A stretch of DNA of 60,095 bases from Flavobacterium sp. (GCA_039933615.1 JBDTNT010000169.1:1-60095), one strand, 5' to 3'; positions 1-60,095 are shown, counted from the first letter of the stretch. The notes: generated from the letters alone by a model not told the origin. A program made the numbers and translations.

Positions 1-56
1 TCAGATAGTTTTTGAAATAAATAAAATAAAAATCAAATTTAGGTTCCTGTAATTTA

Positions 57-133
57 TGTGGTAAAGTGAAAAATAAAATCAAGTTTACCACAGAAAGTGT
101 GGTAAAATGAAAATAAAAATCAAATTTACCACA
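57..133. repeat. Two tandem copies (41 bp period) of the inverted repeat TGTGGTAAA-N18-TTTACCACA
   Basis: Arms at 57-65/84-92 and 98-106/125-133. The spacers are near-identical A-rich 18-mers, and a partial spacer-like copy lies at ~21-41. Confidence 0.85.
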
Positions 134-162
134 ACAATAAAAATTAAAAAAAGATAAAAAGG

Positions 163-327
163 ATGACAAAAAAAGAAATTAAAAATGATAATAATGAAGT
201 TATTGCCTTATTTAAATCAAATGCAATAATTGAAGGAAATATTGTAAAGATAGCGGTCGAAGAATTTTACAATTTTACTTATTTAGACAAAGAAAAATAC
301 GGTCAATTTAATCAACGCTTTGTATGA
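163..327 (+). CDS. Small hypothetical ORF (54 aa), possibly a gene remnant
   Basis: Manual translation MTKKEIKNDNNEVIALFKSNAIIEGNIVKIAVEEFYNFTYLDKEKYGQFNQRFV*; shorter than any ORF in the supplied track; no recognisable motif. Confidence 0.3.
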   Translation: MTKKEIKNDNNEVIALFKSNAIIEGNIVKIAVEEFYNFTYLDKEKYGQFNQRFV

Positions 328-363
328 TTTCAACAATGCCTCACTTCTTTTAACTAAAATAAA

Positions 364-1161
364 TTAAGTTAAGACAACCTCGTCACCAACCCGAATAATC
401 CCATTATTTAAAGCCACAATATTAGTTCCGAATAAGACTGAGTTACCCACATTTCTATATTTACTTAAGGTTTTCAAAGGCTCTTTTTTCACAATTGCTT
501 TCTGCGGATCATTATTGACCATGATACATCTTCCGCAGGGTTTTATGTTTTTAAATTGTACTTCTCCGATTTTAAAGGTGTCAAAATCGTCTTCTTCATG
601 TGCAGTACAACTGCTAATTACAATATTGGGACGGAATCTTAAAACAGTGATTTTATCTTCCAGTTTTTCATTCAGGAAATCAAGACTTTCTGTTCCTGTC
701 AGTAAGTACGGATAACCATCTGCAAGACTTACATTGAATGTTTCTTTCAATTTTGAACTTTCATGTTTGCGGTCTCCAATTTTAATGATTTTGACTAATT
801 TGCATTCAAAACCTAAATGTTTGCTAAACCATTTTGAAGTCGTTTTACTTACTTCCACAACTTCACTTTTATCATCCCAAACAGTAGTTTCGATTGGAAA
901 ATCTAAATGCTCTTCTATTGAAAATTCATGTTTTTTATCTTCGAAAGTGATGCTGATTTTACCATTTGAAATCTGGGGATAAAACTGACTCATAACAGGA
1001 TATTCACGCTGCGTTACAAGTTGGTTTTCAGCATCAATTATCATCCACCTGCGATCATTTTCAAATCCCATTTCTTCTGCGAAAGCTTCCTTGCAGCTAA
1101 TACCCGCCAGGCTTTTTACCGGATAGATATAAATTTCTTTTACCACATAAATTGCACTCAT
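364..1161 (-). CDS. MOSC domain protein (YcbX/mARC-like)
   Basis: IYPVKS, DRRW, DGYP, RFRPNIV and PCGRC motifs; ATG at 1161 (alternative GTG at 1170). Confidence 0.9.
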   Translation of the reverse strand: MSAIYVVKEIYIYPVKSLAGISCKEAFAEEMGFENDRRWMIIDAENQLVTQREYPVMSQFYPQISNGKISITFEDKKHEFSIEEHLDFPIETTVWDDKSEVVEVSKTTSKWFSKHLGFECKLVKIIKIGDRKHESSKLKETFNVSLADGYPYLLTGTESLDFLNEKLEDKITVLRFRPNIVISSCTAHEEDDFDTFKIGEVQFKNIKPCGRCIMVNNDPQKAIVKKEPLKTLSKYRNVGNSVLFGTNIVALNNGIIRVGDEVVLT

Positions 1162-1162
1162 C

Positions 1163-1801
1163 TTACTCACTTTTTAAAATAGACATAAATGCTGTCCGAT
1201 CAATTTCGCAACAGCCCAAACTTTCTAAATGCGGATTATAAACCTGACAATCCAAAAGTTTATAATTATTCTTTCTTAAATACTCAACCAAAGCAATAAA
1301 GGCAACTTTTGAAGCATTTGATACTTTTGAAAACATACTTTCTCCGCAGAAAACATTTCCCATATCGATTCCGTATAATCCTCCAACCAAAACCTCATCC
1401 TGCCAAACCTCAACAGATTTTGCTACTCCGATTTCGTGGAGATTGCAATATGCATCAATCATTTCATTAGAAATCCAGGTTCCGCTCTGACCCTCTCTTT
1501 TTATTTTCTGGCAATTCGAAATGACCTCTTTAAAATTTTGATTAAAGCTGACTTTAAACTGATTTCTGTTCAGAATGTTCCGCATACTTTTAGATACAAT
1601 CAGTTCGTCTAAGAACAAAACCATTCTTGGATCCGGTGACCACCAAATAATTGGCTCTCCTTCATTAAACCAGGGAAAAATACCGCTTTTGTAAGCCAAG
1701 TGCAAACGTTCCGGGCTCAGATCACCACCAATAGCAAGAATTCCTTCTTCATCGGTTTCTGAAACTGGCGGGAAAAACAAATCTTCGGATACGTAATACA
1801 T
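1163..1801 (-). CDS. aat: Leucyl/phenylalanyl-tRNA--protein transferase
   Basis: GGDLSPERL, AY..GIFPW, WWSPDPR, GESMFS and ASKVA motifs; start moved to MYYVSED. Confidence 0.95.
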   Translation of the reverse strand: MYYVSEDLFFPPVSETDEEGILAIGGDLSPERLHLAYKSGIFPWFNEGEPIIWWSPDPRMVLFLDELIVSKSMRNILNRNQFKVSFNQNFKEVISNCQKIKREGQSGTWISNEMIDAYCNLHEIGVAKSVEVWQDEVLVGGLYGIDMGNVFCGESMFSKVSNASKVAFIALVEYLRKNNYKLLDCQVYNPHLESLGCCEIDRTAFMSILKSE

Positions 1802-1955
1802 ATTTATAAAAAATTCAATCAAAAAATTCCAAACAAAAAACTTTGCAATAAAGTAAATCAAGGATTAAAATACAAAAAATTCCAAATTCCAAATGCACGT
1901 TAATGAATCAGAATTTGGAATTTAAAATTTCGGGATTAACCTTTGAATTTAACTT

Positions 1956-2327
1956 TTAGAAAGGTAAATCGTCCGGTTCGTCTTCGTTTAAGTTTGTAGC
2001 AGGAGCAAAAGCTTCTGCAGCTGGCATTGGCGGAGCTTGTGAAGGAGCTTCAGCACTTGCTCTTTCGATTCTCCAACCTTGGATACTATTGAAATACTTA
2101 GTTTCTCCTTGTGGATTAACCCATTCTCTTCCTCTTAAATTGATAGAAACTTTTACTGCCTCTCCTTGCTTATAGCTACTTAACAAATCGCATTTATCTT
2201 GTGTAAATTCGATTAAAATATGTTGTGGATATTGCTCATCAGTAGTAACAACTAATTCTCTTTTTTTGAATGAGGCACTAACTTGTTGCTCTGGGTTAAC
2301 CACTTTTACTTTTCCTGTAACTTCCAT
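1956..2327 (-). CDS. DUF3127 family OB-fold protein with an SSB-like acidic tail
   Basis: FKKRELVV..EQYPQ, NLRGREW, YFNSIQGWRI; C-terminus EPDDLPF. Confidence 0.85.
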   Translation of the reverse strand: MEVTGKVKVVNPEQQVSASFKKRELVVTTDEQYPQHILIEFTQDKCDLLSSYKQGEAVKVSINLRGREWVNPQGETKYFNSIQGWRIERASAEAPSQAPPMPAAEAFAPATNLNEDEPDDLPF

Positions 2328-2357
2328 CTTCGTTTATATTAATTATTGATTCTTTTC

Positions 2358-3233
2358 TTATTTTTTTGCTAAAAGTACTTTCCATGCCGACTGAATATCA
2401 TCATCGTTGAGATATTTTTTGGCCTCCAAATGTACTTTTTCCTGATCATCGGAGCTTAGAACTCCTTTTACTGAAAAATTTTCTTTCACAAATATACTAA
2501 CTTCTTCCTTTGTAGGCAAGGCTTCAATATTTCCTAATTTACCAAGATCATTTCCGTTAAAAACAGGGCTTTCTCTGATAAAATTTGGAATCACATCTAC
2601 TCCAACCCCTAAAGTGGTAAGTGGTTTTGGCACTTCAAAAAGTCCCTGGTTCGACCTGGAATACCAATTACTTCCCAATCTGGAGACCAAATCAATTTTA
2701 TGCTGGTCAATAGCGCCATTTTCATCTAAAACAGATTCGTGAATATGAATTTTGACCACTTCACACAGAATCAGGTTTCCTGCTCCTCCTTCGGTTCCCA
2801 GCGGAATAATCTGCGTGACTTTGCATTCAAATTGTACCGGAGATTCTTTTACACGATATGGTTTTACGAGATCTGACGGAATTTGCGTTAAACCTGCCTT
2901 GATAAATTCGTTTACACCATCTCCATATTCGGTACTGGCTAAAGAAGTTTGCTGTACAATATCATAATTGACCACATTTATCACCACTTCACGGGTTGCT
3001 TCGGCATTGATAAGAGTGTGTTTGACCGTATTGTCCCGAACGCGGCGGGCGGGCGAAAAAATCAGGATTGGCGGATTGGCACTAAACACATTAAAGAAAC
3101 TGAACGGTGACAAATTAGGGATTCCTTTTGCACTGATTGTACTCGCAAAAGCAATTGGCCTCGGCCCAATGGCGCTCTGCAGATAACCGTGCAATTTTGC
3201 CGTCGGAATTTCTTTTGGGTTAATGCTGATCAT
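2358..3233 (-). CDS. Flavin reductase-like FMN-binding protein
   Basis: PRPIAFAST, NLSPFSFFN, ESPVQFEC and RLG..WY motifs. Confidence 0.9.
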   Translation of the reverse strand: MISINPKEIPTAKLHGYLQSAIGPRPIAFASTISAKGIPNLSPFSFFNVFSANPPILIFSPARRVRDNTVKHTLINAEATREVVINVVNYDIVQQTSLASTEYGDGVNEFIKAGLTQIPSDLVKPYRVKESPVQFECKVTQIIPLGTEGGAGNLILCEVVKIHIHESVLDENGAIDQHKIDLVSRLGSNWYSRSNQGLFEVPKPLTTLGVGVDVIPNFIRESPVFNGNDLGKLGNIEALPTKEEVSIFVKENFSVKGVLSSDDQEKVHLEAKKYLNDDDIQSAWKVLLAKK

Positions 3234-3393
3234 ATTTTTCCTTTTTAGCCGAATCTCTTTCCGGCGACTACAAAAGTATAGAAATCGTTACTGACAAAGA
3301 AATAGTTTTAGATTTAAAAACAAAAAATCTTTAGGGGTTCACAAAATATTAAATGTGTTTATTTCGTTATATTTATACCTCAAAATTTAAGTT

Positions 3394-4551
3394 ATGTTTT
3401 TTTCTGACAGAAGAAATACTACCCGTTGGGTCATCATCAGCATCTCCTTTTTAATCATTTCCCTGATTCTCTGGAACACTTATACCTTTTTTCAAATTTT
3501 CAAAAATGAAGAAAGGATAAAAATGAAGCTTCTTGCAAATGCACAGATTGCATTAATTAACGCTGATGAGAATACGGACCTCGAACTTCCGCTTCAGATT
3601 TCCAGCAACAATACTTCAATTCCGGTGATCCTGACTATGTACAACAAGATTCTGACCACCAGAAATGTCCCGGAAACAATCTTACAGGACGAAAAAAAAT
3701 CGACATCGTTTTTGAATAAGCTAAAAAATGAAAATGAACCGATTGTCTTTGAATATGCTCCCGGAAAATATCAGAAACTGTATTATGGAAACTCCGAATT
3801 ACTTAATAAGCTTAAATATTATCCGATTGCTTTATTACTGATTATCTTTTTGTTTGGTGCCCTTATTTACAATTTCTACAAAAGCACCAAAATGGCTATT
3901 CAAAATAAGCTTTGGGCCGGAATGGCAAAAGAAACCGCACATCAGATTGGGACACCATTGTCTTCGTTAATTGGCTGGGTTGAAATTTTAAAAACAGAAG
4001 AAATAGATCAATCGATTACTTCTGAAATCGAAAAAGATGTGGATCGTCTTCAGACTATTACAGATCGTTTTTCAAAAATCGGATCTGTGCCTGTACTGGA
4101 AATTCACGATATTGTTACCGAGACTATAAACAGTTATCAGTATTTACAGTCCCGTTTCTCCAAACAGGTTGCTTTTTCACATCATATTCCACATGAACCA
4201 ATTTTAGCTTTGATAAACCCAATTTTACATAGCTGGACGATCGAAAATCTGGTGAAAAACGCCATTGATGCTATGAAAGGAAAAGGAACTTTAGACCTTA
4301 AAATTGAGCAGGACAACCATCATGTAAAAATAATTGTGAAGGATTCTGGTACCGGAATTCCAAAAAACCAGTTCAAAACCATCTTTGAACCCGGTTATAC
4401 CACCAAAAAGCGCGGTTGGGGACTGGGACTTTCCCTTACTAAAAGAATCGTAGAGGAATACCATAACGGAAAGATAAAAGTTTTACATTCTGAATTAGGG
4501 AAAGGCACTACTTTTCAGATTCAATTAAATAAAAAAGTGCAGCAAAAATAA
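3394..4551 (+). CDS. porY: Orphan membrane sensor histidine kinase, PorY-like
   Basis: Two TM segments; H-box ETAHQIGTPLSSL, N-box ENLVKNAIDA, G1 DSGTGI, G2 GWGLGL. The porY name rests on the recalled H-box signature and size. Confidence 0.75.
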   Translation: MFFSDRRNTTRWVIISISFLIISLILWNTYTFFQIFKNEERIKMKLLANAQIALINADENTDLELPLQISSNNTSIPVILTMYNKILTTRNVPETILQDEKKSTSFLNKLKNENEPIVFEYAPGKYQKLYYGNSELLNKLKYYPIALLLIIFLFGALIYNFYKSTKMAIQNKLWAGMAKETAHQIGTPLSSLIGWVEILKTEEIDQSITSEIEKDVDRLQTITDRFSKIGSVPVLEIHDIVTETINSYQYLQSRFSKQVAFSHHIPHEPILALINPILHSWTIENLVKNAIDAMKGKGTLDLKIEQDNHHVKIIVKDSGTGIPKNQFKTIFEPGYTTKKRGWGLGLSLTKRIVEEYHNGKIKVLHSELGKGTTFQIQLNKKVQQK

Positions 4552-4566
4552 TTTTACTGCACTTTT
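4531..4566. terminator. Bidirectional intrinsic terminator
   Basis: AAAAGTGCAG...CTGCACTTTT between convergent kinase and HIT genes. Confidence 0.7.
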
Positions 4567-4586
4567 ATATGTTTGTAAACGAACTA

Positions 4587-4976
4587 CTATAAATTCGCCT
4601 GAATATTTTTTGCCAAAGCTTCAAATTCTTCTTTGGAAAGTGATACTTTATTCTGAAAACGCATTTCATCCATTTCGTTTAACGGAATTAAATGTACGTG
4701 TGCATGAGGCACTTCCAAACCGACAACTGCCATTCCGACTCTCTTGCAGGGAACCGTTTTTTCTAAAGCAATTGCAATTTTCTTAGAAAATTTCATAAGG
4801 CCCAGATACAGCTCATCATCCATCTCAAAAATCTTGTTGATTTCCTGTTTTGGAATACAAAGCGTATGTCCTTTTGCATTTGGATTTACATCTAAAAAAG
4901 CAAGATAATTATCGTCTTCAGCAATTTTATAAGCTGGAATTTCTCCGTTAACTATTTTGGTGAATATAGTGCTCAT
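4587..4976 (-). CDS. HIT family nucleotide hydrolase
   Basis: IFTKIV.GEIP N-terminus and HAHVHLI triad. Confidence 0.95.
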   Translation of the reverse strand: MSTIFTKIVNGEIPAYKIAEDDNYLAFLDVNPNAKGHTLCIPKQEINKIFEMDDELYLGLMKFSKKIAIALEKTVPCKRVGMAVVGLEVPHAHVHLIPLNEMDEMRFQNKVSLSKEEFEALAKNIQANL

Positions 4977-5042
4977 TGTTTATTCGTTTATTTGGTTAAT
5001 CGTTTAACCGACTGCACGGTTAAACAGTTAAACTTAAAAAAA

Positions 5043-5519
5043 TTAGTCTCTTGAAATTTCAAGAATTTCAAATTTCAAAACACCATTTGGTACCGTTATT
5101 TCTGCTACTTCTCCAACTGATTTTCCAAGTAAACCTTTTCCAATAGGAGAAGTTACCGAAATTTTTCCGGTTTTAAGATCCGCTTCACTCTCCGCAACTA
5201 ACGTATATTTCATTTCCATTCCGTTGCCCTGGTTCTTGATTTTAACATTCGAAAGAACTAATGCTTTGGAAACATCTAATTGTGATTCGTCTATTAATCT
5301 GGCATTTGAATATACTTCTTCTAATTTGGCAATTCGCATTTCCAACAATCCCTGAGCTTCTTTAGCCGCATCATATTCTGCATTTTCAGATAAATCACCT
5401 TTGTCTCTTGCTTCCGCTATATCCTGAGATGCCTTTGGGCGCATTACACTTTTTAAATGCTCCAACTCATCTTTTAATTTTTTTAATCCTTCTGCTGTAT
5501 AATAAGATACTTTACTCAT
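5043..5519 (-). CDS. greA: Transcription elongation factor GreA
   Basis: GDLSENAEYDAAKE and ISVTSPIGKGLLGK motifs. Confidence 0.97.
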   Translation of the reverse strand: MSKVSYYTAEGLKKLKDELEHLKSVMRPKASQDIAEARDKGDLSENAEYDAAKEAQGLLEMRIAKLEEVYSNARLIDESQLDVSKALVLSNVKIKNQGNGMEMKYTLVAESEADLKTGKISVTSPIGKGLLGKSVGEVAEITVPNGVLKFEILEISRD

Positions 5520-5540
5520 AACTTCATCGTTTATATAAAT

Positions 5541-5582
5541 ACAAAAAATCCCATCGGAACGGGATTTCTTATTACAAATATA
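5541..5582 (-). promoter_or_regulatory. greA promoter (-7 TATATTTG) followed by a terminator-like leader hairpin
   Basis: TAnnTTTG at 5582-5575; hairpin AAATCCCGT-TCCG-ATGGGATTT then TTTGT before the ATG at 5519. Confidence 0.65.
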
Positions 5583-5674
5583 CTATTATTTTTTATAGTA
5601 CATAATTATATGTTAATCATATAGATTTCAAATCTAAATAATTTAATTTTGTTTCACTAATTCATATTAAAATA

Positions 5675-6088
5675 ATGAAAAAATTCTGGTTTTTAACCCT
5701 GTTTATTTCTGTACTATTCTCTTGCAGCGATAGTGGTAACAGCAATAAGAATCCGTACATACCAAGCTACTCTGTTAATCTGTCTGTAAACATGAGTCTG
5801 CCTGCGTATTCGGATCTTAAATTTCCAAGTAATGGAGTTATTGTACCCGGTTTTGGGGCAAAAGGGATTATTATATTTAACACCGGAAGCGGTTATACTG
5901 CTTTTGATGCGGCATGTCCTAATCAGGAACTGACTTCATGCATTGCAATGACTATTAAGGGAGTTAACGCCGTTTGTTCCTGCGATAAAATCGAATATAG
6001 CCTGTTTACGGGTCTTGGAGGAAAAGAATATCCACTGAAACAGTATAAAGTTTCGGTAAACGGAAGTTTGATTAATGTTTATAATTAG
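5675..6088 (+). CDS. Lipoprotein with a degenerate Rieske-like fold
   Basis: Lipobox LFSC; AFDAACPN...VCSCD...YSLFTG...PLKQY.V pattern resembles Rieske domains without the His ligands. Confidence 0.7.
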   Translation: MKKFWFLTLFISVLFSCSDSGNSNKNPYIPSYSVNLSVNMSLPAYSDLKFPSNGVIVPGFGAKGIIIFNTGSGYTAFDAACPNQELTSCIAMTIKGVNAVCSCDKIEYSLFTGLGGKEYPLKQYKVSVNGSLINVYN

Positions 6089-6091
6089 AAT

Positions 6092-6128
6092 AAAAAAGCC
6101 TGAAAGTTTTAAATTTTCAGGCTTTTTT
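6092..6128. terminator. Bidirectional intrinsic terminator
   Basis: AAAAAAGCCTGAAA...TTTCAGGCTTTTTT between convergent genes. Confidence 0.8.
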
Positions 6129-6142
6129 GTCTTTTGAATATA

Positions 6143-8296
6143 TTAGAATTTTAATGTCAGTCCAAGGAGAAAATTAATTCCTGCCTGCGGATAATAGTAC
6201 GGATATACATCATACATCGCTCCGTTTGACACGTATTTTTTGTCCAGAAAGTTATTGACCAAACCTGTTACCATAATTGATTTGAAAACAGTTTTTGGTT
6301 TTATTTCATAGGAAACATTCAGATCATTCACAAAATAATCAGCCAGTTTGGCTTCCGGCAATTCGATATTATTCATGTATTGTTCCCCAACAAATTTCTG
6401 TAATAACGAAAGGTGCAGACTCTCAATCGGACTGTAGACAATAATATTCCCGGCAATAACTGACGGAGAATAAGCAATATCTTTTGTTCCATAATTTTGA
6501 CCTTCAACAGCTAAATCTACATTTTTATTACTGCTTAATGTAAAGTTAGGACGCAGTATGATTTTTTCTGAAAGCACAATTGTAGCATCGACTTCAAGAC
6601 CTGAACGATAGCTTTTTTCGCTGTTAGAGCGAATCGGAGCCCCAACGTCGTCTAATCTTCCTGTCAGAATCAATTGATCCTTGTACCCCATATAATACAG
6701 GTTTGAATTCAATTGGAATTTTTCTGAGTTGAATCTCCAGCCTAATTCAAAATCATTTAATTTTTCCGGTTTTACATTCCCACCTTCGTAATCTGTCCTG
6801 TTGGGTTCCCGATTGGCTCTTGCGTAAGAAAAATACAAAGTGCTTTTTTGATTGATTTCATAATTTAAACCTGCTTTTGGATTAAAGAAATTAAATTGAT
6901 CGTCTACTAAACCGGTATCGTAACTATTGGCTTTATACGTCACTCTTCTGTATTGTAAATCTCCGTAGAAACTTAATTTCTCGGTGAATTGATAATTTGC
7001 CTTTGCAAAAATATTTCCATCTGTTTTTGCTGAATAATCATCGTAATAATGATCTCCTAATTCCGATTGGGAAGCATATCTTGCCCAGATCACTTTTCCG
7101 AAATGATCACCTTCATATTTATTCCAGCCTCCGCCAAAAATAACATCCAGCTTTTCCTCTTTATATTTCACAGAAAAAGTAGTCCCGTAAAAATCATTAT
7201 CCAACCATTTCTGACGCACTAAATCGGTTGTTGTTACAGCGCCTACAGGATTTAAATTGTAATCGGCCATATCAGCATCTTCTTTGTAATTTTCGTAATA
7301 TCCCTTTCCTTTTGTATAATGAAAGGCTAAGTTTGTGCTCCACTTATCAGAAAAAGACTCATTCCAATGCAATTGGTAATGATCCTGTTTGTAATTATCC
7401 GTTTCATTATCATAATAACGGGTAACACCTGCTTCATCTTTATATGCTCCGGCAGAATTGTAAGTACGATTTTCATTTAAAGTTTCAGCATCAATTCCAT
7501 TCCAGGATTGATATGTTTTCTCCGTTCCTCCAAAAACCAGGGCTTTGATTAAAGTCGTTTTACCAACATAAGTTCCTTGTAAAAAATAAGATTTTAGATC
7601 TGAACTTCCTCTGTCAATGTATCCATCAGATTTTATGGCAGACAGACGCCCCGCAATTTCAAAATGATCGTTTAGCAAACCGGTACTAAATTTTACCGTA
7701 TGTTTATGAGAATTGAAACTTCCGAAAGAATTAGAAATTTCACCATTGGCTTTAGAAGCATAATTGTCTGTCAGCATGTTTAAACTTGCGCCAAAGGCTC
7801 CCGATCCATTAGTTGACGTTCCAACACCACGCTGCAACTGTAAACTTTCTACTGAAGAAGCAAAATCGGGCATATTTACCCAAAATGTCCCCTGACTTTC
7901 CGCATCATTATACGGAATTCCGTTGATGGTTACATTCACTCTTGTAGCATCGCTCCCACGTACCCGGATTCCAGTGTACCCCATACCATTTCCAGCATCT
8001 GAAGTGGTAACTACTGATGGTAAATAGTTCATTAGAATTGGAATATCCTGACCCAGATTTCTGAACTTAATATCTTTTTTATCTAAGTTACTAAAACTAA
8101 CCGGTGTTTTCGTAGTAACCCGAACTGCCGAAACCAACACATCGTCAAGCTGATTGACTTTGGTTGAATCTTTTTCCTGAGCAGAAGAAATTAGAGTGAA
8201 GAAGAAATAGAATAGAATAAAGAAAATAGATTTTTGGTTCCACTTTGAACCTTTGAAACTTAGTACCTCAGTACCTTTTTGAAAAATAGTTTTCAT
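6143..8296 (-). CDS. TonB-dependent receptor, probably for thiamine or a precursor
   Basis: TonB-box-like LDDVLVSA, plug motif IRVRGS..RVNVTINGIP, C-terminal F; sits downstream of a TPP-like riboswitch. Confidence 0.9.
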   Translation of the reverse strand: MKTIFQKGTEVLSFKGSKWNQKSIFFILFYFFFTLISSAQEKDSTKVNQLDDVLVSAVRVTTKTPVSFSNLDKKDIKFRNLGQDIPILMNYLPSVVTTSDAGNGMGYTGIRVRGSDATRVNVTINGIPYNDAESQGTFWVNMPDFASSVESLQLQRGVGTSTNGSGAFGASLNMLTDNYASKANGEISNSFGSFNSHKHTVKFSTGLLNDHFEIAGRLSAIKSDGYIDRGSSDLKSYFLQGTYVGKTTLIKALVFGGTEKTYQSWNGIDAETLNENRTYNSAGAYKDEAGVTRYYDNETDNYKQDHYQLHWNESFSDKWSTNLAFHYTKGKGYYENYKEDADMADYNLNPVGAVTTTDLVRQKWLDNDFYGTTFSVKYKEEKLDVIFGGGWNKYEGDHFGKVIWARYASQSELGDHYYDDYSAKTDGNIFAKANYQFTEKLSFYGDLQYRRVTYKANSYDTGLVDDQFNFFNPKAGLNYEINQKSTLYFSYARANREPNRTDYEGGNVKPEKLNDFELGWRFNSEKFQLNSNLYYMGYKDQLILTGRLDDVGAPIRSNSEKSYRSGLEVDATIVLSEKIILRPNFTLSSNKNVDLAVEGQNYGTKDIAYSPSVIAGNIIVYSPIESLHLSLLQKFVGEQYMNNIELPEAKLADYFVNDLNVSYEIKPKTVFKSIMVTGLVNNFLDKKYVSNGAMYDVYPYYYPQAGINFLLGLTLKF

Positions 8297-8387
8297 CCGT
8301 AAAAAAATTACGAATAAAAGGGGGAATTATTCTTTTGTTAAATTAATAAATTTGTTTCACGACAAAATATAGTGCTTACGCTAAAAC

Positions 8388-8472
8388 TGTCGTTTTTTCC
8401 CTTAGCAACATTACTTGCTCAGGTTCTTTGGGTATGATCTCAGCTCGTTATTTAGAGCACCCCTTTGAGACG
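8388..8472 (-). ncRNA. TPP riboswitch (variant P4/P5 arm)
   Basis: Minus strand reads AAAGGGGUGCUC...GAGCUGAGAUCAUACCCAAAGAACCUGAGCAAGUAAUGUUGCUAAGGGAA, with the GGGGUG, CUGAGA, UACCC, ACCUGA, UAAUG and AGGGAA landmarks. Confidence 0.88.
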
Positions 8473-8475
8473 CGA

Positions 8476-8483
8476 CAAAAGTA
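8476..8483 (-). promoter_or_regulatory. Bacteroidota -7 promoter element for the riboswitch-TBDR transcript
   Basis: TACTTTTG (TAnnTTTG) immediately 5' of the aptamer. Confidence 0.6.
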
Positions 8484-8522
8484 GTTTTTTTTGTTTAAAG
8501 TTTTATTAACGATCCAAAAAAA

Positions 8523-8927
8523 CTAGTCGAAATCGGGTTTTTTACGGTTTTTCTTAACTTCAGAAATATTCTTTTTGTCTTTGATTCTTTTTCTAATAAC
8601 AGCTTTAGGAATTTTAGTCGCCTTACGAATTTTAGGAACGAATAATCCTTTTTTCATTATTTCTAAAAAACGTTTTATAACAATCTCTTTATTCTTAATC
8701 TGACTTCTGTCTTCATCACAATTTAAGATGAGAATATCTTCTGAAGTCAAACGTGAAGCCAGATTCAGTTTTAAAAGTTCTTTTTCCTCTTCAGACAAAA
8801 ATGCGGAAGCATTCAGATCAAAAGTCAAAACAACTTTTGAAGATACTTTGTTTACATTCTGCCCTCCCGCACCACTGCTCCTGACAGCTTTAAAACTTAA
8901 TTCTGATATGATTTTCTGAACTTCCAT
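8523..8927 (-). CDS. arfB: Alternative ribosome-rescue peptidyl-tRNA hydrolase ArfB
   Basis: RSSGAGGQNVNKV (GGQ), RSQ..N and a basic C-terminal tail; start overlaps the upstream stop (TAATG). Confidence 0.93.
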   Translation of the reverse strand: MEVQKIISELSFKAVRSSGAGGQNVNKVSSKVVLTFDLNASAFLSEEEKELLKLNLASRLTSEDILILNCDEDRSQIKNKEIVIKRFLEIMKKGLFVPKIRKATKIPKAVIRKRIKDKKNISEVKKNRKKPDFD

Positions 8928-11041
8928 TATTGTGGCTGATGTGCTGGTTTTAATAAATCGTTTACTGTTTTTACCGGATTGAAAGTAATCAGTGGGACTG
9001 CAACAAAAATAGTCAGCCAGTTTGCCATTGCGCCATTCCATAAGCCTGGCAGCTCGTAACTCTTTACTGTTTTACCGTCAACACTTTTTTCTACTATAAA
9101 ACCGGCTTTAGAGTCAACAAAATCTTTCAGGTCAAATTTTTCGTTTTTATAATTTTTTATTCCGCAAACTAAATCTACCGGATTGAAATGTGTAGCTGCC
9201 GATAAAATTTCAAGTTGTTTTGTATTTGTTAAATCTACCTGCGATGTTTCTACAATCTGAAGAGAGATTTTCCCTTTATCATTCATAACCCAAAATGGTC
9301 CTCCGCCTGGTTCTCCTTCATTTTTAACCATCCCACAAACTCTGATAGGTCTGTTTAAGAGTCCTTTAATTTTAATAATTTTATTTTCAAAAGTAAACTT
9401 ATTAAAGTCTTTAGTCATTTGGATATTCAGTTTTTTAGTCAAAAACCGAACAATATCATCCATATTATCTTCTTTGATTTCCTGTTTTTCAATGGCATTC
9501 AGATAACCAAAAACTTTTTTCTGAATCTCGATTAGAATTCCGGCTAAAGCTTTTTTATACAGCGTAATTTTATCAATATGATTCTGAATTACGTTATCAA
9601 TGTTTTTTATAAAGATAATATCTGCATCAAGTTCATTTAGATTTTCGATCAATGCGCCATGTCCGCCGGGTCTGAAAATTAATGCTTCATTTTTATCTCT
9701 TACAATTTTATTTTTAGAATCTACCGTAATAGAATCTGTGCTCTTATTTTGATAAGAGTAACCGATATTTATTAGCGTACCTGACCCCTTTTCTACTTTT
9801 GCTTTAATACCCTCAACTGCTTTTTCAAACAGACTTTGATGAGATTCCGATACTGTAAAATGTAAATTTGAAATTTGATTTGCTGTAGTATAATGCACAC
9901 ATTCATTCAAATGCTCTTCGATTGGAATTGCAGTATGTGTCTTATATTGGTGAAATGGCAAAACTGCTTTAGGCTTGTTTGCAAAGTCGAAATAATCAGT
10001 TGATAATAACAATTTTATAAAATAATAATTTTTAAAATCCCTTTCCAGAGTTTCAAAATCAGGATATATTTCTCTGAGTTTTTTATCTAAATCTTTAAAA
10101 AAAGGAAACTTATCCATTGCCACTATAAAAATAGACAAATTGCTGTCTTTTTTTCTGTTAATGTAAGCATTTATGGTTTCTTTCTGAATATCAAAATCAT
10201 TTAGAAAAGCCGTTAAAAACTTAAACATTCTGCTTGCTGCTCCGGAAGCGGGGACAAATTTCTTTAATTTTAATTTTTCTTTCTGATCATCAAAAAAATT
10301 AGCTTTTTCCTCAAAATCTTTTTCTGTCAGGCTTAAAATCCCATTATTAATAGTTGCCGGACTTATTAGATTACTTTTTGCAATTCCATTTTTAAAAATC
10401 TCCAATTGTTTTAAGATTTTCTCAAAAGAAATTCCATGCTCATAAACCTCAACAAAATCGGCAGACGAAAATCCTTTTTCTTTAGCAATTGTCAGTTTAT
10501 CGATAATTGCTGTAGCTTTTGCCAAACGGCTTTCTTTATTCCCTGAAAGCGTAATAAACGGTTTTTTGGTATCTATTAAAGTTTGTTTGAAAACAGAAAA
10601 GACTGTTTCTCGTCCATCAGGATTATCTCTGATATCATCTTTTTCCCAAGGGACGTCAATGTCGGTGAGAAAAATCAAATCGTAATCATGTTCCAATGCA
10701 GCTTCATTCAGAAGCGGATCACAGAATCCATAATACATTTCAGAAAAAACTTTGGTAACCATCAGGTTTGTATCGGAAAACAAATATTTTTTTGCCGCAG
10801 CAAGTTTCTGGTTTTCCAGTGCTGTCTGCCCGTAAGCAATTGGCATCATATCATCAGCTGTACAAATATGCTGATTCTCTTCCCATTTTTGCTGCAGGTA
10901 ATCACGTGCAAATTCAGGAACCCATTCGGTTTCGTAATAATCTGCAAGTTGTTTTGCCAATGTAGTTTTCCCTGTACTTTCAGGACCAAACAAAGCAATT
11001 TTTATGATAGCTGTTTTTTGCTGTCTAAGATTTTTCTCCAT
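8927..11041 (-). CDS. Fusion of a NadR-type P-loop kinase (AAA_28) and DUF4301 (nucleotidyltransferase-like), 704 aa
   Basis: N-terminal GPESTGKTT, EFAR.Y, DT and W.KD..R; C-terminal FVPASGAASRMF, RPGGHGAL, FIKNIDNV and FNPVKTVNDLL. Start at MEKNLRQ. Confidence 0.85.
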   Translation of the reverse strand: MEKNLRQQKTAIIKIALFGPESTGKTTLAKQLADYYETEWVPEFARDYLQQKWEENQHICTADDMMPIAYGQTALENQKLAAAKKYLFSDTNLMVTKVFSEMYYGFCDPLLNEAALEHDYDLIFLTDIDVPWEKDDIRDNPDGRETVFSVFKQTLIDTKKPFITLSGNKESRLAKATAIIDKLTIAKEKGFSSADFVEVYEHGISFEKILKQLEIFKNGIAKSNLISPATINNGILSLTEKDFEEKANFFDDQKEKLKLKKFVPASGAASRMFKFLTAFLNDFDIQKETINAYINRKKDSNLSIFIVAMDKFPFFKDLDKKLREIYPDFETLERDFKNYYFIKLLLSTDYFDFANKPKAVLPFHQYKTHTAIPIEEHLNECVHYTTANQISNLHFTVSESHQSLFEKAVEGIKAKVEKGSGTLINIGYSYQNKSTDSITVDSKNKIVRDKNEALIFRPGGHGALIENLNELDADIIFIKNIDNVIQNHIDKITLYKKALAGILIEIQKKVFGYLNAIEKQEIKEDNMDDIVRFLTKKLNIQMTKDFNKFTFENKIIKIKGLLNRPIRVCGMVKNEGEPGGGPFWVMNDKGKISLQIVETSQVDLTNTKQLEILSAATHFNPVDLVCGIKNYKNEKFDLKDFVDSKAGFIVEKSVDGKTVKSYELPGLWNGAMANWLTIFVAVPLITFNPVKTVNDLLKPAHQPQ

Positions 11042-11625
11042 TCTAAATAAGCTGAAATAGCCAAAATTGTAAAAATTAAATACTGCAGTGACAGCATCCC
11101 TAAGCCACGATAAGCGTAAAGAGGCACTACAATAATATCGCCAATAATCCAAAGTGTCCAGTTTTCGATTTTTTTCCTGGCCATGTACCACATTCCTGCA
11201 AAAAATATTCCTGATGAAATCATATCGACATAATTGTCGTTTTTAATTTCATAATCAAAATATTTATAAATCCCGAAAACTACAAAAACAGTTACAAAGA
11301 ACAGTAGAATCCCGATTATTTTTTCATTAAAATTAGTTCTTGTAATTGGCATATTATCTTCAGCTGTACCCCCTTTTCCCCAAACATACCAGCCATAAAT
11401 ACTCATAACAGAAAAATATCCATTAATGATCATATCACCAATATAGCCTGCAACATACAAAAGATAAACAGAAATTACCGTAGCAATTAAGCCTGTTGGA
11501 TATACCCAGATATTCTCTTTTTTCGCAAACCAGACGCTCAAAATTCCAAATACAAAAACTAAAAACTCTAAAGCAATATGCCATAAAGGAGCATTTTTGT
11601 AACTGTCGAGAAAAAAATCAATCAT
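11002..11625 (-). CDS. pnuC: PnuC family vitamin/nucleoside transporter
   Basis: Multi-TM; SIYGWYVW, MARKKIENW..WIIGD motifs. Confidence 0.92.
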   Translation of the reverse strand: MIDFFLDSYKNAPLWHIALEFLVFVFGILSVWFAKKENIWVYPTGLIATVISVYLLYVAGYIGDMIINGYFSVMSIYGWYVWGKGGTAEDNMPITRTNFNEKIIGILLFFVTVFVVFGIYKYFDYEIKNDNYVDMISSGIFFAGMWYMARKKIENWTLWIIGDIIVVPLYAYRGLGMLSLQYLIFTILAISAYLEWRKILDSKKQLS

Positions 11626-11661
11626 TATATCGGGTTGTTTTTTGGGTTGTTCTCCTTCATT

Positions 11662-12390
11662 CTATACTTCAAAAAAGCGACTGTTATTTTCAAAAGCAGT
11701 TCCAATCACGACCAAATCTGCTCCTGCATTATAGGCTTTTTGAATTCCCTGCAAATCTACAATTCCTCCACCAACAATTATAGGAATTTCAATATTTTGG
11801 GCAATTAACTCTATCATTTCTAACGGAACAGCTTTTTTTGCCCCACTTCCGGCTTCGAGATAGACTAATTTATTCCCCAGCATTTCACCTGCTTGTGCAG
11901 TTGCCAAAACGAGGTCAAGATCCTTACGACCTAACGGTTCTGTTTTACTTACTCTGGCTACAGCAGTTTCATTTCCGCTTTCTATTAAAATATATCCTGT
12001 TGAAATAACCTCAAGATTTGTTTTTTTAAGAATTGGTGCTGCCTGAACCTGGTATTCTATTAAATAATCAGCGTTTCGGCCAGATAACAAAGACAAGAAC
12101 AAAATGGCATCGGCCTGAGGTGAAATCTGTGACGGATCTCCTGGAAATATAACAACGGGCAAGTTTGTTTTTTGTTTCAATTCTGTCATTAATTCTTCTA
12201 AAATAGCAGCCTTAACAATGCTCCCTCCAACAAAAATATGAGTTGCAGGTGACTCCTTTATTTTAAGCAGAAGATGATCTAAATTTTCCCATACAATTTT
12301 ATCAGGATCCAAAAGGATCGCTAGCAGTTTTTGTCCATCAATCTTGGCCTGGATAATTTGCTGGTAAATATGGGGTATTTTTTGTCTCAT
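11662..12390 (-). CDS. Geranylgeranylglyceryl/heptaprenylglyceryl phosphate synthase (group II GGGPS)
   Basis: LLDPDK, FVGGS, FPG, LSGRN, YLEAGSGA, VGGGI and VIGTAFE motifs. Confidence 0.92.
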   Translation of the reverse strand: MRQKIPHIYQQIIQAKIDGQKLLAILLDPDKIVWENLDHLLLKIKESPATHIFVGGSIVKAAILEELMTELKQKTNLPVVIFPGDPSQISPQADAILFLSLLSGRNADYLIEYQVQAAPILKKTNLEVISTGYILIESGNETAVARVSKTEPLGRKDLDLVLATAQAGEMLGNKLVYLEAGSGAKKAVPLEMIELIAQNIEIPIIVGGGIVDLQGIQKAYNAGADLVVIGTAFENNSRFFEV

Positions 12391-12485
12391 AATCGGGCGT
12401 AAAAGTAAAAGTTTTTTAATGCACAAGAACTATTTTGAATGAATTATATTTGTGTACTGGCTTTTGACAACCTAAGAAACAAATT

Positions 12486-13082
12486 ATGATTGCTGCCGAT
12501 CTTCTGGAAAAATATGGTGCCTTAAAGAAATTCTACGGAAAAACCTCAACTGTTTTTGACGAAGGAAAATTACCCACACATTATTATCAGATTGTTTCCG
12601 GTGAAATAAAAATGAACAATTACAATGATGACGGGCGGGAATTTATTCAGGGGATTTTCTATAAAGGTCAGTCTTTCGGAGAGCCTCCTTTGTTCTTAAA
12701 TCAAAATTATCCGGCCAGTGCAGTTGCTGTTGAAGATACCCAAATTCTATGTCTTCCAAAATTAAATTTCATGAACTTGTTAGAAGAGAATCCGGCAGTC
12801 AGTATTCAAATAATCGAAAATTTAGCCCAGCGTTTGTATTATAAATCAGTTATGGCAGCCGAAATGTCAACTCAGGAACCCGAACATCGTGTTTTAAAAC
12901 TGATTGATCACGGAATTGCTTATTTTAATTTCAAAAAAGATGACAACGGTTACCTGATTAATTTTACGAGACAGCAAATTGGTGACCTGACCGGTTTACG
13001 GGTAGAAACCGTTATCAGAACTATAAAGGCATTGGAAAAGAAAGGTGTTTTAAAAATAATCAACAGAAAAGTATATCGATAA
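12486..13082 (+). CDS. Crp/Fnr family transcriptional regulator
   Basis: cNMP-binding fold (SFGEPPL) and HTH TRQQIGDLTGLRVETVIRT. Confidence 0.92.
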   Translation: MIAADLLEKYGALKKFYGKTSTVFDEGKLPTHYYQIVSGEIKMNNYNDDGREFIQGIFYKGQSFGEPPLFLNQNYPASAVAVEDTQILCLPKLNFMNLLEENPAVSIQIIENLAQRLYYKSVMAAEMSTQEPEHRVLKLIDHGIAYFNFKKDDNGYLINFTRQQIGDLTGLRVETVIRTIKALEKKGVLKIINRKVYR

Positions 13083-13093
13083 AAAAGTTCTTG

Positions 13094-13115
13094 TTTTATG
13101 ATTTAAGTCATAAAA
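13094..13115. promoter_or_regulatory. Putative Crp/Fnr operator
   Basis: Palindrome TTTTATGA-N6-TCATAAAA about 20 bp upstream of a TAAATTTG -7 element. Confidence 0.65.
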
Positions 13116-13162
13116 TGATGGTGTATGATGGTGGTAAATTTGCACTATAAAACACATATATC

Positions 13163-13450
13163 ATGACACTTTATACCACAACACTCGAAAATTTCAACAA
13201 AAGTTACATTGGTTCGGCTACGATGGCAATAATTGGACAAAGCTGTCTGGGAGCAGTTGCAGCAATGTTTGTACTTGCTAATGGAACATCACTAACACAA
13301 ATGATTCAATTGGCGATTATCGTATTTACCAATATATTTGCCAACACTTCTATTCTGGCACAAATGAGCCACAAAACGGTTTTTAACTTAATAATAACCA
13401 GCGTATTTTTCAGTACTTTATTTATTATTATCAACAATGTTATACGATGA
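13163..13450 (+). CDS. Small membrane protein (about 3 TM)
   Basis: Hydrophobic 95 aa with QSCLG motif; ATGA overlap with the globin gene. Confidence 0.75.
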   Translation: MTLYTTTLENFNKSYIGSATMAIIGQSCLGAVAAMFVLANGTSLTQMIQLAIIVFTNIFANTSILAQMSHKTVFNLIITSVFFSTLFIIINNVIR

Positions 13451-13857
13451 GAAAGCAAATAGAAAGCAGAGCTGATCTTGAAGTTCTGGTTCATACTTTT
13501 TATACCAAAATAAGAGCCGATGCAGAAATTGGCTTTTATTTTAATACAATGATAAAAGACTGGGATGCCCATCTGGAAAAACTGACTGATTTTTGGGAGA
13601 CCAATTTATTTGTGGTCAAAAAGTATAAAGGGAATCCACAGGAAGTCCACAATGAAGTCGATGCACATTTTGACGGCAAAATCACCTCAAATGAATTTGG
13701 AATCTGGCTCAACTACTGGTTTCAGACTCTGGAAGAACTTTTTGAAGGAGAAAATGTAGAAACGCTAAAAAGACGCGCCAGAAAAATGGGTACTTTTCTT
13801 TTTGTAAGTATGTTTGAGCATAGAAAAAAATTGAGTGAGGCTGACAGGCAATTTTAA
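13447..13857 (+). CDS. Group III truncated haemoglobin
   Basis: LV..FY.KIR.D..IG.YF, W..HL.KL.DFW, Y.GNP...H and F..WL..W motifs. Confidence 0.9.
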   Translation: MRKQIESRADLEVLVHTFYTKIRADAEIGFYFNTMIKDWDAHLEKLTDFWETNLFVVKKYKGNPQEVHNEVDAHFDGKITSNEFGIWLNYWFQTLEELFEGENVETLKRRARKMGTFLFVSMFEHRKKLSEADRQF

Positions 13858-13890
13858 TTCCCGGCAAAAATAATCGCCTTTTTTGTTATT

Positions 13891-14060
13891 ACGAAGGAGA
13901 AATCTCCACAAGTAGCTTGATAATCTAACGCTACCAATGTTAACGGAGTTTCTTACGGAGATTTCTCCTTCGTCGAAATGACAAGATTGTGAAAAAATAA
14001 GTCAATCTTTACTAAATTACTTTCGGAGATTTCTCCTTTGTCTAAAATGACAAGATTGTG
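13891..14060. repeat. REP-like inverted/direct repeat cluster
   Basis: ACGAAGGAGAAATCTCC (13891-13907) pairs perfectly with 13957-13973; a degenerate direct copy of CGGAGATTTCTCCTTCGTCGAAATGACAAGATTGTG lies at 14024-14060. Confidence 0.85.
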
Positions 14061-14127
14061 GAAGTTTTTTTTTATTACGCAGATTTTTTAAAAGCTGGAA
14101 ACTGTTACTTAAAACTGAAACTAAAAT

Positions 14128-14778
14128 CTATTTCTCAAAAGCATAAACCAGTGTGAAATTCTGCTCTGAATTATCTGATTTGATTTCTTTATAATAAACA
14201 TGAAAATCTTTTACCAGATTATCAAAATGAAGACTTGCCTGAGTTTGGTCAGCATTCAATAAAAAAGGTTCAACATTAATATGATCTTTGAAACTGATTC
14301 CTTTTTCGTTTCTGATTTTAAATATCGCTTCTTTGGCTCCCCAGATTACTGTTAGTTTTTTTACGTATTCTTCTGTTGAATCTATTTTTAAGTAACTGCA
14401 TTCGTAATCGGTAAATTTATCAGCAATTCGAATGATTTTTTCACGTTGTAATTCCATATCGATCCCAACAGTTTCTTCGCTAATAATGATTGCCGCGAAA
14501 TTATGCGAATGTGTAATCGAGATATAATTATGGCAATCAAAATAAGGTTTTCCAAACTCATCGTAATGCAAATCGTGATCTGTAAAGCCCATTTCCTGAA
14601 TCAGCATGCGAACACTCAAAAAGGCACGTTGGTGCATTTGAGATTTCATTCCGTTTAGTCTTAATTGTGTTTTTTCTTTCAGGGCAACTTTCTCTACTAA
14701 CTCCTCATAAGATTCTGTTATTTCCCAAATTAAAATCCGGGTCGTGTCATTGCATTGTATGGTTTGAAATAGAGGCAT
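14128..14778 (-). CDS. 4'-phosphopantetheinyl transferase (Sfp-type)
   Basis: GKPY, ISITHS, VGIDME and WGAKEAIFK motifs. Confidence 0.92.
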   Translation of the reverse strand: MPLFQTIQCNDTTRILIWEITESYEELVEKVALKEKTQLRLNGMKSQMHQRAFLSVRMLIQEMGFTDHDLHYDEFGKPYFDCHNYISITHSHNFAAIIISEETVGIDMELQREKIIRIADKFTDYECSYLKIDSTEEYVKKLTVIWGAKEAIFKIRNEKGISFKDHINVEPFLLNADQTQASLHFDNLVKDFHVYYKEIKSDNSEQNFTLVYAFEK

Positions 14779-14857
14779 TTTTTTAATTATGAATTATAGA
14801 TTGTAAATTATTTTCATCCTGTCCTGAAGCAAAAACTCGCTATAAATCCGTTCTTTT

Positions 14858-14948
14858 TAGACATGATGGGAGTGGCATCCTTTTTCTGGGTTCTTCAGCC
14901 TGGAAAAGATAATAGTCCCGATAGCTATCGGGAGCAGGATCGGCTCCT
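14858..14948 (-). ncRNA. Flavo-1-like RNA motif interrupted by an 18 bp palindrome
   Basis: Minus strand AGGAGCCGAUCCUGCU...AUCUUUU-hairpin-AAAAGGAUGCCACUCCCAUCAUGUCUA matches the remembered Flavo-1 layout; not verified with a covariance model. Confidence 0.55.
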
Positions 14949-15100
14949 AACTTTGATTAAGCTCTTTATCACAAGCGAATATTTATCTAAGGTACAAAAG
15001 ATTAAGGAATTAAACATTTCACAAATCTTACAGAAATTAGTAAAAATCTAAAGTTATTACGTAAATTTGCAAAAAATTTACAATTACAAATATACTATAA

Positions 15101-16417
15101 ATGAGTACTACAACTACGCCTTTTGTGGCTTTCAAAGTAAAAGACATTTCTCTAGCGGCTTGGGGAAGAAAAGAAATTGAACTGGCAGAAGCTGAAATGC
15201 CAGGTTTAATGGCACTTCGTGCTGAATATAAAGATGAGCAGCCTCTTAAAGGTGCCCGTATTGCAGGATGTCTTCACATGACGATCCAGACTGCAGTTTT
15301 AATCGAAACTTTAATTTCTCTTGGTGCTGAAGTTACCTGGTCTTCTTGTAACATTTTCTCTACTCAGGATCAGGCTGCTGCTGCTATTGCTGCTGCCGGA
15401 ATTCAGGTTTATGCCTGGAAAGGTCTTGACGAAGAGTCTTTTGACTGGTGTATTGAGCAAACATTATTTTTTGGTGAAGACAGAAAACCATTGAATATGA
15501 TTCTTGATGATGGTGGAGATTTAACTAACATGGTTATCGATCGTTTCCCTGAATTGGTTCCTGGAATCAAAGGATTATCTGAAGAGACTACAACTGGTGT
15601 TCACAGACTTTACGAAAGAGTAAAAGCCGGAACTTTACCAATGCCTGCAATCAACATTAATGATTCTGTTACTAAATCTAAATTTGATAACAAATACGGT
15701 TGTAAAGAATCTGCTGTAGATGCTGTACGTCGTGCAACTGACTTAATGTTGGCTGGAAAAAGAGTTATTGTTTGTGGATACGGTGATGTTGGAAAAGGAA
15801 CTGCTGCTTCTTTCAGAGGTGCAGGATCTATTGTAACTGTTACTGAAATTGACCCAATTTGTGCTTTACAAGCTGCAATGGACGGTTATGAAGTTAAAAA
15901 ATTAAACACTGTAATTGCTACTGCTGATATCATCATTACAACTACAGGAAATAAAGATATCGTTCTTGGAAGTCATTTCGAACAAATGAAAGACAAAACT
16001 GTTGTTTGTAACATCGGACACTTTGATAACGAAATAGATATGGCATGGCTGAACAAAAACCACGGTGCATCTAAAATCGAAATCAAACCACAAGTTGACA
16101 AATATACTATCGCTGGAAAAGATATCATCATTTTGGCTGAAGGTCGTTTGGTAAACCTAGGCTGTGCTACAGGTCACCCAAGTTTTGTAATGAGTAACTC
16201 CTTTACAAATCAGACTTTAGCTCAAATCGAATTATGGAAAAACAGCGCTGCTTACAACAATGACGTTTATATGTTACCAAAACATTTAGATGAAAAAGTG
16301 GCTGCTTTGCACTTAGCTAAATTAGGCGTTGAATTGGAAACTTTACGTGACGATCAGGCTGCTTATATTGGTGTTCCGGTTGAAGGTCCATTCAAACCAG
16401 AGTACTACAGATACTAA
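15101..16417 (+). CDS. ahcY: Adenosylhomocysteinase
   Basis: [41 protein letters not shown] and C-terminal PFKPEYYRY; -7 element TAAATTTG at 15062-15069. Confidence 0.98.
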
Positions 16418-16479
16418 ATCAATCTTAGATTTAAGATTGTAGTCCCTAAACTTCGGGATTAGATTTTTAATTCATATTC

Positions 16480-16520
16480 AAACCCGACAGGTTTTAAAAC
16501 CTGTCGGGTTTATTTTTTTT
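16480..16520 (+). terminator. ahcY terminator formed by a 32 bp palindrome
   Basis: AAACCCGACAGGTTTT/AAAACCTGTCGGGTTT followed by a T run. Confidence 0.8.
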
Positions 16521-16626
16521 AAGTACTCCCATTGCAATAACCGCGAATTTAACCAGATATTCTATATAGTTGTTAGAATTTAAGTTTTACATTTGAAACT
16601 AAAATCCCAAGTTATAAAACCAAGTT

Positions 16627-17157
16627 ATGAGAACACGCCTGATTTTAATGTTACTAATGCTCTTGCCATTTTTTACTAATGCTCAATCTAATATGCAAAG
16701 ACAGATGCAGGTTAATAACGCAATGTTTAGACAGCAAAACCAAATGTTTCTGCAACAGCAACAACAACAGCGCGATATGTCCCGCATACTTAATAATATT
16801 CAAACTACTGAAGATAAACTGGCAAATGAAGAAAGAAAACTAAAAAAATCACAAACCAAGTTACTAGAAATAGAAACCGATTTAAAAGCGAAAAAACAAG
16901 AATTAGCCAATCTTGAAAACAATTCAAAAGATAACAATAGTGATCTTCAAAAAGACATCGAAAAGTCTAAAAAGCTAATTGCAAAGTCTGAAGAAAAATT
17001 AAGCAAAACAAATGGTAAAATAGAGTTGAGTTCAAAAAAAATTCAGGATTTTCAAAAGAAAATCGAAACTTCTAAAGCAGAAAAAGAAGAACTAGCCCAA
17101 AAACACGAAGAGGAGAAAAGGCTTAAAAAAGAAAGAAAAGAAAAAGAGAAAAACTAA
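16627..17157 (+). CDS. Secreted Gln-rich coiled-coil hypothetical protein
   Basis: Signal peptide ending TNA-Q, Q/M/N-rich segment, long K/E heptads. Confidence 0.75.
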   Translation: MRTRLILMLLMLLPFFTNAQSNMQRQMQVNNAMFRQQNQMFLQQQQQQRDMSRILNNIQTTEDKLANEERKLKKSQTKLLEIETDLKAKKQELANLENNSKDNNSDLQKDIEKSKKLIAKSEEKLSKTNGKIELSSKKIQDFQKKIETSKAEKEELAQKHEEEKRLKKERKEKEKN

Positions 17158-17195
17158 ATTTTAAATTGTCTTTTTGATAATTGAATATAAATAAT

Positions 17196-17480
17196 ATGAT
17201 CGAAAAAGTTATATGTGAGCAACATGGAACAAAAGAAATGTCTTTCTCCTGTATTCATATTGCAATTGCTTTAGACCAAAAAGAAAAAGTTGGCTTTTTC
17301 TTTTCAGAGGCAGAAGATGATCTCCCGCAAATTGCATGGTGCGGAGATTGTGAAAAATGGTTATTAAAGAATGGTGAAGAATGGAATGATGCTTTTGAAA
17401 CCTTAGCCGATTTTAAAATATTATGTTCTGATTGCTTCGAAGAAGCAAAAGAAAATCAGCTTGGAACTGATAAAACTTAA
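17196..17480 (+). CDS. Small acidic Cys/His-rich hypothetical protein
   Basis: CxxH, CxH, CxxC and CxxC motifs; ATG at 17196. Confidence 0.75.
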   Translation: MIEKVICEQHGTKEMSFSCIHIAIALDQKEKVGFFFSEAEDDLPQIAWCGDCEKWLLKNGEEWNDAFETLADFKILCSDCFEEAKENQLGTDKT

Positions 17481-17490
17481 ATAATCCTTC

Positions 17491-18576
17491 ATGAAGCAAA
17501 CTATTTTGGTTTATATATTTCTTTCTTTAAACTGCGGTCTGTTTGCACAAAATAAAGACAGCTGGATTGCTTTTTGGGATAAAGACACTACCCATATAGG
17601 ATTTAAAGACCAAGAAGGTAAAATAAAAATTGAACCGAAATTTATGGGTCTTACTTCTGCCAATAAATTTGATGGTATTATGGTCGTTTCAGAAGAAATA
17701 AACAACAGCTGGAGAAGTTATTATTTAACTAAGCAAGGAAAAAAAGTTGGCATTGACAGCCTCTACATTTTCGACAATGGACCTGATTGCGAAAACGAAG
17801 GTTTTATTCGTTTTAGAGATCCTAAAACCGATAAAATGGGATTCTTCAATCAGGATGGAGAAATCATAATCCCAGCCGAATACAGCGATCTGACGAGAGT
17901 TCGAAATGGAATGATTATCGCCCTAAAAGATGCCGAAAAAGTAAAACATCCCGGTGGGGATGGTCATTTTAGCTGGATTGGCGGGAAAGAATATCTTATT
18001 GATACAAACAATAAAATCTTAATCGAGAATTTTGGCTATAATGATGAACTCCATTTTTATTCTTTAGAAAAATCTAAAGACCCAAATAAAGACTCAAACA
18101 GAGAAAACTTCCTTGGAGTTGATAAACAGTACTATTCCTTTATCAATTTCGACAGGGAATTTAAATCCTGGCTTCAAACCAGCTTACTTAAAAACTTATC
18201 TAAAGAAAACCTTCTTGAGGCTTCTAATGACAAAATAACCTTTTGGAAAGAACCAAACGGATGGATCAGTGAACCGAAAACAGCCTTCATAAACCGCAAT
18301 TATAAACTGATCAAAAAGAAATTATTCGAGCTGAATACGACAACTTGTGATTACGCTGTTTTCAGCGAAAGCTTAAATCAGTTTATTTACGAAGGCGAAG
18401 AATATCAAAAGTATTTCAACAACTGTAATCAGGCAAAAGAGTGGATTTTTCCGGTAAAAAATATTGTCATTACACCCAAAAATAAAAACGGAAAACAAGA
18501 TCATTTTCAATTTTTAAGAACTGAAAATGGTTATAAATTGATTAGTATGTCACCTGGAAACGAAGAATTGAAATAA
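17491..18576 (+). CDS. Secreted WG-repeat protein
   Basis: Signal peptide; repeats GFKDQEGKIKIEPKF and GFFNQDGEIIIPAEY. Confidence 0.8.
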   Translation: MKQTILVYIFLSLNCGLFAQNKDSWIAFWDKDTTHIGFKDQEGKIKIEPKFMGLTSANKFDGIMVVSEEINNSWRSYYLTKQGKKVGIDSLYIFDNGPDCENEGFIRFRDPKTDKMGFFNQDGEIIIPAEYSDLTRVRNGMIIALKDAEKVKHPGGDGHFSWIGGKEYLIDTNNKILIENFGYNDELHFYSLEKSKDPNKDSNRENFLGVDKQYYSFINFDREFKSWLQTSLLKNLSKENLLEASNDKITFWKEPNGWISEPKTAFINRNYKLIKKKLFELNTTTCDYAVFSESLNQFIYEGEEYQKYFNNCNQAKEWIFPVKNIVITPKNKNGKQDHFQFLRTENGYKLISMSPGNEELK

Positions 18577-18635
18577 TACAAAAACTTACTAATAAATTCA
18601 ATTCAGCAAATTATTCATCATTATAAAATAAAAAT

Positions 18636-18875
18636 ATGGCGGCAGGCGGACCAGGAGACCATCCATTAAAAGATATACTTCATTTTCAAATGAATGTGTA
18701 CGATACAGAATGTGACAATTTAATAAGAGAACTTTCTACCTATTTATCCGAAAGTGTACTATATAAAACTATCGACTGGTCTACTGCTTTTAGTAATAAT
18801 GAATCTGTTTTAAAAGATTTCAAAGCTGAGCTCTTAGAAAAATTGAATTTTGAAAAACAGAAAATAAAATTTTAA
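18636..18875 (+). CDS. Hypothetical protein (79 aa)
   Basis: ORF with an A-rich leader typical of Bacteroidota starts; N-terminal GGPGDHPL.D motif. Confidence 0.6.
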   Translation: MAAGGPGDHPLKDILHFQMNVYDTECDNLIRELSTYLSESVLYKTIDWSTAFSNNESVLKDFKAELLEKLNFEKQKIKF

Positions 18876-18928
18876 TTACGCTCTCTTTAACTCAATAGTA
18901 TATTAATTTTAAAAAAACGAAAACAATA

Positions 18929-18944
18929 AAACTTGCGCAAGTTT
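18929..18944. promoter_or_regulatory. Perfect 16 bp palindrome upstream of ada, candidate operator
   Basis: AAACTTGCGCAAGTTT, containing GCGCAA reminiscent of the E. coli Ada box. Confidence 0.45.
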
Positions 18945-18998
18945 CAGATTTTATAACCGCAAAACCCAACCGATATTTGTATTATAAAATTAAACGAA

Positions 18999-19850
18999 AT
19001 GAACACACAGGAAAACATCAATTATAATCGCATTGCAGAAGCTATCGATTATATAAAAACCAATTTCCGGGAACAGCCGAATCTTGATGCCGTTGCCGAA
19101 AAAGTACATTTAAGCCCGTTTCACTTTCAGCGTTTGTTTACAGAATGGGCAGGAACAAGTCCGAAGAAATTTTTACAATATATCAGTGTCGAACACGCCA
19201 AGAAAATCCTGAAAGAAAACAATCAGGCTACACTATTTGATACCGCTTATGAAACCGGACTTTCAGGAACAAGCCGTCTGCATGATTTATTTGTAAATAT
19301 CGAAGGAATGACACCTGCAGAATATAAAAACGGTGGCAAAAACCTTTTCATCAATTATAGTTTTGCCGAGAGTCCGTTTGGGAATATCATTGTCGCTTCA
19401 ACAGAAAAAGGGGTTTGCTTTATGGCTTTTGCTGAAAGCGAGGCAATCGGATTTGAAGATTTAAAACACAAATTCCCGAATGCAGCATTTTACAGAAAAC
19501 TGGATTTACTACAGCAAAATGCACTGTTTATTTTTCAAAACGACTGGAGTAAATTATCGGAAATAAAACTGCACTTAAAAGGAACTGATTTTCAATTGAA
19601 AGTTTGGGAAACACTGCTTAAAATTCCAATGGGACAGCTTTCTACTTATGGTTCAATCGCACAACAAATTGAGAAACCAAATGCATCCAGAGCTGTCGGA
19701 ACTGCCATCGGAAGCAACCCTGTGGCTTTTTTAATCCCATGTCACCGCGTAATTCAATCTACCGGAACATTTGGCGGTTATATGTGGGGAAATACCCGAA
19801 AAACAGCAATAATTGGCTGGGAAGGCGTTCAGTCAAATTCAGATTTCTAA
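18999..19850 (+). CDS. ada: AraC-HTH plus O6-methylguanine-DNA methyltransferase (Ada-like, no N-terminal Zn domain)
   Basis: HLSPFHFQRLF..WAG.SPKKF; RAVGTAIG.NP...IPCHRV active site. Confidence 0.9.
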   Translation: MNTQENINYNRIAEAIDYIKTNFREQPNLDAVAEKVHLSPFHFQRLFTEWAGTSPKKFLQYISVEHAKKILKENNQATLFDTAYETGLSGTSRLHDLFVNIEGMTPAEYKNGGKNLFINYSFAESPFGNIIVASTEKGVCFMAFAESEAIGFEDLKHKFPNAAFYRKLDLLQQNALFIFQNDWSKLSEIKLHLKGTDFQLKVWETLLKIPMGQLSTYGSIAQQIEKPNASRAVGTAIGSNPVAFLIPCHRVIQSTGTFGGYMWGNTRKTAIIGWEGVQSNSDF

Positions 19851-19860
19851 AAATAATTCC

Positions 19861-20574
19861 ATGAAAAATATACAATCTAAAATTGCTTCTCTTAATTGGG
19901 ACAGCATCACCGAATCTATTCATGAAAGAGGTTTCGCAATTGTTCCGAATCTTCTTGACGAAGAACAATGCGAGACTTTAAAAGCAGATTATTCTAATCC
20001 AAATTTATACCGAAAAACGGTTGTGATGGAGCGTTATCGGTTTGGTTTAGGGGAATACAAATATTTCAATTATCCCCTACCGGATTTAATACATACAATC
20101 CGCACTTCGGTTTATCCCAAACTTGCACCGATTGCAAATGCCTGGATGAAAGCCTTAAATATAAACACTGTTTTCCCTGAAACACACGAAAAACTTCTGG
20201 AACAATGTCATGCAAATGAACAATTAAAAGCTACTGTTTTAATTCTAAAATATGGCACAGGAGGACACAACACACTTCATCAGGATTTATATGGTGATGT
20301 GTATTTTCCCATACAGACTGTACTTTTTCTAAACGAACCTGACGAGGATTTTACCGGAGGCGAATTTGTTCTGACACAGCAAACGCCAAGAGCCCAGTCC
20401 AAAGCGATTGTTCTGGAACCCAAAAAAGGGGATATGCTGATTTTCACCACCAATTTCCGCCCCATAAAAGGTACAAAAGGATATTATAGGGTCAATATGA
20501 AACATGGCGTGAGCGAGATTCATAGCGGTGAACGACATACATTGGGAATTATTTTTCATGATGCTTTGTCGTAA
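19861..20574 (+). CDS. 2OG-Fe(II) oxygenase (DUF2086-like)
   Basis: LHQDLYG (HxD), GGEFVL, HGVS and RHTLGIIFHDA motifs. Confidence 0.85.
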   Translation: MKNIQSKIASLNWDSITESIHERGFAIVPNLLDEEQCETLKADYSNPNLYRKTVVMERYRFGLGEYKYFNYPLPDLIHTIRTSVYPKLAPIANAWMKALNINTVFPETHEKLLEQCHANEQLKATVLILKYGTGGHNTLHQDLYGDVYFPIQTVLFLNEPDEDFTGGEFVLTQQTPRAQSKAIVLEPKKGDMLIFTTNFRPIKGTKGYYRVNMKHGVSEIHSGERHTLGIIFHDALS

Positions 20575-20592
20575 TGCAAATTAACAAATACA

Positions 20593-20622
20593 CGTAGAGA
20601 CTCACAGCAGTGCGTCTCTACG
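20593..20622. repeat. GTAG-family REP-like hairpin
   Basis: CGTAGAGAC-TCACAGCAGTGC-GTCTCTACG. Confidence 0.75.
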
Positions 20623-20643
20623 GATGTAATTAAAAGATAAATC

Positions 20644-20889
20644 ATGATTCAACATAATAAAATTTCCGACTCCGACTTACGGAATAAAATTAAAAATGGC
20701 GAAATTTGCTTTGGTGGAAACCAAAAACTGAAAATTTACGGAACACTGAAATGTTCTTCCGGTAAAAGAATGAAACGAGAAAACCGAACATTTTTCATTT
20801 CAGAAAAAGAAGCCAAAGAAAATGGTTTCAGACCTTGCGGACATTGCATGAGAACCGAATATCAAAAATGGAAAAATGGACTTATTTAA
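20644..20889 (+). CDS. Stand-alone Ada metal-binding domain protein
   Basis: KIYG...C...K.ENR.FF....EA...GFRPCGHC pattern. Confidence 0.85.
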   Translation: MIQHNKISDSDLRNKIKNGEICFGGNQKLKIYGTLKCSSGKRMKRENRTFFISEKEAKENGFRPCGHCMRTEYQKWKNGLI

Positions 20890-21484
20890 TCCCGAAATAA
20901 ACGAAAACACCAATTTATTACCCAAAGAAGGTACTGTAAATTATTACGGGAAATTGTTTGCGAGAGAAAAAGCCGATTTCTATCGGGACACTTTATTAAA
21001 TACAATCGAGTGGAAAAATGATGAAGCAATTATCTTCGGGAAATTAATTCTGACCAAACGAAAAGTGGCCTGGTACGGCGATCAGGAATTTGAATATACG
21101 TATTCGAAAACCACCAAAAAAGCGATTCGATGGACAAAGGAATTACTGGAACTGAAAGCTGCGATTGAAGAAAAAACAGGTGAAACATTTAATTCCTGCT
21201 TGCTCAATTTATATCACAGCGGTGAGGAAGGAATGGCATGGCACAGCGATGCTGAAAAGGATTTAAAAAAAAATGGTGCTATCGCTTCCGTAAGTTTTGG
21301 TGCTGAACGTAAATTTGCTTTCAAACACAAAGACACTAAAGAAGTTGTTTCTTTAATTCTAGAACACGGCAGTTTATTGGTTATGAAAGACGCGACACAA
21401 ACACATTGGCTGCATCGTTTGCCTCCAACTAAAATGGTATCCAAACCCAGAGTAAATCTTACTTTCAGAACTATTGTTTTGTGA
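20876..21484 (+). CDS. alkB: AlkB-family (ALKBH2/3-like) dioxygenase
   Basis: R.VAWYGD, FNSCLLNLY, WHSD, HWLH and RVNLTFR motifs. Confidence 0.9.
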   Translation: MDLFNPEINENTNLLPKEGTVNYYGKLFAREKADFYRDTLLNTIEWKNDEAIIFGKLILTKRKVAWYGDQEFEYTYSKTTKKAIRWTKELLELKAAIEEKTGETFNSCLLNLYHSGEEGMAWHSDAEKDLKKNGAIASVSFGAERKFAFKHKDTKEVVSLILEHGSLLVMKDATQTHWLHRLPPTKMVSKPRVNLTFRTIVL

Positions 21485-21531
21485 AAAATTAACCTCGTAA
21501 TTTAATTTCTTAATGGTAAATATTCTGTAAA

Positions 21532-21852
21532 TTATCTTTTTTCAGGCGCTACAGTATGGTAGGAAAGTGACAATGCATCCTTAAACATTTCAACTGGAAC
21601 TTTGGCTAAATCTACAAATGTCCAGCCTTGTTTTCCCCATTTGTTTGGAATTGGATAAAAAATCATTTCACTTGATGCACAAAAAACAGATTGATCTATT
21701 TCGTTAAACTTAAAAATTCCTCTGTTGTTTTTCTCATCAATCGTGGCAAATATTTTTTTCCTGATCCGAAAAGAGGTCTTTTCAAAATGATGTTCTTCGG
21801 TTGCTTCCGGAAGTTCTAAAGCTAAAATCCTGAATGTTTCAATCGTTACCAT
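21532..21852 (-). CDS. MmcQ/YjbR family DNA-binding protein
   Basis: ALELPEA.E..HF...SFR..KKIFA and WGKQGWT motifs. Confidence 0.85.
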   Translation of the reverse strand: MVTIETFRILALELPEATEEHHFEKTSFRIRKKIFATIDEKNNRGIFKFNEIDQSVFCASSEMIFYPIPNKWGKQGWTFVDLAKVPVEMFKDALSLSYHTVAPEKR

Positions 21853-21882
21853 AATCGTTTATTTCAAATTAAACTTTTATTT

Positions 21883-22638
21883 TTACCACCCCTGATTCAA
21901 GCCGTTTTTAAGGACTTCTTCGTACTTTTCTTTATCAAAAGTATACAGATTTGGTGCTTTGTGGGCTACGTTACTTTTCTTTTCATCCAATTTGTTGAGG
22001 ATTCCGATGTTGGTTATTTTTCGGAGGAAATTTCTTCTGTCGAGTTTTTTATCTAAAATGGTTTCATACAGTTTCTGAAGTTCCGGAATCGTAAATTTTT
22101 CCGGTAATAAATTATATCCGACCGGCATCAGATTAAGTTCACTACGAAGCGTATGTAGAGCCTTATCGAGAATTTCCATATGATCTAAAATCAATTCCGG
22201 TACCTCTTTATGATCAATCCATTCTATAATTTCCTGATTATTTCCTTTTTGTGGTATTGCTTTTAGAAAATCCACTAAAGCATAATATCCAATCGTCACA
22301 AATCGTTGCGTAAACCACTTACCTGCTTCTTCCGGAATTTTAAAATGATCCAATACTGCAGCTCCAAAATGCTGGTCGTTTCGTTTTACTCTTCCAAAAG
22401 TGGCGAATTGCCTTAAAAAAATTCCCTGCATTCCCGTTCGCTCATTTAAAACAGTAACGGCAGCAGTGTCAATATCCTGATGAAGCGGAACAAATCCACC
22501 AGGTAAAGACCATTTGTTTTCATAGGGAGTTTTGATCAAAAGTACTTTAAGCTGATTATCATGAAAACCAAAAATAACGCAGTCAATGGAAAGACCCGGT
22601 TGGTAATTTTCGTTATTCAATATTATTCCTTTCAACAT
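21883..22638 (-). CDS. NrtR-family Nudix-wHTH transcriptional regulator (AraR/XylR-like)
   Basis: SIDCVIFGF, WSLPGGF, LILDH, LLPEKFTIPELQ.LYE and DRRNF motifs. Confidence 0.9.
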   Translation of the reverse strand: MLKGIILNNENYQPGLSIDCVIFGFHDNQLKVLLIKTPYENKWSLPGGFVPLHQDIDTAAVTVLNERTGMQGIFLRQFATFGRVKRNDQHFGAAVLDHFKIPEEAGKWFTQRFVTIGYYALVDFLKAIPQKGNNQEIIEWIDHKEVPELILDHMEILDKALHTLRSELNLMPVGYNLLPEKFTIPELQKLYETILDKKLDRRNFLRKITNIGILNKLDEKKSNVAHKAPNLYTFDKEKYEEVLKNGLNQGW

Positions 22639-22759
22639 TCATTTTTTATTAATTCATCATTCTTTCTTTCAAACAAACGTGCAATTTAAGTCATTTTTAT
22701 AAAAGAAAATATTTTTTTACAAACTGCTCCTTATCAGTACATATTTTCTTAGTAAAACA

Positions 22760-22837
22760 AAAAGTGTATAAATCACAATTTTGCCTTAAAATTATATTCG
22801 AATTAAAAAAATAAGTACATTGCGTCAAAATAACACA
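22760..22837. promoter_or_regulatory. Two putative NrtR operators (GT-N7-AC)
   Basis: AAAAGTGT-N7-ACAATTTT (22760-22782) and TGCGT-N7-ACACA (22821-22837). Confidence 0.6.
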
Positions 22838-22848
22838 CATGACGATAA

Positions 22849-23214
22849 ATGTTATTATTTTTATTTAAAAAAGAAAGAATAGTATTACAAAATATATTTA
22901 TATTTGTAATGTCTTACAAGAAAATGAAAACTAGAAAAGTTAATGCAAGAGATATTATGATTACAAATCCATTGAAAAATTTAAATAAAAAAATTAAAAC
23001 TAAAATCTGGACCTCATTCGGATTTGTTTCAAAAACATATCTTTTAGAAGCTTCTCTAAAATATAGCGAAGAGCAGGAAAGAATTTTCAATGAAATGATT
23101 ATTGAAACTGAAGCCAAAGATAAAAAAGCAAAAAGGGAAGCTTTTGATAAAGCCTTATATGCTTCTTATAAAGGAATCGGAGCTATGGATTTTATCAACA
23201 CTGTCCTGAAATAA
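22849..23214 (+). CDS. Hypothetical protein, start uncertain
   Basis: ORF with several in-frame Met codons; C-terminal half looks protein-like. Confidence 0.45.
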   Translation: MLLFLFKKERIVLQNIFIFVMSYKKMKTRKVNARDIMITNPLKNLNKKIKTKIWTSFGFVSKTYLLEASLKYSEEQERIFNEMIIETEAKDKKAKREAFDKALYASYKGIGAMDFINTVLK

Positions 23215-23511
23215 TTTTTAATTTCGATTTATTTCCCATTTGATCAATTCTTATTTTACTTCAAAATTACTGTTTAACGATTAAAATTATTTCTGCTTTT
23301 CATCCTAGTGCTTTTTGCAGCTTTCTCAATTCTTCCCAAATTCTATTAAATTATTAGAAATTAATTTTCTTTAAAGTCAAAATAATCATTTGTTTATTAT
23401 AAGAAAATCAAACTTATCCTAATAATCAGTCTGGCTCTATTAAATATTAGCAAAATTCTATATTTTTGTTAGATACGAAAGATTTTACGTACGTCTAATA
23501 AAAGCCTTACT

Positions 23512-25533
23512 ATGGAACAAGCCATTCAATCAGAAAATTACAAAATTCAAAAACCGGAACAATGGGCAAGCAATATTAATGATGCTCAACTGGTTGACTA
23601 TATCAAAGAATCTGAATTCTCTCAAAAGCAAGCAGACGAAGGTCGTGATTACTGCTACTTTTTGGATAAAATTTATTATACAACCGACAACGAAAACAGC
23701 GAATACGCTTGTTTAGCCTATACGTTAAATGAACCTTCTAATTTAGAAAGGGCATCTGTAGTGGATGTTGTTCTGGAAGAAAATGAAACCTATCTGATAC
23801 ACCGAATCAGCGTTTTGAGAGATGGTGTTTTAGTAGATAAAATTCCGGATACCAAAATTAAAATTCTCGACAGCGAAAATCAAAGTGGCGGAGGCGTTTT
23901 GAGCAGCAATAAAAAAATCAATCTTACCATAAAAGATCTTCGTCTTTATGACATTCTGATTATGGAAGATTCAAGAATCAAAATTTTTACTGAGCGTGAT
24001 TTTTTACGCAAAGAATTTTCCAAATATGTGTGGGTAGGACCCGATAGTTACTGGGCTTACGGAAAATATAAATTTACTTTTAAAAATGATCGTGAAAAAA
24101 CAATTGCTTACAAAAAAACCTTTTTCAGGGATGAGGATGGAAATGTTTTGGAACCGGAAATCAGCTACTTAAAAAAAGGAGAGCAATTTGTAATTGAAGA
24201 AAACGATTATATCAATTTTGTAGATTCAAATCGTGAAGTTTCTCCGTTCATAGATTTTGCTACAGAAGGTAATTGGAAAGAATTGTCCAATTATATTTCT
24301 CCTATTTATGAAGATATTTTCACTAAATCTTCATTAACAGAATTTGCACCAAAGCTGGTTGAAAAGCTTGATGCTATTACCGATAAAGACGAACAGCTGC
24401 AATTTGCCATCGAATATGTGCAAAACCATATTAACTATATCTACAATGCAGATGAAATGAACGGTCACAAACCGCAGGAACCGTCTGTTACTTATGAAAA
24501 TAAACAGGGAGATTGTAAAGCAAAATCGGTTTTGCTAAAGGTTGTTTTAGATTATATTGGTGTTGATTCTTCAATTGTTTTAGTCAATTTCAATACTGAC
24601 TTCTACATGAAATATTATTTACCTTCTTTGCTGACTTTTAACCATGTGATTGTAAAAATCAATTATAAAAACGAGAGTTATTTTGTTGATGTTACTACCC
24701 GTGATGAATTTGGACTGATTGAAAACCGTGGTTTTATTTATTTCATGCATTATCTGGAGGTTAAACCAAATCTTGAATTACAGATTAAACCGCCACATCG
24801 CTATTCTTATTATGCTGTTGATGAAAAATCAGAACTTGCTGTTGAAAACAATATTGGCAAACTGAAATTGACAACCATATACAAAGGCAATCGCGCCAAT
24901 AACATGCGAAAGTACTTTAAAAACACAAACAAAAGAGAAATCATAGACAGCTGGAATAATTTCTTCTTCTACACTCTGAATTACAGCAATGACCGAAACG
25001 GAACTGATCTTAGAAATATATTTAAAGATGCTGTCATTGAAATTGTAAGTGACGACAAAAAGCGGAATGAGTTTAAGATTGAATATAGAACAACTGTCGA
25101 AAATCCGTATTTTAAAGACAGCAAAAATAATCGGTTTTTAATGTATTTCGATCGCAATATTGTAAAAAACAGCGCGAGGGATTTTATGCATAAAGACGTT
25201 ACTTTCTGGCATAATTTTGACAACGAAAGATATGAAATCACCCTTCTTACGGATCAGAAAATAGATGTAACTGAAAAGTTTACGGTACAGGAAAGTACGA
25301 TTAACAATCCATACTTTGATTTTGTAAGCCGTAAAAAAATCAACAAAAACGGAGGAACTATTTCTATTGATTATAAACCATTAGTTAATTTAGAAATTCC
25401 CGAAAAAGACTTTGAAGATTTCAGAACTGCACACCACGAAGTTGCGGACAGTAATTTTGGAATCGGAGTTGATATCATAGAAGATGGTTTTATGAATAAA
25501 TTGAAATTCAATTTCAAAAAACATTTTAATTAA
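23512..25533 (+). CDS. DUF3857/transglutaminase-like cysteine protease-fold protein
   Basis: GDCKAKS (Cys), FNHVIV (His) and FVDVT (Asp) triad; no signal peptide evident. Confidence 0.8.
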   Translation: MEQAIQSENYKIQKPEQWASNINDAQLVDYIKESEFSQKQADEGRDYCYFLDKIYYTTDNENSEYACLAYTLNEPSNLERASVVDVVLEENETYLIHRISVLRDGVLVDKIPDTKIKILDSENQSGGGVLSSNKKINLTIKDLRLYDILIMEDSRIKIFTERDFLRKEFSKYVWVGPDSYWAYGKYKFTFKNDREKTIAYKKTFFRDEDGNVLEPEISYLKKGEQFVIEENDYINFVDSNREVSPFIDFATEGNWKELSNYISPIYEDIFTKSSLTEFAPKLVEKLDAITDKDEQLQFAIEYVQNHINYIYNADEMNGHKPQEPSVTYENKQGDCKAKSVLLKVVLDYIGVDSSIVLVNFNTDFYMKYYLPSLLTFNHVIVKINYKNESYFVDVTTRDEFGLIENRGFIYFMHYLEVKPNLELQIKPPHRYSYYAVDEKSELAVENNIGKLKLTTIYKGNRANNMRKYFKNTNKREIIDSWNNFFFYTLNYSNDRNGTDLRNIFKDAVIEIVSDDKKRNEFKIEYRTTVENPYFKDSKNNRFLMYFDRNIVKNSARDFMHKDVTFWHNFDNERYEITLLTDQKIDVTEKFTVQESTINNPYFDFVSRKKINKNGGTISIDYKPLVNLEIPEKDFEDFRTAHHEVADSNFGIGVDIIEDGFMNKLKFNFKKHFN

Positions 25534-25548
25534 GAATCAATTTTTATT

Positions 25549-25592
25549 TAAATAGAAAAAGCGGAGCACTAAAACTCCGCTTTTTCTATTTA
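25549..25592. terminator. Bidirectional terminator at the end of the PUL
   Basis: TAAATAGAAAAAGCGGAG...CTCCGCTTTTTCTATTTA. Confidence 0.85.
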
Positions 25593-25615
25593 TAACAATT
25601 TTGAAAATCTTAATT

Positions 25616-27841
25616 TTAGTTTAATTCAAAATTCGATTTAAGTTTTATATCTGCTGATGAAGCCCCAATCATAACTTCAAAATCTCCCGGTTCAGCATTC
25701 CATTCTAATTTATCGTTGTAAAAAGAAAGTTTCTCTTTGTCAATTGTAAACTCGATTGTTTTTGATTCTCCAGCATTTAATTTTACTTTTTGAAAATCTT
25801 TCAGTTCTAAAACTGGTCGTACTACAGATCCGAATTTATCTTTCAAGTACAATTGGACCACTTCTTCTCCGGCAACTTTTCCAACATTTGATAATTGAAA
25901 AGAAACTTTAATGGTTTCATTGCTTTTTATTTTAGTCGAAGATAATTTCAAATCAGAATAATTGAATTTTGTATAACTCAATCCATATCCAAATGGAAAT
26001 TTAGGCGAATTTTTCAAATCTATATAAGAAGAAACATATCCTTTTGAATTTTCATCCGCAGGCGGTCTTCCAGTACTGAAGTGATTGTAGTAAATTGGAA
26101 TCTGCCCTATTTCTCTGGGGAAAGTCATGGGTAATTTTCCGGAAGGATTGTAATCTCCAAATAAAACATCGGCAATAGCATTCCCTGCTTCAGTACCTAA
26201 CCACCAGGTGTATACAATTGCAGGAACATTGTCTGCTGTCCAGTTAAAAATAAGTGGTCGCCCTGCATTTACCAAAACGATAACCGGTTTTCCAGTTGCC
26301 TGAATTGCTTTTACCAAATCCTCCTGAACACCTGGTATGTGAAGGTCGCTTCTACTTTTGGCTTCGCCACTCATATCATGTCTTTCACCAATACTCAGGA
26401 TAACAACATCTGCCTGTTTTGCTGTCGCAACTGCTTCTGCAAAACCATCTTTATTGTCTCCTTCAACCTCACAACCTTTAGCGTAAAGCAATTTTGTATT
26501 TTTACCTACTTTGTTTTGCAAACCATCCCATTGTGAAACTACCCATTTCTCATAATTTACATCCGGTAGCTCAACTGCCCAAAATCCCATATTGGCTTTG
26601 TATTCTTTAACCATTGGCCCGATGAATGCAATTGTTTTAAGATTTTTAGAAAGTGGTAATGTTTCGTTATCATTCTTTAATAAAACGATACTTTTTTCCG
26701 CTACTTCTCTGGCTGCTTTTCTGTTCTCAGGATTATTCAATACTTTTTCAGCTCTTTTTTCATCTGAAAATCGGTATGGATCTTCAAATAATCCCAATTC
26801 GAATTTTTTACGAAGGATACGTTTTACAGCATCATCAATTAAATCAACAGAAACTTTTCCTTCTTTTACCAATTCGGCTAAATTATAACGGTATGCATTA
26901 CTTTCCATATCCATATCACTTCCGGCTGTAATTGCAGAAAGAGCGGCGGCTTTAAGATTTTTTGAATAACCATGTGCCACCATTTCTCCGATAGAACCCC
27001 AATCCGAAACTACAAATCCCTGAAAGTTCCATTTCCCTTTTAAAATATCGCGCTGCAGATGGGCATTTCCTGTAGCCGGAACCCCGTTTAAATCATTAAA
27101 TGAATTCATAAATGTTGCAGCTCCGGCATCTAAAGCAGCTTTGAAAGGAGGCAAATACGTTTCGAAGAGCATTCTTTCGCTCATATCAACAGAGTTGTAA
27201 TCTCTTCCGCCAGTTGCGGCTCCATAAGCTGCAAAATGTTTCACACAAGCCATAACCGAATTTAAATCCCCTAATTTATTTCCCTGAAAACCTTTTACTC
27301 TTGCGTAAGCAATTTTAGAACCCAGATACGTATCTTCTCCTGCTCCTTCCATAACTCTTCCCCAACGCGGATCACGTCCAATGTCAACCATTGGAGCAAA
27401 TGTCCAATGAATTCCGCTTGCCGCAGCTTCTGTAGCAGCAACCCTTGCGGCTAATTCAATAGCCGTTAAATCCCAGCTTGCAGCTTCTGCCAATGGAATT
27501 GGAAAGGTTGTTTTGTATCCGTGAATAACATCCTGACCAAATAACAACGGAATTTTAAGACGTGACTGCATCGCCAGTTCCTGATATTGTCGTGTATATT
27601 TTGTTCCGATAATGTTTAACATCGAACCTACAATACCCGCTTTTATTTCGGCTTGTTTATTTGGGTTTATGGTAATTGGCCCAGTTGCAGAATTATCTCC
27701 TGTGTATTGATTTAACTGACCTATTTTTTCTTCAATGGTCATTTTTTTCAATAGAGCATTTACTTTCTGGTCTATTGTTTCTTGTTGGGCTGTCGCAAAA
27801 AGCGAAACCATCAACAAGAGAAATGTGGTACTTTTTTTCAT
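25616..27841 (-). CDS. bglX: GH3 beta-glucosidase (BglX-like)
   Basis: DVIHG, RDPRWGR, KHFAAYG, VVSDW nucleophile and Fn3-like C-terminus; signal peptide. Confidence 0.95.
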   Translation of the reverse strand: MKKSTTFLLLMVSLFATAQQETIDQKVNALLKKMTIEEKIGQLNQYTGDNSATGPITINPNKQAEIKAGIVGSMLNIIGTKYTRQYQELAMQSRLKIPLLFGQDVIHGYKTTFPIPLAEAASWDLTAIELAARVAATEAAASGIHWTFAPMVDIGRDPRWGRVMEGAGEDTYLGSKIAYARVKGFQGNKLGDLNSVMACVKHFAAYGAATGGRDYNSVDMSERMLFETYLPPFKAALDAGAATFMNSFNDLNGVPATGNAHLQRDILKGKWNFQGFVVSDWGSIGEMVAHGYSKNLKAAALSAITAGSDMDMESNAYRYNLAELVKEGKVSVDLIDDAVKRILRKKFELGLFEDPYRFSDEKRAEKVLNNPENRKAAREVAEKSIVLLKNDNETLPLSKNLKTIAFIGPMVKEYKANMGFWAVELPDVNYEKWVVSQWDGLQNKVGKNTKLLYAKGCEVEGDNKDGFAEAVATAKQADVVILSIGERHDMSGEAKSRSDLHIPGVQEDLVKAIQATGKPVIVLVNAGRPLIFNWTADNVPAIVYTWWLGTEAGNAIADVLFGDYNPSGKLPMTFPREIGQIPIYYNHFSTGRPPADENSKGYVSSYIDLKNSPKFPFGYGLSYTKFNYSDLKLSSTKIKSNETIKVSFQLSNVGKVAGEEVVQLYLKDKFGSVVRPVLELKDFQKVKLNAGESKTIEFTIDKEKLSFYNDKLEWNAEPGDFEVMIGASSADIKLKSNFELN

Positions 27842-27855
27842 GAATTTAATGTTAG

Positions 27856-29280
27856 TTACCAAACGTAAGTTGCTACTGCACCAGCGTTTAAAGTAGTGGA
27901 AATTTGTTTTTGACTGTATTTAATATTGAATGATTCTATAGAGGTTCCATCATTTTCTACAATTAGAACAATTTGCCCTGATGGAGTCTTAAAAGCGACA
28001 TTGTATAAATTACCCGCAATATTACTACCAATTCTAACAGAACCTTCCGGAACAAATTTTGAAGCGTGGGCAATAATATAGTACCCTACTTCTCTCTTGA
28101 TATTTTGATTTTTATCAATCATCAGAGCACCCTTGCAGGTCGAACATCCGCCGGGTGTAAAGGGTTCATAATTTTCGTTATTTGCCAATCCCCACGAAAG
28201 CGCATTTACACTCCAGTTTCGCATAGAACCGATTACAACATTTTTTACGCTCCATTTTAAATCAGATTCAAAACTGCTTCCCGATCCTGTGTATTGCTCG
28301 GTAAAATATAAATCTTTGTTTGGATAAGCATCGTGAACGGTTGATAATGCACTGATATCTCCTTCGTATAAATGGAATGCCGATCCGGAAACGAAAGGCA
28401 ATGCTTTTGGATCATTTAATATCGTCAAAGGATATTCCGGTTTATTGCAGTTATGATCGTAAACCACAATTTTGGTTTTGATTTTTGCTTTTGCGAAAGT
28501 GGGGCCTAAATTCGTTTTAATAAATTCTGCCTGCTGCAAAGCTGTCATATACATACTTGGATTATTTCCGGGATGCAGTGGTTCGTTTTGAGGCGTTATG
28601 GCATCAATTACAATTCCCTGCGCTTTCATTGCCTGAATGTATTTTACGAAATATTCGGCATAAACCTGATAATATTGTGGTTGTAAACTTCCGCCTTTCG
28701 AGCTTCCGTTGTCTTTCATCCAAACGGGCGGTGACCACGGAGAACCCATGATTTTTATATTTGGATTTATTGCTAAAATCTCTTTTAAAAGCGGTACCAC
28801 ATCTTTTAAATCTGGGCCAAGATTAAAATGTTCCAATTTTAAATCCGTTTCGCCTGCAGGTCTGTCATCATATGAAAAAACAGCTTCATTCAAATCAGAG
28901 GCACCAATACTGATTCGCAAATAACTCAACCCCACAGCCTCCTTTTTCCTTGAAAATAATTCTTGAAGTAATGCTTCTTTTTTTGCTTTATCAAGTTTTA
29001 AAATAGTCTGAGCGCTTCCTCCGGTTAAGGAAAAACCAAAACCTTCAACGGTTTGAAATTTTTGGGAAGCATCTACCAAAATCGTTTGTTGTGAATTGCT
29101 TTCCACATTAAAGACCAAATCACTTTGCTTTTGAAGTTTTGAGGCTTCATCAGCACTTGTGATCCATGCTTCCGCTTTACCGGAATTGGCAACTGATTGT
29201 TTTGAAGTCCCACATTTTATCTGAACTGCGATGAGTGGCAGAAGCAGTAAAATGAGGCGTTTTTTGTTGATGTTTTTCAT
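27856..29280 (-). CDS. GH30 lipoprotein, probably GH30_3 endo-beta-1,6-glucanase
   Basis: Lipoprotein-like Cys (QIKC); SIGASDL, SPWSPP.WMK, PQNEP (acid/base) and YFTEQ (nucleophile). Subfamily is inferred. Confidence 0.8.
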   Translation of the reverse strand: MKNINKKRLILLLLPLIAVQIKCGTSKQSVANSGKAEAWITSADEASKLQKQSDLVFNVESNSQQTILVDASQKFQTVEGFGFSLTGGSAQTILKLDKAKKEALLQELFSRKKEAVGLSYLRISIGASDLNEAVFSYDDRPAGETDLKLEHFNLGPDLKDVVPLLKEILAINPNIKIMGSPWSPPVWMKDNGSSKGGSLQPQYYQVYAEYFVKYIQAMKAQGIVIDAITPQNEPLHPGNNPSMYMTALQQAEFIKTNLGPTFAKAKIKTKIVVYDHNCNKPEYPLTILNDPKALPFVSGSAFHLYEGDISALSTVHDAYPNKDLYFTEQYTGSGSSFESDLKWSVKNVVIGSMRNWSVNALSWGLANNENYEPFTPGGCSTCKGALMIDKNQNIKREVGYYIIAHASKFVPEGSVRIGSNIAGNLYNVAFKTPSGQIVLIVENDGTSIESFNIKYSQKQISTTLNAGAVATYVW

Positions 29281-29367
29281 TTTAATCTATTACTTTTAAA
29301 ACAGCTAAATGATCCGTCGGATATCCTAAATCTTCAGGATCACTTAAAGCTGTATTTTTATTAACTT

Positions 29368-30819
29368 CTAATACCCAGGATTTTGAGTTAAGTTAGGATT
29401 TGCATCTTTTTTAGTTTGTGGAATTGGCCACAACAATCTATTCTGGTTCAGGTTTGCTGCGTAAGGTAAAATAATACCTTTGCCATCTTTTTGTTTCGAA
29501 AGAATTTCAATCGCCTTACCTGTCCTTTTTAAATCAAACCAACGGTGACCTTCGAAAGCAAGTTCCATTTTTCTTTCTTTCAGAATCAGATTTAGCGCAT
29601 TTGCCTGATTTTCTGCAGTGAGTTTTGGCAATCCAACTCTTGCTCTTACCTGATTTACTAATGCCATTGCTCCTGCAAAATCTCCAGTTTGTGCGAGTGC
29701 TTCAGCTTTCAACAGGATAATATCGGCTAATCTTAAGATGTAAAAATTTTGTTGTCCATCGGTGTTCCTCATTTTATACGCAAACGGATAACCCGCAGAT
29801 GTCCAATAGTTATCGGTCCAGCTTACATCTTTTAAAATTATGGATGATTCTTTTCTAACGAGATCCCCTTCATCTGAAAAGGTTTTAACTAAATCATTAG
29901 ATGGTGTCATGAATTTCTTCCAATCTGTTCCATAAAACATAGAGCTTCCCCATGCTCCAATAGGAGATCCCCAGCCTTCTCCATTAGCTTCCCAAATAGA
30001 TTCGGAATTCCCTTCGTGAGCTGTATCGAAAAGATTTTCATAATTCGTCAAAAGCGTATATCCTCCTGTAATTACAGCATCGCTGTACTTTTTTACTTTT
30101 TCCCAGTCAGGATTATCTTTAGTTGCATAAACTTTTGCTAAAAGCGCATTTGCAGCACCTTTGTTTGCTCTGAATTTGTACGTTGAAGCGGGCGCTTTTA
30201 GAATTGCTGTTTCGCAATCTGCAATAATAGCGGCGTAAACTTCTTCTTTCGGCTTTCTGGTAGGATATAATTGCGGATATACTTCCTCAAAATTTTCCTG
30301 ATTTACATTCACAACCGCTTTTGTTGCAATTGGCACTGCTCCCCATAGCTGAACGGCGTGAAATAAATTCAAAGCTCTTACCAATGAAGCTTCGCCTATC
30401 ATTTCTTCTTTTCTGGCAGCATTTAAATCTGTAGCTTCATTGATGTAATTCAAAATAAAATTACATTTATTGATGTTGTCATAAATATAGCCCCAATCTC
30501 TGTTAACATTTGAATTTGTGGACAAAATACGATATTCGTCCTGCTGGAAATTCTGTATGTTATCTGATCCTGCATAGGAATCGTCTGTTTGGGCATCTCC
30601 GTTAAAAAAATAATCCAGCTGCCAGTATTCTCCGCCAAAACTTGCATAAATTGCTGTCATTCTGCTTTCGGCTTCTGTTGCATTTGCAATTACTTTTCCG
30701 GTGCTTTCAACTGTTGTTTCTGTAATTGGCTCTGTGTCTAAATAGTCAGAGCATGAACTTAAACTTAGCAGCCCAATAGCGCTGATCGTAAGTTTTATAT
30801 TTTTTATTATATTTTTCAT
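29368..30819 (-). CDS. SusD/RagB family lipoprotein (second pair)
   Basis: Lipobox LSSC; RLADIILLKAEA and ER.MELAFEGHRWFDL motifs; terminal QNPGY. Confidence 0.95.
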   Translation of the reverse strand: MKNIIKNIKLTISAIGLLSLSSCSDYLDTEPITETTVESTGKVIANATEAESRMTAIYASFGGEYWQLDYFFNGDAQTDDSYAGSDNIQNFQQDEYRILSTNSNVNRDWGYIYDNINKCNFILNYINEATDLNAARKEEMIGEASLVRALNLFHAVQLWGAVPIATKAVVNVNQENFEEVYPQLYPTRKPKEEVYAAIIADCETAILKAPASTYKFRANKGAANALLAKVYATKDNPDWEKVKKYSDAVITGGYTLLTNYENLFDTAHEGNSESIWEANGEGWGSPIGAWGSSMFYGTDWKKFMTPSNDLVKTFSDEGDLVRKESSIILKDVSWTDNYWTSAGYPFAYKMRNTDGQQNFYILRLADIILLKAEALAQTGDFAGAMALVNQVRARVGLPKLTAENQANALNLILKERKMELAFEGHRWFDLKRTGKAIEILSKQKDGKGIILPYAANLNQNRLLWPIPQTKKDANPNLTQNPGY

Positions 30820-30847
30820 CTTAATTTCTTTTATAATTTACTATCGG

Positions 30848-33841
30848 CTAGAAACTTGCTTTTATACCAAAAACAACTGTTTTTACCTGAGGGTATGTTC
30901 CTAAATCTATACCCGGAGTAACTCCTTTATTATCATTAAAAGCACCTACTTCAGGATCAAAACCTTTGTATTTTGTAAAAGTGTAAAGGTTTTGTGCCGT
31001 TGTATATATACTAAGACTATTCAATCCTAAAATTCGTTTTGTAAATTTATATCCTATAGTTACGGCTTTAATACGCACATACGAGCCATCTTCCACAAAT
31101 CGGTCTGAGACATGTAATGCATTGGGATCATTTGCTTTAGGCACATCTGTCACTTGTCCTGCCGTCGTCCATCTGTTAAGTACTTCGGTAGATTGATTCT
31201 TAAAGTCACTCATTAGGGTTAAATCCATTCTGGATGCATTGTAAACGTCATTTCCTTGTGAGCCTGTAACGAGTACATCTAAATAAACTCCTTTGTAAGA
31301 AAAATTATTTGTAAATCCGAAGACATACTTTGGCATTGCACTGCCAATTTCTGTTCGGTCATCAGGATTTACCTGCCCATCTCCGTTCGTATCTTTGTAT
31401 AATAATGTTCCTGTAGCAGCATCTACTTTATCTACTTTATAACCGTAAAAAGTACCTAGCGACCTCCCTTCTTCCAGGCGGACAACTTTTTCACCTACCG
31501 AAGTGAGTGTTTGTAAATCAAGTGTTTTTTGAAGCCCTAATCTGTTTATTACATTGGAATTAAAAGAAATATTAAAGTTTGTATTCCATTTAAAATCTCC
31601 ATTAAGGTTTTGTGTGTCTATAGAAAATTCTACTCCTTTGTTTTCGATTTCTCCAACATTATAATAATAGGGCTGGCTAAATCCGGGAAAATAAATTACC
31701 TGAAGTAAATTTTTAGTGTTTTTTTGATAAACATCTGTCGTAAATTTAATTCGGTTATTTAAAATGGCTAAATCAAGTCCAATATTAATATCGGTATTGG
31801 TTTCCCAGCTTAAATCGCTGTTTCCAATTTGGTCTAATGAAGTACCACCGTTTATAGGGTCTGTATAACTTAAGTCATACGATGAATAGGCCGGAATTCC
31901 GGACACATTACCGGTTTGTCCCCATCCTCCACGGATTTTTAATTGATTTACAACCTTATTTTCTTTTAGGAAATTTTCATTTGAGATAATCCACGCTGCA
32001 GATACGCCCGGAAAATAGCCCCATTTGTTCTCTTTGCTCAATTGGGAAACCCCACTGGCCCTAAAAACTCCGGATATAACATATTTATTATCAAATGTGT
32101 AGATCGCTCTTCCGAAAAAAGAAGAGTTGGTTATTTCTTTTTCTCTGACCTGATTTTCAGTTATTATTTTCGCTTCTTTAGTTTCAAAACTTCTGACATC
32201 CGTAGCAAATCCTTTTCCTGAAATTCTGGCCCAATCTTCTTTATTTTTTTGCAAGGAGTTTCCAAAAAGTAAGTTTAAATCATTTTTATCATTGGCAATT
32301 CTATACGCTAAAGTATTTTCAAAATTGATATTTACGTTTTGACTGTTTGTTACATTCCCATATCCTTTATCAACCTTATTATCATTATCGTTTACACGAC
32401 CAGCCGAAGAACGATAGGCGTCTACAAAGTATTTATCTTCCTGTACTTTAATATCTGAAGAGAAATTTGTTTTCCAAATCAAATCTTTTGCAAGAGTCGC
32501 TTCAAATCCTAAATTGCTCAAAACTCTGTTTACGTTCGAGATATTTTGTCTCGCTAATAATGATACCGGATTTTCCCACGCCGATTGATATGGATTTTTA
32601 GCAAATTGTCCCTCTTTGTAACCATCAGTATAGTTACCGGAAGGATCCTTGTCCCTTACTTTTAACTCTGAACCATAAGTGGGCATAAAACTTGGAGTTA
32701 CAAATAATCCCATTATTGCTCCACCCTGGCCTACGCTGTTGTTATCACCAATATTACTTAAATCGGAATTAATCAGATTAAGACTGGCGTTTAATTTCAG
32801 CCATTTATTAAGGTTCGCATCTATATTTAATTTTCCTGAAAGTCTTTTGTATTCAGATGGATTAATGACTCCGTTTGTATTTTGGTATCCCAGAGCTCCG
32901 TATATCCTCAAATTATCTGTTCCTCCTGCGTATGAAAAATTATAATTCTGATCTACGCCAGTACCCAAAACTTTATCTGCCCAATTGGTATCGATTCCCT
33001 CATAACGGGGATTATTTGCATTAGAAAGATAAGAGGGATTAATTTCGGACAGTAATGTTTTGTATTGCCCTAAATTTAATACGTCAATATTCTGAACCAC
33101 GTTGGAAATACCCACAAAAGAGTTGAACTCAAATATGTTTTTATTTGCTTTTCCTCTTTTTGTGGTAATAATGATGACTCCTGCGGCTCCATTTACACCG
33201 TAGATCGCGGTTGCGGAAGCATCTTTTAGTATTTGCATGTCTACAATATCATCGGTATTTATTCCATCAATATTTGTAGTCTGAATTCCGTCAATCACAT
33301 ACAATGGATTGTTTCCTGAATTGATAGAATTCAAGCCTCTAATCCTGACATCCAAGCCTGATCCGGGCTTACCCGAAGGCTGGGTTACATTTACTCCCGC
33401 TGCATTTCCCTGTATTGCCTGTGCTACAGAATATATAGGCCTGTCTGCAAAAGCATCTGCTCTCACGGTAGAAACGGCTGTTGTAAGTTTGCTTTTCTTT
33501 TGAGAACCGTAGCCGACATTTATTACAACTTCTTTTAAAGATTGTAATTCGGGTTCTAATTGAATATTGATTTCTGTTCGACCATTTACTATTTCAGTAA
33601 CAGTAACATACCCGACATAACTAACCGTTATTACAGCATCTGACGGTGTTTTTAATTGAAAATTTCCATCAATATCTGATATCGTCGTTTTGGCTGTCCC
33701 TTTCACTGAAACAATAGCATTTGGTACAGGCATTCCTGTTTCGTCCTTTATCCTACCACTCAGGGTAATGTCCTGAGCCATAGCAAGGAGCGAAAACAAC
33801 AAAGTCGAAATGCAAAAAATAAGTGATTTTGTAAACTTCAT
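30848..33841 (-). CDS. SusC/RagA TonB-dependent transporter (second pair)
   Basis: VGYGSQKK, PLYVIDG, LKDASATAIYG..GA.GVIIITTK and Y.GFDPE motifs; terminal F. Confidence 0.95.
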   Translation of the reverse strand: MKFTKSLIFCISTLLFSLLAMAQDITLSGRIKDETGMPVPNAIVSVKGTAKTTISDIDGNFQLKTPSDAVITVSYVGYVTVTEIVNGRTEINIQLEPELQSLKEVVINVGYGSQKKSKLTTAVSTVRADAFADRPIYSVAQAIQGNAAGVNVTQPSGKPGSGLDVRIRGLNSINSGNNPLYVIDGIQTTNIDGINTDDIVDMQILKDASATAIYGVNGAAGVIIITTKRGKANKNIFEFNSFVGISNVVQNIDVLNLGQYKTLLSEINPSYLSNANNPRYEGIDTNWADKVLGTGVDQNYNFSYAGGTDNLRIYGALGYQNTNGVINPSEYKRLSGKLNIDANLNKWLKLNASLNLINSDLSNIGDNNSVGQGGAIMGLFVTPSFMPTYGSELKVRDKDPSGNYTDGYKEGQFAKNPYQSAWENPVSLLARQNISNVNRVLSNLGFEATLAKDLIWKTNFSSDIKVQEDKYFVDAYRSSAGRVNDNDNKVDKGYGNVTNSQNVNINFENTLAYRIANDKNDLNLLFGNSLQKNKEDWARISGKGFATDVRSFETKEAKIITENQVREKEITNSSFFGRAIYTFDNKYVISGVFRASGVSQLSKENKWGYFPGVSAAWIISNENFLKENKVVNQLKIRGGWGQTGNVSGIPAYSSYDLSYTDPINGGTSLDQIGNSDLSWETNTDINIGLDLAILNNRIKFTTDVYQKNTKNLLQVIYFPGFSQPYYYNVGEIENKGVEFSIDTQNLNGDFKWNTNFNISFNSNVINRLGLQKTLDLQTLTSVGEKVVRLEEGRSLGTFYGYKVDKVDAATGTLLYKDTNGDGQVNPDDRTEIGSAMPKYVFGFTNNFSYKGVYLDVLVTGSQGNDVYNASRMDLTLMSDFKNQSTEVLNRWTTAGQVTDVPKANDPNALHVSDRFVEDGSYVRIKAVTIGYKFTKRILGLNSLSIYTTAQNLYTFTKYKGFDPEVGAFNDNKGVTPGIDLGTYPQVKTVVFGIKASF

Positions 33842-33981
33842 TTTTTAAGATTTTTTTTATTGTATAATTAGTAAATATGTAGCAATAATACTACTTTTAT
33901 TCATAATCATGAATAAAATCTTACAAAAAGTTTTATTTAAATTTTTAAATACTTTATAACTGTTCTCTTGTTCTATTCAAA

Positions 33982-34821
33982 TTAATTAACTTCAATATAA
34001 ACCGGAAGGTGATCCGACGGATACTTAAGATCTTTAGAATCACTTAAAACTGCATGCTTTTGTATTGTTAATCCGCTTTTTTTAGAAATAAAAATATAGT
34101 CTAATAATAAATTTACAGGCTGATTATGTTTGAAATCATTGAAAGTTCCATAAGGACCAAAAGGTTTTTCTTTTGAAATATCTTTCGTATCATCCATTAC
34201 TTTTTTTATCTCTGCAATTTGTTTGGTATCCGGCTCTGAATTGAAATCTCCCATTAAAAAAGCAGGGTAATTTTTAGTATTTACTTCCTTCATTTTCGAC
34301 AGAACAAGCTGCACTCCCTTAACTCTGGCCTCATTTCCAATATGGTCGAGATGCAGATTAAAAACCCAAAAGATTTTCTTTGTTTTCAGATCTTTAAACA
34401 GTCCATACGTACAAACCCGATTGCAGGCAGCGTCCCAACCTCTTGAAACTACATTTGGAGTTTCTGACAACCAAAATGTATTTGATTCCAGTACCTGAAA
34501 ACGATCTTTTTTATAGTATATGGAAGAAGCCTCTCCCTTTCCTCCTTCTTCTCTGCCAATTCCGAATTTGTTATAATCCGGCAAAGCAGAGCTTATATCA
34601 ATCACCTGATTTGGAGTTGCTTCCTGAATACCAAAAATATCCGGGCTGTAAAACTGAATTTGAGATGTAAAAAAATCTTTTCGGTTTGGCCATGCATTTT
34701 CTCCGTCTGAAGCAACATCCAAACGGATGTTGTAAGTCATAATTTTTAAATTCTGACCATAGAATGAACTACTGACAATTAGCAGCATTAGTACCGAAAC
34801 AATTGTGTTTATCTTTTTCAT
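33982..34821 (-). CDS. Secreted endonuclease/exonuclease/phosphatase (EEP) family protein
   Basis: MTYNIR, GIQE, GDFN, LDYIF and SDHLPV motifs; signal peptide. Confidence 0.92.
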   Translation of the reverse strand: MKKINTIVSVLMLLIVSSSFYGQNLKIMTYNIRLDVASDGENAWPNRKDFFTSQIQFYSPDIFGIQEATPNQVIDISSALPDYNKFGIGREEGGKGEASSIYYKKDRFQVLESNTFWLSETPNVVSRGWDAACNRVCTYGLFKDLKTKKIFWVFNLHLDHIGNEARVKGVQLVLSKMKEVNTKNYPAFLMGDFNSEPDTKQIAEIKKVMDDTKDISKEKPFGPYGTFNDFKHNQPVNLLLDYIFISKKSGLTIQKHAVLSDSKDLKYPSDHLPVYIEVN

Positions 34822-34952
34822 GTTTAAATTTTTAATCCTCAAAGCTACCATTTTGGAGCTTTTAAGAAAAAAACTTAGTTTAAAAAACTGTTAATTGTGA
34901 ATTCTATATCAATCCCGAATTGATTTTTTCCTGCCTGAATCATTTTTTTAAG

Positions 34953-36695
34953 TTACTTTTTTCCGGCATTAAACTCTAAATAATTCAAATTGAAATTTCC
35001 TTTATCAAAAATTACTTTGATTTTATTGCTTCCTTTATTCAACTGAATTCCAGGCAAAACAACAGTTTTCCATTTGTCATTTCCTCCGGTTGACGGAAGT
35101 GCAATACTTTCTGTTTTCTTTCCATTTTCAATTTCTAAATGAAGTTTACCTTCCGTATTTTCAGCTGAATAACGAATCGCAACATTGTAGCTGTTTTGTT
35201 TTCCAGCTTCTACAGTGTATTGCAGCCATTCTCCGCCTTCAATAAAGGAAACCTGATAACCATTTGACCCCAAATCTTTACAAGGCAGAATATCTACACC
35301 ATCGTTTCTCATGACATCTCCTCTGTTCCATTCTTCGAATTTTCCGGTTTCAACCTTGTAATTCACGAAATCTTTGTCCGAGTAAGCGTATCCGTTAGTT
35401 CCTAAATCATAGTGCGTTGCAGCAATTTTTCCGGGAATTGAATTTTTCTTATAGGGTTTTGTATCGTTCGTCTGTACCTGTCTGAACATTGCATCAATTA
35501 CATCCGGCTTTACGGTTACATTTTCCATTTTGTAATTATCCGCTATTTTCATTAAAGTCTTTTTGGCAAAATCAGCTGCTGGTTTTTTACCGCCATCTTT
35601 CCAATATTTTAATAAAACATCATATTCCGGTATTTTGGTCACAGAAGTTACTCCTGCAATATTTTCGATTTTTTTCATTGGCCAGAAAGCCCATCCGATA
35701 TTATTTTCTTCTACCAGTGAAAGGGCGTCTTTGAACCACACATTTGAATTTTCCCCACTTTCTCCCAACCAAATCGGAACGTTATATTGTGTTCTGTAAT
35801 CCAACATTTTCTGGATTGATGCTGTAGTATTGTAATTCCAATATTTATGAAAACTCAATGCCATGTTTTCATCCCATAAAGGAAAAATCCCGTTGTAATT
35901 ATTACCCCAGCAATTTCCCTCAATAAAAATCAGGTGATTGGTATCGACTTCACGAATTGCTTTTGTAACGGCAACCATTAAATCCCTCAAAGGTCCGTTT
36001 GAGTTCTCATCGCAGCCATTTTTATTCGTTCCTGTAAAATTCCAATTGGGTTCATTAATAATATCATAAGCTCCGATCCATGGATTATCTCTGTAACGGG
36101 AAGCCAGTTTTTTCCATAAGGCAATCATCTTTTTCTGATTCGATTCACTTTGCCATAAAGAGGGTTTTGTAGTATCGAAATCCGAAATCGCCGCATCATT
36201 TCCCTGTCCGCCGGGAGCTGCATGTAAATCTAAAATCAGGTACATTTTATTTTCTGCACACCATTTCAGTAAATGATCTGTCATGGTAAAACCTTCTTCA
36301 ATCCAGGTAATTTCACCATTTTTTTCAGCTTCAATTGCGGGTGTGTATAAGTTATAGTGCATAGGGAGACGAATAGAATTGAATCCCCAGACTGCTAACG
36401 AATCAACATCTCTTTTTGTAATTCCGTTTGCTTTATAGGCTGCGTAAAATTCTTTTGTGCCCTGTTCTCCAATTACATCCTGAATTTTCTGTTTAATCAC
36501 ATATTGCGGACTGGCAAAAGGCTGTGTCTGTAACATATACCCTTCCTGAACCATCCAGCCTCCTGTACCTAAACCTCTCAGAATTATATTCTTCCCGTTC
36601 CCATCTACAATTTTCTGTCCGTCCCTGTGTAAAAATCCCTGCCCGAAAGAGGCAATTGAAAGCAAGAGTTGTAAAGCTATAATCGTTTTTTTCAT
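34953..36695 (-). CDS. GH5 glycoside hydrolase with C-terminal CBM6-like module
   Basis: FNSIRLP, LDLHAAPG.Q, INEP and WLGESG; C-terminal GEWLQY..., TGG...W and FNLNY. Confidence 0.9.
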   Translation of the reverse strand: MKKTIIALQLLLSIASFGQGFLHRDGQKIVDGNGKNIILRGLGTGGWMVQEGYMLQTQPFASPQYVIKQKIQDVIGEQGTKEFYAAYKANGITKRDVDSLAVWGFNSIRLPMHYNLYTPAIEAEKNGEITWIEEGFTMTDHLLKWCAENKMYLILDLHAAPGGQGNDAAISDFDTTKPSLWQSESNQKKMIALWKKLASRYRDNPWIGAYDIINEPNWNFTGTNKNGCDENSNGPLRDLMVAVTKAIREVDTNHLIFIEGNCWGNNYNGIFPLWDENMALSFHKYWNYNTTASIQKMLDYRTQYNVPIWLGESGENSNVWFKDALSLVEENNIGWAFWPMKKIENIAGVTSVTKIPEYDVLLKYWKDGGKKPAADFAKKTLMKIADNYKMENVTVKPDVIDAMFRQVQTNDTKPYKKNSIPGKIAATHYDLGTNGYAYSDKDFVNYKVETGKFEEWNRGDVMRNDGVDILPCKDLGSNGYQVSFIEGGEWLQYTVEAGKQNSYNVAIRYSAENTEGKLHLEIENGKKTESIALPSTGGNDKWKTVVLPGIQLNKGSNKIKVIFDKGNFNLNYLEFNAGKK

Positions 36696-36800
36696 ATTGT
36701 TTACCAAGAGAAATAACTAATTTCATTTTTTGATTTTCGTATAAAAACATCTTTCTTTTCAGAAAGATGTTTTATGTATTTTATTCCCTTAAATCTTTTT

Positions 36801-39065
36801 TTACTTTAGTAAAAAGTCTTTTTTAAGGTTGGCAATCTGAACCGTGAAAGTTCCTTTTTCAGAAATCCATTTTAGGTCTTCATTTACAAATTGCAAATCT
36901 TTCTGGTTTAAGGTAAATTTTACCGTTTTGGTTTCGTTAGGCTCTAAACTAATTTTATCAAATCTTTTTAGCGCTTTCACTTCCGGTGTTATTGAAGCGA
37001 AATTGTCGGACAGATATAATAAAATGGCTTCTTTACCGGCTCTTTTTCCAGCATTGGTAACATCAACGGTAACCTGTACTTCTTCCGTATTGCTGATTTC
37101 TGTTTTGTCGATTTTTAAATTTGAATAATTGAAAGTCGTATAGGATAATCCGCTTCCAAATTCAAATTGAGGTGAATAGCTTTTCTCGTATTTCGCATCA
37201 TTATTCTGCTCTTCGTCAGCTAAACTTTCAGTATATTTCCTATTGTATTTTTCTAATGAATTTGGATATCTTGGGTAGTTATAAGGCAATCTTCCGCTTG
37301 GATTTACGTCTCCGTATAGAATATCAACCAATGCTCTTGCTCCTTCATTTCCAGGCAAATAACATTGTAACACAGCACTCATTTTGTCTTCAAAATCACT
37401 GATTAACCTTGGTCTTCCTTCATTCAAAACCAAAATAACCGGCTTGTTTAGTTTTGCTAATGCCAAAGCTAATTTTATCTGAGATTTACTCATAAAAATA
37501 TTACTGATGTCTCCGGGAGTTTCTGTGTAATTTTTCTCTCCAAGGCACAATACAATTTTCGAAGCAGATTTTGCAAGTTCTACTGCTTTTTGAATTTCGG
37601 CTTCATCTTCTTTTTCAATGTCAGTTCCGGGCGTATACAATACATTTTCTTTTCCCAGTTTAGCCTGAAAAGCTTCCAGGATCGTTAGCTTTTCAGCTGC
37701 ATAAGTATCGGAATTTTCACCTTGCCAATTGTAAGACCAGCCTCCGTTCAGGTTTTTCATACTGTTTGCCGTTGCACCGGTTACAAGGATTTTTTCGCTT
37801 TTGTTTAATGGCAAAACGGCATCCTTATTTTTCAATAATGTAATCGATTCGGCAGCTGTTTTATAAGCTTCCTGAATGTGCTCTGCTGAACCAAATTTTG
37901 GATAGTCTTTTAAATTGGCTACTGTATTCTGGAATAAGTTCAATTCGAATTTCATTCTCAAAATTCTGGTCACAGCATCATCAATACGGGACATTGGAAC
38001 TTCTCCTTTTTTTACCAGATCAACTAAATCTGTATAAAAAGTAAATTCTTCCGGCACCATACTCATATCGATTCCTGCCATAACAGCGATACGAACGGCA
38101 TCTCTTTTGGTTTCGGCAACTTTGTGCCTTGTATTCAGGTAAATAATATCTTTCCAGTCTGTTACGACAACGCCTTCAAAACCTAATTCGTTTTTAAGGA
38201 TATCTGTAATTAAATGTTTACTGGAATGTACCGGAGTTCCGTTAATTTCACCCGAACTTACCATTACACTTTTAGCTCCTGCTTTTATAGCGGCCTGATA
38301 AATCGTCAGATCATATTGTCTTAAAGTCCGTTCAGGGATAATACTTGGTGTTCTGTCTTTTCCGGTTGTTGTACTTCCATAACCGATATAGTGTTTCATA
38401 CAAGATGCTACACTGTATTTTGAAGCTACATTACTTCCTTCAAAACCATCTACTAAAGCAACAGCCATTTTTGAAGATAAATAGGCATCTTCACCAAATG
38501 ATTCCCACATTCTTGACCATGCCGGGTTTCTTGGAAAATCTAAATCCGGAGAAAAAACCCACGGAATTGATGATGCTCTGGTTTCGTAAGCCGAAATTTC
38601 AGCACCACGTTTCACTAACTCGGTATTAAAAGTTGCAGCCAAACCAATTTGCTGTGGAAATAATGTTGCTCCTGCGGTATAACTCGCTCCATGTATCGCA
38701 TCAATACCATACAATATCGGAATTTTAAGCCTTGATTTATTAGCTTCGTTTGTAATAGCAGTCATTGTTTCCTGCCATCTTTGCAGAGTTGGTGCTCCCG
38801 GATTTGGTACATTCAAAATAGAACCAATATGATAATCCTGAATTCCCTGTTTTAATTTAGCGGCATCAAAATATCCCGGTTTTTTAGGATCTTCAAAAAT
38901 AGTAACCGTAATCTGAGTCATTTGACCCACTTTTTCTTCCAATGTCATTTTAGACAATAATTCAGAAACCTTAGCATCTATTTCTGCTCTTGTTTTTTTG
39001 GCTTCCTGACTCCATGTTGCTCCACAAAAAAGGAAGGCAATCACTAGAAACTTTATGTTTTTCAT
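36801..39065 (-). CDS. GH3 beta-glucosidase
   Basis: DAIHG, KHYIGY, VVTDW and E..YTE.PG motifs; signal peptide. Confidence 0.93.
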   Translation of the reverse strand: MKNIKFLVIAFLFCGATWSQEAKKTRAEIDAKVSELLSKMTLEEKVGQMTQITVTIFEDPKKPGYFDAAKLKQGIQDYHIGSILNVPNPGAPTLQRWQETMTAITNEANKSRLKIPILYGIDAIHGASYTAGATLFPQQIGLAATFNTELVKRGAEISAYETRASSIPWVFSPDLDFPRNPAWSRMWESFGEDAYLSSKMAVALVDGFEGSNVASKYSVASCMKHYIGYGSTTTGKDRTPSIIPERTLRQYDLTIYQAAIKAGAKSVMVSSGEINGTPVHSSKHLITDILKNELGFEGVVVTDWKDIIYLNTRHKVAETKRDAVRIAVMAGIDMSMVPEEFTFYTDLVDLVKKGEVPMSRIDDAVTRILRMKFELNLFQNTVANLKDYPKFGSAEHIQEAYKTAAESITLLKNKDAVLPLNKSEKILVTGATANSMKNLNGGWSYNWQGENSDTYAAEKLTILEAFQAKLGKENVLYTPGTDIEKEDEAEIQKAVELAKSASKIVLCLGEKNYTETPGDISNIFMSKSQIKLALALAKLNKPVILVLNEGRPRLISDFEDKMSAVLQCYLPGNEGARALVDILYGDVNPSGRLPYNYPRYPNSLEKYNRKYTESLADEEQNNDAKYEKSYSPQFEFGSGLSYTTFNYSNLKIDKTEISNTEEVQVTVDVTNAGKRAGKEAILLYLSDNFASITPEVKALKRFDKISLEPNETKTVKFTLNQKDLQFVNEDLKWISEKGTFTVQIANLKKDFLLK

Positions 39066-39098
39066 TTTATCTTTTTATTAATATCTTATTAAAATACT

Positions 39099-40568
39099 CT
39101 AGTAAACTAGAGTCTGCATGGCATGTGCCGGTATTGTAATGGTATTTTTTGCCGCATCAATTATGATTTCATACACTACTTCCTTGTCCGATTGGTTCAT
39201 AACAATTGTTGCAATTTTTCCATCAGTATTCAAAAAAGAGGTGCTTAGTAAACTTTTATCACTTGTCGTATTGCTAATTCTTTTTGCTCCCGGCTGGATA
39301 AATTTTGATAAGTGACCAATGTAATAATACATAGGAGTGTAGATCAATTCGTCTTTTGCTGTATCTGCATGAATTGGTGCGAAACAAAAATTGCCTACAT
39401 GATTTGGACCTCCATTTTGGTCCAGAAGAATATTCCAGTCTGTCCAGCCTACGGTTCCGTTATTAAAATCATTGATCATATTGATTCCGTATCGTTCTGC
39501 ATTTCCCCAAAACTGAAACTTCGCTGCATCAAATTTTTCAATACAACCTTCTGTAAAAAGTAAATTTTTATTCGGAAAAGCTTCGTGAACCTTACCCACA
39601 GATTCAAATTTTGGAGTTCCGCCGTTCCATGTTTCATACCAGTGAAATCCGATTCCCCAGGCATATTTTGAAACTTCAGGATCTGAGAAAACCAGATTGG
39701 CTCTTTTTTCCAGCATATCTCCACGATTGTGATCCCAGATAATAATGTTTTTAGAACCCAGTCCATCCTTTTGTAATGTTGGTCCAAGAAAGTTTTTCAG
39801 AAAATCTCTTTCGGCTTCCGGATTATAAATACAGGATTCCCAACTTTGGCTGGCCATTGGTTCATTTTGAATGGTGAGTCCCCAAACAGGAATACCTTCT
39901 TTTTCGTACGCTTTTATAAATTTCGAATAATAATTTGCCCAGGATTGTGCAAATTCAGGTAATAAAACGCCACCGTGCAAAATATCGTGATTGTCTTTCA
40001 TGAAAGCCGGCGGACTCCACGGACTAACAAATAAAGTTAAGTTCCCGCCGGCAGTTTTAATTGCTCTTTTGAGTAATGGGATTCTGTATTTCTTATCGTG
40101 ATCTATACTGAAGGTTTTCAGGTCTTTGTCACCTTCTTCAATATAAGTATAACTTTCACTGCTAAAATCGCAACTATGAATATTGGTTCTGGCTAAAGAA
40201 TAACCGATTCCCTTATTCTTATCATAGTAGGCAGTTAGGAATTCCTGTTGCTTTTTGGGTGATAATTTAGCGAAAACTTCAGCCGTGGCATCCGTAATTG
40301 CCCCACCAATTCCCAGAAAAGTCTGATCTGTTTTTTTACTGTCAATCGTAATTGAAACTTTTGGACTTGTTTGTTTTGAAGCCGCATTTAAGATAAAACT
40401 ATTGGATAACGAAAGTCTTAATTTTGTATTTTCTGCAGTAGTGTAAACTTCAATCTTTTTGTTTGATTTTAATGTAGAGACAGAAGGACTGTCCACAACT
40501 TGTGATGAAGAAAAGCTTAATTGCAGAACTAGTATTGGTGCTATTAAAATTCTTTTTATAGGTTTCAT
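39099..40568 (-). CDS. GH30 (GH30_1-like) glycosidase
   Basis: GIGGAITD, SCDFS, SPWSPP, IQNEP, FTEGC and WTDWN motifs. Confidence 0.9.
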   Translation of the reverse strand: MKPIKRILIAPILVLQLSFSSSQVVDSPSVSTLKSNKKIEVYTTAENTKLRLSLSNSFILNAASKQTSPKVSITIDSKKTDQTFLGIGGAITDATAEVFAKLSPKKQQEFLTAYYDKNKGIGYSLARTNIHSCDFSSESYTYIEEGDKDLKTFSIDHDKKYRIPLLKRAIKTAGGNLTLFVSPWSPPAFMKDNHDILHGGVLLPEFAQSWANYYSKFIKAYEKEGIPVWGLTIQNEPMASQSWESCIYNPEAERDFLKNFLGPTLQKDGLGSKNIIIWDHNRGDMLEKRANLVFSDPEVSKYAWGIGFHWYETWNGGTPKFESVGKVHEAFPNKNLLFTEGCIEKFDAAKFQFWGNAERYGINMINDFNNGTVGWTDWNILLDQNGGPNHVGNFCFAPIHADTAKDELIYTPMYYYIGHLSKFIQPGAKRISNTTSDKSLLSTSFLNTDGKIATIVMNQSDKEVVYEIIIDAAKNTITIPAHAMQTLVY

Positions 40569-40658
40569 TGTACTTTCAGAAAACGTTTTAATTTTAATTA
40601 AAAAAAATGAGGGTTAAAATGGATGATCACATTAACCCTCTAACTAACTCAAAAAATA

Positions 40659-42119
40659 TTAATACACAAGCGTTTGTATTGCATGTGCAGGAATCTTTAC
40701 AATTGCTTGCTCAGTTGCAATGATAAAGTTGTAAGCAATTTCATTATCTGTATTATTCATTACTACAGTTGCCATTTTTCCATCCTTATTTAAAAAAGAA
40801 GTACTAGACAAATAACTGCGGCTTACTGAGGTACTGACTCTAACTGCATCTGGGCGGATGAATTTCGAAAAGTGACCAATATAGTAGTAAGATGGTGTGT
40901 AGATTAATTCCCCTGTAGTCATATCTGCATGTATTGGTGCAAAACAAAAATTACCTACATGGTTTGGTCCTCCAAACTGGTCTAAAAGTATGTTCCAATC
41001 TGTCCATCCAACGGTTCCGTTATTGAAATCGTTAATCATAGAAGTACCATATCTTTCTGCATTTGGCCAGAATTGATATTTTTCGGCATCAAATTTTTCG
41101 ACACAACCTTCTGTAAATAGTAGTTTTTTGTCCGGATATGCTTCATGTACTCTTGCGACATTATCAAACATTGGCTGGGCACCTGTCCAGGTTTCGTACC
41201 AGTGAAAACCTATTCCCCAAACATATTTGGAAGCTTCAGGATCTGATAAAATAACATTTGCCCTTTGTACCATTAGATCACGGTTATGGTCCCAGGCAAT
41301 TATTTTTACATTACCCAGTCCGTCTTTTTTTAAGGTTGGACCCAGAAAATTCTTCAGAAAGTCTCTTTCCTCATCAGCAGTATACAAACAGGATTCCCAT
41401 GTTTGGGTTGCCATTGGCTCATTTTGAACAGAAGTCGCCCAAATTGGAATTCCTTCCTTATTATATGCTTTTATAAATTTTGAATAAAAATTAGCCCATG
41501 TCTGAAAATAATCAGGCAGTAATTTCCCTCCTTTTAGTACGTTTTTATTGCTTTTCATGAAAGCATTTGGCGACCATGGTGTTGCATAAGTAATCATTTT
41601 GCCTCCAGCCGTTTTAATGGCTTCCTTGATCATCGGTATACGATATTTGCGGTCATGATCAATCGAAAATGTTTTTAAATCTTTGTCTCCTTCTTCGATA
41701 TAGGAATAACTACCACTGCTAAAATCAGAACTTTGAATAGTTGTTCTTAGCAATGTATATCCGATTCCTTTTTGTGTATCGTAATAAGCATCTAAAAATT
41801 CAGTTTGTTTTTCTTTTGATAATTTGGCAAAAATTTCGGCACTTGCATCTGTTATTGCACCTCCAATTCCAAGAAAGCTCTGAAATCGTTTTGATGGCTC
41901 CACAAAAACTGATATCTCTGTTTCTATTGGTTGTTTTGATGCTGTAAAACTTAAATTATCTGTAGGGGTTAACCTTAATTTTGTATTGGCTGCTGTAGTA
42001 TAAACAGTAATTTTTTTATTGGTAGTGGTAAATTTTTGTTGTTGTTTTTGGTTTTTCTGTTGTGGAAAAACAGATAATGAAAAACATAAACAAGTAATAA
42101 CAAAGCCGATTTTTTTCAT
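40659..42119 (-). CDS. GH30 (GH30_1-like) glycosidase, paralogue of the adjacent gene
   Basis: Same motifs (VQNEP, FTEGC, WTDWN); start moved to MKKIGF. Confidence 0.9.
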   Translation of the reverse strand: MKKIGFVITCLCFSLSVFPQQKNQKQQQKFTTTNKKITVYTTAANTKLRLTPTDNLSFTASKQPIETEISVFVEPSKRFQSFLGIGGAITDASAEIFAKLSKEKQTEFLDAYYDTQKGIGYTLLRTTIQSSDFSSGSYSYIEEGDKDLKTFSIDHDRKYRIPMIKEAIKTAGGKMITYATPWSPNAFMKSNKNVLKGGKLLPDYFQTWANFYSKFIKAYNKEGIPIWATSVQNEPMATQTWESCLYTADEERDFLKNFLGPTLKKDGLGNVKIIAWDHNRDLMVQRANVILSDPEASKYVWGIGFHWYETWTGAQPMFDNVARVHEAYPDKKLLFTEGCVEKFDAEKYQFWPNAERYGTSMINDFNNGTVGWTDWNILLDQFGGPNHVGNFCFAPIHADMTTGELIYTPSYYYIGHFSKFIRPDAVRVSTSVSRSYLSSTSFLNKDGKMATVVMNNTDNEIAYNFIIATEQAIVKIPAHAIQTLVY

Positions 42120-42323
42120 TGAGTATGTTTTTTTAATAATTGAAGAGTCTGATGAGAAATTCTTAGTCAAATCATATCCGTCCTGATTTAAAAATAGCCC
42201 ATACTCATAATGAATATGGGCTATTAACAACCAAACTTAAACTTAACTTTATACAATAGTAAAGGTTGTTAGAGTAAAAGCTGCTGAACAGCTTTTACTG
42301 CTATCAAATTCTTATTACTATTA

Positions 42324-43865
42324 TTATTGTGGATATCCTGTATTTTGAACCATTTTAGTGTTATTGAATTCACTATATGGAATTGGGAAAGCTTCATTTT
42401 TATTAGCCTGAAATCCTTTGAAAGCTAATTTAGCAGCTGCTTCACCAGTTCTTACTAAATCAAACCAACGGTGACCTTCTCCGGCAAGTTCTAATCTTCT
42501 TTCAGCTAAAATAGCTGGAATAGAAACCGGTACAGATGTTAATCCGGCTCTCAATCTTACAGCATCTAAAAGTGCCTGAGCTCTTGCTCCTGTTCCTCCT
42601 AAAGCTTCAGCTTCTAATAAATAAGTATCTGCCAAACGGATAACATAAGCATTTACACCAAAATTAAGGAAAGGGTTAGTTGCTTTAATATCAGCATTAA
42701 CTACTGCATATTTAATAAAATGATACCCTGTTTCCTGATAACTGTCATCATATTTTATAAGTCCGTTTACGTCATCATTATCAACACCTCTTAACGCACC
42801 CGCATCAAAAATAGTAGAGGCATAACGAGGATCTCCTTGTAAAGCCGTTTGCAATTGTTTTGTCACTACCATGAAGCCCCAACCATTAATATAATCAGGT
42901 AAACCTGCAGTTACACCTAAAGCTTTTCTGGAATAGTTTCTTATTCCACTTAACTGAGCAACAAGGTTTCCTTCATCATCACCTCTTTCAAAATTACCCC
43001 AGTCTGCATTAGATTTATCTGAATAACTGATTTCTAAGATAGATTCTGAATTAAACTTGTTTGCGTGATTCCATAAATCAGCAAAATTAGTCATCAATTT
43101 ATAACCATAGCTGCTTGTCCCTCCAGGAGTTCCGTTAACCTTAGCTAATTCAGCAGCAGCCTCAGGTTTTTTGTTATCGTATAAATATACTTTTCCTAAA
43201 AGTGCAGTCGCTGCTCCCTTACTCAATCTTCCAGACTCATTAGACGGTATCGTTATTGGTAAATCTCCTATTGCCTCGTTTAAATCTTTTTCGATCTGAG
43301 CGTAAACAGCTTCTGGTTTAGCCTGCAAAACGTTAGGAATTTCCTCTTTTGTTAATGGTGCTAAAATCAAAGGAACGTTTTTAAACATTCTAACAAGGTC
43401 AAAATAATAATAGGCACGTAATGCTTTTACTTCAGCCATATATCTTGCTTTCAGTGCTTCATCCATAGGAATCCCGGGAAGTTTTAGCACCATGATGTTA
43501 CATCTCGCTACCCCTTTGTAATAATCTGCCCAGATAGCAGGCGGAATATTTGCAGGACCTATCGAATAATTGGATGCTACCTGAAGTCCAGGCTGATCTG
43601 TTACACCTCCACCACCTGCATAAAAATCATCAGAAGCAGAATTTAAGAACAATAATTGTCCATTTTCCATTGCTCCGGCAAATTTCCCTAATTTGTCATA
43701 CGCAGCAACAAGTCCTGAATAAGCATCTTTTTGATTTTTGTAAAAATTATCTTCATATACTACTCCATCCCCTTTTACCTCTAATTTTTCATCGGTATCG
43801 CACGCCCCAAGTGTCAGCAACACTCCAAAAGCGATTAATGACTGTTTAAAACTTATAAGTTTCAT
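42324..43865 (-). CDS. SusD/RagB family lipoprotein (first pair)
   Basis: Lipobox LGAC; RLADTYLLEAEA and ERRLELAGEGHRWFDL motifs. Confidence 0.95.
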   Translation of the reverse strand: MKLISFKQSLIAFGVLLTLGACDTDEKLEVKGDGVVYEDNFYKNQKDAYSGLVAAYDKLGKFAGAMENGQLLFLNSASDDFYAGGGGVTDQPGLQVASNYSIGPANIPPAIWADYYKGVARCNIMVLKLPGIPMDEALKARYMAEVKALRAYYYFDLVRMFKNVPLILAPLTKEEIPNVLQAKPEAVYAQIEKDLNEAIGDLPITIPSNESGRLSKGAATALLGKVYLYDNKKPEAAAELAKVNGTPGGTSSYGYKLMTNFADLWNHANKFNSESILEISYSDKSNADWGNFERGDDEGNLVAQLSGIRNYSRKALGVTAGLPDYINGWGFMVVTKQLQTALQGDPRYASTIFDAGALRGVDNDDVNGLIKYDDSYQETGYHFIKYAVVNADIKATNPFLNFGVNAYVIRLADTYLLEAEALGGTGARAQALLDAVRLRAGLTSVPVSIPAILAERRLELAGEGHRWFDLVRTGEAAAKLAFKGFQANKNEAFPIPYSEFNNTKMVQNTGYPQ

Positions 43866-43882
43866 AATATCTTTTTTTTAAA

Positions 43883-46800
43883 TTAAAATTGCAAATTTAC
43901 TCCTAACATGTACGATTTCGCCTGAGGATAGTATCCTCTGTCTACACCTTGTACATTGTTCAATCCAGCTGTAGTAGGCCCTCCAATTTCAGGATCATAA
44001 CCAGTATATTTGGTAATTGTCCATAAATTTTCTCCCGTTACATACAATCTTACTTTTTGCAATGAAATACTTTCTATCCATTCTTTTGGAAATGAATATC
44101 CAAGTTGAATTGTTTTAAATCTGAAGAAATCTCCTTTTTGTAAATGAAAATCAGATGGATTACTAAAGTTTTTATTATCATCCTGTGTAGTAACTCTTGG
44201 ATAACTGTTTGTTGATCCCGGTCCTGTCCAACGACCTAAAACATCTGTCTGATAATTTGCATTTGTAATATCAAGTCTTCTTAATCCTTGGTAAATCATA
44301 TTTCCTCCTGCTCCCTGACCGAAAACCAACATATCAAATCCTTTGTAATCTAAGTTCAAAGTAAGTCCATATGTGAATTTAGGTAATGAAGTTCCTAAAA
44401 ATGTTCTGTCACTAGCACTGATGGCACCATCACCATCTAAGTCCTGCCAACGGAAATCTCCCGGTTTAGCATTTGGCTGAATTACCTTTCCTGCAGCATT
44501 TTTATAAGAATCAATTTCTGCCTGAGTCTGAAAAATACCGTTTGTTTTAAATCCGTAGAATGAATTATAAGCCTGACCAACTTGTGTTCTGTTGATTTCA
44601 TAAGAAGTAGATTGAACAGTTTCATCTCCAACTATAAAATTAACTCCTTTATCAATATAGGTAATTTCATTTTTGATATAAGAGAAGTTTCCATTAACTG
44701 AAAGATTTAATGCTCCAATTTTTTTACGGTATCCTAATTCAATATCGATACCTTTATTTTGCATATCAGCTAAGTTAGCATAAGTGTCTCCTGTTGCTCC
44801 AACATATCCCGGAATTGGTACTTTCATTAAGATACCTTCAGTCTTTTTGTTGAATAAATCTACACTTAAATTAAAATCATGAAAAAGTGTTGTTTCAAAA
44901 CCAATGTTAAGTTGTTTTGTCTCTTCCCATTTTAAATCTGGGTTAGGAATTGCATTTGGACTTTGTCCTGTATTTACATTCCCACCAATAGTATAATTTC
45001 TTTGAATTCCAACAGTTGAAATATATAAGAAATCAGGAGAAGAATCATTACCGGTTACACCGTAACCTCCTCTTATTTTTAAAGTATTCACTACATTATT
45101 ATCTCCCCAGAAACCTTCTTTAGAAGGTACCCAGCCTAAAGATACTGAAGGGAAAGTTCCGTATTTATGGTTTGGTCCAAAACGGGTAGAACCATCACGA
45201 CGAAGAATACCGGTAAAAATATATTTCTCTTTGTAATCATAATTTAATCTTGAAAACAATGATTCTACTCTGTGTTCCATTGCTTTTCCGTTATAAGCGT
45301 TAGCCAGTTTGTCAGCAATAGGAATATCAACGTTAAAAGAAGCGTCATCAAATGTAGTTGCCGGAACACCTTGATAAGTGATATCATTACCTGAGGTAAT
45401 ATTATCTATATAAGTTCCTTTTCCAAGTAAGATACCAAAATGATGATCACCAATTTTTTTATCATAATTTAATGTGTTCTCCCAATTCCAGCTGTAACTT
45501 TTTTGATACGATCTGAAAAGTTCATTTTTATCTCTTTTAGTAGCATTATTCAGATAATAAACCGGAGTAAAACTTTCTGAACCAAAATAAGCTAATTTAC
45601 CACCTGCGGTAGATTTGAATTTCAAACCCGGTAAAAGTTCCGCTTCAATAAAAATATTTCCAACGAAGTTATCCGAGAAACTATTATTTCCTAATCTTGT
45701 TTGTGTATAGGCCAATGGATTAGAAGTTTCCTGAGTAACATAACTCGAAATTCCATAGTAATTTCCATTTGCATCTCTAAGAGCATTTGCATTTGCATAA
45801 TTACTATTTCCTGCTGCATCAGCCGGACTTACAAGTACTGGTGTTAAAGGATCTAAGTTAATAGCTGATGATAAAGGCCCTCCAAACTCATCATTAGTAT
45901 TCCCTAAACCAATAGTTTTTTCATGAGAATAACCTAAAGTCTGACCAAGTTTAATGTATTTACCTAATTTATGATTGGAGTTTAAACGGATATTTTTTCT
46001 GTTATAGTTAGAAATATCAGTTGTGATAATCCCCTCCTGATCTGTTAAACCAAAAGACATATAAAAAGTTGATGTATCATTACCACCACTAAAACTTAAC
46101 TCATGAGAGTAACGTTGTGCTTGATTATTAAAAATTTGATCCTGCCAATTTGTTCCTTTTCCAATACTTGCCGGAACAGTAAATCTGTTTGGCGTTCCAC
46201 CATTTACGTTAGCTTCATTTTGGATTGTTGCATATTGCTGAGCATCTAGCAAGTCTAATTTCTTAGAAGCCTGAGATGTTCCTGCAAAACCAGTATAGTT
46301 TACAGAAATTCTTCCCGCTTTACCTTTCTTAGTGGTAACTAGGATAACCCCGGCTGCAGCACGAGAACCGTAGATTGCGCCAGAAGCACCATCTTTAAGT
46401 ACCTCGATAGATTCGATATCAGATTGATTCAGGTATCCTATACCTCCGTTATCAACGATAACACCATCAACTACCCATAAAGGATCATTATTATTTAAGG
46501 TAGTAAAACCACGAATACGTATTGTAGAAGCTGATCCTGGCTGTCCTGCATTTGCTGCAATAGAAACCCCTGAAACCCTTCCTTGTAAAGCTTGTTCTAC
46601 TCTAGTTATAGGTAGACTTTCCAAATCTTTTGCCTTAACACTAGAAATAGACCCCGTTACAACACTTTTCTTCTGTGTACCGTATCCTACAACTACAACT
46701 TCATTTAAGCTTTGAGATTCAGGTTTTAGCCTAATCTCAATTTTAGTTCTTCCGTTTACAGCTTCCTGAACTGTAGTATAACCTACAAAACTAATTGTCA

Positions 46801-47011
46801 AAGTGCCATTTGACGGAGCAGTAATTTGAAACTTTCCATCAAAATCAGAGGCAGCTGCTTTGCTAGTTCCTTTAATTAAGATTGTTGCCCCTGGGACGGG
46901 TAATCCACTTTCATCATTTACAATTCCATTTACCGTAACATCCTGTGCCATTGCGATAACTGAAAACAATAGAGATGAAAAACAAAAAATAAGTAATTTT
47001 GTTAATTTCAT
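43883..47011 (-). CDS. SusC/RagA TonB-dependent transporter (first pair)
   Basis: VVGYGTQKK, LKDGASGAIYGSRAAAGVILVTTK and YTGYDPE motifs; terminal F. Confidence 0.96.
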   Translation of the reverse strand: MKLTKLLIFCFSSLLFSVIAMAQDVTVNGIVNDESGLPVPGATILIKGTSKAAASDFDGKFQITAPSNGTLTISFVGYTTVQEAVNGRTKIEIRLKPESQSLNEVVVVGYGTQKKSVVTGSISSVKAKDLESLPITRVEQALQGRVSGVSIAANAGQPGSASTIRIRGFTTLNNNDPLWVVDGVIVDNGGIGYLNQSDIESIEVLKDGASGAIYGSRAAAGVILVTTKKGKAGRISVNYTGFAGTSQASKKLDLLDAQQYATIQNEANVNGGTPNRFTVPASIGKGTNWQDQIFNNQAQRYSHELSFSGGNDTSTFYMSFGLTDQEGIITTDISNYNRKNIRLNSNHKLGKYIKLGQTLGYSHEKTIGLGNTNDEFGGPLSSAINLDPLTPVLVSPADAAGNSNYANANALRDANGNYYGISSYVTQETSNPLAYTQTRLGNNSFSDNFVGNIFIEAELLPGLKFKSTAGGKLAYFGSESFTPVYYLNNATKRDKNELFRSYQKSYSWNWENTLNYDKKIGDHHFGILLGKGTYIDNITSGNDITYQGVPATTFDDASFNVDIPIADKLANAYNGKAMEHRVESLFSRLNYDYKEKYIFTGILRRDGSTRFGPNHKYGTFPSVSLGWVPSKEGFWGDNNVVNTLKIRGGYGVTGNDSSPDFLYISTVGIQRNYTIGGNVNTGQSPNAIPNPDLKWEETKQLNIGFETTLFHDFNLSVDLFNKKTEGILMKVPIPGYVGATGDTYANLADMQNKGIDIELGYRKKIGALNLSVNGNFSYIKNEITYIDKGVNFIVGDETVQSTSYEINRTQVGQAYNSFYGFKTNGIFQTQAEIDSYKNAAGKVIQPNAKPGDFRWQDLDGDGAISASDRTFLGTSLPKFTYGLTLNLDYKGFDMLVFGQGAGGNMIYQGLRRLDITNANYQTDVLGRWTGPGSTNSYPRVTTQDDNKNFSNPSDFHLQKGDFFRFKTIQLGYSFPKEWIESISLQKVRLYVTGENLWTITKYTGYDPEIGGPTTAGLNNVQGVDRGYYPQAKSYMLGVNLQF

Positions 47012-47090
47012 TTTTCTAAAAATTTTGGTTAATTAATTAGTAATTTGATGCAATAATAAAGTTAAATTTTTACTATTTGTAATTAAAATT

Positions 47091-47147
47091 CATTACAAAA
47101 ACACATCAATATATAAATTCATACATTACAAAAACACATCAATATAT
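47091..47147. repeat. Perfect 24 bp direct repeat in the divergent susC/regulator promoter region
   Basis: CATTACAAAAACACATCAATATAT at 47091-47114 and 47124-47147 (33 bp period). Confidence 0.9.
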
Positions 47148-47354
47148 TTTTATATATTTGATTTTCAATAATTTAATAATAATTTTATATTGTTATAGAA
47201 TTGTTAACTAAATAAAATAAACACTACATTTAGTAAAAATGAATTATTTTCGCTTTTATTAGAAATTTTTCAAAAAAACACAATAAACCATCTGCATTAA
47301 TCAGAAAAAAAGCAGATTATAAAACATTACTAATAAAAATACTGATTTAAAATT

Positions 47355-50243
47355 ATGAAATTCATAAATAAATATATTTCGATTTTCACCCTCTTTATAC
47401 TGCCTTTTGCTATTTTTTCGCAGGTAAAAAACATTGGGCTGCCGGCAATTAAGAACTATAAACGATCCGATTACAAAGGAGGTACTCAAAATTGGAATAT
47501 TGATCAGGATAAAAACGGCAATGTATATTTTGCAAACAACAGCGGATTGATTCAATTTGACGGCTCAACCTGGAATAAATATTCTCTTCCAAACAACACC
47601 GCAATCCGAAGTTTAAAAATAGATGGTTCAGGAAAAATTTATGTGGGCGGAAATAACGAATTTGGTTTTTTCCAAAGTGATGAAAAGGGAAAATTAAAAT
47701 ACCACTCACTTTCCAGCTTAATCAGCAAAAAAGACAGCAAAAATATCAATCTGATCTGGAGGATACATATATATAAAGGCTACGTAGTATTTCAATCTTT
47801 CACGAAAGTTTTTTTTTATAAGAATAATAAACTCCGTGTCATAAATGCGCCCAAAAAATTTCAATTTTCTTTTATTATAAACAATCACTTATATTTTCAG
47901 GATAAAGTACTCGGAATTTTAGAATATCAGAATCAAAAACTTGTCGCATTAAAGGGTACAACTTCTTTAAACGATAAAGAAATATGGGCTATGTTTCCGC
48001 TACCTAATAATAAAATACTTTTTGCAACATTAGAAAAGGGACTTTTTGTTTACGACTACAATAGCGTTAAATCATGGGAAACTGAGGCTAATACTTTTAT
48101 TAAAAAAAATACATCTCTTGGCGGTTCGATCATAAAAAATAAATTTATCATCCTTAATTCTGTTCTTAATGGCGTAATTATTTGTGATTTAAATGGGAAA
48201 ATAATCCAGCACCTAAACAGACAAAAAGGATTGCAAAACAACACCATCCTGACTTCATTTGTTGACAACAAGAACAATTTATGGCTGGGACTTGATAATG
48301 GAATTACATTCATAAACCAAAACTCACCCTTTACATTTTTCGACTATAGCTATAATATAGGTACCGTTTACGCTTCTGTAGTTTTCAACAAAAACTTATA
48401 TGTCGCTACGAATCAGGGATTGTTTTATCATTCCTGGACAATTCCTTTTAAGGATGAACCTTTCAATCGGGTGGAAGGAACAATTGCACAAGCCTGGAAT
48501 ATTCAGGTTATAAATAACACACTACTGTGCGCCAGTAATAGCGGCGCTTTGGTAATAGATCAAAACAGGGTTTCAAAAACACTGGACAGCAGAGGTTATT
48601 TTGGCTTCAAAACGATCCCCAGTCATCCCGGATATATAATTGGAGAAAGCTATAACGGTTTTTCCATCTTTAAGAATTCCTCAAATGAAATTAATTTCAT
48701 TAATCAGGTTAGTGGTTTTGACGAAACAACAAATACATTTGAAATCGAACTCGATAACAATTATTTGTGGTTAAAAAAAGACCCTTATTTATATCAGATG
48801 AAATTATCCGAAGATCTGAAAAAATTTGACTATATAAAAAAACACGAGCAAATTTCACCTTCACACAAAGGCATCGGAAGTTTACAGTCTATTAATAATA
48901 AAGTCTACTTTCAGAGCAGAAACCATTTCTACAGGTACAGCAATGAACAGGAGAATTTCTTTGAAGACAAAAAATTAACTGCGCTCTTTAAGAAAATACC
49001 ACCCATCAATACACTAATAGAAGACAGCAATAATAATTTGTGGTATTCTTATAACGAATCTATTGGTGTTTTATTAAAAAAGAAAGACGGCACTTATGAC
49101 CCTAACAAAGCTCAGGAAGCCCCATTTTCAAATCTGACAGGCAATTTAGTCAACAATTACATTTCTGTCAACACAATCGACCCTAACAACACCTTTATCG
49201 GCCTTACAGATGGATTAGCTCATTATGATTCTAAAATTTCGAATAATTTTATTACGACGCCAAAAGTCTTTTTTGAAAGTTTTTCATCTTCAAGTGATAC
49301 GATTATAACAGGAAATCTTGAAAAACAATTAACTGATCTTGAAATTCCATATAAATCCAACCATGTTAAATTCACTTTCTCCTCTCCAACTTACGAAAAC
49401 CAGGAAAACGTAATGTATTCTTATAAACTGGAACCCTTTGAAGAAAACTGGCGTAACTGGTCAACAATTTCCATTAAAGAATACACAAACTTAAGAGAAG
49501 GGAATTATAAAATGCAAATCAAGGCAAAAAACAGTTACGGCGTAGAATCTAAAGTTTCAGAAATTAACTTTACTATTTCACCTCCGTGGTACAGGCACTT
49601 TTTAGCATATCTGACTTATTTTTTCCTAATTCTGGCCGGAGTTTACATCATTTCAGACAGGGTAAAACTTAAAATCAGAAAAAACAAATATTACGAAACT
49701 ATCGAACAAAGAAGGCTGTATCTGGAAAAAGAATCCAGAATCAGACATGATCAGCATGAACTGGAGAAAGAAATTGAACGATTAAAAAGTGATAAACTTC
49801 AGATAAAAATCCTTGCCAAGGATAAAGAACTCGTAAGTAATTCTCTTCAGGTAGTAAAGAAGAATAAAGTTTTGAATGGCATTATCCAAAAAATAAAAGA
49901 CATCGACACCAATACTTTAGACGATTCAACAAAATTTGAATTTAATAAATTACACAAAAGCATTGTAAAAGAAGTCAATACCGACAAAAGCTGGAAAGAT
50001 TTAGAGAAACACATCAAAAATGTTCACTTTGAGTTTTTGAAAAGATTAAAAGAAAAATATCCAACCATTTCACCACGAGAATTGGATTTATCAACTTATT
50101 TATTGATGAATATGTCAACAAAAGAGATTGCTGAAATCATGAACATTTCGACAGGAGGAGTTGAACTGGCCAGGTATCGTCTAAGAAAAAAGCTTGGGTT
50201 AAATAAAAAAGAAAATCTAATTGGATTTTTAATGAGCATATAA
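47355..50243 (+). CDS. Membrane-spanning one-component PUL regulator (beta-propeller, YYY domain, TM, LuxR HTH)
   Basis: Propeller repeats, YSYKLE..YTNLREGNY, PPWY-TM and a C-terminal LuxR-like HTH (STKEIAEIMNIS...RYRLRKKL); no kinase boxes. Confidence 0.9.
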   Translation: MKFINKYISIFTLFILPFAIFSQVKNIGLPAIKNYKRSDYKGGTQNWNIDQDKNGNVYFANNSGLIQFDGSTWNKYSLPNNTAIRSLKIDGSGKIYVGGNNEFGFFQSDEKGKLKYHSLSSLISKKDSKNINLIWRIHIYKGYVVFQSFTKVFFYKNNKLRVINAPKKFQFSFIINNHLYFQDKVLGILEYQNQKLVALKGTTSLNDKEIWAMFPLPNNKILFATLEKGLFVYDYNSVKSWETEANTFIKKNTSLGGSIIKNKFIILNSVLNGVIICDLNGKIIQHLNRQKGLQNNTILTSFVDNKNNLWLGLDNGITFINQNSPFTFFDYSYNIGTVYASVVFNKNLYVATNQGLFYHSWTIPFKDEPFNRVEGTIAQAWNIQVINNTLLCASNSGALVIDQNRVSKTLDSRGYFGFKTIPSHPGYIIGESYNGFSIFKNSSNEINFINQVSGFDETTNTFEIELDNNYLWLKKDPYLYQMKLSEDLKKFDYIKKHEQISPSHKGIGSLQSINNKVYFQSRNHFYRYSNEQENFFEDKKLTALFKKIPPINTLIEDSNNNLWYSYNESIGVLLKKKDGTYDPNKAQEAPFSNLTGNLVNNYISVNTIDPNNTFIGLTDGLAHYDSKISNNFITTPKVFFESFSSSSDTIITGNLEKQLTDLEIPYKSNHVKFTFSSPTYENQENVMYSYKLEPFEENWRNWSTISIKEYTNLREGNYKMQIKAKNSYGVESKVSEINFTISPPWYRHFLAYLTYFFLILAGVYIISDRVKLKIRKNKYYETIEQRRLYLEKESRIRHDQHELEKEIERLKSDKLQIKILAKDKELVSNSLQVVKKNKVLNGIIQKIKDIDTNTLDDSTKFEFNKLHKSIVKEVNTDKSWKDLEKHIKNVHFEFLKRLKEKYPTISPRELDLSTYLLMNMSTKEIAEIMNISTGGVELARYRLRKKLGLNKKENLIGFLMSI

Positions 50244-50246
50244 ATT

Positions 50247-50284
50247 AAACAAAAATGCCATCAGTACTGATGGCATTTTTGTTT
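50247..50284. terminator. Bidirectional terminator (38 bp palindrome)
   Basis: AAACAAAAATGCCATCAGT/ACTGATGGCATTTTTGTTT between convergent genes. Confidence 0.85.
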
Positions 50285-50292
50285 GATTTTAT

Positions 50293-51576
50293 TTAGATAT
50301 ATTCGAGTGTTCGTTCCAATGCCATTCCTCTGGAACCTTTTATTAGAATTGTATTATTATTAAACTCAACGGTCTTTAAATGATCTGCAAAAGAATCAAA
50401 AGTTTCAAAGAAATGAACATTTTCATTAGAAATTCTGTGTGTATAGAAAGCTTTTCCAATTAAATAACAGGCAGATTGATTTTGACTGATTACAGAATCA
50501 ACAATAATTTTATGCTCCTGTGTACTTTCATTTCCAAGTTCAAACATATCTCCCAATATCATTATTTTATCAGGATTATCTAATTGTATGAAATTCGCAA
50601 TGGCAACAGCCATACTACTCGGATTCGCATTGTAGGCATCTAATATAATCTGATTTGTTCCTTTTTTTAATAATTGAGATCTGTTGTTATCAGGTGTATA
50701 GCTTTCAATAGCTGCTTTAATATCGTTATTTTCAACTTTAAAATAAATACCCATTGCAACTGCCGCATTGATATTATTGGCATTATAAAGTCCGATTAGA
50801 TTAGAATTAACAGCAAAGTCTTCATATTTAATAGCTACAAAAGGATTCGCTTCTATACTACTGATTCTGACATCAGCTTCATTCTTATTAATTCCAAAAG
50901 TAAAAGATCTGATAGCTTTGGACTTCTCAACCTGAATAGGATCTTCCAGATTTATAAAAGCTGTTTTATCATTTTCAACAAGATATTTATACATTTCACT
51001 TTTACCCTGTATAACACCTTCAACACCACCAAACCCTTCTAAATGTGCCTTTCCGAAGTTTGTGATATAACCGTAATCCGGCTCTGCTATTTCACACAAA
51101 AACTCAATCTCTTTTTTATGATTGGCTCCCATTTCAACGATTCCAAACTCAGTATCTTTTGTAAATGATAATAAAGTTAACGGAACCCCAATATGATTAT
51201 TCAGATTACCTACTGTAGCCTTGATTTTAAACTTTTTAGACAACACCACGTTTATAAGCTCTTTGGTTGTCGTTTTACCGTTACTTCCGGTCAGCGCAAT
51301 AACAGGAAGTCCTAAATAGGAACGGTGAAATTTTGCTAATTTCTGCAATGTCTCCAGACTATCCTGCACCAGGATTGTTCTTTCATCAATAAAATAAGAG
51401 GCATTATCAATAACAACAAACAAAGCACCTAAATCTAGTGCCTGCTGAGCAAAAGTATTTGCATCAAAATTTTCTCCTTTGATGGCAAAAAACATAGAAT
51501 TTGTTTCAATTTTTCTTGTATCAATTGAAACAGATTTACATTGCAAAAATAAATTATGAATGTCCTGAATATTCAT
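50293..51576 (-). CDS. murF: UDP-N-acetylmuramoyl-tripeptide--D-Ala-D-Ala ligase
   Basis: TGSNGKTTTKE, NNHIGVP, EMGANH, DAYNANP and KGSRG motifs. Confidence 0.97.
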   Translation of the reverse strand: MNIQDIHNLFLQCKSVSIDTRKIETNSMFFAIKGENFDANTFAQQALDLGALFVVIDNASYFIDERTILVQDSLETLQKLAKFHRSYLGLPVIALTGSNGKTTTKELINVVLSKKFKIKATVGNLNNHIGVPLTLLSFTKDTEFGIVEMGANHKKEIEFLCEIAEPDYGYITNFGKAHLEGFGGVEGVIQGKSEMYKYLVENDKTAFINLEDPIQVEKSKAIRSFTFGINKNEADVRISSIEANPFVAIKYEDFAVNSNLIGLYNANNINAAVAMGIYFKVENNDIKAAIESYTPDNNRSQLLKKGTNQIILDAYNANPSSMAVAIANFIQLDNPDKIMILGDMFELGNESTQEHKIIVDSVISQNQSACYLIGKAFYTHRISNENVHFFETFDSFADHLKTVEFNNNTILIKGSRGMALERTLEYI

Positions 51577-51594
51577 TTATAAACTTTTTTAAAA

Positions 51595-51624
51595 AATAAA
51601 AGCCCTAACTAAAGGGCTTTTATT
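51595..51624 (-). terminator. Terminator after gldJ
   Basis: AATAAAAGCCCT...AGGGCTTTTATT with a T run on the minus strand. Confidence 0.7.
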
Positions 51625-51640
51625 ACAATTAAATATATTG

Positions 51641-53326
51641 TTAGTTTCTAGGCGATTTTCTTTTTTCAGCTTTTGAACCTACTCTTGACATTGCACATCT
51701 GAATCCAATGTAATCAGTTGCCATATCCTGAGGGAAGTATCTTCTTTGAGCCGGATCTAACCAATAAGCTCTGTCTCTCCAGGATCCACCTTTGTAAACT
51801 CTAACTTTATCATCGATTAAAGTTGTACGCTTACTGGAGTTATCATATTTTCTAACCATTTTACCTAAACTATCAGTAGTGATATTATGTTTAGGAGAAT
51901 TGTACATACTTTCATCCGTTTTTGCTCCAGCTTCTGAATCTCCAAAGTCAAAATATTTAGATGATTGTTTATCACCATCTCTATAGTTGATATTGTCACT
52001 TGTACTGAAATTTGTTCTCAAATAAGTTTCATTTTCGTCAACTGGTACCTGAGCAATTTCACCCGGAAGGTTTCTTGCTACCACTTTACCATTACTTAAA
52101 GTATCGTATTTGATATTATCTTTAGTAATGATTTCAAGTTTACCATCTTTGCCAATTTTGTTTTTAGCATATTGATTTCCTCTATAGTAGTTAAAATCGT
52201 TAGCTTCATTATCGATAATAGGTCTGTAAACGTCAGCTACCCATTCCGCAACGTTACCTGCCATATCATATAAACCGAAATCATTTGCAGCATAACTTTT
52301 TACAGCATTTGTAATATCTGCACCATCATCTGACCACCCGGCAATTCCACCGTAATCACCGTTTCCTTGTTTAAAGTTAGCCAATTGATCTCCTTTGTTT
52401 TTACGTTTTGAAGAACGTGTATAATCTCCGGACCAAGGATATTTCTTTTGTCCTTTATATATATTGTATTCTCTTTGTCCAACATCAGCAGCAGCAGCAT
52501 ACTCCCATTCTGCTTCAGTAGGAAGTCTGTACTCAGGTAAAATAACTCCTGAAGAACGTTGAGCGTAAACATTTTTCTCTTCCGGAACTACTCCGTCTTT
52601 TCCTGCTTTTGGTCTTCTTCCGTTTGGATTTTTCTTTAATACCAATTCTTCACTTCCACCATAAGTAGTAGATGGAGAAGCTAAATAAGTTTCAGTATTA
52701 AACAAACTTTCAGCACTAACATCTTGTGTTTTCGCGCCTTTTTTAAGATATCCGTCTTTTTCTAAAACAGCTTCGTTTACACGGTCTGTTCTCCATTTAC
52801 TAAATTCAACAGCTTGAATCCAGTTAACTCCAACTACAGGATAATTAGCATAAGAAGGATGTCTTAAGTAATTGTTAGTCATTGTTTCGTTATATCCTAA
52901 ACGATTTCTCCATACTAAAGTATCAGGAGAAGCTCCTTCGTATATATTTTTGTAGTTTTCTTCTGTCGGAGGAAAAACTTTCTTAAGCCACTCCAGGTAT
53001 TCTAAATACATACCGTTAGTAACCTCAGTTTCATCCATGTAAAATGACTGAACGTGTTGTTGGGTCGGTGTGTTATTCCAATCGTGCATAACATCATCCT
53101 GTACTTTACCCATAGTAAATGTACCTCCTTCAACAAAAACTAAACCAGGACCAGCCTGTTGTTTTTTTCCTGCATTTCTGGCAGCAGTTCCATTTTGACT
53201 ATCTACATCCCAACCAGTAGCTCTGGAAGCGTGACTGGAACTCGATTTTTTGCTACAACTAGCCGTGCCTAACATCAATACCATTGACATCATTAATTGC
53301 AAGACTACAATTTTGTTTACTTTCAT
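51641..53326 (-). CDS. gldJ: Gliding motility lipoprotein GldJ
   Basis: Lipobox TASC; FGE-sulfatase-type motifs (RLPTEAEWEYAA, GLYDMAGNVAEW, GFRC); murF-gldJ-porU-porV synteny. Confidence 0.95.
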   Translation of the reverse strand: MKVNKIVVLQLMMSMVLMLGTASCSKKSSSSHASRATGWDVDSQNGTAARNAGKKQQAGPGLVFVEGGTFTMGKVQDDVMHDWNNTPTQQHVQSFYMDETEVTNGMYLEYLEWLKKVFPPTEENYKNIYEGASPDTLVWRNRLGYNETMTNNYLRHPSYANYPVVGVNWIQAVEFSKWRTDRVNEAVLEKDGYLKKGAKTQDVSAESLFNTETYLASPSTTYGGSEELVLKKNPNGRRPKAGKDGVVPEEKNVYAQRSSGVILPEYRLPTEAEWEYAAAADVGQREYNIYKGQKKYPWSGDYTRSSKRKNKGDQLANFKQGNGDYGGIAGWSDDGADITNAVKSYAANDFGLYDMAGNVAEWVADVYRPIIDNEANDFNYYRGNQYAKNKIGKDGKLEIITKDNIKYDTLSNGKVVARNLPGEIAQVPVDENETYLRTNFSTSDNINYRDGDKQSSKYFDFGDSEAGAKTDESMYNSPKHNITTDSLGKMVRKYDNSSKRTTLIDDKVRVYKGGSWRDRAYWLDPAQRRYFPQDMATDYIGFRCAMSRVGSKAEKRKSPRN

Positions 53327-53539
53327 ACTCATTCTTAGGTGATAAATTTAGGTGCTGCAATATAATAATTAACATTTAATTAGCAACATCTGTTCTAATA
53401 ATTTTATTTAGCTGTTTTTTACCAGAAAATAACCTATAGTTACGAACGCAAAAATATACTTTTTATTATTTACTATAACATGAAATACTATATTTTTACT
53501 TACTAAAATAATTTAAAAATAATTTCCATTTTTCAGTCT

Positions 53540-56500
53540 ATGAAACAAGCCTTTTTTCTATATCTGTTTTTTATTTCATTTGCCTCATTTTCCCAGACAA
53601 ATGGGAGCTTTACATTAGATTGGCAAAGTAAAAAAGCAACAGGTTTCGGTGACAATAAAATAGTTATCCCATACTTTTCCGGAAACGCTTTTCGGCTGGA
53701 TATTACTAAAAAAAGCATAACATTACTACTCTATCTGGGAGAATCCGACTATTCAAACGGCAGTTCACTGCAAATTACCAACATTACATACGAGGCAATT
53801 TCAATTAGTGAACTTGGAGATTTAACACTTAAAAACGTACCCGAAAAATTAAATGAAACGCTGGAAATCACTTCAGCAAGAGATAAAAAGCAAGCTTTTA
53901 TATTTCTTAATCCAATTATCAAGGATGGAAATGGTTTCAAACGCGTAAAATCATTTTCATATTCAATAAACAATTCAACATCAAAAAGCAGCAACTCTTC
54001 TTCTTTTCAAAAATCAAATGCAATCTACAATTCCGTTTTGTCTTCAGGAGACTGGTATCGCTTTTATGTCGAAAAATCAGGTGTTTACAAGATTTCGAAA
54101 TCTTTTTTACAAAGTTTAGGATTTGATGCTGAGAAAGCTGACCCAAAAAGAATTAAAATTTACGGAAATGGCGGAAAAATGCTCCCACTTGCCAATAACA
54201 TTTATTATCCTGATGATTTAACCGAAAATGCAATTCAGGTTATTGGAGAAAATGATGGCGTTTTCAACAACGAAGATTACATTATTTTTTATGCTGAAGG
54301 AGTTGACAACTGGAACACTGAAAGCCAGACTAATATTAACGTATTCGACACAAAATCTTACTACTATATAACAATTGCCGGCGGTGACGGAAAACGTATT
54401 ACGGCTTTAAATCAACCAACAAACAGTACCACACTGGAGTTAAACACTTACGACGACTATCAATATCATGAAATCGACAAAATAAACATAGCGCATACCG
54501 GACGCCAATGGTTTGGAGAAGCGTTTGATATTAATACAGAGCAGGAATTTGATTTTAACTTCCCTAATCTTGATGTTTCAACTCCGATAAAAATACAATT
54601 AAACGCGATTTCAGCTGCCTATACCCCTACTTCATTTACTGTATCTGCAAACGGGCAAAATATTGGCACTCTCAATTTTGGTTCATTAGCCACGAATTCT
54701 GATGTAAAATTTAATGACAGCTCACCTCTCAACACTACATTTTCAGGAACTGACAATGTAAAAATCAAACTTGTATATAATAATAATGGTGTCCCGGGAT
54801 CAAAAGGATATCTGGATTACATTAATTTAATTGCAAAAAGAAAACTATTGGGAATTGGCAAACAATTTAAATTTCAATATGATTTAGCCGGATCGACGGC
54901 AGGAACAGTAAATTACACTATTGGCAATGCAACTGGCATCACGCAAATCTGGGACATAACAGATCTATATAATGTACTGAAAATTGAAAATACTACTCAG
55001 GCAAATTTCAGCTTTAAAGCTTCTTTAGGAGAAATCCGAAAATATATAGCAATTGATCCGGCAGATTACTATGCTCCTTTAAAAGAAAACCAGCCTAAAA
55101 TTGCGAATCAGAATTTAAAAGGGACTCTTTTTAAAAATTCACAAAATACTTTTCAGGATATTGATTACGTAATTGTTACACCAAAATTTTTAATTTCCCA
55201 GGCTGAAAATCTGGCTAACTTTCATCGTACCAATTCTAATTTAAATGTAAAAGTTATTGCTTTAGAAAACATCTATCAGGAATTCTCTTCCGGAAAGCAG
55301 GACATTTCAGCCATTAGAAATTGTATTAAATACATTTACGACAATGCCTCTTCAGCCGATAAAAGGATAAAGTACCTGAATTTATTTGGTGACGCCTCAT
55401 TTGACTATAAAAACCGTACCCAAAACAACAATAACATTGTACCTATATATCAATCCCTGGTAAGCAATACAATTGGAGAATCATCATTTGCCTCAGATGA
55501 TTTTTTTGGACTTATGGATTCCAATGAAGGAAACCTGACTTCTTATGCAGAGGGAATTGACATCGCCGTAGGAAGAATGTTAGTTTCAGACAACACCCAG
55601 GCTCAGGAAATGGTGAATAAAGTTTTAGAATATCATAATACTAAGTCTTATGGAAACTGGAGAAACAATTTTGTTTTAATCAGTGATGATTCCGACAAAG
55701 ATTCTGACGCTACTTTACAATCCAGACAAAATAAGCTGGCCGATGTTATAGCAACAGAAAAACCATTCTTTAATATTGAAAAAATTCTCCTCGATTCTTA
55801 CACGCAGGAAGCTTCTTCAGGAGGATCCAGATACCCAAAGGCGAGAACAGATTTATTTAATGCTTTTGAAAAAGGTGCTTTAGTTTTTAATTATCTAGGT
55901 CACGGAGGAGAAGATGGCTTAGCAAGCGAACGGATTTGGGAAAAAACCGACGGACAAAACCTAAACAATCAATATAAATATCCATTATTTATTACAATCA
56001 CCTGTGAATTCTCCCGATTTGACGATCCTACCAGACCAACCGCAGGAGAATACACTTTCTGGAATCCTAAAGGCGGTGCCATCTCAATGCTTACTACTAT
56101 TCGTTCTATAGGACAATATAATGCTGAAGGTTTCAATGACAGCTTAAGCAAAAATTTACTTTCATATGGATCAAATCAATACAATACCATTGCCGAAACC
56201 CTTCGGATTTCTAAAAATGAGAATCCAAGTTCTGCCAGTAATGTTATCTTTTATTTAGGAGATCCTGCTTTAATGCTGGCTATACCAAAACCCAGAATTA
56301 ATTTAACAAAAGTAAACGATGTTGTTATTTCCCAACCAATTTCTGATTTCAAATCGCTGTCAAAAATTAAAATTACAGGTGAAATAACAGATGAAAACAA
56401 TTCTTTATTAAGCACTTATAATGGAGAATTATTCACCGCTATTTTTGACAAATCCATCACATCAACCACATTAAATAATGATGGACTTAGCCCTGCAATG

Positions 56501-57373
56501 TTATTTAAAACTCTTGGGGAAACTATCTTCAGGGGAAATGCCTCTGTAAAAAACGGACAATTCGAGTTTAGCTTTATCGTCCCAAGAGATATCAGAATTC
56601 CGACAGACAATGGACGAATCAGTTTTTACTCTAAAAAAGACGGTCTTTTGGAAAATCAATCCGGCTATAATACTACTATTAAAATCGGCGGAATAAATGA
56701 AAATGCCCCACAGGACAATATAAGTCCAAAAGTTAAGTTATATATGAACGACGAGACATTCGTTTCAGGCGGAATTACAAATAGTTCCCCCTTCTTATTG
56801 GCTTTTTTAGAAGATGAAAATGGTATAAATACCGCTAGTGGAATTGGTCATGATATTGTAGCGATTTTAGATGGAGATGTTAGTAATCCTTATATATTAA
56901 ACGATTACTATCAAACTAAATTAGACGATTACACTAATGGAAACTTGCGTTTTCCGTTAAGGAATTTAGCAGCCGGAATACACACTATAAGTTTTACAGC
57001 ATGGGACGTTTATAACAATCCTGTAACAAGCGAGGTACAATTTATAGTTGTTGGAGATGAATCTCTGACACTTTCACACGTTCTTAATTATCCAAACCCA
57101 TTTTCAACCTATACCCAATTTTGGTTTTCTCACAACAGACCTTATGAACCTTTAGAGGTACAGGTTCAGGTAATGACCATTACTGGAAAAGTTGTCTGGA
57201 CTAAAAATCAGGTTATTACAACAGAAGGATTTTTATCAAGAGAGATAACCTGGGACGGAAAAGATGATTTTGGAGACCGTATCGGAAAGGGAGTTTATAT
57301 CTATAAACTTACTGTAAAGTCTAATTTAACTAATAAAAAGGCAGAAAAATACGAAAAGCTTGTCATCTTATAA
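53540..57373 (+). CDS. porU: T9SS sortase PorU (peptidase C25)
   Basis: NYLGHG and TITCEF catalytic dyad; C-terminal CTD (NYPNPF...GVYIYKL...KLVIL). Confidence 0.95.
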   Translation: MKQAFFLYLFFISFASFSQTNGSFTLDWQSKKATGFGDNKIVIPYFSGNAFRLDITKKSITLLLYLGESDYSNGSSLQITNITYEAISISELGDLTLKNVPEKLNETLEITSARDKKQAFIFLNPIIKDGNGFKRVKSFSYSINNSTSKSSNSSSFQKSNAIYNSVLSSGDWYRFYVEKSGVYKISKSFLQSLGFDAEKADPKRIKIYGNGGKMLPLANNIYYPDDLTENAIQVIGENDGVFNNEDYIIFYAEGVDNWNTESQTNINVFDTKSYYYITIAGGDGKRITALNQPTNSTTLELNTYDDYQYHEIDKINIAHTGRQWFGEAFDINTEQEFDFNFPNLDVSTPIKIQLNAISAAYTPTSFTVSANGQNIGTLNFGSLATNSDVKFNDSSPLNTTFSGTDNVKIKLVYNNNGVPGSKGYLDYINLIAKRKLLGIGKQFKFQYDLAGSTAGTVNYTIGNATGITQIWDITDLYNVLKIENTTQANFSFKASLGEIRKYIAIDPADYYAPLKENQPKIANQNLKGTLFKNSQNTFQDIDYVIVTPKFLISQAENLANFHRTNSNLNVKVIALENIYQEFSSGKQDISAIRNCIKYIYDNASSADKRIKYLNLFGDASFDYKNRTQNNNNIVPIYQSLVSNTIGESSFASDDFFGLMDSNEGNLTSYAEGIDIAVGRMLVSDNTQAQEMVNKVLEYHNTKSYGNWRNNFVLISDDSDKDSDATLQSRQNKLADVIATEKPFFNIEKILLDSYTQEASSGGSRYPKARTDLFNAFEKGALVFNYLGHGGEDGLASERIWEKTDGQNLNNQYKYPLFITITCEFSRFDDPTRPTAGEYTFWNPKGGAISMLTTIRSIGQYNAEGFNDSLSKNLLSYGSNQYNTIAETLRISKNENPSSASNVIFYLGDPALMLAIPKPRINLTKVNDVVISQPISDFKSLSKIKITGEITDENNSLLSTYNGELFTAIFDKSITSTTLNNDGLSPAMLFKTLGETIFRGNASVKNGQFEFSFIVPRDIRIPTDNGRISFYSKKDGLLENQSGYNTTIKIGGINENAPQDNISPKVKLYMNDETFVSGGITNSSPFLLAFLEDENGINTASGIGHDIVAILDGDVSNPYILNDYYQTKLDDYTNGNLRFPLRNLAAGIHTISFTAWDVYNNPVTSEVQFIVVGDESLTLSHVLNYPNPFSTYTQFWFSHNRPYEPLEVQVQVMTITGKVVWTKNQVITTEGFLSREITWDGKDDFGDRIGKGVYIYKLTVKSNLTNKKAEKYEKLVIL

Positions 57374-57416
57374 AAATATATATATTTGTACCACCATAAA
57401 CATATTTAGCCTCTAA

Positions 57417-58616
57417 ATGAAAAAAATATCACTCTTCTTAATTTGTTTTCTCGTTATTTCATACGCAAAAGCTCAGAACATCGTACCGATAACCACCGGA
57501 GTTCCATTTTTATTAGTTGCCGCAGATGCCAGAGCTGCTGGTTTAGCAGATCAGGGTGTCGCAACTTCAGCTGATGCTTATTCGCAACAATGGAATCCTG
57601 CCAAATATGCTTTTTCAGTAGACAAGCAAGGTTTCTCCGTAAGTTACACTCCTTATTTAACAGACTTAGCCAACGACATTTCCCTTGGACAGGTTACCTA
57701 CTACAATAAAATCAACGAAAGAAGTGCCTTTGCAGGTAGCATCCGTTATTTTGGTTTTGGTGATATTGAATTAAGGAGAGATCCTAATGATATTCCAAAT
57801 ATCGTATCTCCAAATGAATTTGCTTTAGACGGTTCTTACTCTTTGAAACTGAGTGATGAATTCTCAATGGCAGTTGCAGCGAGATATATAAGATCCAATT
57901 TAAAGGTTGCTTCAGAAGATACTGATGCATCAGCAGCCGGTTCTTTTGCCGTAGACGTTGCAGGATTTTATCAATCAGAAGAAATTGCCTACAACAGCTT
58001 CAACGGAAGATGGAGAGGTGGCTTTAACATACAAAATATAGGTCCTAAAATAAGTTATGATAACGACGACTTAAGTGCCAACTTTTTACCGGCCAACTTA
58101 AGAGTAGGTGCCGGTTTTGATTTTATTCTTGACGACTACAATAAGGTTGGCGTTAGTGTAGAATTTTCAAAACTTTTAGTACCGACCCCTCCGGGACCGG
58201 GAACTCCTGTTGACCTTAACGGAAATGGTAATTTTACTGATCCTGGCGACATTAGTCAGGAGGAGGCAAACTCTATAAGCTACAACAAATACAATGAAAC
58301 CGGTTGGGCTTCAGGAATTTTTAAATCTTTTGGAGACGCACCGGGTGGTTTTAGCGAAGAGCTGAAAGAAATTACGTATAGTCTTGGGGCAGAATACCTA
58401 TATCAGGATTCATTTGCAATTAGAGCAGGTTACTTTCATGAAAGCCCTGAAAAAGGAGCCCGTCAATTTTTCTCTTTAGGAGCAGGATTCAAATACAGTG
58501 TAGTAAAAGTTGACGTTTCTTACTTATTTTCATCATCAAAAGTTAAAAATCCGTTAGAAAACACACTTCGTTTTTCTTTAACCTTTAACTTTGGCGACAA
58601 ATACGACGAATACTAG
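57417..58616 (+). CDS. porV: T9SS outer-membrane shuttle PorV
   Basis: ITTGVPFLL..DARAAG, WNPAKY and NPLENTLRFSL motifs; follows porU. Confidence 0.95.
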   Translation: MKKISLFLICFLVISYAKAQNIVPITTGVPFLLVAADARAAGLADQGVATSADAYSQQWNPAKYAFSVDKQGFSVSYTPYLTDLANDISLGQVTYYNKINERSAFAGSIRYFGFGDIELRRDPNDIPNIVSPNEFALDGSYSLKLSDEFSMAVAARYIRSNLKVASEDTDASAAGSFAVDVAGFYQSEEIAYNSFNGRWRGGFNIQNIGPKISYDNDDLSANFLPANLRVGAGFDFILDDYNKVGVSVEFSKLLVPTPPGPGTPVDLNGNGNFTDPGDISQEEANSISYNKYNETGWASGIFKSFGDAPGGFSEELKEITYSLGAEYLYQDSFAIRAGYFHESPEKGARQFFSLGAGFKYSVVKVDVSYLFSSSKVKNPLENTLRFSLTFNFGDKYDEY

Positions 58617-58639
58617 ACAAAATAATAAAAGATAATAAC

Positions 58640-58678
58640 AATCCAAATTCCTGCTTTTTAGGGATTTGGATTTTTTTT
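58640..58678 (+). terminator. Terminator-like hairpin after porV
   Basis: AATCCAAATTCCT...AGGGATTTGGATT followed by a T run. Confidence 0.7.
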
Positions 58679-58690
58679 CCCTTAAAAAGA

Positions 58691-59173
58691 ATGAAAGAAA
58701 TTAGCGTTACATCATCATTTTTATCATACGATTCACTAGACGAATTACCAAAAGATGTTCAGGATTTAATGGCTGAAGCAGTCGGAATCCGCAAAAAAGC
58801 CTACGCCCCCTATTCCCAATTTAGAGTTGGAGCAGCCTTATTGTTAGATAATGGAAAAGTAATTTCAGGTTCTAATCAGGAAAACGCAGCGTATCCTTCA
58901 GGATTATGTGCAGAAAGGACCGCTATTTTTTACGCCGGAAGCAGGTATCCAGAAGCCAAAATTTTAAAAATGGCAATTACTGCAGCCTCAGATACGAATC
59001 AGACAAAAGCACCAATTCCTCCATGCGGGTCTTGCAGACAATCAATTGCGGAATATGAAATTAAACAAGACACCCCTATAGAAATTTATTTTATGGGTGA
59101 AATTGGTGAAATTTATAAATCTGCATCCCTAAAAAATCTGCTTCCTTTTATGTTCGATAAAAAGTTCTTGTAA
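58691..59173 (+). CDS. cdd: Cytidine deaminase
   Basis: AYAPYS.F.VGAA, NQENAAYP, CAER and PCGSCRQ motifs. Confidence 0.95.
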   Translation: MKEISVTSSFLSYDSLDELPKDVQDLMAEAVGIRKKAYAPYSQFRVGAALLLDNGKVISGSNQENAAYPSGLCAERTAIFYAGSRYPEAKILKMAITAASDTNQTKAPIPPCGSCRQSIAEYEIKQDTPIEIYFMGEIGEIYKSASLKNLLPFMFDKKFL

Positions 59174-59331
59174 AAAAAGACCAAAAAGTGGCTTTTAAAT
59201 TTTAGTTCTTAAACGGAATGTCTTATTTTTGCATCCCGACCTTTCGGGCGCAAATTTGTGGGAGGAAACTATTTTGCGTTATAGGCAACAATTGATAACA
59301 CAAACAAACTTTAGCAAAAGAAAGAATTCAG

Positions 59332-60095
59332 ATGAAAGAAGTTACAAAAGAAGTATATTTAAAGTGGTACGAAGACATGCTGCTTTGGAGAAAGTTTGAA
59401 GACAAACTTGCAGCATTATACATCCAACAAAAAGTTAGAGGTTTTCTACACTTATACAATGGTCAGGAGGCTGTCCTGGCTGGTGCTCTGCACGCTATGG
59501 ATTTAACCAAAGACAAAATGATTACTGCATACAGAAATCACGTTCAGCCAATTGGTATGGGAGTTGACCCAAGACGTGTAATGGCTGAGCTTTTAGGAAA
59601 AGTAACAGGAACTTCTAAAGGTATGGGAGGTTCTATGCACATTTTCTCTAAAGAACACCGTTTTTACGGAGGACACGGAATCGTAGGTGGACAAATTCCG
59701 GTAGGAGCTGGTTTAGCTTTTGCTGATAAATATTTTGAAACTGGCGGAGTAACTATGACTTATTTTGGTGATGGTGCTGCAAGACAAGGTTCATTACACG
59801 AAGCTTTCAACATGGCTATGCTATGGAAATTGCCAGTTGTATTTATCGTTGAAAACAACGGTTATGCAATGGGAACTTCTGTTGAAAGAACTGCAAACCA
59901 CACGGACATCTGGAAACTTGGTTTAGGATACGAAATGCCTTGCGGACCAGTTGATGGAATGAATCCTGTAAAAGTTGCTGAAGCAATGACGGAAGCGATT
60001 GACAGAGCCCGTCGTGGTGACGGACCAACTTTCCTTGAAATGAAAACGTACCGTTACAGAGGACACTCTATGTCTGATGCACAATTATACCGTTC
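59332..60095 (+). CDS. pdhA: Pyruvate dehydrogenase E1 alpha subunit (runs off the window end)
   Basis: Manual translation MKEVTKEVYLKWYEDM...RGFLHLYNGQEA...GGSMH...FGDGA...ENN...TYRYRGHSMSD; not in the ORF track because there is no stop in the window. Confidence 0.96.
   Translation, partial: MKEVTKEVYLKWYEDMLLWRKFEDKLAALYIQQKVRGFLHLYNGQEAVLAGALHAMDLTKDKMITAYRNHVQPIGMGVDPRRVMAELLGKVTGTSKGMGGSMHIFSKEHRFYGGHGIVGGQIPVGAGLAFADKYFETGGVTMTYFGDGAARQGSLHEAFNMAMLWKLPVVFIVENNGYAMGTSVERTANHTDIWKLGLGYEMPCGPVDGMNPVKVAEAMTEAIDRARRGDGPTFLEMKTYRYRGHSMSDAQLYR

What the first reader, a model, noticed from the sequence alone, without database searches (positions are those of the whole stretch)
8523..12390. Possible undescribed salvage pathway: PnuC importer plus a NadR-type kinase fused to a UGPase-like DUF4301 domain
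Seen: GGGPS, pnuC, the fusion and arfB are tightly packed (36 bp gap, 40 bp overlap, TAATG overlap). The kinase lacks the HTH and HxGH NMN-adenylyltransferase domains of enterobacterial NadR. Its partner domain has, in order, ASGAASRM, PGGHG, FIKNIDN, GGG, HFN and FNPVKTVNDLL, paralleling the eukaryote-type UGPase/UAP motifs GGLGTSM, PPGHG, FVSNIDN, KGG, FN and FLPVKTTSDLL. Inference: import, phosphorylation and then nucleotidyl transfer on one substrate. DUF4301 may be a non-orthologous replacement for NMNAT, or may activate a thiamine-related or sugar-phosphate product, with the neighbouring riboswitch-controlled TBDR as the outer-membrane step. No thiamine pyrophosphokinase is present in the window.
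Basis: partly seen in the sequence, partly recalled or inferred. Interest (0 to 1): 0.75.

Follow-up and report, generated by a model that had tools for sequence, protein, structure and literature searches.

The report
Vitamin kinase fused to UDP-sugar enzyme
A Flavobacterium gene joins a small kinase to an uncharacterised domain (DUF4301) predicted to fold like the enzymes that make UDP-glucose, but related genomes lose either half without the other, so they likely do separate jobs: the kinase likely traps imported vitamin B1 and DUF4301 is likely a general sugar-activating enzyme.

Summary
The anatomy is as described: GGGPS, pnu, a 704-aa kinase-DUF4301 fusion and arfB, then a TPP riboswitch and a TonB-dependent receptor. 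DUF4301 is predicted to have the eukaryote-type UDP-sugar pyrophosphorylase fold (Z 21.9 to human UGPase). The proposed single-substrate pathway is not supported. This genome has NadD, thiamine pyrophosphokinase (TPK), ThiL and PncC elsewhere. The kinase was not found in 39 of 129 resolved DUF4301-bearing Flavobacterium, two genomes keep it without DUF4301, and DUF4301 is in 291 of 301 Bacteroidales, with no Pnu or kinase in the 20 loci read. Best reading: Pnu plus kinase import and trap thiamine. The kinase tracks the absence of TPK, and a thiamine-binding protein and TPP riboswitch flank the cassette. DUF4301 is likely an independent UDP-hexose pyrophosphorylase, a candidate for the UGPase of a phylum nearly without galU (3 of 251). 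A blind test of that candidate failed (galU in 0 of 5 DUF4301-less genomes). The fusion arose at least twice from overlapping neighbours. The scan reported this cassette before on other DNA (seven notes). No activity is shown.

The parts
11662..12390 (-). GGGPS (geranylgeranylglyceryl phosphate synthase family), 242 aa; syntenic neighbour, often absent from the cassette
   Evidence: present in 29 of 51 split and 32 of 45 fused loci, some cut by contig ends
11002..11625 (-). Pnu-family vitamin channel, 207 aa; likely thiamine (PnuT-like) by context
   Evidence: PF04973 E 2e-48; TIGR01528 over cut-off; context; tree
8927..11041 (-). 704-aa fusion gene: NadR-type kinase plus DUF4301
   Evidence: full-length model pLDDT 94, pTM 0.87
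10526..11002 (-). kinase domain (AAA_28, residues 14-172) with intact Walker A GPESTGKT, FSDT and PWEKDDIR motifs; likely thiamine kinase
   Evidence: complementarity with TPK
8936..10465 (-). DUF4301 domain (residues 193-702), predicted eukaryote-type UDP-sugar pyrophosphorylase
8523..8927 (-). arfB ribosome-rescue factor, 134 aa; syntenic neighbour
   Evidence: NF006718 over cut-off
8476..8483 (-). TACTTTTG, a match to the Bacteroidota -7 promoter box (consensus recalled), just upstream of the riboswitch; weak evidence
   Evidence: 1 match of the 12-mer searched; 15 of 100 shuffles had at least one
8381..8474 (-). TPP riboswitch aptamer in front of the receptor gene
   Evidence: RF00059 full-length match, E 8e-6, below gathering score; same position in many relatives by a motif scan
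6143..8296 (-). TonB-dependent receptor, 717 aa; likely outer-membrane thiamine transporter
   Evidence: close homolog in 45 of 51 split loci

Best explanation
The gene carries two enzymes that likely work independently: the Pnu channel and the NadR-type kinase likely import thiamine and trap it as thiamine monophosphate, while DUF4301, predicted to have the eukaryote-type UDP-sugar pyrophosphorylase fold, likely makes a UDP-hexose (most likely UDP-glucose) from UTP and a sugar-1-phosphate for general glycan synthesis. Inferred route: the riboswitch-controlled TonB receptor brings thiamine across the outer membrane, Pnu lets it diffuse in, the kinase phosphorylates it and ThiL makes TPP. In most Flavobacteriaceae the kinase and DUF4301 are separate, overlapping genes behind a thiamine-binding protein and pnu (shown). 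A small indel at that stop/start overlap would fuse them (inferred); the tree needs at least two fusions. Most Flavobacterium also have TPK (shown), which would make the kinase redundant, and it has been deleted or eroded repeatedly while DUF4301 stayed intact (shown). Odds by step: independence about 0.8, thiamine about 0.7, UDP-hexose product about 0.75, UDP-glucose specifically about 0.5.
For: Fold: model pLDDT 96. VIA Z 21.9 to human UGPase (rmsd 3.2, 331 aligned), 21.5 to UAP, 18.9 to USP, 17.0 to GlmU; Foldseek E down to 2e-10, all listed rows UAP, UGPase or USP. Columns that map by motif order to human K127, G222/H223, N251/D253, N328 and K396 (PMC5381698 passages) are conserved in 138-140 of 140 DUF4301 sequences: K358, G460/H461, N480/D482, N620, K691. 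Independence: among 150 Flavobacterium, DUF+kinase+ 90, DUF+kinase- 39, DUF-kinase+ 2, both missing 14, 5 unresolved. In-frame deletions and a Walker-A-less relic are visible; the deletion state needs 5 changes on the tree, at least 4 forced by strong branches. DUF4301 is in 291 of 301 Bacteroidales, with no Pnu, kinase or TPK in 20 loci read. NadD, PncC, ThiL and TPK are in this genome. Thiamine: a Thiamine_BP-type gene precedes pnu in 48 of 51 split loci; TPP riboswitch and receptor follow. All 9 TPK-less Flavobacterium keep the kinase with its motif region matched, and 53 of 53 kinase-less ones have a TPK match (Fisher 0.026). TPK was found in 2 of 57 mostly marine Flavobacteriaceae, one being the only genome of that set with pnu but no kinase at the locus. 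In 41 further Bacteroidota, 0 of 7 TPK-positive genomes versus 23 of 31 TPK-negative genomes with a Pnu have a kinase-only gene beside Pnu (p 0.0005). galU: none over cut-off here and 3 of 251 in the phylum sample.
Against: No activity was measured. Within Flavobacteriaceae the cassette is very stable (pnu-kinase-DUF4301 in 51 split and 45 fused loci), moves as a block to new sites (L052, L082, L089) and fused at least twice. The full-length model has pTM 0.87 with one continuous helix (169-188) across the junction. 14 of 16 DUF-less Flavobacterium also lack the kinase. The Pnu tree does not join this Pnu with the TPK-linked Bacteroidales PnuT (L191, long branch), and four kinase-only loci fall outside the 48-row group, one of them (L187) among the full-NadR-linked channels. 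G101 lacks the kinase and has a frameshifted TPK. 7 TPK-negative genomes have Pnu with no adjacent kinase. The kinase's solved relatives are all NadR. For UDP-glucose: 198 of 251 phylum genomes have none of DUF4301, galU or PF01704, 0 of 5 DUF-less Bacteroidales had galU in a blind test, and UGPase and UAP tie in the fold search. 67 of the 88 long-frame genomes were called fused from frame length alone; kinase absence rests on one protein query; this genome is 81% complete; kin are not independent, so the p values overstate.
Confidence: 0.55

Rival explanations
1. One reading: Pnu imports nicotinamide riboside, the kinase makes NMN, and DUF4301 replaces NMNAT to make NAD.
For: Pnu scores over the PnuC cut-off; the kinase is NadR-like and lacks the NMNAT domain; DUF4301 has a nucleotidyltransferase fold; nadA was not found in this 81% complete genome.
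Against: NadD and PncC are present, so NMN has a known route. The fold matches are sugar-1-phosphate uridylyltransferases. DUF4301 persists without the kinase in 39 Flavobacterium and had no Pnu or kinase beside it in 20 of 20 Bacteroidales loci. Where a full NadR occurs in these genomes it sits beside a different Pnu clade (L148, L177, L186).
Confidence: 0.05
2. Pnu and the kinase salvage nicotinamide riboside (NMN then goes through PncC, NadD and NadE); DUF4301 is independent, as in the best explanation.
For: Family assignments point to PnuC and NadR; PncC and NadD are present; the riboswitch lies after the operon, not before pnu; the Pnu tree does not join the Bacteroidales PnuT.
Against: It does not explain the thiamine-binding gene before pnu in 48 of 51 split loci, the TPP riboswitch and receptor directly after the kinase in distant families (L168, L209), or the kinase tracking TPK absence.
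Confidence: 0.17
3. In Flavobacteriaceae the link is functional: DUF4301 acts on the kinase's product (a thiamine phosphate or a sugar phosphate), or the kinase domain regulates DUF4301.
For: Stable cassette, block transfers and at least two fusions; ordered junction in the model, pTM 0.87; DUF loss mostly coincides with kinase loss, 14 of 16.
Against: Repeated kinase deletion leaves DUF4301 full-length with unchanged profile scores. The kinase survives DUF loss in G099, G128, G198, G334 and G366. Split genes overlap by 1-11 bases in 30 of 39 loci measured, so fusion is mechanically easy. The same kinase is in frame with an aldose epimerase in another lineage (L172). Deleting a fused gene removes both halves at once.
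Confidence: 0.1
4. DUF4301 is independent of the kinase but makes UDP-GlcNAc, filling the GlmU gap in gut Bacteroidales.
For: Top Foldseek rows are UAP. The alternative GlmU (TIGR03991) is in 74 of 80 genomes and missing in 6 Bacteroidales that all carry DUF4301; canonical GlmU is under cut-off in the 5 of these tested. 3 of 5 DUF-less Bacteroidales have the alternative GlmU. DUF4301 is kept in 1.0 and 1.2 Mb genomes. A eukaryote-like UAP (NagU) is reported in Staphylococcus (bioRxiv 10.64898/2026.06.23.733835, passages).
Against: This genome has the alternative GlmU. 2 of 5 DUF-less Bacteroidales have neither. Capnocytophaga canimorsus has an essential monofunctional GlcNAc-1-P uridyltransferase, with orthologs reported in 30 of 45 Bacteroidetes genera (PMC4358021 passages); I did not test which family that protein belongs to, and saw DUF4301 only in another Capnocytophaga species (L127).
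Confidence: 0.13

Closest known systems
Eukaryote-type UDP-sugar pyrophosphorylases (Pfam UDPGP PF01704: UGPase 3r2w/2icy, UAP 8yp3/6tn3, USP 3oh0; bacterial NagU)
   Same: Predicted fold (Z 19-22 over 306-345 residues), order of motifs, and conserved counterparts of the phosphate- and sugar-binding residues.
   Different: 10-20% identity; no PF01704 match; no PDB sequence match even with a 140-sequence profile; about 85 extra residues between the nucleotide-binding loop and the PK lysine; KGG reads GEPGGG; the structural match ends at the model's C-terminus (about residue 400-460 of the longer eukaryotic chains); substrate unknown.
Bacteroides thiamine uptake system OMthi (BT2390) - pnuT (BT2396) - tnr3 (BT2397) with TPP riboswitch (PMC5613172)
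   Same: TPP riboswitch, TonB receptor, Pnu channel and a trapping enzyme next to pnu.
   Different: The trapping gene here is a NadR-type P-loop kinase, not a thiamine pyrophosphokinase; the riboswitch precedes the receptor only; the Pnu does not group with the TPK-linked one in my tree.
PnuC-NadR nicotinamide riboside salvage (H. influenzae 1lw7, L. lactis 6gye)
   Same: Pnu channel followed by an AAA_28 kinase with the same P-loop motifs.
   Different: No NMN adenylyltransferase or HTH domain; thiamine-linked context; the full NadR genes seen in these genomes sit with another Pnu clade.

Membership tests
Eukaryote-type UDP-sugar pyrophosphorylase (PF01704) | UDPGP-type GT-A fold | tested here: met
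   Model pLDDT 96; VIA Z 21.9, rmsd 3.2, 331 aligned; Foldseek E 2e-10
Eukaryote-type UDP-sugar pyrophosphorylase (PF01704) | Conserved catalytic and substrate-binding residues (human K127, G222, H223, N251, D253, N328, K396) | tested here: met
   Counterparts assigned by motif order, not by a residue-level superposition, are conserved in 138-140 of 140 rows
Eukaryote-type UDP-sugar pyrophosphorylase (PF01704) | Sequence match to the PF01704 profile | tested here: not met
   No PF01704 hit at E 0.01; profile-profile comparison with a bacterial PF01704 alignment gave E 0.045, probability 1%. It works like one by fold but is not filed in the Pfam family.
Eukaryote-type UDP-sugar pyrophosphorylase (PF01704) | UTP + sugar-1-phosphate gives UDP-sugar + PPi | not testable with these tools
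   Needs an assay
NadR (bifunctional NR kinase / NMNAT) | AAA_28 P-loop kinase domain with intact motifs | tested here: met
NadR (bifunctional NR kinase / NMNAT) | HxGH adenylyltransferase domain; score over the family cut-off | tested here: not met
   No HxGH; 95.7 bits against a cut-off of 341, C-terminal half only
NadR (bifunctional NR kinase / NMNAT) | Nicotinamide riboside is the kinase substrate | not testable with these tools
   Context points to thiamine instead
PnuT thiamine uptake system | Pnu gene linked to a TPP riboswitch and a TonB receptor | tested here: met
   the riboswitch is below Rfam's gathering score and follows the operon
PnuT thiamine uptake system | Adjacent thiamine pyrophosphokinase (tnr3) | tested here: not met
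   TPK is on another contig; a NadR-type kinase takes that position
PnuT thiamine uptake system | Channel groups with TPK-linked PnuT | tested here: inconclusive
   The one TPK-adjacent Pnu in the tree (L191) is a long branch outside the window's group
PnuT thiamine uptake system | Thiamine transport | not testable with these tools
   Needs uptake or growth assays
GalU (bacterial UGPase) / GlmU | Match to TIGR01099, TIGR01173 or TIGR03991 | tested here: not met
   The fusion matches none in NCBIfam at E 0.01; GalU and GlmU structures rank below the eukaryote-type enzymes

The most novel reading that the evidence does not exclude
DUF4301 is the unidentified UDP-glucose (or broad UDP-sugar) pyrophosphorylase of Bacteroidales and Flavobacteriaceae: a fourth, deeply diverged branch of the eukaryote-type family, a near-universal gene of gut Bacteroidales that lack galU. 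Alongside it, the stand-alone NadR-type kinase of Bacteroidota is a new thiamine kinase that substitutes for thiamine pyrophosphokinase.
Probability: 0.35. Interest if true: 0.7.

Novelty: new variant of a known kind. Interest (0 to 1): 0.45.

Why it matters
If DUF4301 makes UDP-glucose or another UDP-sugar, it names a core step of glycan, capsule and glycogen synthesis in Bacteroidales, where galU is nearly missing from the phylum sample and where the activity has been measured in Prevotella extracts (via review PMC4432691). If the kinase is a thiamine kinase, the database labels 'nicotinamide riboside kinase' and PnuC are wrong for a large part of Bacteroidota, which changes how vitamin B1 and B3 exchange is inferred from marine, soil and gut genomes. 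Both are testable with single purified proteins.

Tried and rejected
Sequence searches of DUF4301 against solved structures gave nothing credible. The ESM Atlas gave no usable hit. Profile-profile comparison with a bacterial PF01704 alignment was weak, E 0.045. DUF4301 as partner of GT3 glycogen synthase: 8 of 13 GT3 genomes have DUF4301, but 36 of 44 DUF4301 genomes lack GT3, and this genome has a glgC-glgA-like pair; rejected as the sole role. galU/PF01704 complementarity: 0 of 44 versus 9 of 207, p 0.37, and the blind test failed, 0 of 5. Alternative-GlmU complementarity: blind test 3 of 5; left as a rival. Neighbourhood gave no sugar-pathway clue: neighbours of 30 loci and of 20 Bacteroidales loci were mixed, relA and STAS genes the only repeats. 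GGGPS as pathway partner: absent from many cassettes; rejected. The sigma-70 promoter and terminator scan was uninformative. No RNA holder listed. PMC5029205 (vitamin B1 in marine Flavobacteria) is not held. No complex prediction was run. Rows dropped: 28 distant 'alone' rows left out of the DUF4301 tree; 5 of 150 Flavobacterium unresolved in the 2x2 tables; L092 is cut by its contig end, so 'alone' is unsure there.
Full report
Observation. The 704-aa protein has an AAA_28 kinase domain at 14-172 and DUF4301 at 193-702; it matches only the C-terminal half of the NadR models and has no HxGH. 118 of the 119 listed relatives have both domains, and those that are named are almost all Flavobacterium. 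A TPP riboswitch (E 8e-6, under the gathering score) lies 48 bases after arfB and 84 bases before the TonB receptor, so it is placed to control the receptor, not pnu.

Fold. A model from a 140-sequence alignment reached pLDDT 96. Foldseek listed only UAP, UGPase and USP structures (best E 2e-10). The wider search ranked human UGPase Z 21.9 (rmsd 3.2, 331 aligned), UAP 21.5, USP 18.9, then GlmU 17.0 and GalU 15.6. Human UGPase residues K127, G222, H223, N251, D253, N328 and K396 are named as active-site residues in PMC5381698 (passages). Their counterparts by motif order (K358, G460, H461, N480, D482, N620, K691) are conserved in 138-140 of 140 DUF4301 rows. This mapping is inference, not a superposition. 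Sequence methods do not see the kinship. I recall that InterPro places DUF4301 in the nucleotide-diphospho-sugar transferase superfamily; this was not checked.

No gap to fill in this genome. NadD, CinA/PncC (54), TPK (40), ThiL (41), ThiC (55) and the alternative GlmU (89) score over their cut-offs. galU does not (38) and nadA was not found (56); the assembly is 81% complete.

Do the halves travel together? DUF4301 was found in 134 of 150 Flavobacterium. I searched the kinase in 59 genomes chosen for a short or intermediate frame or for lacking DUF4301 and called 88 long-frame genomes fused, 21 of them checked by reading the locus. Result: both 90, DUF only 39, kinase only 2, neither 14, unresolved 5. 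Kinase-less genes start with the kinase's first residues joined to DUF4301, and five loci keep an eroded relic without Walker A. On a FastTree tree of 130 DUF4301 domains (28 distant rows left out), the deletion state needs 5 changes, at least 4 forced; the relic is one clade; and fusions occur in Flavobacterium and separately in Croceivirga/Flagellimonas. Other Flavobacteriaceae mostly have thiamine-binding protein, pnu, kinase and DUF4301 as separate genes, with kinase and DUF4301 overlapping in 30 of 39 loci measured. Outside the family, 29 loci from the phylum sample and 20 Bacteroidales loci had no Pnu or kinase; one locus labelled Ichthyobacteriaceae (L134) does keep the cassette. Pnu-kinase pairs exist in genomes where DUF4301 was not found, or far from it. 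Against independence: the cassette is stable in the family, has moved as a block, fused twice, and the full-length model shows an ordered junction (pTM 0.87).

What does the kinase phosphorylate? Pnu channels are facilitators that rely on a trapping kinase (PMC5749112: abstract, introduction and passages), and in Bacteroides the partner of pnuT is tnr3 (PMC5613172 passages). Three sets show the kinase where TPK is missing. In Flavobacterium, TPK was found in 141 of 150; all 9 without it keep the kinase, and all 53 kinase-less genomes have a TPK match, though G101's is frameshifted (p 0.026). In 57 mostly marine Flavobacteriaceae, TPK was found in 2: one has both, the other is the only one with pnu but no kinase at the locus. 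In 41 other Bacteroidota, 0 of 7 TPK-positive genomes and 23 of 31 TPK-negative genomes with a Pnu have a kinase-only gene next to Pnu; one has full NadR and 7 have no adjacent kinase (p 0.0005). I chose these genomes from earlier hits and they are kin, so the p values overstate. A thiamine-binding-type gene precedes pnu in 48 of 51 split loci, though it is absent here. The Pnu tree separates the full-NadR-linked channels from the window's group but does not join the window's Pnu to the TPK-linked one, and some kinase-only loci fall outside. A Baltic metatranscriptome paper lists omr1 and pnuC as the B1 uptake genes expressed by Bacteroidetes (PMC12442306 passages). ThiL was tested only in this genome.

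What does DUF4301 make? In 251 phylum genomes DUF4301 was in 44, galU in 3 and PF01704 in 7, never together with DUF4301, but 198 have none of the three. DUF4301 is in 291 of 301 Bacteroidales, including 1.0 and 1.2 Mb genomes, which fits a housekeeping enzyme. UGPase activity feeding glycogen is reported for Prevotella bryantii (review PMC4432691 passages; the primary paper was not read), and a Prevotella DUF4301 protein appears in a rumen proteome table (PMC7035244). Two blind tests on DUF-less Bacteroidales did not settle it: galU 0 of 5, alternative GlmU 3 of 5. Six Bacteroidales lack the alternative GlmU and all have DUF4301, but a separate monofunctional GlcNAc-1-P uridyltransferase is described in Capnocytophaga (PMC4358021 passages; its Figure S4 is an image I could not see and may bear on this). 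The plant families differ in sugar range and all prefer UTP (PMC6329318 passages). UDP-glucose is my best guess at about even odds.

Literature and earlier notes. 'DUF4301' occurs in one paper of the held library, as a table row. Searches listed no paper whose title or abstract start assigns a function to DUF4301 or thiamine kinase activity to this kinase; subscription journals are mostly not held. PMC11046441, PMC6593275 and the NagU preprint were read as passages. Seven earlier notes of this scan describe the same cassette in other genomes; six lean as I do, one keeps the NAD reading. They gave me the thiamine lead; the counts above are my own.

Verdict. A real fusion and a real, deeply diverged UDP-sugar-pyrophosphorylase-like family, but most likely not one salvage pathway. 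New variant of a known kind; interest 0.45.

Noticed in passing
L148:2322-5960 (G053): A second cassette, TonB receptor - pnu - 346-aa full-length NadR-like gene, in a Flavobacterium whose fused kinase has decayed; it looks like a separate NR salvage unit.
   Followed up: partly
L223, L224, L227, L231, L237: Several DUF4301-less Flavobacterium have a 199-aa Pnu of another type directly behind a TPP-riboswitch-like motif.
   Followed up: no
L172:3-1325: The same kinase is in one frame with an aldose 1-epimerase domain (441 aa, open at the locus end) in another family.
   Followed up: partly
L248-L252, L258, L006: DUF4301 is divergently adjacent to relA/spoT in 6 of 20 Bacteroidales loci and one more locus.
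   Followed up: no
L021, L023, L029, L032, L033: DUF4301 lies next to STAS genes, mostly with a SpoIIE/response-regulator gene, in other classes of the phylum; L023 also has a GT2 glycosyltransferase.
   Followed up: no
L007, L012, L009: Shortened DUF4301 proteins (448-469 aa) with an internal gap in the profile match in L007 and L012; L012 sits beside two UDP-sugar dehydrogenase genes.
   Followed up: no
L055:1-2190; G206 C1 near 1.397-1.401 Mb: Proteins in open frames of about 1,110 aa with a C-terminal PF01704-like part occur in a few Bacteroidota; in G206 one lies about 3 kb from a galU-like gene.
   Followed up: no
G612, G722: Two Bacteroidales of one genus in which neither DUF4301, the alternative GlmU nor galU was found.
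   Followed up: no
L200:2165-2823 (G101): Thiamine pyrophosphokinase gene in two frames, near a 7-base homopolymer, in a kinase-less genome; pseudogene or sequencing error.
   Followed up: partly
window 12486-13857: Crp-family regulator, a 95-aa membrane-type ORF and a truncated-globin-like gene, inserted between GGGPS and the upstream genes in some Flavobacterium only.
   Followed up: no
L184:890-1471, L188:863-1471: In two genomes of a sister family the orthologous Pnu is followed by a 194-203 aa ORF with no Pfam match instead of the kinase.
   Followed up: no
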